Below, piece after piece: positions 1 through 24,559 of a stretch of 24,559 bases of DNA. Under the pieces are notes generated by a model, which saw only the letters and a list, made by a program, of their open reading frames with translations, was not told the DNA's origin and ran no database searches. The first letter of the stretch is position 1. Each line of letters starts with the position of its first letter. The DNA comes from a virus (Duplodnaviria > Caudoviricetes): positions 1-24,559 of the IMG/VR virus record IMGVR_UViG_3300025880_000109. One strand, given 5' to 3'. The translations under genes were made by a program, and so were the position numbers.

Positions 1-185
1 CCACTTACGTATTCGACATACTCGTCGAACGTCATCACATTACTGTGTGCGTGTATACGTTTCATATATTTGTTGTGTTCGCGATGATCTTGTTGCAGGC
101 GTTCTAATCTAGCCTGTGTCATCTTGGTGGGTTTACGCTTTTTTGTATTGAGCGTGGTCATGCCACGTACTAAACTCATTGTCAT
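1..185 (-). CDS. Hypothetical basic phage protein, runs off the window edge (MTMSLVRGMTTLNTKKRKPTKM...)
   Basis: Not in the ORF track. ATG at 185, frame open to position 1, sigma70-type promoter just upstream. Confidence 0.75.
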   Translation of the reverse strand, partial: MTMSLVRGMTTLNTKKRKPTKMTQARLERLQQDHREHNKYMKRIHAHSNVMTFDEYVEYVS

Positions 186-216
186 ATCTGCGCCTATCTG
201 TTGCCTTATTATGTTT

Positions 217-261
217 ATATAATAGCACGGACAGGCGCAAATGTCAAGTTATTTTGGTAAA
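217..261 (-). promoter_or_regulatory. Sigma70-type early promoter with upstream TTTACCAAAA element
   Basis: Minus strand TTGACA (247-242), 17-nt spacer, TGc-TATTAT (224-219, extended -10). Confidence 0.75.
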
Positions 262-280
262 AGACCAAAAAAGAATTGTA

Positions 281-544
281 TTATACTACTCTTCTTTTCA
301 TAATCTTGTATGTAGACTCTGGTCTACCTACTGAATCGTTTGAGTTAGTTTCTACTACTCTTACGTCGAAACCTGCTTCTCTTAATTCAGTTAATCTTGC
401 ACCTGGTGACATAATTGCTAAGTCATCAGTTAGATCTTCAGTTGTAAACGATTTACCGTTACCCCAGTAGTTTGCTAAGATTTGTTGGTTTTGAGTTCCT
501 TCGTTAAAGAACTTAGTACCTTTTGCTTTAGTTGTATTTGACAT
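281..544 (-). CDS. Winged helix-turn-helix DNA-binding protein (putative)
   Basis: Start moved to MSNTTK (ATG 544) because of an AAGGAG RBS. Pattern QILANY..GKSFT..DL......SPGARLTELREAGFDV...GRP..TYK fits a wHTH. Confidence 0.6.
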   Translation of the reverse strand: MSNTTKAKGTKFFNEGTQNQQILANYWGNGKSFTTEDLTDDLAIMSPGARLTELREAGFDVRVVETNSNDSVGRPESTYKIMKRRVV

Positions 545-590
545 AATGTTACTCCTTATTATTTTTATTATTTTAGTTAACATATTAAGA

Positions 591-635
591 ATATAATAAC
601 ATAATAAAGCGCAAACGTCAACCTTTTTTGGTAAA
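591..635 (-). promoter_or_regulatory. Sigma70-type early promoter, near-copy of 217-261
   Basis: TTGACG (621-616), N17, TGt-TATTAT (598-593). 34/45 nt identical to 217-261 by manual alignment. Confidence 0.75.
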
Positions 636-663
636 CTAGTAATTTTCCGCGTATTTTAGCGGT

Positions 664-1131
664 TTATTTACTCATTAATGCCACAGCCGCATCGTATTCA
701 TCACGGGCAACAACACCTTCACGTAGCAATTTCTCTCTATTTGCCATGTGTTTCATTTCAATTTCGTCTTTAGATCCGCCAAAGTATGCTACAGCATGAC
801 CTTCTTCAATAAGAATATCAGTAGCACGTTTTTCGTCAATAAGGAAGTCTCCGAGTATTCTTCCAAACTTACCTTTTTTATCTTCACCACTTCTATCAAT
901 CTCTGTTTTAAGAACTTGCATTGACCCAATTGGTAATAAGTCTTTAAGTCTATCTTTACTTGCGAGTCCAAAAGTCTTTTCTACTTTATCTCTTGTTCTA
1001 GATTCTGGTGTGTCTATGCCCATCATTCGAACACGTTCTTTGTGCATCCAAACACCAAAGCCTAGATCTATATCTACATCAACAGTATCACCGTCAACGA
1101 CCCTTAGGATTTTACATTTATATTCGTACAT
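664..1131 (-). CDS. Staphylococcal nuclease (SNase/thermonuclease)-like protein
   Basis: RVVDGDTVD, RVRMMGIDTPES, GKFGRILG and LIEEGHA motifs. GGGAG RBS. Confidence 0.9.
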   Translation of the reverse strand: MYEYKCKILRVVDGDTVDVDIDLGFGVWMHKERVRMMGIDTPESRTRDKVEKTFGLASKDRLKDLLPIGSMQVLKTEIDRSGEDKKGKFGRILGDFLIDEKRATDILIEEGHAVAYFGGSKDEIEMKHMANREKLLREGVVARDEYDAAVALMSK

Positions 1132-1304
1132 TATTCACTCCCTCACTTTATGTATTTTTTTAATAATAGGTAAGCGGCATAACATACAAACAAATATACT
1201 GTTGCTACTCCTACATCTATTAAATGTTCTCGCATATGATATATAAATTCTATACCTGCTTGAACATCACCCTCGGTTACTTTTTGTTCCATTATTCACT
1301 CCCT
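1129..1304. repeat. Exact 15-nt direct repeat (cattattcactccct) at 1129-1143 and 1290-1304
   Basis: Reads AGGGAGTGAATAATG on minus, i.e. identical RBS plus start codon for two consecutive genes. Confidence 0.85.
1143..1292 (-). CDS. 49-aa single-TM membrane protein (MEQKVTEGDVQAGIEFIYHMREHLIDVGVATVYLFVCYAAYLLLKKYIK)
   Basis: Below ORF-track cutoff. GGGAG RBS, TAATG overlap with the upstream gene, fills the gap exactly, hydrophobic C-terminal helix with basic tail. Confidence 0.75.
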   Translation of the reverse strand: MEQKVTEGDVQAGIEFIYHMREHLIDVGVATVYLFVCYAAYLLLKKYIK

Positions 1305-1486
1305 ACCATTTCAAATAATGCAGGACCAAAACTACTTGCGGCCCAACCTAGTGCTACGATAGTAATCACTCCATAGATTAACCATTTAATCTTAAAGTCA
1401 TCTACAGTCATCTTTAGTGCTACTAGTTCGTTGCCTAAGATGCGTACTGCTACTTCCATCTTACCTGTGTTGTCTTCTTTTGACAT
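1292..1486 (-). CDS. Small single-TM membrane protein
   Basis: Abuts the upstream stop. Hydrophobic segment WLIYGVITIVALGWAA. Confidence 0.7.
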   Translation of the reverse strand: MSKEDNTGKMEVAVRILGNELVALKMTVDDFKIKWLIYGVITIVALGWAASSFGPALFEMVGSE

Positions 1487-1630
1487 CTACTTCCCCTGTC
1501 CTTTATATTTTTTATAACTTCTTTTTTTACTCTTATTCATAGAAGAAAACTTTGTTCTACTGTGGTTTCTTCCTTGACTTGTCTTTTTTGGTTGTGTTTC
1601 GTGTGCTTCATAATACTTGTGTAATTTCAT
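1487..1630 (-). CDS. 47-aa highly basic protein ending ...KKYKGQGK
   Basis: Below ORF-track cutoff. AAGGAGG RBS, TAAATA element upstream. KKTSQG...KKYKGQG resembles small basic proteins I recall from marine T4-like phages. Confidence 0.75.
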   Translation of the reverse strand: MKLHKYYEAHETQPKKTSQGRNHSRTKFSSMNKSKKRSYKKYKGQGK

Positions 1631-1651
1631 AACCCTCCTTGGTTATGTACG

Positions 1652-1657
1652 TATTTA
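1652..1657 (-). promoter_or_regulatory. T4-late-like promoter core TAAATA
   Basis: AATAAATAC between the porin terminator and the RBS of the 1630 gene. Confidence 0.55.
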
Positions 1658-1672
1658 TTATTTTTAAGCCAT

Positions 1673-1705
1673 AAAAAAAGGCCGCACAAGGCGACCCTTT
1701 TCTTT
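1673..1705 (-). terminator. Rho-independent terminator of the porin gene
   Basis: Minus strand AAAAGGGTCGC-CTTGT-GCGGCCTTTTT followed by a T run. Confidence 0.85.
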
Positions 1706-1719
1706 AGTATAAGTTTGAC

Positions 1720-2535
1720 TTAGAAACTAAATGACATACCTGCCATTGGTGACCAATCTTCTGCGTCTGTGTCATAATCAACACCTGCACTTAATTCTAC
1801 ACCTGACCAGTTGTACACATACTCGCCGCCGATGTGCTGTAGACTATTGTCTTCATCGCCGTTTACATATGCTGTAATACCGTTTGATGCTAAAGTTCCT
1901 TCATATGCAAAATGCTCTGCATCTATATCATATGTCATCATACCGCCTGCTGTTGCAACACCTAAGTCTACATTACCGATTTCACCACCCCATACATAGT
2001 TTTCACTTGTACGGTTGTAGTCTACTGATGCTGTTACATCTGCAATATCTGTACCAAATGTGTATGCACCTTGTAGGTTGCTTACTTCTGATACATCAGT
2101 TGTCCAGTTAGATAAACCTAATGCTACACTTGCGCCGCCCATTGTTACTTGCAATGACTCAGTCATTGCTGGAGTTGCTAGTGTGCCGTTTGCTACTGCA
2201 TCTGCTGTTGTGCCTGGCATTAGATCATTGTCATCACCAAATGCTAAACCAAACGCACCTACTGTAGTTCCTACAGTCCATGTGTCTAAGGTTATTGCTG
2301 AACCATCTGTTGCTTTAAAGTCTAGGTCAACTGTTGCAATGTCTCCAGCATCAAAATCTAATTCGATACCCATTGTGCCTGCAGTTTTACCTGCGGCTGT
2401 TTCAGCAAAGTCCAAGTTTACAGCACCTGTCATAATTGGTGCTACTGTTGGTAATTCTGCTGTTGCTTCTGCGTTTGCTAATGTCGCTGATGAAAGCGCC
2501 AAAAGACCCGCTGTGGCGATTGTTATAATTCGCAT
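1720..2535 (-). CDS. Outer-membrane beta-barrel porin, alphaproteobacterial-like
   Basis: Sec signal peptide (MRIITIATAGLLALSSATLANA), acidic Gly/Thr/aromatic alternating strands, C-terminal ...AGMSFSF BAM signal, AAGGA RBS. Confidence 0.8.
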   Translation of the reverse strand: MRIITIATAGLLALSSATLANAEATAELPTVAPIMTGAVNLDFAETAAGKTAGTMGIELDFDAGDIATVDLDFKATDGSAITLDTWTVGTTVGAFGLAFGDDNDLMPGTTADAVANGTLATPAMTESLQVTMGGASVALGLSNWTTDVSEVSNLQGAYTFGTDIADVTASVDYNRTSENYVWGGEIGNVDLGVATAGGMMTYDIDAEHFAYEGTLASNGITAYVNGDEDNSLQHIGGEYVYNWSGVELSAGVDYDTDAEDWSPMAGMSFSF

Positions 2536-2644
2536 ATTTTTCTTCCTTAAATTTTATAAAATTAAGAGTGCTATCCCGGTTAGTATGCACTCCGTATATT
2601 ACTTATCTACAAACCAACGAACCTACGCCAGTCTGGTACTTTAT

Positions 2645-2678
2645 AAGAAAAGAGTGTTACAATTAAGCAACACTCTTT
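2645..2678 (-). terminator. Intrinsic terminator downstream of tmRNA
   Basis: Minus strand AAAGAGTGTTGC-TTAATT-GTAACACTCTTT followed by TCTT. Confidence 0.75.
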
Positions 2679-2681
2679 AAT

Positions 2682-2934
2682 GCTATGTTTGGTAACAAGG
2701 CCTAACTACCCCGTAACAGCCTTAGGCCGCTAATGCCATTTCTGGCGCATAATTGTCGTTTGCAATTATAAAGTTTGACCAATAACGCAGTCATCCGGTA
2801 AACTCCACTTCACTACAACACCAGTCGATCCTATTTCGACCCCATCATAAGCACACTCAGTAAATGTGTTTATGGTGGAGTCGTCGGGTACTGCCCCCGA
2901 GTCCTGTATGTGTTCACGTTGCTTCAACGTCTAC
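2682..2934 (-). ncRNA. ssrA: Circularly permuted (two-piece) tmRNA
   Basis: Acceptor piece comes first: T-arm UCGGG-GGCAGUA-CCCGA, then CGACUCC-ACCA (ends 2873). An intervening hairpin spans 2872-2844. The coding piece starts GGGGUCG at 2843. Acceptor stem has G3.U70. Outer ends are approximate. Confidence 0.95.
2722..2763 (-). other. tmRNA tag reading frame ANDNYAPEMALAA*
   Basis: GCA AAC GAC AAT TAT GCG CCA GAA ATG GCA TTA GCG GCC TAA. ANDN start and ALAA C-terminal degron. Confidence 0.95.
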
Positions 2935-2938
2935 ATAT

Positions 2939-2969
2939 TATTTATACAGTCAAACGGTATTCTTGTCAA
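2939..2969 (-). promoter_or_regulatory. tmRNA promoter, sigma70 -35 plus a -10 that is also the full T4 late consensus
   Basis: TTGACA (2969-2964), N17, TATAAATA (2946-2939). Confidence 0.8.
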
Positions 2970-2996
2970 CCATTATTATACTAAATATCTCCAATT

Positions 2997-3359
2997 ATGT
3001 TACAACATAAACATTTGATAGTTAGAGCAGAAGTAAGTAACCCTCCAAGGTACGAGCAAACAATTATCGATTGGTCAACTAATCTAATCCGCGACATTGG
3101 TATGAAAATAATGATGGGACCGTTTGCAAAGTACTGTGAAATGAAGGGTAACCGAGGACTAACTTGTGTTACTATTATTGAAACTAGTCATGTTGCAATA
3201 CATGTATGGGACGAAGGTGCCCCTTGTTTAGTACAACTTGATGTATATACTTGTGGTGATTTAAATAAGCAAATAATTTTTGATGCTTTAGAAAAGTTTG
3301 ATCCAGTCAAAATTGATTACAAATATCTTGACAGAGAAAAAGAGTTTATAGAACTTTAG
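2997..3359 (+). CDS. Pyruvoyl-dependent decarboxylase, S-adenosylmethionine decarboxylase (SpeD/SpeH) family
   Basis: KHLIV start, GLTCVTIIETSHVAIHVWDE and QLDVYTCG motifs. Substrate uncertain, so no symbol given. Confidence 0.85.
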   Translation: MLQHKHLIVRAEVSNPPRYEQTIIDWSTNLIRDIGMKIMMGPFAKYCEMKGNRGLTCVTIIETSHVAIHVWDEGAPCLVQLDVYTCGDLNKQIIFDALEKFDPVKIDYKYLDREKEFIEL

Positions 3360-3621
3360 AAACCGGCTTTGTTACTTCTGAATATTTTATAGCAAACAAT
3401 GTGCCCTCCTTATGATCGTCGACATCTACATAAATGTCACAACGACAATACGTATCTCCTGGTAGGGTTTGACTGTTACTTCTAATGTATTTTAATTTGA
3501 AACCGTCTTGGTTACATTGCTTCCACAAGTCTTGTCCTAGTTCACGCATAACCCACATGTTTTCCATTTTAGTCTTTGCGTGGGACCATTTATATTCACA
3601 CTGTCCAATAAAAAATCTCAT
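3346..3621 (-). CDS. Hypothetical protein
   Basis: Abuts the upstream gene, GGTGG RBS-like sequence, converges on the SpeD-like gene. Confidence 0.65.
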   Translation of the reverse strand: MRFFIGQCEYKWSHAKTKMENMWVMRELGQDLWKQCNQDGFKLKYIRSNSQTLPGDTYCRCDIYVDVDDHKEGTLFAIKYSEVTKPVSKVL

Positions 3622-3861
3622 TTATCCACCAGGCACAAATTTGTCTTTAGGTGTATACCAAACTTTTTGATCATGCAATCTGCCTAATAAGTTTTGTATT
3701 TCATGCATTTCTTCTTTTAACTTATCAGATGTTTCACCATTAGCAATGGCTAGACCTCTACGACCTGCTTTTGCTCTTAAGGCTTGTTCGATAATCTCGA
3801 TATCTCTTATTGTAAGTTTAAACTGTGTATTTGCTTTTGGCATTTTAATAAGTTCTTTCAT
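3622..3861 (-). CDS. Hypothetical helical protein (start may be ATG 3843)
   Basis: ORF in a tightly packed operon. Confidence 0.65.
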   Translation of the reverse strand: MKELIKMPKANTQFKLTIRDIEIIEQALRAKAGRRGLAIANGETSDKLKEEMHEIQNLLGRLHDQKVWYTPKDKFVPGG

Positions 3862-4438
3862 ATAAATATTTCAGACGCCAGTTTGGAACTGCTTCTTGAC
3901 TCATAAATTCGTAATTACTTAAATGGTTAAAATCAACATATGTTTGATTGGCATATTTTGTAGAATTTTTTGTTACTCTCACATCCTTTTTATCGTCTAG
4001 CCAGAACGGAATTCCTAAAGGCCTAGTCATTAAACAAACATCATATGCTACACCAAACATATAAACTTTATCAATCTCTTGCATATCATTTATTTCAGAT
4101 GGAATATGTGCAGTAAGTTTTTCTATACTCGGATGGTATAGTTTTTCATTTAGAATAATTGGACAAGTAGTTAGTTTTCGGCTGGTTCGTATCGGTTGTT
4201 TTATAAAATGCTCTTTAGCATACCATTGTTCTTTGTTAAGTATATTTTTTGTATTAGTGTAAAACACATTGTCTTGATATAATTCGTTTGGGTCTATATC
4301 ATACGAAGCAAGATAGACTCTATCTAATTTTAGTCTGTTTATTGAATCTATTATATTGTAATGATATGACTCTAAAGATGTAGATCTTTTACCTTCGCCA
4401 GGACTATAACAATCTATAATAACTGCAACATTTACCAT
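3845..4438 (-). CDS. Divergent isochorismatase/cysteine-hydrolase-fold protein (putative)
   Basis: N-terminal AVIID (D9) and DKVYMFGVAYDVC (C135) match the family's catalytic Asp and Cys motifs. Confidence 0.55.
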   Translation of the reverse strand: MVNVAVIIDCYSPGEGKRSTSLESYHYNIIDSINRLKLDRVYLASYDIDPNELYQDNVFYTNTKNILNKEQWYAKEHFIKQPIRTSRKLTTCPIILNEKLYHPSIEKLTAHIPSEINDMQEIDKVYMFGVAYDVCLMTRPLGIPFWLDDKKDVRVTKNSTKYANQTYVDFNHLSNYEFMSQEAVPNWRLKYLYERTY

Positions 4439-4641
4439 ATTCTTAATACTTTACCATTGCCTGCTATGATCATAAAACATGTTACTAAATGTAATACAAT
4501 CCAAAAGGTACGAAAAGCCAGTGCCTTCTTTACATCTGATTGTGTAATAGGAAGGAATTCTGGCTTATCGTTGTCGTCTATGCCAATAGGCATGCCAACA
4601 GTTCTAGCCCATAATTTAAGCCAGCGCCGTTGACCGCTCAT
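4432..4641 (-). CDS. Small membrane protein
   Basis: TAATG coupling to the upstream gene. C-terminal TM helix FWIVLHLVTCFMIIAG. Confidence 0.7.
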   Translation of the reverse strand: MSGQRRWLKLWARTVGMPIGIDDNDKPEFLPITQSDVKKALAFRTFWIVLHLVTCFMIIAGNGKVLRIW

Positions 4642-4817
4642 TACATTGCGTTCTTTTTGTCTTGAATTTCTGCTCTACGTGCCTTAGTAAGTTTGCCTAG
4701 GTCACCTAGTGCTTTTCTTGCTCTTGTTGCCGCGGCTTTAACACCTTTTTCATCAAAAGTCTCTGCTTCTGTTAAATAATTGTTAAACGCTTGTACAATC
4801 TGTTCGTGATTTGTCAT
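4641..4817 (-). CDS. 58-aa histone H1-like Hc1-family small protein (putative)
   Basis: Below ORF-track cutoff. MTNHEQIVQAFNNYLTEAETFDEKGVKAAATRARKALGDLGKLTKARRAEIQDKKNAM. AGGAG RBS and perfect promoter upstream. Confidence 0.75.
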   Translation of the reverse strand: MTNHEQIVQAFNNYLTEAETFDEKGVKAAATRARKALGDLGKLTKARRAEIQDKKNAM

Positions 4818-4840
4818 ATTTTTCTCCTATTTAAATGTTT

Positions 4841-4869
4841 ATTATATATTACTTCTTAGTAGTTGTCAA
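4841..4869 (-). promoter_or_regulatory. Perfect-consensus sigma70 promoter
   Basis: TTGACA (4869-4864), N17, TATAAT (4846-4841). Confidence 0.9.
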
Positions 4870-4872
4870 CCA

Positions 4873-5163
4873 CTATTGTAGTGCAATGCCAGTAGTACGT
4901 TCAACATACTGTGAGGCAATGCCCTTTTCAGTTTTTGCTATACATGCAACGGATGTTGATGTAAGATTAAATTTGCCATCTGGTGATACACTAAACATGA
5001 AAGGTGCTAGACCTAGTCCTTGTTGTTGTGCAATAATTACCATAGGCTTGTTAAGGATATAAGATTTGTCAGTCTCTGAATCGAGTCTGGCAACAATCTC
5101 TTCTCCGCTACTTAGTTTAAAAGATACGGTATCACCGACCTTGTATGGGGCTTCTATTAACAT
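4873..5163 (-). CDS. Sm-like/SH3-type beta-barrel protein of T4-like phages (putative)
   Basis: VSFKLSSGEEIVA...ILNKPM...LAPF pattern. Confidence 0.6.
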   Translation of the reverse strand: MLIEAPYKVGDTVSFKLSSGEEIVARLDSETDKSYILNKPMVIIAQQQGLGLAPFMFSVSPDGKFNLTSTSVACIAKTEKGIASQYVERTTGIALQ

Positions 5164-5166
5164 ATA

Positions 5167-5421
5167 TTATCCGTGGCCTGTTCCGTTGAAGTTTGTGTCT
5201 TCGATATATTTTACAAACTGTTCGTATCCGCCAACTGATTTGCCGTATACTTTTATTTGTGGGAATGTCTTTGCTTCTGGAAATTCTGCAAAGACTGCTT
5301 CTCTATCAAAGTCTTTTCCAAGTTCTTTATATTCAAACTTGAATTGTCTTGATTCGCATAATGCTTTCGCTTTCATGCATGAAGGGCAAGCAGGCTTACC
5401 CCAGATCTCTATAGTCGTCAT
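5167..5421 (-). CDS. grx: Glutaredoxin (RNR reductant)
   Basis: CPSC active site, TFPQI and VGGY motifs, ATGA overlap with nrdB. Confidence 0.92.
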   Translation of the reverse strand: MTTIEIWGKPACPSCMKAKALCESRQFKFEYKELGKDFDREAVFAEFPEAKTFPQIKVYGKSVGGYEQFVKYIEDTNFNGTGHG

Positions 5422-6521
5422 AAACTAAATCCTTTTAGTGCATCCGAGTCCACATCTTGTTTAATTCCACCAATGATGTATGATTCAACTTCAGTCTCCT
5501 GAGGTGCAACTTGCAATCCAGATGAACTTAGCCAATGTTGTGTCCAAGGTAACGGGTTAGTATTCACTGGAGCATCAAAAATTGTATCAAAGCCCAGTGC
5601 CTTAAGTCGACGGTTTGCAATGTATTCTACATACTGATTAAGTAGTGTGGTATTTAAACCAATCATACTGCCGTCTTTGAATAAGTATTCAGCCCAATCT
5701 TTTTCTTCTGCAACACACTCGCGCCATAATTCATACACTTCTTGTTTACACTCTTTAGCAATCTTAGCCATCTCAGGATCGTCTTTGCCGCTTGCCCACA
5801 ACTTTAATATGTGTGTGCTGAGTGCCAAATGTTGTGCTTCATCTCTAGCAATAAGTGAAATAATCTTTGCACTACCTTCCATTAGTTTTAATTCTCCAAA
5901 ACCAAATGTACAAGCAAACGATACATAAAAACGTAAACCTTCTAATATGTTTACAGTCATCATTGCAAGATAAAGTTTTTTCTTAACTTCATGCATGTTA
6001 CCTTCGCCGCGATGTTGAAACGCATCTACTGCATCATTGAATGCATCGTAATGTTTAGTAACACTTGTTGCTCTATCAATAATCTTTTCATCATCTAAGA
6101 TAGTATCAAATACTTCTGCTGGATCTGCATAAACATTTTTCATAATATGTGTATAACTACGACTATGAATTGTTTCGAAAAAGTCCCAAGTAACAATACA
6201 TCCTTCTAGTTCAGGTAGTGATACATGTGGCAAAAATGCTAAACATGGACCACGTCCTTGTACACTATCAAGAAGTGTTTGATACTTTAGGTTAGCAGTA
6301 AAAATATGTTTCTGCTCTGGACGAAACTGTGCAAAGTCTGCTCTATCCTTTTGTAGACTTACTTCCTCAGGTCTCCAAAAATAACCTAACATAGTTTGAT
6401 TAAGTTTATCAAACACAGGGAAACGAAACGTATCGTAACGCTGTGTATTTTGGTCTGCTCCAAAAAACATATTCTGTTTTGTGAAGTCTACTTTTTCTTT
6501 GTTAAAGACAGTCTTTGCCAT
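5418..6521 (-). CDS. nrdB: Ribonucleotide reductase class Ia beta subunit
   Basis: FWRPEEV, LLDSVQ, ETIHSRSY (radical Tyr), LEGLRFYVSF, RDEAQH and VAPQETE motifs. Confidence 0.97.
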   Translation of the reverse strand: MAKTVFNKEKVDFTKQNMFFGADQNTQRYDTFRFPVFDKLNQTMLGYFWRPEEVSLQKDRADFAQFRPEQKHIFTANLKYQTLLDSVQGRGPCLAFLPHVSLPELEGCIVTWDFFETIHSRSYTHIMKNVYADPAEVFDTILDDEKIIDRATSVTKHYDAFNDAVDAFQHRGEGNMHEVKKKLYLAMMTVNILEGLRFYVSFACTFGFGELKLMEGSAKIISLIARDEAQHLALSTHILKLWASGKDDPEMAKIAKECKQEVYELWRECVAEEKDWAEYLFKDGSMIGLNTTLLNQYVEYIANRRLKALGFDTIFDAPVNTNPLPWTQHWLSSSGLQVAPQETEVESYIIGGIKQDVDSDALKGFSL

Positions 6522-6550
6522 TTCAATTCCTTACTTACTTCTTCTATATA

Positions 6551-6579
6551 ACTATACACTCTATTCAAATGCGTGTCAA
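6551..6579 (-). promoter_or_regulatory. Sigma70 promoter internal to the nrd locus, driving nrdB-grx
   Basis: TTGACA (6579-6574), N17, TATAGT (6556-6551). Confidence 0.75.
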
Positions 6580-6580
6580 C

Positions 6581-8926
6581 CTAAATTGCACATGCATCAC
6601 AATATTCTTCATACTCTTCGTCGGAGCCGTTAAACTCTGTACGCTCAACTGGAGATTCTTTTACATTGTCGTGCCACCCTACGTTATGTGCCGGCTCGTC
6701 AATTAGTTCGCTTGGATCAGTTTTGTAATCATAAGTGTTTTGATAGTAACTTGTCTTCCAACCTAACTTGTAGGTATTTAGCAGGTCTTGTATCATCTGA
6801 CTCATTGGAACTTCATTATTTTCAAAATGTGTTGGATTATATGACCAATTACCACTAATGGCTTGATCAAAAAACTTTTGCATCACTGCTACTACTTTAA
6901 TATAACCTTCGTTACTAGGCATATCCCATAATAGCGTATAATGTTGTTTTAGCGTAGTATACTGTGGAACAATCTGCTTAAGAGGCCCCTTCTTGGACTT
7001 CTTAACGGACAAGTATCCGCGTGGTGGTTCGATTCCGTTAGTCGCGTTCGACACAACGGAACTGCTTTCTGATGGCATCTGAGCGGACAACGTCGAATGT
7101 CGTAAGCCGTGCTTTCTAATGCTCTTGCGTAAAGTATCCCAATCATATTTTAGTTTTACCTTTGCAACGTCATCAACTTCTTTCTTATATGTGTCAATAG
7201 GAAGTATGCCGTCACTATATTTAGTGCGGTTAAAGTATTCACAAGCACCACGTTCTTCGGCAAGTGTATTTGATGCTTTTAGCAAATAATATTGGAATGC
7301 TTCTGTAAGTTCATGTACAAGTTTCCATGCTTTTGGATCATCATACTTAACTTTGTTTTTTGCAAGATAATGTGCAAGTCCGATATAACCAACACCTAAT
7401 GAACGTCTTGCTTTAGTTGACTTCTCAGCCGCTTTAATTGGATAACGCTGGTAGTCAATAATTTCTTCTAGTGCTCTAACTGCTAAATCACAAAGGTCTT
7501 GTAAATCATCTAATTCTCTTAGTGTACCTACGTTAATAGCACTAAGGATACACAATGCAATTTCGCCTTCTTCGTCATCGATATGATTGAGTGGCTTAGT
7601 TGGTAATGTAATCTCTTGACACAAATTACTCATGTATACTTTGTCTTTAAATGAACTGTGTGTATTACAATGATCAACATTCATAATATAAATGCGTCCT
7701 GTTTCTGCACGTTCTTTAATTAACGCACTAAACAATTCCATTGCAGAAACTTTTGATTTTTTAATACTTGTCTTACGTTCGTATGACTCGTATAATTCTT
7801 TAAACTTATCAGCATCACCAAAGTATGCTTCGTATAAGCCTGGCACATCGTGTGGCGAGAATAAAGTTATGTCGCCTCCTGATAACAATCTTTCATACAT
7901 AGTTTTATTAAGTTGAATTGAATAATCTAACTTACGTACACGATTGTCTTCTGTGCCTTTGTTGTTCTTTAGCACAAGGATGTCTTCAATCTCTTGATGC
8001 CAAAAAGGAAAATGTGTTGTAGCACTTCCACCACGTACACCATTTTGTGTACAACAACGTACTGTGCTTTCGAACTTCTTTAGGAACGGGACAATACCTG
8101 TGTGTGCTACTTCGCCGCCTCTGATCTTTGAGTTAACGCCTCTGATTCTTCCTGCGTTGATTCCGATGCCTGCCCTTTGCGCCGTATAACGTCCAATAGA
8201 CATATCGCTGGCAAAAATGCTATCAAGGGTATCATCAGAGTCAACAAGAACGCAACTTGCAAACTGCCTGACAGGGGTCCTGACGCCTGCCATGACTGGC
8301 GTTGGGATATTGATTTTAAATAGTGAAGTCGAGTCATAGTATCTCCTTACATAATACATTCTATCTTCTTTAGGATAATTTGCAAATAGTGTTGCCGCAA
8401 TCATCATGTACATGAACTGAGGAGTCTCAAATATTTCGCCTGATGAACGATCCTGACAAAGATACTTGTCTGCAACTTGACGCAATCCTGCGTAGGTAAA
8501 GTTTTCATCTCGCTTGTGTTTAATGTATGCATCTAATGAAGAAATTTCAGTACTAGTATAAGATTCTAATATTGCAGGATCATACACACCACGATCGATA
8601 TTTTTTTGAATCATTTCATTGAACGGAATGTTTTTGTATTCACCAAAAACTTGTTTGTTAATACTATAAGATAATAAACGTGCCGCGGCATACTGATAGT
8701 TAGGTGCATCTAATGAAATTAAATCATTTGCACTTCTAATTAAAATTTCTTGTATTTCGTTAGTGCTCATACCATCGTAAAATTGTAAGTTTGCATTCAT
8801 TTCAATTTGACTAGCACTTACTCCTGCCAGTCCTTCACAGGCGTGCATTACTACCTTGTGAATCTTATCAATGTTTAGTGTTTCTTTAGTGCCGGTTCTT
8901 TTTACAATCATGGTACCGTTTGTCAT
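6581..8926 (-). CDS. nrdA: Ribonucleotide reductase class Ia alpha subunit with ATP cone
   Basis: IVKRTG ATP cone, QFASCVL, SNLCQEI, ALCILSAIN, KTSYY and C-terminal CDAC. No intein or intron. Confidence 0.98.
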   Translation of the reverse strand: MTNGTMIVKRTGTKETLNIDKIHKVVMHACEGLAGVSASQIEMNANLQFYDGMSTNEIQEILIRSANDLISLDAPNYQYAAARLLSYSINKQVFGEYKNIPFNEMIQKNIDRGVYDPAILESYTSTEISSLDAYIKHKRDENFTYAGLRQVADKYLCQDRSSGEIFETPQFMYMMIAATLFANYPKEDRMYYVRRYYDSTSLFKINIPTPVMAGVRTPVRQFASCVLVDSDDTLDSIFASDMSIGRYTAQRAGIGINAGRIRGVNSKIRGGEVAHTGIVPFLKKFESTVRCCTQNGVRGGSATTHFPFWHQEIEDILVLKNNKGTEDNRVRKLDYSIQLNKTMYERLLSGGDITLFSPHDVPGLYEAYFGDADKFKELYESYERKTSIKKSKVSAMELFSALIKERAETGRIYIMNVDHCNTHSSFKDKVYMSNLCQEITLPTKPLNHIDDEEGEIALCILSAINVGTLRELDDLQDLCDLAVRALEEIIDYQRYPIKAAEKSTKARRSLGVGYIGLAHYLAKNKVKYDDPKAWKLVHELTEAFQYYLLKASNTLAEERGACEYFNRTKYSDGILPIDTYKKEVDDVAKVKLKYDWDTLRKSIRKHGLRHSTLSAQMPSESSSVVSNATNGIEPPRGYLSVKKSKKGPLKQIVPQYTTLKQHYTLLWDMPSNEGYIKVVAVMQKFFDQAISGNWSYNPTHFENNEVPMSQMIQDLLNTYKLGWKTSYYQNTYDYKTDPSELIDEPAHNVGWHDNVKESPVERTEFNGSDEEYEEYCDACAI

Positions 8927-8968
8927 CTGTCTCTCTCCGTTCGTTGTTCTTTTATCTAATGTATGTGG

Positions 8969-8974
8969 TATTTA
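8969..8974 (-). promoter_or_regulatory. TAAATA late-like element upstream of nrdA
   Basis: CTAAATAC overlapping the upstream stop codon. Confidence 0.45.
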
Positions 8975-9397
8975 GTTTAGGGGTGGCATGCGATGAATCT
9001 CTTGCGGTTCTAGATCTTTTAGTGCTTGATCTACATGTACATGCGTTGAATTATCAAATCCTAACACCCTATCACCTACCACTAGCAAATAGTAATGTTC
9101 TGATTTTTTGTTGTTTATACCAATATGTATCTCGAATTTCTCCCTTGAAAAACGATCAGTTAACTGTAAAGAATAACACATACCTAGTACACGACAAAAG
9201 TCGCAATACATGTTTTCGTTAACTAACTCCCAGGGGGTAGGCCAAGTACTTGGTGTATACGGATCTGTATTAATACTCACCGTAGGTATTTTATTGTAAT
9301 AATTAATTACATCTTGCAGAGGATCATCAGACTTTTCCAATGTTTCTCTAAATGCTGACCATTCAGAGAGCCTTTGCTCATAATTTAATTCATTCAT
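8972..9397 (-). CDS. Hypothetical protein, possible transglutaminase-like (BTLCP-like) fold
   Basis: WPTPWEL....YCDFC..LG..YSL, HYYLLV and VLGFDN resemble BTLCP motif order. Confidence 0.5.
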   Translation of the reverse strand: MNELNYEQRLSEWSAFRETLEKSDDPLQDVINYYNKIPTVSINTDPYTPSTWPTPWELVNENMYCDFCRVLGMCYSLQLTDRFSREKFEIHIGINNKKSEHYYLLVVGDRVLGFDNSTHVHVDQALKDLEPQEIHRMPPLN

Positions 9398-9400
9398 TTA

Positions 9401-11011
9401 TTACCGTTTTGATCTCACGTGGAACTTGAAAGTCCCAGCGTCGGTTGCTGTTGCATTACTTACTTTAATTTCTACTGTATCTTTAGTTGTATCTGCATTT
9501 TCATCAACTAAAGCCGCAGTTAATTCAAAGTTTGTAACAAGACCTGTTGAACCAGTAAAGTTATACTCGTCCCTCACAATTATGTTATCATTATCATAAT
9601 CGACAGTAACATAAAGTATACCTGAGCGATGTGCTTGGTATGCTGTACTATGATAAACATAATCAATTTCGTAATTTGTATTTGCATCACCCGGTAGTCT
9701 AAAATATCTATTTGCTACTGATTGGAACACAACTTCTAAACTAGAAGTTCCATTCATATCAAATTGACAACTACCTTCAATGACTGGTGTAAACTTTTGG
9801 TTTACAATATATTGTTGTTCAAACGACAATGCTTCAAAACGTTTGAAGAAGTCACCGGAACTTGTATTTCCTGTTTTGTCAAACTTCATTACTGAATACG
9901 CACTGTTTGCTTCAGTACCATTGTTGTTACCAACACTGTTAAACGTGTTACCAACACTAGAATTATTTGTACCTTCTTTAACCCAAACAGCATTTCTTGC
10001 AATTTCATCAAAGGTACTGTTCTGAATTTTTGTTCCTGTTGGTCCTGCGTCTTGTCCTAGTTGTCCTAGTACTGTGTTTTCACCTAACACTATTCCATAA
10101 CCTAGTTCATCAAATGTACTACTCTTAACTAGAGTATCGTTAATGTTGAAGTCACTGTAAATTCCGTAAGTCCAACCTTTAATAGTAACATCAACAAATG
10201 TATTGTTGTTGCTCATTACTGCGGCACTATCGCCTATAAGACTAAATGCTTTTTGTCCTGCGACTATTGCATCACCTGATGTCCAATTACCTACAACTTT
10301 TAAGTTGCTAAAATGACTATCTCTTACACTGTGCATATCAAACATTACACCTGATACACTTTGATTTAAAGTTATACCTTCTATAGTAATATCTTTTGCT
10401 TGGTTAAGAAAACTATTTGTTGAAGTTGCCGCATATGATCCCGGTGTACTATCACCGTTTACAAATGTAAACCCTTCAGCGGCACTTGTATTAAAAATTG
10501 TTTTATCTATTCCTGCGCCACGAAGTGTAGCATAAGGAGGAAGTTTAATTGTTGCAGTAAGTTTATATGTACCAGGAGAAAGTATTAAATGAACTCTGCT
10601 TGACGGATTAGTTTTATTTGTATTAATGTAAAGTTGATCAATGGCTCTTTGAAATGCTACTGTGTCATCTGTGACACCATCGCCTACCATTCCAAAGTCT
10701 GAACTATAAACATGATCATCTAAACGTGCTTGTAAACTTCTTTGTATTGGTTGTGTCGAACTTGGTCCAGTTGTTATTCCACTATCATTTCTGTAAGTGT
10801 ACTGTCCTGCAAGTTGAAAAATGCTATCATGTTCTGTAAGAATCTTTGTGTTACCTACAGCAGGAGCACCTTCGCTCACACTGCCGTTTCCTACATAAAA
10901 TTCTTGACTATCAATTGCCCATCCAAGTTCACCTGAAGCAAGTTGTGGTAAGTTATCCACACCCTTTTTGCCTCTTCTAACTTGTATACGACTGATTTGT
11001 ACTACTGCCAT
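9401..11011 (-). CDS. Virion tailspike/fiber-like protein with pectate-lyase-like parallel beta-helix
   Basis: N-terminal RIQVRRG...LASGELGW...FYVGNG anchor module, DFGMVGDGVTDDTVAFQRAID...PGTY helix cap, Asn-ladder repeats, AGGAG RBS. Confidence 0.85.
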   Translation of the reverse strand: MAVVQISRIQVRRGKKGVDNLPQLASGELGWAIDSQEFYVGNGSVSEGAPAVGNTKILTEHDSIFQLAGQYTYRNDSGITTGPSSTQPIQRSLQARLDDHVYSSDFGMVGDGVTDDTVAFQRAIDQLYINTNKTNPSSRVHLILSPGTYKLTATIKLPPYATLRGAGIDKTIFNTSAAEGFTFVNGDSTPGSYAATSTNSFLNQAKDITIEGITLNQSVSGVMFDMHSVRDSHFSNLKVVGNWTSGDAIVAGQKAFSLIGDSAAVMSNNNTFVDVTIKGWTYGIYSDFNINDTLVKSSTFDELGYGIVLGENTVLGQLGQDAGPTGTKIQNSTFDEIARNAVWVKEGTNNSSVGNTFNSVGNNNGTEANSAYSVMKFDKTGNTSSGDFFKRFEALSFEQQYIVNQKFTPVIEGSCQFDMNGTSSLEVVFQSVANRYFRLPGDANTNYEIDYVYHSTAYQAHRSGILYVTVDYDNDNIIVRDEYNFTGSTGLVTNFELTAALVDENADTTKDTVEIKVSNATATDAGTFKFHVRSKR

Positions 11012-11030
11012 ATTCTTCTCCTATTATACA

Positions 11031-11036
11031 TATTTA
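11031..11036 (-). promoter_or_regulatory. TAAATA late-like promoter of the tailspike gene
   Basis: GCTAAATATG about 20 nt before the ATG, overlapping the upstream stop. Confidence 0.55.
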
Positions 11037-11714
11037 GCCGTGTTTCTCATAATATGCATAAACCCTATTCCACCATTCTTGTTCCCATTCTTTAAATTCA
11101 TGTGGCCATAGGTCAAATTGTTGGTATTCACCTGCTCTGCTACACATAAAGATGTGTCCTTCACAGATATTAGTATCATATATTTCGTTGTGTGCGATAG
11201 CATATGCTGTTAATTGTAAAAAATAATCTTGTACCCACTCTAATTTCTTAGGCTTATTAGTTTGTTTAAAGTCCATAATACAAGGTTGCCCTTTGTATTG
11301 TCCTACAAGGTCAGTAGTTCCTGCATACATTTGTGGAACATACAAAGCAACTTCACTGCCCCATATTTCATCTACATCTGATAGTGCTTGTTCTTTTACT
11401 TGTGTTGCCATCATGTGTGCTTGTTTAGCATAAGGATTACTGCCTGGTTCAGCCCACGTGCCAAACTCAACATAATCTTCTAAGTATTTGTGCATACGTG
11501 TTCCAACACCTGCGGCTTCTGTTACAATTTCTTGTGCTTTAGTTTCGCCTACACGTTTACGCCAAGCAATAAGATGTGTCTTGTCTTTTGTGGCGTCTAA
11601 GATTGTAGTAACGCTTGCTACAGCGTGGCCATCAGGGGTCAAGTACTTACGCTTACCATCTACGCTTTTTCGTTGAATTGTTTGATAATCAAATTTATTT
11701 GTTATTAGAGTCAT
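11034..11714 (-). CDS. PD-(D/E)XK exonuclease (phage/MGME1-like)
   Basis: SVTTIL, GTRMH, SEVAL, YAGTTD, MDFKQT and QLTAYA motifs. Start revised to MTLITNK (ATG 11714). Confidence 0.88.
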   Translation of the reverse strand: MTLITNKFDYQTIQRKSVDGKRKYLTPDGHAVASVTTILDATKDKTHLIAWRKRVGETKAQEIVTEAAGVGTRMHKYLEDYVEFGTWAEPGSNPYAKQAHMMATQVKEQALSDVDEIWGSEVALYVPQMYAGTTDLVGQYKGQPCIMDFKQTNKPKKLEWVQDYFLQLTAYAIAHNEIYDTNICEGHIFMCSRAGEYQQFDLWPHEFKEWEQEWWNRVYAYYEKHG

Positions 11715-12030
11715 CGACTTCGTCCCAATCATGTTGCATAGCAAATGGATCGCTATAAAAAGGATCCACTGTACTGAAAGGATCATCTTGTGCATCTACT
11801 TCAGTTACTTCTGGAACGTAATGTTTAATCATATTTTCGACACCAAGTTTAAGCGTCATAGTACTGCCTGAACATCCTGAACAGGCTCCGCCTAGTTCAA
11901 GTAATAGTCTACCGTCTTTATATTCTAGAAATTCAATGTTGCCGCCATGACTTGCAACGCCAGGCTTAACATGCGATTCAATTAACTCTTTAATTTGTTT
12001 GATGATTTCCTCATCAGTTCTTGTTGTCAT
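11695..12030 (-). CDS. NifU-C/Nfu-type Fe-S cluster carrier (single Nfu domain)
   Basis: VKPGVASHGGNIEF...LGGACSGC..STMTLKLGVENMIKHYVPEVTEV. AGGAG RBS. Confidence 0.92.
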   Translation of the reverse strand: MTTRTDEEIIKQIKELIESHVKPGVASHGGNIEFLEYKDGRLLLELGGACSGCSGSTMTLKLGVENMIKHYVPEVTEVDAQDDPFSTVDPFYSDPFAMQHDWDEVDDSNNK

Positions 12031-12054
12031 AAAGTATGCTCCTAATTTAAGTTA

Positions 12055-12083
12055 ATTATACTAGAAGTATTGTCTATTGTCAA
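12055..12083 (-). promoter_or_regulatory. Perfect-consensus sigma70 promoter for Nfu-exonuclease
   Basis: TTGACA (12083-12078), N17, TATAAT (12060-12055). Confidence 0.9.
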
Positions 12084-12367
12084 CCTAAATTTGTGGCTCT
12101 TTTTGCCATTGAGGAAACTGTTTGATCTGAACTTGGTTCTTTAGCGTCTTGTGGAATGTCATCCATTTCACTGCTTTTAAATGTTAATTTGTTCTTATCA
12201 AAGTTTTTGACCATTGCTTTTACTATAGGGTCAGTATTGTATGCTTGTAGGAAAACATCATAACTGAATTGTGACTTACCAACATTTTGCATTAGTTGGT
12301 CCAATTGATCAAATGTAAATGTTTTTTGGTCTTTGTTACTGAGGACGGTTAAGACCTTTTTCAACAC
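12080..12367 (-). CDS. Hypothetical domain, probably the -1 frameshift extension of 12388-13296
   Basis: GTG start lacks a spaced RBS and lies in a hairpin. The frame is open back through the slippery site. Confidence 0.7.
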   Translation of the reverse strand: MLKKVLTVLSNKDQKTFTFDQLDQLMQNVGKSQFSYDVFLQAYNTDPIVKAMVKNFDKNKLTFKSSEMDDIPQDAKEPSSDQTVSSMAKRATNLG

Positions 12368-12400
12368 TTCCGTGTCGACGTTCTCAGTTACGACTTTTTT
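12338..12400 (-). other. Programmed -1 ribosomal frameshift signal (putative)
   Basis: In-frame A_AAA_AAG (12400-12394), 5-nt spacer, stem ACUGAG-A-AC/GU-C-CUCAGU enclosing the UCGACAC-GGAA-GUGUUGA hairpin. Confidence 0.8.
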
Positions 12401-13296
12401 CCGGCTAGTATCGAACCAATCTTGCGTGAACGTTCTATGCTCTCACGTGTTTCGCGTCCTGCTTCTGCTTCGCCACCTGCGGCCGCCGCGTCTGCACCAA
12501 ATTCATCTTCTGCTTCACCTGTTTCTGGATCTACTGCTGGCTCTTCTGCATCTACTGTTGGTTCCATTGCTGGCTCTTCTGCTGGATCTTCAGCACCCAT
12601 TGTATCCACAGGCTCACCTTCGCCTGTTACAATGCCTACACCATTTGTTAGTGCTTCACGTGTTGATTCCATTGCAGTGTACATTGCTTCTAATGCTGGC
12701 TTTACCGCATTAGTAAATGCTTCTGATTTCTCTGCACCTAGTTCGTCTCTGATAGCATCTGCAAGTTCTAACATTGACTCTGTTTGCATTTCTGCTGTGT
12801 CTTCCATCCAACCTGTAACTCTGTCTACCATGTCTTTAGAAGCCATAACTAATTCTGCGTTATCTTCTGCACCTTCTTTGATTACTGATTCTTTCATTTC
12901 TTTCATGCAATCGTCAATCATATCTTTTAATTTACCTTGATCGCAATCTGGGTGCATTTTACAAATTTCTGCTTTAGTCTTACCATCTTTACACATTTTC
13001 GTAATGTGTGCTTTTGAAGGCATTTTATCTTCTGCTTCAACAACTGGTGGTGTTTCTTTAATTGCTTGATTAAGAACGTCTAAAAATAATTTTGACTTTT
13101 GATAACTTTCGCTCTTAACTGCATCAAAACTTTCGTTTGTTTCAATGTCTTTCAACATAGTACGCACTTTGTTACGTGCATCTTCTAGTTGTGGTAATGT
13201 AAATTTGGCAATATCAATTTTAGTGCCATAACGCTTTGCAAGACTCTCATTGAGTGTTGCCGCTGTAATTGGTGTTTTAATTTCTCTAATGTTCAT
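12388..13296 (-). CDS. Acidic helical protein, putative prohead core/internal head protein
   Basis: MNIREI leader, several L/I/V-x-E sites, Glu/Ala/Pro-rich tail, TAAATA upstream. Confidence 0.6.
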   Translation of the reverse strand: MNIREIKTPITAATLNESLAKRYGTKIDIAKFTLPQLEDARNKVRTMLKDIETNESFDAVKSESYQKSKLFLDVLNQAIKETPPVVEAEDKMPSKAHITKMCKDGKTKAEICKMHPDCDQGKLKDMIDDCMKEMKESVIKEGAEDNAELVMASKDMVDRVTGWMEDTAEMQTESMLELADAIRDELGAEKSEAFTNAVKPALEAMYTAMESTREALTNGVGIVTGEGEPVDTMGAEDPAEEPAMEPTVDAEEPAVDPETGEAEDEFGADAAAAGGEAEAGRETRESIERSRKIGSILAGKKS

Positions 13297-13326
13297 TGTT
13301 CATATCCTTGCAGAATTTGTTATAGT

Positions 13327-13332
13327 TATTTA
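13327..13332 (-). promoter_or_regulatory. TAAATA late-like promoter
   Basis: GATAAATAAC in the 41-nt gap before the 13296 start. Confidence 0.6.
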
Positions 13333-13337
13333 TCATT

Positions 13338-13754
13338 CTAATTGTATATATAGTCCTCAAGTCGAGTTCTACCTTTATCGATCTTGGTTGTAGCAATATC
13401 TAGCCTGCATTCTAGCACTTCTTTACGCAATTCATCGTCTGATTGCTTATAACTGTGCTGGAAAAATACTGCATCATTGTAGTTTTTTTCTATCTCGTAA
13501 TCAATTTTCAGTACTTCATTAACTACATTATGTCCTTCAGCATGTTTTTTAGCAATAGCAACTGCGGCTGTTTTACTAAATGTATGTGCAACTTGCTTTT
13601 GATGCTTCATATCAAACACATAGTTACCTTTTTTGCTTGTGCGAACTATCATATTACCTATGCGGACGCTGTTACCTTTCACATACGGAAAGGCTACATC
13701 TTCTAGACCTTGCTCGATCAAGGCTTTTAGTTCATTTACTAAGGCTTTCGTCAT
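13338..13754 (-). CDS. Hypothetical protein
   Basis: Start revised to MTKALV (ATG 13754, GGTGG upstream). Confidence 0.7.
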   Translation of the reverse strand: MTKALVNELKALIEQGLEDVAFPYVKGNSVRIGNMIVRTSKKGNYVFDMKHQKQVAHTFSKTAAVAIAKKHAEGHNVVNEVLKIDYEIEKNYNDAVFFQHSYKQSDDELRKEVLECRLDIATTKIDKGRTRLEDYIYN

Positions 13755-13947
13755 TTGCAACCACCATGATATTACCATTGTTATGTACTTTACTTACTAA
13801 ACTCTTACGTATTAGACCTTCAAGAACGAATTGTTCTCTTTCGTCAAAACTTTCATATGGCATAACACCTTTTACATTACGAAGTAAATCTGCTTCTTCG
13901 TTGCTCATTGCTATAGTAAATTGTGTTATTAACTCGTTTAGTTTCAT
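13732..13947 (-). CDS. Small hypothetical protein with MKLNEL leader, possibly wHTH-like
   Basis: Starts 1 nt after the upstream stop. EGLIRKSLVSKV helix-wing pattern. Confidence 0.7.
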   Translation of the reverse strand: MKLNELITQFTIAMSNEEADLLRNVKGVMPYESFDEREQFVLEGLIRKSLVSKVHNNGNIMVVANDESLSK

Positions 13948-13948
13948 T

Positions 13949-15067
13949 TTATTTCATACTCTGTAGTTGCTTTTTTAGCATATCTAATTCGGCTTTCTTA
14001 GCCTTAATTTGCTTTTGTGCAACGTCTTTCTGCATTTTCTGCATCTTGCGTTGCTGTGCTTGTGCTTTTGGATCAGTTGGGTCTGCGCCTGGTTGATCTG
14101 CGGCCGCTTGTGCTTGCTTTGGTCCAGGTCCAGGTACTATACCTGTTGCTGGTGTTGCCATTTGGGTGCCTGTTGCTCCCTGTGGTTTATTTGGTACATC
14201 AAATACTTCTGGGTCTGACTTTTTATATCCTGTACTTCCAGGTCCACCTCGTCCTGCTAGTGCCGCTAGTCCTGCTAGTCCTAATGCTCCTACTCCTAGT
14301 CCTCCTAGTCCTATGCCTTTACCTATTCCTCCAGATTTTTTAGGAAGTGTTCCTGTACCTGTTCTTGACTTAACACCCGGTGCTTGCTTTGGCTTAGGTG
14401 CTTGTTTAGGATTGGTACGTGCTTGTGGTTTAGGTGCTTGTTGTGGTTTAGGTACAGTACTACCTGGTTTAGGTTGTGCTACTCTTGGTGGTGGTTGTGT
14501 TCCTGGTCTAGGTGCTGTTGTACTTGCCGGTGGCTTAGGTGCCGCTGTACTAGGTGCAGGTGTTGTTGGTTGTTTAGGAGCCGCTGTTGCTCCTGGATTT
14601 GTAACTTGTGGATTACTTACTCTTGGCTTTGGTGGCTGAGTTCTTATCTTAGGTGCAGTACCTGGCTTTGGAGTTGCCAATGCTGGTGGTTGCATTGTAC
14701 TAGGTGGTGCTGTTGTACTTGCCGGTGGCTTAGGACTTGCTATGCTAGAAGGCGGTGCTGGTTGTCCTGGCGCACTAGTTTGTGGTGCCGTAACTGCTGG
14801 GTTTTGTGTCTTACCTGTTCTAGGTTGATTTCTACCTTTGCTTGTAGCCTTACCATCACGCTTAAATGCATCTTTACCTTTTTTAATTAAATTTTGTATA
14901 ACAGGTTTGCCACGCTTAATAAGTTCTTGCCCACCTTTTTTAATAATTGGTCCTGCCGCGCTTGCCGCTCCTCTTGCTAGTGCCGGTATTAGGGCAAGCG
15001 GATTTTCATTAATGATTAGATCAAGACGTTCGCCTTTGTCGTTTTTGTTAAACTCGTCAAATCTCAT
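13949..15067 (-). CDS. Pro/Ala/Thr/Lys-rich low-complexity protein with Gly-zipper hydrophobic segment and C-terminal coiled coil
   Basis: MRFDEF leader, TAATG coupling, GIGKGIGLGGLGVGALGLAGLAALAG segment. Confidence 0.75.
   Translation of the reverse strand: MRFDEFNKNDKGERLDLIINENPLALIPALARGAASAAGPIIKKGGQELIKRGKPVIQNLIKKGKDAFKRDGKATSKGRNQPRTGKTQNPAVTAPQTSAPGQPAPPSSIASPKPPASTTAPPSTMQPPALATPKPGTAPKIRTQPPKPRVSNPQVTNPGATAAPKQPTTPAPSTAAPKPPASTTAPRPGTQPPPRVAQPKPGSTVPKPQQAPKPQARTNPKQAPKPKQAPGVKSRTGTGTLPKKSGGIGKGIGLGGLGVGALGLAGLAALAGRGGPGSTGYKKSDPEVFDVPNKPQGATGTQMATPATGIVPGPGPKQAQAAADQPGADPTDPKAQAQQRKMQKMQKDVAQKQIKAKKAELDMLKKQLQSMK
14511..14734. repeat. Exact 29-nt direct repeat (14511-14539 and 14706-14734) encoding PKPPASTTAP
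   Basis: ggtgctgttgtacttgccggtggcttagg twice, 195 nt (65 codons) apart. Confidence 0.9.
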
Positions 15068-15393
15068 TAACTAGTCCTTCTCTTGCCTGCAAATCTTTTC
15101 TTAGGTCTAACGTTAATACGCTTCAAACGTTTACTTGCTGGATTGGCTCTTTTAGTTTTCTTTGTATTAATTTTAATTTTGTTTGGAGTTTTGCGTTTAG
15201 TTTTAGTAAGTTGAATCTTTGCTTTTTGATTTAAAGGTTTATTACATGTTGCGGCTCTTGCAACAATACGTCCTTTACGTATTCCACTTGTGCAACGATA
15301 CTTACGTACTTGTTTACCACCTGAACGACTCCATATAGTTCTAACTGCTTCAACTACTGGGTCTTCTGTTATGTAAAATTCACGTAACAACAT
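15067..15393 (-). CDS. Highly basic protein, paralog B
   Basis: VRKYRC..G.R.GRIVA....C.KP.N and TKR.NPAS shared with the neighbouring gene. Confidence 0.75.
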   Translation of the reverse strand: MLLREFYITEDPVVEAVRTIWSRSGGKQVRKYRCTSGIRKGRIVARAATCNKPLNQKAKIQLTKTKRKTPNKIKINTKKTKRANPASKRLKRINVRPKKRFAGKRRTS

Positions 15394-15696
15394 CTAACGT
15401 CTCGCTTTATTCATTGCCTTAAGTCTTCTACTTGCGGGATTAATACGTTTAGTTCTTCTTGATTTTCTAGCAATACGTTTACCTAGTCTAGCCTGTGTAC
15501 GCTTTAAGGTATAACGTGCTTTCATATTAATAGGTTTAAAACATGCGCTAGGTGCGGCAACAATACGTCCGTGGCGAGTACCACCGGAACACCTATACTT
15601 ACGTACGACCTTGTTGCCTCTGCGTCCCCAGATCTGTTTTTCATCTAGTTCAAATTGCTCGCCCGCGGGGTCAGTAATGAGTTCTCTTAAGTTCAT
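15394..15696 (-). CDS. Highly basic protein, paralog A (possible T4 gp68-like core protein)
   Basis: 38/75 identical residues to paralog B in an ungapped manual alignment. Confidence 0.75.
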   Translation of the reverse strand: MNLRELITDPAGEQFELDEKQIWGRRGNKVVRKYRCSGGTRHGRIVAAPSACFKPINMKARYTLKRTQARLGKRIARKSRRTKRINPASRRLKAMNKARR

Positions 15697-15700
15697 ACTG

Positions 15701-15706
15701 TATTTA
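15701..15706 (-). promoter_or_regulatory. TAAATA late-like promoter 4 nt before ATG
   Basis: CATAAATACAGT-ATG. No room for an RBS. Confidence 0.55.
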
Positions 15707-15709
15707 TGT

Positions 15710-15940
15710 TTAGGAAAGGTTAAGTAAAATAACTACGATTGTAGATAACAAGCCAGCAACTACTGTGCCTGCCGCACCAATGATTACTTTAGTCATTGAT
15801 TGCTGTCCTCTAGTAATGTCATCGTGAATATGATGCACTTTTGCTTCAATTTTATCTAAGCGAGTTTCAAGATTTTTATATCTTTGTTCGCATAAATCTA
15901 CATGTGCTTCTAGGTTTTCACGTTCTAAGGCAGTTGCCAT
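15710..15940 (-). CDS. Coiled-coil plus single C-terminal TM protein (holin/XhlA-like architecture)
   Basis: HVDLCEQRY..LETRLDKIE coiled coil, VIIGAAGTVVAGLLSTIVVILL TM, GGAG RBS. Confidence 0.65.
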   Translation of the reverse strand: MATALERENLEAHVDLCEQRYKNLETRLDKIEAKVHHIHDDITRGQQSMTKVIIGAAGTVVAGLLSTIVVILLNLS

Positions 15941-16009
15941 TGTTTATTCTCCATTAGTAAACTTCGTAAGTTAGCCTAATATGCCTTGAATGGTGTTTTA
16001 GTGTTTGCC

Positions 16010-16420
16010 TTATATAGAGTATTTATCATCTTCGGCCAATATCTTAAACAAGATATTGCACTTTTTGGCATCTGATGTACAGAATAATGCATCTTCCATG
16101 ATGCAATTTTCTTTTAAGTTTTTAACCACAGGAACCATATCAAAATCAGTTTCCATCATTTCAACACTGTGTGATTCATCTTGCTCTACAGTAATAATGC
16201 AACGCCATACGTTTAAATTTTTGTTAGCGTAGTCACTTCCAAAGCCTATTGCTTTTTGTTTCTTAAACACAGGGTCTGAAATTTCTACGTTGGTTCTAAG
16301 TCCAAGTGTTTGTACAACACTCATATAGTTTTGTTGCTGTCCGTATGCTAGTTTGTCTTCGCCACGACGTGCATTTGTTTTTGTGATATCTACTAACGTA
16401 GTTAATTCAAATGTGTTCAT
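16010..16420 (-). CDS. Hypothetical protein
   Basis: Clean ORF after a terminator. TAAGTA element at 16431-16426, 5 nt before the ATG. Confidence 0.7.
   Translation of the reverse strand: MNTFELTTLVDITKTNARRGEDKLAYGQQQNYMSVVQTLGLRTNVEISDPVFKKQKAIGFGSDYANKNLNVWRCIITVEQDESHSVEMMETDFDMVPVVKNLKENCIMEDALFCTSDAKKCNILFKILAEDDKYSI
16020..16025 (-). promoter_or_regulatory. TAAATA late-like promoter for the holin-like gene
   Basis: GATAAATAC at the 3' end of the upstream ORF. Confidence 0.5.
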
Positions 16421-16439
16421 GTTAGTACTTATCGGTCAC

Positions 16440-16470
16440 AAAAAAAGGCCCAGTAAAAACTGAGCCTTTT
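16440..16470 (-). terminator. Rho-independent terminator
   Basis: Minus strand AAAAGGCTCAG-TTTTTA-CTGGGCCTTTT followed by TTT. Confidence 0.85.
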
Positions 16471-16501
16471 AATGTTAAAGTTATTAAACTTATAACAACT
16501 A

Positions 16502-16834
16502 TTAAGTTGCTACAAATCCGTCTAAGTCACGTGCTGTTACTGTTGCACTTGAAAGATCAACACCGTCTACTGTACCCATGTTCTGTAAGCGAACTTGCAT
16601 TGAAGCCGCTGATTGTCCATGTCCGTGTACGATTGCAAAAATCTTACCTGCTGTACCTGTTGACTTGTACATTACTGGTGAAAACTCACCAACGATTTGA
16701 GCCAATGCTCCGTCAACGCCGTCTTTTGCGGCTAATGATACGATTGCATCGATTTCTACACCGATTAGATCTGCTGTGTTGTATTGAACGCCATGATCAC
16801 GTCCGTCTTGATTTACTCTTGCTACTGATGCCAT
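16502..16834 (-). CDS. Small abundant virion structural protein (decoration-like, putative)
   Basis: Own TAAATA promoter, 5' hairpin, AGGAG RBS and own terminator. Ala/Gly/Val/Thr-rich. Confidence 0.6.
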   Translation of the reverse strand: MASVARVNQDGRDHGVQYNTADLIGVEIDAIVSLAAKDGVDGALAQIVGEFSPVMYKSTGTAGKIFAIVHGHGQSAASMQVRLQNMGTVDGVDLSSATVTARDLDGFVAT

Positions 16835-16894
16835 TTTATATCTCCTATATTTTCTCTAATGACCAATTTCGTTTCTCTACGAAGTTGTTATATG

Positions 16895-16900
16895 TATTTA
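16895..16900 (-). promoter_or_regulatory. TAAATA late-like promoter
   Basis: GGTAAATAC in the intergenic gap. A second TAAATA lies at 16927-16922. Confidence 0.6.
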
Positions 16901-16920
16901 CCAAAGAGGAGAAAAAACGC

Positions 16921-17793
16921 CTATTTACGGCTCTTTTTTGCTCTCTGATGCAGTGCTCTTAGGAGATTTATGTATGCAGGTCCTGCTTTTACGATGTCAT
17001 CTAGCATTTTAACCGCCGGAATGTAGCCTTGTACGAACTGTCCAGGTATACTTCTGCCTTGTTTTGCTAGTGCTAGGAAGTTTTTAGTACGCATAACGTT
17101 TTCTGTACCTACTACATAGCGATATAAACTAATATCACGTGCATCTGTGCTGATATCTGGTACACTTACTGTAGGTTCATTGTCTGCTACTCTTGCTGTT
17201 TCTAGATCATTTGTTGCGGCTAATTTACTAAGGTCATCAACTAAATCACTTGTACGTAGTTTTGCTCTTGCGGCAATTAATAATCTTGTGATAGTGTTTT
17301 CTTTGTCTTTAGTACTTAGGCTTCTATATCTTGTAAGATTTCTTCGTACAATTTTATAGTCGGCATTGCTAATATTCAACCCACCTTCAAGTTTGATAAG
17401 GAATTGTGAAGTTTGAGTATACTGATGACTACTTGCAATACTTTTTAACCATCCATTAAGTTGCATCAACGGCAAGTTAGTTCTTTGCCTCATTGCTTTT
17501 GCGGCACTAGGATCTTTTAGTTTGTTCATAGCATCTTCGTCGCCATTTACAAAGTAAGCAAGATTATATAAATCTGTGCCACTCATCCTATACGCTTTAA
17601 ACGTATCGTAGCCTGTAGTTCTTTTAGCATACTCACTTGCTGTACGTCTAAAATAAGCATATTGATTTAGTGCTTCTAATATCAATACACTTAGATACAA
17701 TCGTTCACAACAATCTGTATACGTCAGACTCTTGAGCGTACCTGTACTACGAGTCATTCGTGCCTCGTGCATGTCCTTAATGAATTCCATCAT
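16921..17793 (-). CDS. Hypothetical helical protein, putative internal virion protein
   Basis: 290-aa ORF with short leader MMEFIKDMHE-AR. Confidence 0.7.
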   Translation of the reverse strand: MMEFIKDMHEARMTRSTGTLKSLTYTDCCERLYLSVLILEALNQYAYFRRTASEYAKRTTGYDTFKAYRMSGTDLYNLAYFVNGDEDAMNKLKDPSAAKAMRQRTNLPLMQLNGWLKSIASSHQYTQTSQFLIKLEGGLNISNADYKIVRRNLTRYRSLSTKDKENTITRLLIAARAKLRTSDLVDDLSKLAATNDLETARVADNEPTVSVPDISTDARDISLYRYVVGTENVMRTKNFLALAKQGRSIPGQFVQGYIPAVKMLDDIVKAGPAYINLLRALHQRAKKSRK

Positions 17794-17799
17794 TTGTTT

Positions 17800-18129
17800 T
17801 TATTCTTCTTCTGGTTGCTCTGGCTCAGGATCTTTAACACCTGCACCTGGTTTTACGTCTGCGTTTTTAACTTTAGCAATAATTGCTTTTGCCATTTCAA
17901 CATCTACGTTTGCATCTTTTAATGCTTCACCTGGTGTCTTAGGACCAAATGCTGAACCTAGTTTACCAAATGACGATCCTAATGCCGCCGCTTTGTTGAA
18001 CTCAACATCTTCCCATTCAAGGCCACTTCCTGGCTCTAATGCTGAAGCAATCTTTTGCCCCATTCTTACATACGGCATAAGTTTTGGATCTACATCGTAT
18101 GGTCCTTCTAATAAATCTGTAATTTTCAT
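17800..18129 (-). CDS. Hypothetical protein with MKITDLLE leader
   Basis: AAGGA RBS, acidic Pro-rich tail. Confidence 0.75.
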   Translation of the reverse strand: MKITDLLEGPYDVDPKLMPYVRMGQKIASALEPGSGLEWEDVEFNKAAALGSSFGKLGSAFGPKTPGEALKDANVDVEMAKAIIAKVKNADVKPGAGVKDPEPEQPEEE

Positions 18130-18139
18130 TTTGTTTTCC

Positions 18140-19381
18140 TTATCTTTCTACTGCTCTATTTGCGGCAGAGAATGTTTTGCGTGGTACTAATTTAATATCG
18201 CCCTTAGGATGTGCTAATACATATCCTTCACCACCTGGCTGGTCACCTATTGATTGTTTGACATCTCCACCTTGACTGTCAAACTTAGCAATAATATCGT
18301 CTTTGGCTTGCATAATAGCAGTAACAACATTCCACATTGCTTTGAAATGTCCCATATGCTCTTTTATATATGCAAGTACATTAACTTTCTTCTTTTCACT
18401 AACCTTTGCTGTTTGTAACCATTTAGCAAAGTCTCCGCCTAAGTTATCTAAACCTGTATCAACTTTACTGTTGATGTAGGCATAAAACAATTTAGGCAAA
18501 TCTGTCATTTGTTTTGCTCTAAGACTAGGCTCATCAAGCATTGCATCTAGTCCTTGTGCATTTTGTTTTACTACTGCTGTTGCTCTATCTAATATTGTTG
18601 TGTCTACTTCTACTGGTGCTACTGTTGTTACACTTGGAACTACAAACACATCATTGCCTTGGAATATATCTTTATTTGTAAAAGGACCTTCAGCACCTTC
18701 TGAATCTACTTCTCTATGTATTACAATACCTGTTGTGCTTTTGCCAATACGTTTGCCTAAGTCACTCTTAACATCAATATTATATGTTACAGTTTGAGGT
18801 TTAAATGTGTAGTGTCCGTCTTTTACTTCTGGTGTGTTATAATACAACAAGTCGCCTTTGAAGTATCCTCTGTAATCTTTTGGAACTGCTTTTTCATACA
18901 AACTAAAAATTGTTGCCATCTTATCTGCGAATGCTATACGGCCCGGATCATCTCTGAGTTTGCCACCTGAACGACCGAGCAACTCTTGCTTAATCGCATC
19001 TGGACTTTTGGTTCTTCCAACTCCGCCTTTTTTGCCGAAGCCTGATTTGTCTGTAAATATAAACTCTCCATTTTCATCGCGGCCAAAAATGAGCGCGGGA
19101 GATCCATCCCATTTAAGTGTGACATTCTTGTGATCCTCCTTAGCCATATTGCGTAATGCTTCTAATGCTCGCATTGCGCCTTTGCTACCTTCCCAAAATA
19201 CAATATCTTCTGCATGTTGTATACGTGCATCTGCTTCATACAGACTTTCGCCTACAAGTTTACCTCTAGCAGGATGTGGAGTTTCGTTGCCGCCGGGTTT
19301 GCTTTTCTTCTTAATGGCATCTTTGCCTTTAAGTTGTCCTGCCTTACCTTTTTTATATTCTTTAAATTCTACGTAACGCAT
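18140..19381 (-). CDS. ATP-dependent ligase-like nucleotidyltransferase (KxDG; DUF6267-like, RNA-ligase-like)
   Basis: Motif I TLKWDGS (K90), FKGDLL, GEGYV and IKLV.R in ligase order. No OB domain apparent. Confidence 0.7.
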   Translation of the reverse strand: MRYVEFKEYKKGKAGQLKGKDAIKKKSKPGGNETPHPARGKLVGESLYEADARIQHAEDIVFWEGSKGAMRALEALRNMAKEDHKNVTLKWDGSPALIFGRDENGEFIFTDKSGFGKKGGVGRTKSPDAIKQELLGRSGGKLRDDPGRIAFADKMATIFSLYEKAVPKDYRGYFKGDLLYYNTPEVKDGHYTFKPQTVTYNIDVKSDLGKRIGKSTTGIVIHREVDSEGAEGPFTNKDIFQGNDVFVVPSVTTVAPVEVDTTILDRATAVVKQNAQGLDAMLDEPSLRAKQMTDLPKLFYAYINSKVDTGLDNLGGDFAKWLQTAKVSEKKKVNVLAYIKEHMGHFKAMWNVVTAIMQAKDDIIAKFDSQGGDVKQSIGDQPGGEGYVLAHPKGDIKLVPRKTFSAANRAVER

Positions 19382-20555
19382 TTATAATCTCGTTTTCTTG
19401 TGTTTGTATTTTCTTTTTCATCCACGCACTATTTGGATCTGCTTCGTACTTGTCTACAATTTCTTTTGCACTTGGCATCTTTGCTAAAATACTTTCTACT
19501 GAACCTAAGTCACTTGCTGTTGCATTAGGGCCTATTAATTGTTTTGCAATATTTTCTAAGTCGTTACTTACAAGTTCGTTTGTATCTCTATTAACTAAAC
19601 CTTTGTAAGGGCTCCACTTGAATCCTTTTTCTTTTGCAAGGTCTGCAATCATAATTTGTTTGTGTACACCTTTGTATGGTGAACCTTTAGGTATATCATG
19701 TACATGAAACTTACTTGCTGTCTCGCCGTTGTCAACAACCATAATGTCAACTTGCTGTGGAGTATCACCTATAGTTGTTTTTACATGGACAATTTGTCCT
19801 GTCTTTTTAGTTTCAAACCCTGCTTGTTGAAACATCTTTTCTAATTCTATTTTTGCAGTTTTAACATCAGGTGCTTTTAAATTTTTGATTAGTTGTCCTG
19901 CATCTGCAATCATGTCTAAGTCACCACTCATCTTACCTGGTGTAGGAGTTGCACCTGATCCAATTGGTAATGCTTTAACACCTGCTTTGGTCATTACACC
20001 ATTAATCTGTTTCATCATATCTGGTATAAGTTTTTGATCAAAGTCTGCTGTTCCTGGAAAAATGTTTCCGCCTTCTTTTAGAATATGTCCTTTAACATTA
20101 ATACTTTCATTTGCATCTTTCATTTTAGGATCTTTGATGCTGTTATATAATTTTACGCCACGCTTAACATCTAAAGGTTTTAATGATCTGCCATCTTCAG
20201 TATTACCATTCCATTGTTTCTCTACTGGATCCCAACTGTATATTTCTTTTCTTGGAGTTTTAAATACTGCTACCGTTGGCATATTACTTGGATCTAATAC
20301 TTCTATTTTTCTATTAGCAACAGGCTTTGTTACAACTCGTGTACTTTTTTTAGTAACTGTTTTTTTATCATCTACTTTTTTCTCATCTGGTCCGCGACCA
20401 CCTACTGCACCTTGCATAGTTTGAATTGCTTTCATAGGAAAACTACCACGTACAGCATCATCAGCCTTTTTAACCCAACTATCGTTTGGATTTGATTTAG
20501 TTTTTGATGCTTTAGATTTCTTAGGTGCTTCGTTTAGTAGATCAGTTATCTTCAT
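19362..20555 (-). CDS. Pol-beta-superfamily nucleotidyltransferase with long basic N-terminal extension
   Basis: IGS (G199-S200), GDLD (D212, D214) and QVDIM (D270). Confidence 0.75.
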   Translation of the reverse strand: MKITDLLNEAPKKSKASKTKSNPNDSWVKKADDAVRGSFPMKAIQTMQGAVGGRGPDEKKVDDKKTVTKKSTRVVTKPVANRKIEVLDPSNMPTVAVFKTPRKEIYSWDPVEKQWNGNTEDGRSLKPLDVKRGVKLYNSIKDPKMKDANESINVKGHILKEGGNIFPGTADFDQKLIPDMMKQINGVMTKAGVKALPIGSGATPTPGKMSGDLDMIADAGQLIKNLKAPDVKTAKIELEKMFQQAGFETKKTGQIVHVKTTIGDTPQQVDIMVVDNGETASKFHVHDIPKGSPYKGVHKQIMIADLAKEKGFKWSPYKGLVNRDTNELVSNDLENIAKQLIGPNATASDLGSVESILAKMPSAKEIVDKYEADPNSAWMKKKIQTQENEIINALRRI

Positions 20556-20805
20556 TTTTAGATTCCATTACTTTTGACATTACTCTCTTAAATTTACGTG
20601 GATCCCCAGTTCTAATAGAATTTAAGAACCTGCGTTCTAATTCGTTAGCAGTAGCATCATCATAAGTTTCAGCAATTCTATTTAAAAGATTAATCGCACT
20701 TTCGATAATATTATTGCCTGTGGCTTCAATTAAGTGGTCGTTATGCTTCTGTGAACGCCCAACTGTATTCAATTCTTGCAATATGCTTCTAGTACGTTTT
20801 TTCAT
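20542..20805 (-). CDS. Hypothetical helical protein, first gene of the late block
   Basis: GGAG RBS, TAAATA upstream. Confidence 0.75.
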   Translation of the reverse strand: MKKRTRSILQELNTVGRSQKHNDHLIEATGNNIIESAINLLNRIAETYDDATANELERRFLNSIRTGDPRKFKRVMSKVMESKNEDN

Positions 20806-20822
20806 TAGTTACTCCGTTACAG

Positions 20823-20843
20823 TATTTAGCGTTAGAATAAATA
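20823..20843. promoter_or_regulatory. Back-to-back divergent TAAATA elements
   Basis: Minus-strand TAAATA at 20828-20823 and plus-strand TAAATA at 20838-20843. Confidence 0.6.
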
Positions 20844-20869
20844 TAGATGTAAACTTAGGAGATGGGCAT

Positions 20870-21628
20870 ATGTCAATAAACGAATTGAATTTCAAAGAAC
20901 GATCCCTATTATTTGCTAAACTTTCAAGTATTGCTTATAGTAACATAAAAGAAGCAAAAGGTCAAGTAAAGAAATTAGGGTTTACAACTGTGGAATTCTA
21001 CAATAAAGATGGGGCGCAAGCATATCGTTTTATGAATAAGACTGATATTGTAATTGCATGTCGTGGAACACAACCGACAGAATTTAATGATTTAAAAGCA
21101 GATTTAAAAGCAACACCAGTAATGGCTGAAACTGTTAGTAGGGTACACAGAGGATTTAAGCAAGAAGTAGATGATCTTTGGCCTGATGTGCAAGAAGATT
21201 TACTTCGAAAAGTTAATTTAAATAAAACACTTTGGTTCTGTGGACATAGTTTAGGTGCGGCAATGGCTACTATTATGGCAAGTCGTTGTATGTATGAAGA
21301 AGAACTAAATGACCCTATTGAACTTTATACTTACGGCTCACCGCGTGTGGGTTGGAGGGGTTACTGCAATAGTTTAAACGTAACACATCATCGCTGGAAG
21401 AACAACAACGATATTGTTACAACTGTTCCTCTTGCAATAATGGGTTATGTGCATCACGGCAATCAGCATTACTTAAATGCTTATGGCAAATATAGAAAAC
21501 CTACAGGCTGGCAGATGTTTAAAGATAGACTTCGCGGCATGTGGATGGGAATTAAAAAAGGTAAGATAGACAACTTTGGTGATCACTCTATGGCAGAGTA
21601 TATCAAACACATTTCTAACTTAGACTAA
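20870..21628 (+). CDS. Class 3 lipase (alpha/beta hydrolase)
   Basis: IACRGT, VHRGF, GHSLGAA nucleophile elbow, YTYGSPRVG, NNNDIV..VP and DHSM..Y. Start revised to ATG 20870 (AGGAG RBS). Confidence 0.93.
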   Translation: MSINELNFKERSLLFAKLSSIAYSNIKEAKGQVKKLGFTTVEFYNKDGAQAYRFMNKTDIVIACRGTQPTEFNDLKADLKATPVMAETVSRVHRGFKQEVDDLWPDVQEDLLRKVNLNKTLWFCGHSLGAAMATIMASRCMYEEELNDPIELYTYGSPRVGWRGYCNSLNVTHHRWKNNNDIVTTVPLAIMGYVHHGNQHYLNAYGKYRKPTGWQMFKDRLRGMWMGIKKGKIDNFGDHSMAEYIKHISNLD

Positions 21629-21813
21629 GACTCACTAACTTTTTTGTTGTAAGCCTCTTCAAAGCCTTCCATGCCATATTCTGCTCTTTCATTATTCCCC
21701 CAAAGTCTTTTGAAATAGCCATCATATGAACTAATAATAGTTTCTTTGGTTGTGTTAAGATGGCCTTTTGTCAACCAGAACAGCCGGCATGCTTCTTTGA
21801 AGTCAGGTTCCAT
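21625..21813 (-). CDS. Hypothetical protein
   Basis: TAATG coupling to prs. Confidence 0.65.
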   Translation of the reverse strand: MEPDFKEACRLFWLTKGHLNTTKETIISSYDGYFKRLWGNNERAEYGMEGFEEAYNKKVSES

Positions 21814-22772
21814 TAGACAAACAAAGAACTAACTGATTCTTCATTTGTAACTCTACGCATTGCTTCTCCAAATAATTGACTCACACTCACTTGTCTTGTT
21901 TTCTTACAGTTCTTAGGACAACGGTTAGCAATTGAATCGGTTACTACCAATTCATCTAGTACACTTTTTTCAACCTTTTGGCATGCTTCGCCTGACAGTA
22001 CGCCGTGTGTAATATATGCTCTAACACTCAATGCCCCTGCGTCCATAATTGCTTTAGCCGCATTACATAATGTACCACCCGAGTCAATAATATCATCAAC
22101 TAGAACAGCATGTTTACCTTTAACATCTCCGATCAAATTCATTACTTCACTCTTGCCTGCTTCAGGACGCATCTTGTCTACAATAGCAATGTCACCGTTG
22201 AACATATCAGCAAACTTCCTAGCACGAACAACACCGCCTGCATCTGGTGATACAAAAACTGTGCCTTGTTGATTAACCTCTGGGTCATCAACATAACCAA
22301 TACTACGTTTGATGTCTTTGGCAAACACCACACGGCTTGTTAAATCGTCAACTGGAATATCAAAGAAGCCTTGTATCTGTCCTGCGTGTAAATCCATAGT
22401 TAAGATTCTATCTGCTCCTGCTGTTACTAACAAGTTAGCAACTAGTTTTGCTGTAATAGGAGTACGACTTGCACTTTTACGATCTTGTCTTGCATAACCA
22501 AAATAAGGAATAACTGCTGTAATACGACTTGCACTCGAACGTCTTGCCGCATCAATCATAATTAACATTTCCATTAGATTATCATTTACTGGACTACTTG
22601 TACTCTGTACTATAAACACATCTTCACCGCGGATGTTTTCCATAAACTCTACACTAGACTCGCCGTCAGCAAAAGTTGATACTGTTGCTGGGACTAGAGT
22701 TGCAAAACAATGTTCTGCAATCTCTTGTGCTAATTGAGGATTAGCATTTCCTGTAATGATTTTCATTTTCAA
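21813..22772 (-). CDS. prs: Ribose-phosphate pyrophosphokinase
   Basis: FADGE, YFGYARQDRK, DLHAGQIQGFFD, VSPDAGGVVRA and VDDIIDSGGT motifs. Confidence 0.97.
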   Translation of the reverse strand: MKMKIITGNANPQLAQEIAEHCFATLVPATVSTFADGESSVEFMENIRGEDVFIVQSTSSPVNDNLMEMLIMIDAARRSSASRITAVIPYFGYARQDRKSASRTPITAKLVANLLVTAGADRILTMDLHAGQIQGFFDIPVDDLTSRVVFAKDIKRSIGYVDDPEVNQQGTVFVSPDAGGVVRARKFADMFNGDIAIVDKMRPEAGKSEVMNLIGDVKGKHAVLVDDIIDSGGTLCNAAKAIMDAGALSVRAYITHGVLSGEACQKVEKSVLDELVVTDSIANRCPKNCKKTRQVSVSQLFGEAMRRVTNEESVSSLFV

Positions 22773-23521
22773 GTTGTTCCCTTTCTAATAGTTTGGTTAT
22801 ATTCAATTGCGGTGTTTAATATACTTAACTCTACACCTTGTCGGTTTGCACTGGTTGTGAAAGCCTTTGCATCTTTAGGGAAACAATGTCCACCAAAGCC
22901 TCGTTCTTCTGTAATTCCTGTGTGACTAGAAGTTATTCTGCTGTCGTTACCTACTACTTTTGCAACTGCTTCATAGTCTAAGTTATATGCTTGACAGTAA
23001 TCATATACTTGATTAAAGAAAGCAACCTTTGTTGCTAAAAAACTATTGCGTACTAATTTTGCTGTAATTAATGCTTCTGGGTCAGTAACTTCTATATCAA
23101 TCTTACCTAATGCTGTGATAAACACATCTGCCCAAAAGGATGTGTTGCCGCCTCCTAAATAGATTTTATCCTGTAGTTGAGCATCTGTTTTCCAATGTGC
23201 CGCACGTAAGAACTCTGGACTAAATGTTAATGGCTTGTTAGGGAATACATGCCTTAGCATATCCCACCCTTCTATTGATATTGTGCTTTTAATTAATATA
23301 GGTACATGAGGTGAATCTTCTATAACATCATACACGTTGTCCATATGACATCCTCCATGCGATCCTTCTGGAGTGCTTACGCAAACAATAATTGCATCTG
23401 CGTGTCTAAGGTCACCATAATGTTCTAGTGCAGGATCATATATAATTAAGTCGTGATAATCTTTAAGTATTAATTCATGTGCTTTGCCAACATAGCCGTA
23501 GCCTGCTATTCCTATTTTCAT
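22769..23521 (-). CDS. UDP-glucose/GDP-mannose dehydrogenase family protein lacking the C-terminal domain
   Basis: GYGYVG, CVSTP, IKST, SPEFL and GFGGHCFPKD. Start revised to MKIGI (ATGA overlap). Confidence 0.88.
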   Translation of the reverse strand: MKIGIAGYGYVGKAHELILKDYHDLIIYDPALEHYGDLRHADAIIVCVSTPEGSHGGCHMDNVYDVIEDSPHVPILIKSTISIEGWDMLRHVFPNKPLTFSPEFLRAAHWKTDAQLQDKIYLGGGNTSFWADVFITALGKIDIEVTDPEALITAKLVRNSFLATKVAFFNQVYDYCQAYNLDYEAVAKVVGNDSRITSSHTGITEERGFGGHCFPKDAKAFTTSANRQGVELSILNTAIEYNQTIRKGTT

Positions 23522-23766
23522 CCTATCATCCAATTATAAACTGCTCTCATTGCAAGTAACATATACATAAGTTCCATCATTGCTCTTGGAATGTCTTTGT
23601 CTTTGACTGCAAAGTAAATCCACATTAAACAACTGATGCAAGCCATTGCCCATCCTATCGCTTGTGTGTCAGTATTAGCATCTGACAAAACATATGCGGC
23701 GGCTATGGCTATTAGAAATCCTAACCATCTACCTTTGTCTAGTTTTTGATAGAACCTTATTTTCAT
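23518..23766 (-). CDS. Three-TM membrane protein (PnuC/SemiSWEET-like half-transporter architecture, putative)
   Basis: Three hydrophobic helices, GW....I....WI and ...YNW pattern. Confidence 0.55.
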   Translation of the reverse strand: MKIRFYQKLDKGRWLGFLIAIAAAYVLSDANTDTQAIGWAMACISCLMWIYFAVKDKDIPRAMMELMYMLLAMRAVYNWMIG

Positions 23767-23772
23767 AATACT

Positions 23773-23801
23773 ATTATACTTTCTCTACTTTATATTGTCA
23801 A
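23773..23801 (-). promoter_or_regulatory. Perfect-consensus sigma70 promoter, leaderless geometry
   Basis: TTGACA (23801-23796), N17, TATAAT (23778-23773), 6 nt, ATG. Confidence 0.88.
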
Positions 23802-23803
23802 AT

Positions 23804-23833
23804 AAAAAGGTAGTGCCGTTGCACACTACCTTT
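23804..23833 (-). terminator. Rho-independent terminator
   Basis: Minus strand AAAGGTAGTG-TGCAACGG-CACTACCTTT followed by TT. Confidence 0.85.
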
Positions 23834-23841
23834 CCAATATA

Positions 23842-24559
23842 TTAATATCCGTTTGGTACAATGACATAGTGTATCATTAACACCACGCCTACTGATGCAC
23901 CTAAGCCTATCATCATCTTGAAGAAGTCTTTGGTCACCAACGGAAACACTGTCTTAAACTTTTCCTTGCCTGTCATCGTTGCCATAGCAAGTTCTCGTCC
24001 ACACAATAAACCTACGAACACCCATGTTGTTGACATAGGTATATCGTTTAGTTCTTTAAAGAAGAATAAGATCAACCAGTACACACCATCAATGATAGTT
24101 GCTGAACGCACATATCTTGTGTTGTGTTTTTCTAGTACAATCTTTTGGATCTTACCACCGCCCTCTTTAAACATAAATGCAAGTCCTACAACAAACACAA
24201 GGCTCACTAGGATCATTAGGTCCCATGGAACTTGTCTTGGAAGGAACACGGCAATGTTAGCCATGTCATGACTGAGCCAAGTAAACCACAAGAAGCCTGT
24301 TGTTACCCATTGTGCTATTCGCCATGCTTTCTTATGTTGTTCTTTGACAGGCTTTGCTTCGTTTAGTAGTTTAGTAACTCCTATCCAAATAATGTATGCC
24401 GCGACTGCCGCGACAGCATAGCCCATCATGCTTTTCATAAGCATCTTCTCTAGTACAAATGTACTTGCAAAGGCACTTAATACTAAAAAAGAAGTACTAA
24501 CTGGTACTCCTATTCGTGTAAGTATTAATAATAGTCCTGGTGCCATTGCGTGATACCAT
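23842..24559 (-). CDS. PiT/PHO4-like inorganic phosphate transporter, 5' end outside the window
   Basis: Multi-TM protein with repeated GVPVSTS / IPMSTTW..VG motifs and SHDMAN. Frame is open to the window edge. Confidence 0.7.
   Translation of the reverse strand, partial: WYHAMAPGLLLILTRIGVPVSTSFLVLSAFASTFVLEKMLMKSMMGYAVAAVAAYIIWIGVTKLLNEAKPVKEQHKKAWRIAQWVTTGFLWFTWLSHDMANIAVFLPRQVPWDLMILVSLVFVVGLAFMFKEGGGKIQKIVLEKHNTRYVRSATIIDGVYWLILFFFKELNDIPMSTTWVFVGLLCGRELAMATMTGKEKFKTVFPLVTKDFFKMMIGLGASVGVVLMIHYVIVPNGY

Follow-up and report, generated by a model that had tools for sequence, protein, structure and literature searches.

A predicted programmed frameshift at the end of a likely head-interior protein gene in an uncultured marine giant phage and its relatives

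An SD-like 5' stimulator situated 9-15 nt upstream is an optional feature of -1 frameshift sites of the dnaX/IS3 type, and Shigella mxiE is a case of transcriptional slippage with a 9-base homopolymer. In the available text of PMC5009743, the sites of E. coli dnaX and of the IS3 family, including IS911, carry an in-frame A_AAA_AAG heptamer with AAG in the A site and an RNA structure a few bases 3' of it, and the dnaX shift shortens the product. The same text describes slippage at a 9-base homopolymer in Thermus thermophilus dnaX and Shigella spa13, as well as coat-protein frameshifts in T7/T3 gene 10, Lactobacillus phage A2, and Listeria phages A118, A500, and PSA, by which a C-terminal domain is added to some molecules of a virion protein. 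In lambda G/GT, a late gene ends in a -1 shift that sets a product ratio, and both gpG and gpGT are absent from virions (PMC5009743 and PMC10885494, each available in part). Nearly all annotated phage frameshifts in the data set of PMC10885494, as far as its text was available, belong to tail chaperones. In phage T4, gp21 cleaves L/I-X-E, and short leaders that are later cleaved bring the internal proteins into the head (PMC9026906, available in part); recoding in T4 core genes was not found in that portion of the source.

The window analyzed here is the whole stretch of 24,559 nt from an uncultured marine giant phage, and all its recoding features are located on the minus strand. The locus adds a new case to a known mode of recoding, dnaX/IS3-like and T7/T3/A2-like in its working; no report of the site was found in the open-access literature, subscription papers being outside the scope of the search. 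With dnaX, the IS3 family, and IS911 it shares the in-frame heptamer, AAG in the A site, and a predicted RNA structure a few bases downstream. It differs from them in being a phage virion gene, in having no SD-like 5' stimulator, and in an IS911-type third arm that is unsupported, and from dnaX in that the shift would extend the product. The 9-base homopolymer of Thermus dnaX and spa13 occurs in most relatives of the site, whereas the window has A6 only, with a stem; the gene family appears to use either type of signal. As in the coat-protein cases, a C-terminal domain would be added to some molecules of a virion protein, but the first gene (ORF1) encodes neither a major capsid nor a tail protein, and the extension (ORF2) is winged-helix-like rather than Ig-like, opens on a likely protease site, and stands as a gene of its own in sister lineages. 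In contrast to lambda G/GT, NifU-like and exonuclease genes follow ORF2, with no tape-measure or major tail gene and no match to a chaperone family, and the cultured homologues of ORF1 are annotated as virion proteins. The original prediction had placed the recoding outside the tail-chaperone context and in a head-core or internal protein; the data agree with the former and with a gene of virion/head type, the head-core location and the fixed product ratio being presumptive. With this site, phage recoding takes in a likely head-interior protein in addition to tail chaperones and coat proteins.

Recoding site and predicted stem

The features of the locus in window coordinates are the following.

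12388..13296, minus strand: ORF1, 302 aa, predicted to be all-helical, with an acidic linker and the leader MNIREI
12394..12400, minus strand: slippery heptamer A_AAA_AAG, the A run of six at 12400-12395
12388..12390, minus strand: TAA stop of ORF1, one codon past the heptamer
12338..12388, minus strand: predicted 3' stimulator with the outer helix P1, ACUGAG (12388-12383) paired with CUCAGU (12343-12338), plus AC/GU
12361..12378, minus strand: inner hairpin P2, 7 bp with a GGAA loop, GTG 12367 in its 3' arm
12347..12356, minus strand: marginal third arm P3 (GGU-CUUA-ACC), pair probability 0.52-0.60, broken in 3 of 9 variants
12080..12397, minus strand: transframe ORF2, 105 codons counted from the A-site lysine

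ORF1 ends in GGA AAA AAG TCG TAA, and the A_AAA_AAG first noticed one codon before its stop was confirmed at 12400-12394. An open -1 frame spans 12442 to 12080 and, as had been read before, runs K-V-V-T-E-N-V-D-T-E from the A-site lysine into ORF2, which comprises the V-T-E motif, a winged-helix-like domain (approximately residues 10-75), a flexible linker, and a conserved V-x-x-M-A-K-x-A tail. The product of a tandem -1 slip is predicted to have 300 + 105 = 405 aa. The first canonical start of the -1 frame is GTG 12367, a codon in the 3' arm of P2 that lacks a spaced SD and reads GTA in two loci (L007 and L008). The downstream ORF had been described as having neither an ATG nor a spaced RBS; the latter holds for this GTG, but internal ATGs do occur further on. 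Gene callers annotate 95-aa and 70-aa forms, the 70-aa one from an internal ATG, and recognition of the site corrects the annotation of an abundant marine jumbo-phage family (4288 ORF1 relatives among 8000 candidates scored), for which annotations of the downstream domain routinely begin at an incorrect internal codon. Inspection of the sequence 9-15 nt upstream of the heptamer revealed no SD-like stimulator. In-frame A_AAA_AAG was found three times in the 6184 codons of the 27 window genes, each time within ten codons of the stop, and only the ORF1 heptamer opens a long -1 frame. In the genes at 16921-17793 and 13949-15067 (minus strand), it lies among the last ten codons, and the -1 frame shuts after 3 and 9 codons, respectively.

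The predicted 3' stimulator starts 5 nt past the heptamer. Pair probabilities were 0.96-1.0 for ACUGAG/CUCAGU (P1), 0.91-1.0 for the 7-bp GGAA hairpin (P2), and 0.52-0.60 for GGU/ACC; the third arm is missing from the MFE fold and present in the centroid, each at -17.5 kcal/mol. Against dinucleotide shuffles, the stem z-scores ranged from -2.3 to -3.1 over 62-72 nt and were -1.4 and -1.8 over 97 and 131 nt. Against synonymous-codon shuffles, the stem of the window had z = -4.5, the window clade gave -3.0 to -6.6 in all six junctions, and its five nearest A8-A10 sisters gave -2.4 to +0.5. Among the nine distinct variants of the window clade, the 6-bp helix of P1 is unvaried (9/9) and so provides no covariation evidence, and P2 displays one double change from C-G to U-A, one change from G-U to A-U, and one break, with the GNRA loop in 8/9. 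The covariation is thin, since the double change is probably a single event and 20 of 500 shuffles score as high. Synonymous variation was lower over the stem (9/20 versus 41/53 codons, p 0.012), the p value being 0.12 (9/16) once the four sequence-selecting codons were left out.

Within the window clade, P1 and P2 are well supported, and two helices describe the predicted stem better than a three-way junction does. Of the branched, three-helix stimulator in the original prediction, the named pairings exist, and P1 and P2 are strong; its third arm is marginal, and the comparison with the IS911 three-way junction failed on this arm (p about 0.55, broken in 3/9 variants). A conserved three-way junction was accordingly rejected, as was a family-wide stimulator: z was below -2 in 31 of 107 junctions in the first 60-nt window past the site and in 38 and 32 in the next two, with family means of -1.3, -1.5, and -1.2, and site-less loci reached -2.8 in the second. 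An Rfam search returned nothing near the gathering score. The covariation expected among homologs was seen in the P2 double change only, the stem being absent family-wide. As the strong stem is confined to the window clade, it is a trait of that clade.

Conservation of the junction and routes to the fusion

Homologous junctions were collected in two sets. The first set contained 290 loci, of which one lacked the anchor and 42 had too little flank, and the remainder yielded 116 distinct junctions; the second set added 79 loci (42 duplicates, one short, and 36 new), giving 152 distinct junctions in total, which share ancestry and whose counts do not represent independent events. The heptamer and frame offset are kept in most of them: 141/152 junctions carry A_AAA_AAN in frame and ORF2 in -1 (117 AAG, 19 AAA, and 5 AAC). 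The remaining junctions comprised nine without a site and two with an A11 run and ORF2 in +1; no in-frame fusions were found. The A run of the 141 junctions consisted of six (7 junctions), eight (8), nine (111), or ten (15) bases. The G closing the run was kept in 95 of the first 107 junctions whatever the -1 codon (V 66, G 13, A 7, E 5, and D 4), with AAG making up 31% (606/1955) of the ORF1 lysine codons, and just seven A runs of at least 8 were counted in 69,503 gene-body codons of 333 genes. The heptamer is hence conserved at the nucleotide level beyond protein need, and it is gone where an ATG appears.

No ATG, GTG, or TTG precedes the motif Glu in 131 of the 141 site-bearing junctions. 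The other ten have such a start (seven GTG codons overlapping a TGA stop and three ATG codons) and may use both routes. Homologs without the heptamer amounted to the nine site-less junctions only, and each carries its own ATG, 2-15 nt past the stop, followed by a leader M-(K/R)-hydrophobic-x-(D/E) (9/9; e.g., MRVSDIILEE and MKISDIINE), so that site and start swap. On the ORF1 tree (FastTree, 154 rows, last 12 residues removed, two short rows excluded), the shifting/own-start label required six changes, and among the shifting lineages the own-start forms (with L057) made up four nests, two neighbouring each other. These nests suggest three to four separate regains of an own start, if the long-branch outgroup roots the tree correctly.

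Several junctions deviate from the common arrangement. L211, L237, L308, L322, L373, L320, L360, and L057 combine a slip site with a start codon close to the stop, some with a full leader; these loci are possible intermediates between the fused and free forms. Tandem slip sites within about 10 codons at the ORF1 end, both leading into the same -1 frame, were found in L048, L123, L190, and L240. In L349, about 105 extra residues separate the slip site from the ORF2 domain, and a second hydrophobic-x-E motif comes after them.

The frame break might be thought to reflect an assembly error, DNA-level phase variation of the A run, or a decaying fusion gene, given that A runs are generally error-prone and that one in-frame ORF1-ORF2 fusion protein (P0277) is known. 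This protein agrees with a recoded fusion product as well; it comes from a single contig and could be a homopolymer error; the viral collection contained no loci close to it (best about 50% identity). In-frame fusions numbered 0 of the 152 junctions, the A run of the window is A6 only, and ORF2 is conserved as a protein (612 representatives, E <= 0.001), all of which speak against such origins. A different A-run length was sought in contigs from four other sequencing runs (four studies), which had no indel at the site; two of the four bridge it, and one bridging contig is identical across 11712-12808. Since contigs lose rare variants, this comparison excludes an assembly error and leaves room for minor heterogeneity. 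These origins of the frame break are largely refuted and highly improbable. The conservation in 141/152 junctions, the start swap at the site-less ones, and the indel-free bridging assemblies make recoding very likely real, and the ORF1-ORF2 fusion is, with high confidence from these comparisons, made by recoding. Termination-coupled reinitiation, or a start at GTG 12367 or an internal ATG, with ORF2 as a separate gene and the lysine codons incidental, would agree with the 95-aa and 70-aa forms annotated by gene callers, with the free-standing gene of the cultured relatives, and with the 10/141 junctions where a GTG or ATG overlaps the ORF1 stop or lies close to it, in some cases followed by a full leader. 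This reading is nonetheless improbable: such a start is missing in 131/141 junctions; GTG 12367 is buried in the hairpin without a spaced SD and is GTA in the two loci named above; the lysine run disappears wherever an ATG appears (9/9); and the first ATG comes only after conserved transframe residues and the first predicted helix.

RNA-polymerase slippage, a route absent from the original prediction, would add an A to the transcript and bring ORF2 into frame. It is a plausible source of the fusion in the A9-A11 relatives; in the window, it is unlikely to be the main one. Slippage is efficient at 9 As or Ts (PMC5009743, available in part), and a run of about 9 A or T, as in the Thermus dnaX type, is present in 126/141 relatives (111 A9 and 15 A10), no stem is conserved family-wide, and the cultured relative PA5oct is transcribed by the host RNA polymerase (PMC7318152, available in part). 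In L367, L368, and L369 (two strains), an A11 run at the ORF1 end is combined with ORF2 in +1, so that the same fusion requires the opposite indel, i.e., the loss of one A, or a -2/+1 shift; this pair of junctions fits slippage, though a run of this length may also permit a ribosomal slip of -2 or +1. Polymerase slippage probably contributes to the fusion in A9-A11 relatives. The window clade, by contrast, has A6 only, below the 9-base run cited for efficient slippage in the available text of PMC5009743, and eight further junctions have A8; the codon phase at the run end is the same, with AAG in 95 of the first 107 junctions, neither of which slippage needs; and the strong stem arises in the short-run clade. 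This clade is nested among A8-A10 sisters on the ORF1 tree, and its association of A6 with a stem is a single evolutionary event.

With A6 only and a stem, a ribosomal shift is favoured in the window clade. A ribosomal -1 shift on A_AAA_AAG, aided by the predicted two-helix stem and giving 302-aa and 405-aa products, is the probable route there, and of the programmed -1 frameshift originally proposed, the sequence comparison bore out a conserved -1 recoding site (141/152 junctions, with an own ATG in 9/9 of the site-less ones). A fraction of ribosomes would slip back one base at the end of ORF1, presumably by tandem tRNA-Lys slippage as in E. coli dnaX, and the stem 5 nt downstream would stimulate the slip, so that one gene would give the 302-aa protein plus its 405-aa extended form. 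Six RNA runs contained 0.20-0.26 of the sampled words, a fraction on which no expression claim rests. The natural series of A6 with a stem, A8, A9, A10, A11, and a free gene allows a comparison of ribosomal and polymerase slippage.

The two proteins and a possible role in head loading

The neighbouring genes of the window match jumbo phages such as Pseudomonas phage PA5oct, Pectobacterium phage CBB, Atu_ph07, and Phosso, and by these matches the window phage is a distant relative of the PA5oct/CBB jumbo phages. Direct tblastn of ORF1 and ORF2 against the cultured phage records gave no match, and the relatives were reached by neighbouring genes and profiles. ORF1 was assigned to PHROG 14154, a virion structural protein (E 6e-13), and its profile matched a syntenic gene in four of five records (PA5oct, CBB, Atu_ph07, and Phosso; E 2e-16 to 7e-10, 866 ORFs) and none in the fifth, a small unrelated phage. 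The homologue is annotated as a virion structural protein in PA5oct, with an ESI-MS/MS note, and in CBB. The portal, protease/scaffold, and major head genes of PA5oct have descriptions of their own (PMC7318152, available in part). A search for gp23 in five long related records gave no match and is uninformative, as the controls were likewise unmatched. ORF1 was modelled as all-helical, a long stretch of it being acidic and disordered, and the fold search found only uncharacterised phage proteins at E <= 0.01. ORF1 is a likely head-interior (core-type) virion protein.

Pfam contained no family for ORF1 or ORF2, and PHROG none for ORF2. The ORF2 model (pLDDT 73) has a winged-helix-like topology; it drew many winged-helix matches, the best VIA Z being 6.0 and none reaching 8, and Foldseek against PDB gave no match at E <= 0.001. 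As the fold matches are weak, ORF2 is winged-helix-like in topology only. In all four cultured records, the gene following the ORF1 homologue is free-standing, with its own start and a leader M-(K/R)-hydrophobic...E. Homology of ORF2 to these genes was detected only with CBB gp299 (E 5e-5); for the downstream genes of PA5oct, Atu_ph07, and Phosso none was detected, and the correspondence is positional. An hhalign comparison of ORF2 with PA5oct gp246 (probability 0.1%) and CBB gp299 (4%) was not convincing. Three matches to longer proteins with the ORF2 domain were obtained, with the domain N-terminal in each and none fused to ORF1. In P0030, P0031, P0160, and P0166, the ORF2 domain is N-terminal in longer proteins (261-771 aa) with their own leader.

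A hydrophobic-x-E motif occurs within the first 14 transframe residues in 140/141 junctions, compared with 82/912 background windows, and a small residue usually follows it. The V-x-E of the transframe stretch is not the strict L/I-X-E of T4, and the motif could be a vestige of an old leader. As for T4 core and internal proteins (PMC9026906, available in part), many genes of the block and the free ORF2 forms have short hydrophobic-x-E leaders, and ORF1 is likewise helical and acidic with several hydrophobic-x-E sites; in PHROG, Pfam, and viral fold searches, T4 gp22, gp67, gp68, and the IPs appeared in neither the sequence nor the fold matches. In the simplest reading of these motifs, the fusion would replace the leader of ORF2 for head entry, with predicted release inside. 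The V-T-E just past the shift would be a prohead-protease site, the winged-helix-like domain would enter the prohead attached to ORF1 at a sub-stoichiometric ratio set by the shift rate, and the prohead protease would free it there. More tentatively, a Gag-Pol-like mode of head loading is possible, in which a winged-helix-like DNA-binding domain would be tethered to a core protein at a fixed ratio in place of its leader and freed by the protease, and lineages would flip among three encodings, namely a free gene with a leader, polymerase slippage on A9-A11, and a ribosomal shift on A6 with a stem; the window would then represent a switch from transcriptional to translational recoding. Such an arrangement points to a way in which a phage may control how many copies of a protein it packages.

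At least eight late-block genes at 13296-20555 (minus strand) start with M-(K/R/N/L)-hydrophobic-x-(E/D)-hydrophobic, resembling a capsid-targeting leader. Host-like genes are located at 11695-12030, 20714-21628, 21813-22772, 2997-3359, and 1720-2535, with Pfam matches to a NifU-like domain and a class 3 lipase; by eye, we take others among them to be PRPP-synthetase-like, SAM-decarboxylase-like, and porin-like ORFs.

Follow-up and report, generated by a model that had tools for sequence, protein, structure and literature searches.

The PolX of African swine fever virus (ASFV), a minimal family-X polymerase consisting of palm and thumb, is paired with an ATP-dependent DNA ligase for gap repair, and in bacterial NHEJ a polymerase of the primase type and a ligase with an OB domain are united in one protein, LigD. 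Family X polymerases and ATP-grasp ligases both require a duplex with a 3'-OH and a 5'-phosphate, and together they would fill and seal. The head cargo known from phages acts by blocking or redirecting host enzymes. In T4, the internal proteins IPI to IPIII and Alt carry an N-terminal propeptide ending in L/I-X-E that is cut by gp21, and the cargo is injected (PMC9026906); trimming of head cargo by cleavage after this motif is described for gp21 more generally (PMC9026906; PMC3012670). In jumbo phages, Rnl1/Rnl2, RlaP and CCA enzymes have been described (Iyer et al. 2021; PMC7824862).

The locus analyzed here encodes a real, conserved two-gene module, A and B, made up of two families without assigned function in the literature we searched. 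B is predicted to share with ASFV PolX the minimal family-X fold of palm plus thumb (Z 9.3, rmsd 3.9, 156 residues aligned). Unlike in the ASFV pair, FTGS motif and template arginine are missing from B, A has a large helical insertion and no OB domain, and the two genes are adjacent or fused and carry protease-type sites. As in LigD, a predicted polymerase and a predicted ligase can be joined in one protein, the former here being PolX-like and the latter devoid of an OB domain; no Ku was recognized in the window, by which we mean the whole 24,559-nt stretch analyzed. The module also recalls RlaP (PF10127) with Rnl1/Rnl2, where a Pol-beta-superfamily transferase is genetically tied to an ATP-grasp ligase in jumbo phages. 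However, B has no PF10127 match and possesses a PolX thumb, while A falls under the Pfam RNA_ligase cut-off and the pair sits, with leaders, in a probably late operon. Like Naegleria Rnl, trypanosome REL1 and T4 Rnl2, A has motifs I, III, IV and V without an OB domain, but it differs from these nick-sealing RNA ligases by an identity of only 10 to 12%, an insertion between motifs III and IV, an end right after motif V and an extra HxED. Compared to the T4 internal proteins, the putative cargo here would be a predicted polymerase/ligase pair.

A full-text search found no paper on DUF6267, the family of A, and no description of the A/B pair was found in the literature searched, which has few subscription papers; the supplement of Iyer et al. 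may list these families. In the accessible part of a 2026 review of jumbo phages, the word "nucleotidyltransferase" is not present (PMC13282480). DUF6267 is a very common phage family, comprising 1877 clusters at 90% identity, for which we propose a function that can be tested, and relatives in the cultured phages PA5oct, Atu_ph07, Phosso and P-HM1 make such testing practical.

Gene content and layout of the locus

The analyzed record is the whole virus record (24.6 kb), in which 37 ORFs were scanned. As reported in a preliminary description of this DNA, two genes overlap by 20 nt. They lie on the minus strand, with the overlap at 19362-19381, and encode proteins of 413 and 397 aa. The features of the region are as follows.

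16921..17793, minus strand: 290-aa gene in the conserved block that also includes A and B, without a family match
17800..18129, minus strand: 109-aa gene after ORF A, with a leader of the same kind as those of ORF A and ORF B
18140..19381, minus strand: ORF A, 413 aa, DUF6267 (PF19782), predicted ligase/capping-type nucleotidyltransferase
19112-19114, minus strand: Lys90 of ORF A motif I
19235..19381, minus strand: ORF A leader, residues 1-49, F6-K-E8 and L47-Y-E49 around a lysine-rich peptide, predicted propeptide
19362..20555, minus strand: ORF B, 397 aa, residues 162 to ~360 predicted to form a minimal polymerase-X-like palm and thumb
19746-19748, 19914-19916 and 19920-19922, minus strand: catalytic aspartates D270, D214 and D212, respectively, of ORF B
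20073..20555, minus strand: N-terminal 161 residues of ORF B, comprising a leader with L7-N-E9, residues 85-146 predicted to form a small beta domain, and L159-K-E161 before Gly-Gly
20542..20805, minus strand: 87-aa gene, first of the operon, PHROG 11854, annotated as virion structural protein (E 6e-14)
20823..20828, minus strand: TAAATA motif, 18 nt upstream of the 87-aa gene

The 87-aa gene lies immediately upstream of B in most loci. Of 93 distinct sequences upstream of the operon's first gene, 92 contain the TAAATA motif, which we take to be T4-late-promoter-like, at a distance of no more than 50 nt, compared to 159 of 4980 random windows. Across the whole window the motif is not enriched (26 seen versus 37 expected), and only its position is conserved. 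The A/B operon is likely expressed late.

Elsewhere, the window encodes a ribonucleotide reductase, a PRPP synthetase, NifU, a tail-spike-like gene and three genes classed as virion structural in PHROG, in an order like that of PA5oct, Atu_ph07 and Phosso. Related records measure 53 to 113 kb at a rated completeness of 16 to 53%, implying large genomes, most of them of about 350 kb. The permuted tmRNA at positions 2679-2988 of the window is of the alphaproteobacterial type, which makes an alphaproteobacterial host probable. This tmRNA had been suggested to complement the pair, but it lies 15 kb away, outside the operon; ARAGORN detected a tmRNA near A/B in 0 of 19 loci, and Rfam in 2 of 5 long records without linkage. 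For want of linkage, the tmRNA was rejected as a part of the A/B system.

Predicted folds of the two proteins

ORF A matched PF19782 (DUF6267) over positions 4-374 of the 376 of the model (134.9 bits, cut-off 27; E 5.9e-39) and belongs to PHROG 455, whose function is given there as "unknown." It contains motifs I (K90-W-D-G), III (G176-D177), IV (E385-G-Y-V) and V (K397-L-V-P-R401), and it lacks an OB domain, both as initially described; the chain stops 16 residues past K397, which leaves no space for such a domain. In a set of 47 relatives dereplicated from 112, D177, H222, E385, G386, K397 and R401 were present throughout, while K90, D92 and G93 were kept in 46, the remaining one being a truncated ORF. 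An extra motif, H56-x-E58-D59, was likewise found in 46 of the 47. Motif V reads K..R, where the usual ligase motif is KxK with a second lysine. In ORF B, D212, D214 and D270 were each found in 126/126 aligned wide relatives, and the catalytic residues named at the outset are thus near-invariant in both proteins (46 to 47 of 47 for A).

No match to PF01068 (ATP-dependent DNA ligase) or to RNA-ligase profiles (PF09414 or Rnl1) was obtained for ORF A. In its predicted model (mean pLDDT 87), motifs III and IV are separated by an inserted helical bundle (residues ~261-369). Foldseek against the PDB gave no match at E ≤ 0.001, T4 Rnl1 ranking first with E 0.056. In a wide structural search, all top 18 rows were RNA or DNA ligases (Z 7.1 to 5.3) and the top six all RNA ligases: the nick-sealing Naegleria Rnl came first (Z 7.1, rmsd 4.6, 182 residues aligned), and the matches included REL1 (Z 6.1), a fungal tRNA ligase (6.0) and T4 Rnl2 (5.9), compared to 5.8 for the best DNA ligase and 4.2 to 4.9 for capping enzymes. 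These values are middling yet in agreement with the conserved motifs, which suggests, with moderate confidence, a nucleotidyltransferase-domain fold, and we predict ORF A to be an OB-less enzyme of the ligase/capping fold.

The pattern His..KxDG..EGxV..K recurs in distant proteins of PA5oct (gp228), Atu_ph07, Phosso and RsoM2USA, and structure comparison of gp228 gave a Foldseek E of 1e-4. Against Pfam RNA_ligase, distant A-like proteins scored weakly (13 to 24 bits, below the cut-off of 27; E 0.002 and 6e-5). Since their profile link to DUF6267 is also weak (probability 59%, E 9e-5), the support that they lend is indirect. UniProt names the Atu_ph07 protein "RNA ligase," apparently automatically.

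ORF B matched no Pfam or PHROG family. Its catalytic pattern, G199-S200 followed by eleven residues, D212-L-D214 and then D270, corresponds to the hGS-x11-DxD...D noted previously and conforms to the Pol-beta superfamily pattern hG[GS]..DxD..D; the eleven-residue spacing is the long form, the loop being shorter in 23 of 37 dereplicated relatives. Every row listed by Foldseek was polymerase lambda (best E 6e-6), and VIA gave Z 9.9 for polymerase beta (rmsd 4.4, 172 residues aligned). Over 156 to 172 residues, ORF B could be aligned to polymerases beta, lambda and mu, TdT and the ASFV and Thermus PolX, compared to only ~90 to 105 core residues for TUTases, CCA enzymes and CD-NTases; Z alone does not split these groups (9.9 for PolX, 9.3 for TUTases/CD-NTases), but aligned length does. 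Of the original Pol-beta/CCA/cGAS assignment, the superfamily triad thus stood, while a CCA/cGAS identity was set aside in favor of a PolX-like one because of the longer alignment. When a profile was built from 37 relatives of B, it aligned with three PolX sequences from MAGs over 100 columns spanning both aspartate motifs and the thumb (probability 87%, E 3.7e-6), and the ORF B model has the palm and thumb of family X DNA polymerases. The preliminary description, which placed A and B in different nucleotidyltransferase folds, agrees with these models, matching ligases and polymerase X, respectively. In the ESM Atlas, the clusters found belonged to the own family, except for one in which 33% of the members carry NTP_transf_2; a sequence search of solved structures with the A and B alignments returned nothing significant.

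In the alignment to the three PolX proteins, an insert takes the place of the thumb motif FTGS in ORF B, and the column of the thumb arginine, the template-contacting Arg283 of polymerase beta, is occupied by A304; 114 of 126 relatives have Ala, Ser or Asn there. We thus predict ORF B to be a minimal PolX by fold, lacking FTGS and the template arginine. Their absence makes templated DNA filling uncertain, and ORF B may be untemplated or NTP-using.

Our preferred reading, held tentatively and with somewhat less than even confidence, is that A and B are packaged together and fill and seal nicks or short gaps in nucleic acid, most likely in the incoming phage DNA. The two proteins would be expressed late and loaded into the prohead, where a protease of the T4 gp21 type would cut after E161 of B and E49 of A, releasing enzymes of ~26 and ~40 kDa and also separating fused A/B forms. 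After injection of the trimmed proteins into the host, B would add one or a few nucleotides at a 3'-OH via D212/D214/D270, and A would form a Lys90-AMP adduct, transfer the AMP to a 5'-phosphate and join the ends. Such cargo, if confirmed, would represent a different counter-defense from that of known head proteins, namely, repair on arrival, and an OB-less ligase and a ~26-kDa polymerase could serve as useful tools.

Phage DNA is favored as the substrate because of the PolX thumb, because no RNA end-healing enzymes were recognized nearby and because of the timing that packaging implies. A DNA substrate is nevertheless put in doubt by the RNA ligases among which A finds its closest folds, and to our knowledge every known DNA ligase carries an OB domain. 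We therefore weighed a packaged RNA-repair pair, in which B would put back nucleotides missing from a 3'-OH end and A would ligate RNA, as RlaP and Rnl ligases do. The six best structural matches of A, its lack of an OB domain and the missing FTGS motif and template arginine of B all point in this direction, and RlaP adds 1 or 2 NMP to damaged RNA (PMC12776372) and is co-carried with RNA ligases in jumbo phages (PMC7824862). However, B has a thumb of the PolX type, and 0 of 69 members of its alignment matched the RlaP profile PF10127 at E values up to 1. Moreover, ATP-grasp RNA ligases require kinase and phosphoesterase helpers for nuclease-cut RNA (PMC7824862), and no end-healing kinase or phosphodiesterase was recognized among the 37 scanned ORFs of the window, nor any healing enzyme, other than two NT5C-type HAD hits, among the Pfam partners of 79 long relatives. 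tRNA genes were found in just 1 of 19 scanned loci. We regard repair of RNA, which may include tRNA, as the main rival reading, less likely than repair of phage DNA but close to it in probability.

Linkage, fusion and partner domains

Linkage was scored for A in the 80 best of at least 596 loci and for B in the 80 best of 290, both samples consisting of close relatives that are not independent. Next to 60 distinct A proteins, B was adjacent in 51 cases, nearby in 3, fused in 2 and missing in 2, the contig ending in 2; for 59 distinct B proteins, A was adjacent in 46, nearby in 4 and missing in 8, with 1 contig end. Co-occurrence of the two genes, as anticipated, was thus seen in these best-80 samples, where A and B were neighbors or fused in 56/58 (A side) and 50/58 (B side) informative loci. 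One locus scored as missing its partner, G002, has DUF6267 far off on the same contig.

A domains were present within 32 of 150 B representatives (best 150 of 403), in either order, and this fusion architecture looks like a polyprotein cargo system. Among 79 long B representatives, further Pfam partners were cytidylyltransferase-like domains (4), GNAT (2), amidoligase (2), NT5C (2), Tad3, sigma-70 region 4 and the RuvA C-terminal domain. Pairing is not universal: in cyanophages DUF6267 adjoins a cytidylyltransferase, and in Flavobacterium immuto phages B adjoins a different transferase. The DUF6267 of P-HM1 matched 471 phage records, mostly of cyanophages, and no B relative was matched in cyanophage records, indicating that A can work without B. 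From 39 candidates on genome contigs, 5 loci were retained, all in MAGs; as the A-bearing ones have phage-type neighbors, we claim no cellular copy.

Together with the HIGH-type "cytidylyltransferase" of many relatives, A and B might instead be anti-defense cargo that caps the ends of nucleic acids or transfers nucleotides to proteins or small molecules. The KxDG fold also covers capping enzymes, motif V of A departs from the norm in lacking its second lysine, H56-x-E58-D59 is an additional conserved element, and the fusion partners include cytidylyltransferase-like, GNAT and amidoligase domains as well as the Thoeris inhibitor Tad3. In addition, cytidylyltransferase is present in the virions of S-SZBM1 (PMC9146016) and S-CREM2 (PMC10665884). 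We consider this role improbable, given that no cytidylyltransferase was recognized by Pfam in the window, that capping enzymes score below ligases against A and that the thumb of B suggests a duplex substrate, as established for family X.

Leaders, protease-type sites and virion proteomes

Both L47-Y-E49 of A and L159-K-E161 of B lie in low-confidence linkers directly before the folded domains. The leader peptide of ORF A is common to 43 A-family and 3 B-family proteins, and from its sequence we infer that it is cleaved as a propeptide. The basic N-terminal extensions ending in L-x-E that had been described are thus present with their sites, but long ones are lineage-specific, most B (83 of 109) and A (81 of 104) ORFs having no more than 25 residues before the motif, and since residues 85-146 of ORF B are predicted to fold, its extension is more than a basic propeptide.

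We scored the site at a fixed position, after widening L/I-X-E to L/I/V/M/F at the first residue. Hydrophobic-x-Glu was found right before the Gly-Gly of B in 38/39 internal and 66/68 N-terminal copies (background 1.5%; in 16 natural B forms this glycine is the starting point, and 28 domain hits could not be parsed) and within 11 residues before the His motif of A in 23/25 internal and 3/4 N-terminal copies (background 12.5%; 2 unparsed), counts that the search profile, which includes the junction-site columns, may favor slightly. A looser test, hydrophobic-x-Glu anywhere in the first 14 residues, was dropped because cargo (B, 72/82; A, 71/78) and controls (exonuclease, 23/54; NifU, 12/24) were poorly separated. 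A gp21-type prohead protease was found in 0 of 5 records of the clade, fragments each 16 to 18% complete, and a search for gp23 in relatives gave no match; both results come from fragmentary records and are uninformative. Atu_ph07 encodes such a protease, gp204 (PMC6102473).

Published virion proteomes of distant relatives were then compared with the two families. Contaminants may be present in such lists, a point made by the authors of the S-CREM2 study (PMC10665884). The B relatives gp231 of PA5oct, flagged ESI-MS/MS in GenBank (PMC7318152), and gp65 of Atu_ph07, detected with 10 peptides and 36.8% coverage (PMC6102473) and assigned to its gene via position and mass, each matched the B profile at about E 1e-21. 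Virion detection thus applies to B relatives in 2/2 cultured phages and to A-like proteins in 1/4: ORF438 of RsoM2USA is named among 10 virion bands (PMC8504454), while gp228 of PA5oct, gp66 of Atu_ph07 (PMC6102473) and S-SZBM1_141 (PMC9146016) are absent from the virion lists consulted here. ORF438 is the only one of these four with a Glu-site leader, which fits packaging but rests on four cases. Both gp231 and gp65 are leaderless yet virion-detected, which shows that these two associate with virions without a leader. The published mass of ORF438 is 51.69 kDa (PMC8504454), compared to 62.4 kDa at full length and 53.5 kDa if cut at both Glu sites; it was not counted as evidence of cleavage, because the accessible part of the paper does not state its origin and gives the uncut mass for the capsid protein. 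A search of five cultured phage records with alignment A2 returned no match even where a relative is known and cannot show absence.

Overall, head packaging has good indirect support, less so for the ligase-like A than for the polymerase-like B. The packaged, protease-matured pair of the preliminary description is supported by the sites, the operon context and the virion detection of distant relatives. Alternatively, only B might be packaged, with A acting late inside the cell as a ligase in DNA maturation or recombination and linked to B through shared late expression. This would fit the three of four virion lists that miss A-like proteins; in addition, the DUF6267 of cyanophages is leaderless and lies directly after a helicase and mazG, PF01068 matched in 0/2 cyanophage records, and cyanomyoviruses are reported to be without a known g30 DNA ligase (Clokie et al. 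2010, PMC2984593; PMC7824862), and most of subgroup 2.1 without any known DNA ligase (Iyer et al. 2021, PMC7824862). In the clade studied here, however, A carries a leader and many copies are fused to B, where they follow a Glu site, and an ordinary ligase (PF01068) is separately encoded in the relatives G003 and G005. A is thus not needed for replication in these relatives, and its replacing the replicative ligase was rejected for this clade. We judge a purely intracellular A to be rather unlikely.

The fill-and-seal reading also bears on the puzzle of T4-like cyanophages without a recognizable DNA ligase. In its boldest form, which we think unlikely, DUF6267 would be a new family of OB-less DNA ligases and the "missing" ligase of these cyanophages, which in jumbo phages would travel in the head together with a minimal PolX and form a repair kit activated by protease. 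In that case B would be a zymogen, active only once the prohead protease has freed its N-terminal Gly-Gly, and injected DNA cut by host nucleases would be mended before phage gene expression. In P-SSM2, the stand-alone ligase DNA-binding domain of Iyer et al. (AAX44695.1) is located among unrelated annotated genes.

Leader peptide of ORF A and beta domain of ORF B

ORF A, the predicted ligase-fold DUF6267 protein, has a lysine-rich leader peptide (window 19235-19381, minus strand). This peptide was also found as internal copies in three polyproteins of the B family, the relatives of the polymerase-X-like ORF B (P0274, P0284 and P0330), with Glu sites (hydrophobic-x-Glu motifs) on the flanks of these copies. 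It is a candidate portable small cargo or packaging module. ORF B itself harbors a domain that is confined to the long B forms:

20118-20303, minus strand: residues 85-146 of ORF B, predicted to form a small beta domain (pLDDT 69-94 by block)

Fused and multidomain relatives

The phage block was present in four GTDB MAG assemblies (L177-L180), whose copies are probably misbinned phage contigs; L177 carries B and A as a fused B-A gene. The B-family polyprotein P0317 (1002 aa) has a cytidylyltransferase-like start and contains DUF5661, Tad3, divergent KxDG (ligase motif I) and B domains; its match to Tad3, a Thoeris inhibitor, reached an E value of 9e-29. In Flavobacterium phage immuto (L171:4869-8502), a B relative precedes a 907-aa protein in which another Pol-beta-type domain is combined with a cytidylyltransferase-like one; this protein gave no DUF6267 match. 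A 1327-aa open frame in a MAG (L189, G008:C16:38204-41389) contains a canonical PolX domain and is possibly another phage polyprotein.

Candidate head proteins and cargo

In the cultured phage Atu_ph07, gp57-63 (L169:8558-14387) form a row of ~250-aa genes with short, near-identical leaders ending in Glu. Every one of their products was found in virions, and the row is likely a head-cargo array. The late block of the window includes:

13949-15067, minus strand: Pro/Ala/Lys-rich low-complexity protein, 372 aa
15067-15696, minus strand: neighbouring genes for two small proteins rich in Arg and Lys (108 aa and 100 aa)

The 372-aa gene accounts for a local GC and AT-skew peak. Both small proteins have leaders and similar C-x-x-G..G motifs, and a role as DNA-condensing head proteins is possible.

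tmRNA and host-like genes

2679-2988, minus strand: phage-encoded permuted tmRNA, alphaproteobacterial type (Rfam RF04321 and RF01849)
1720-2535, 2997-3359, 11695-12030, 20870-21628 and 21813-24546: host-like genes

The tmRNA encodes the tag ANDNYAPEMALAA, and the related records G002 and G003 likewise carry a tmRNA. The host-like genes encode S-adenosylmethionine decarboxylase, NifU, a class 3 lipase, PRPP synthetase and UDP-glucose dehydrogenase, together with a porin-like protein, judged by eye, and a weakly matching PHO4-like transporter.
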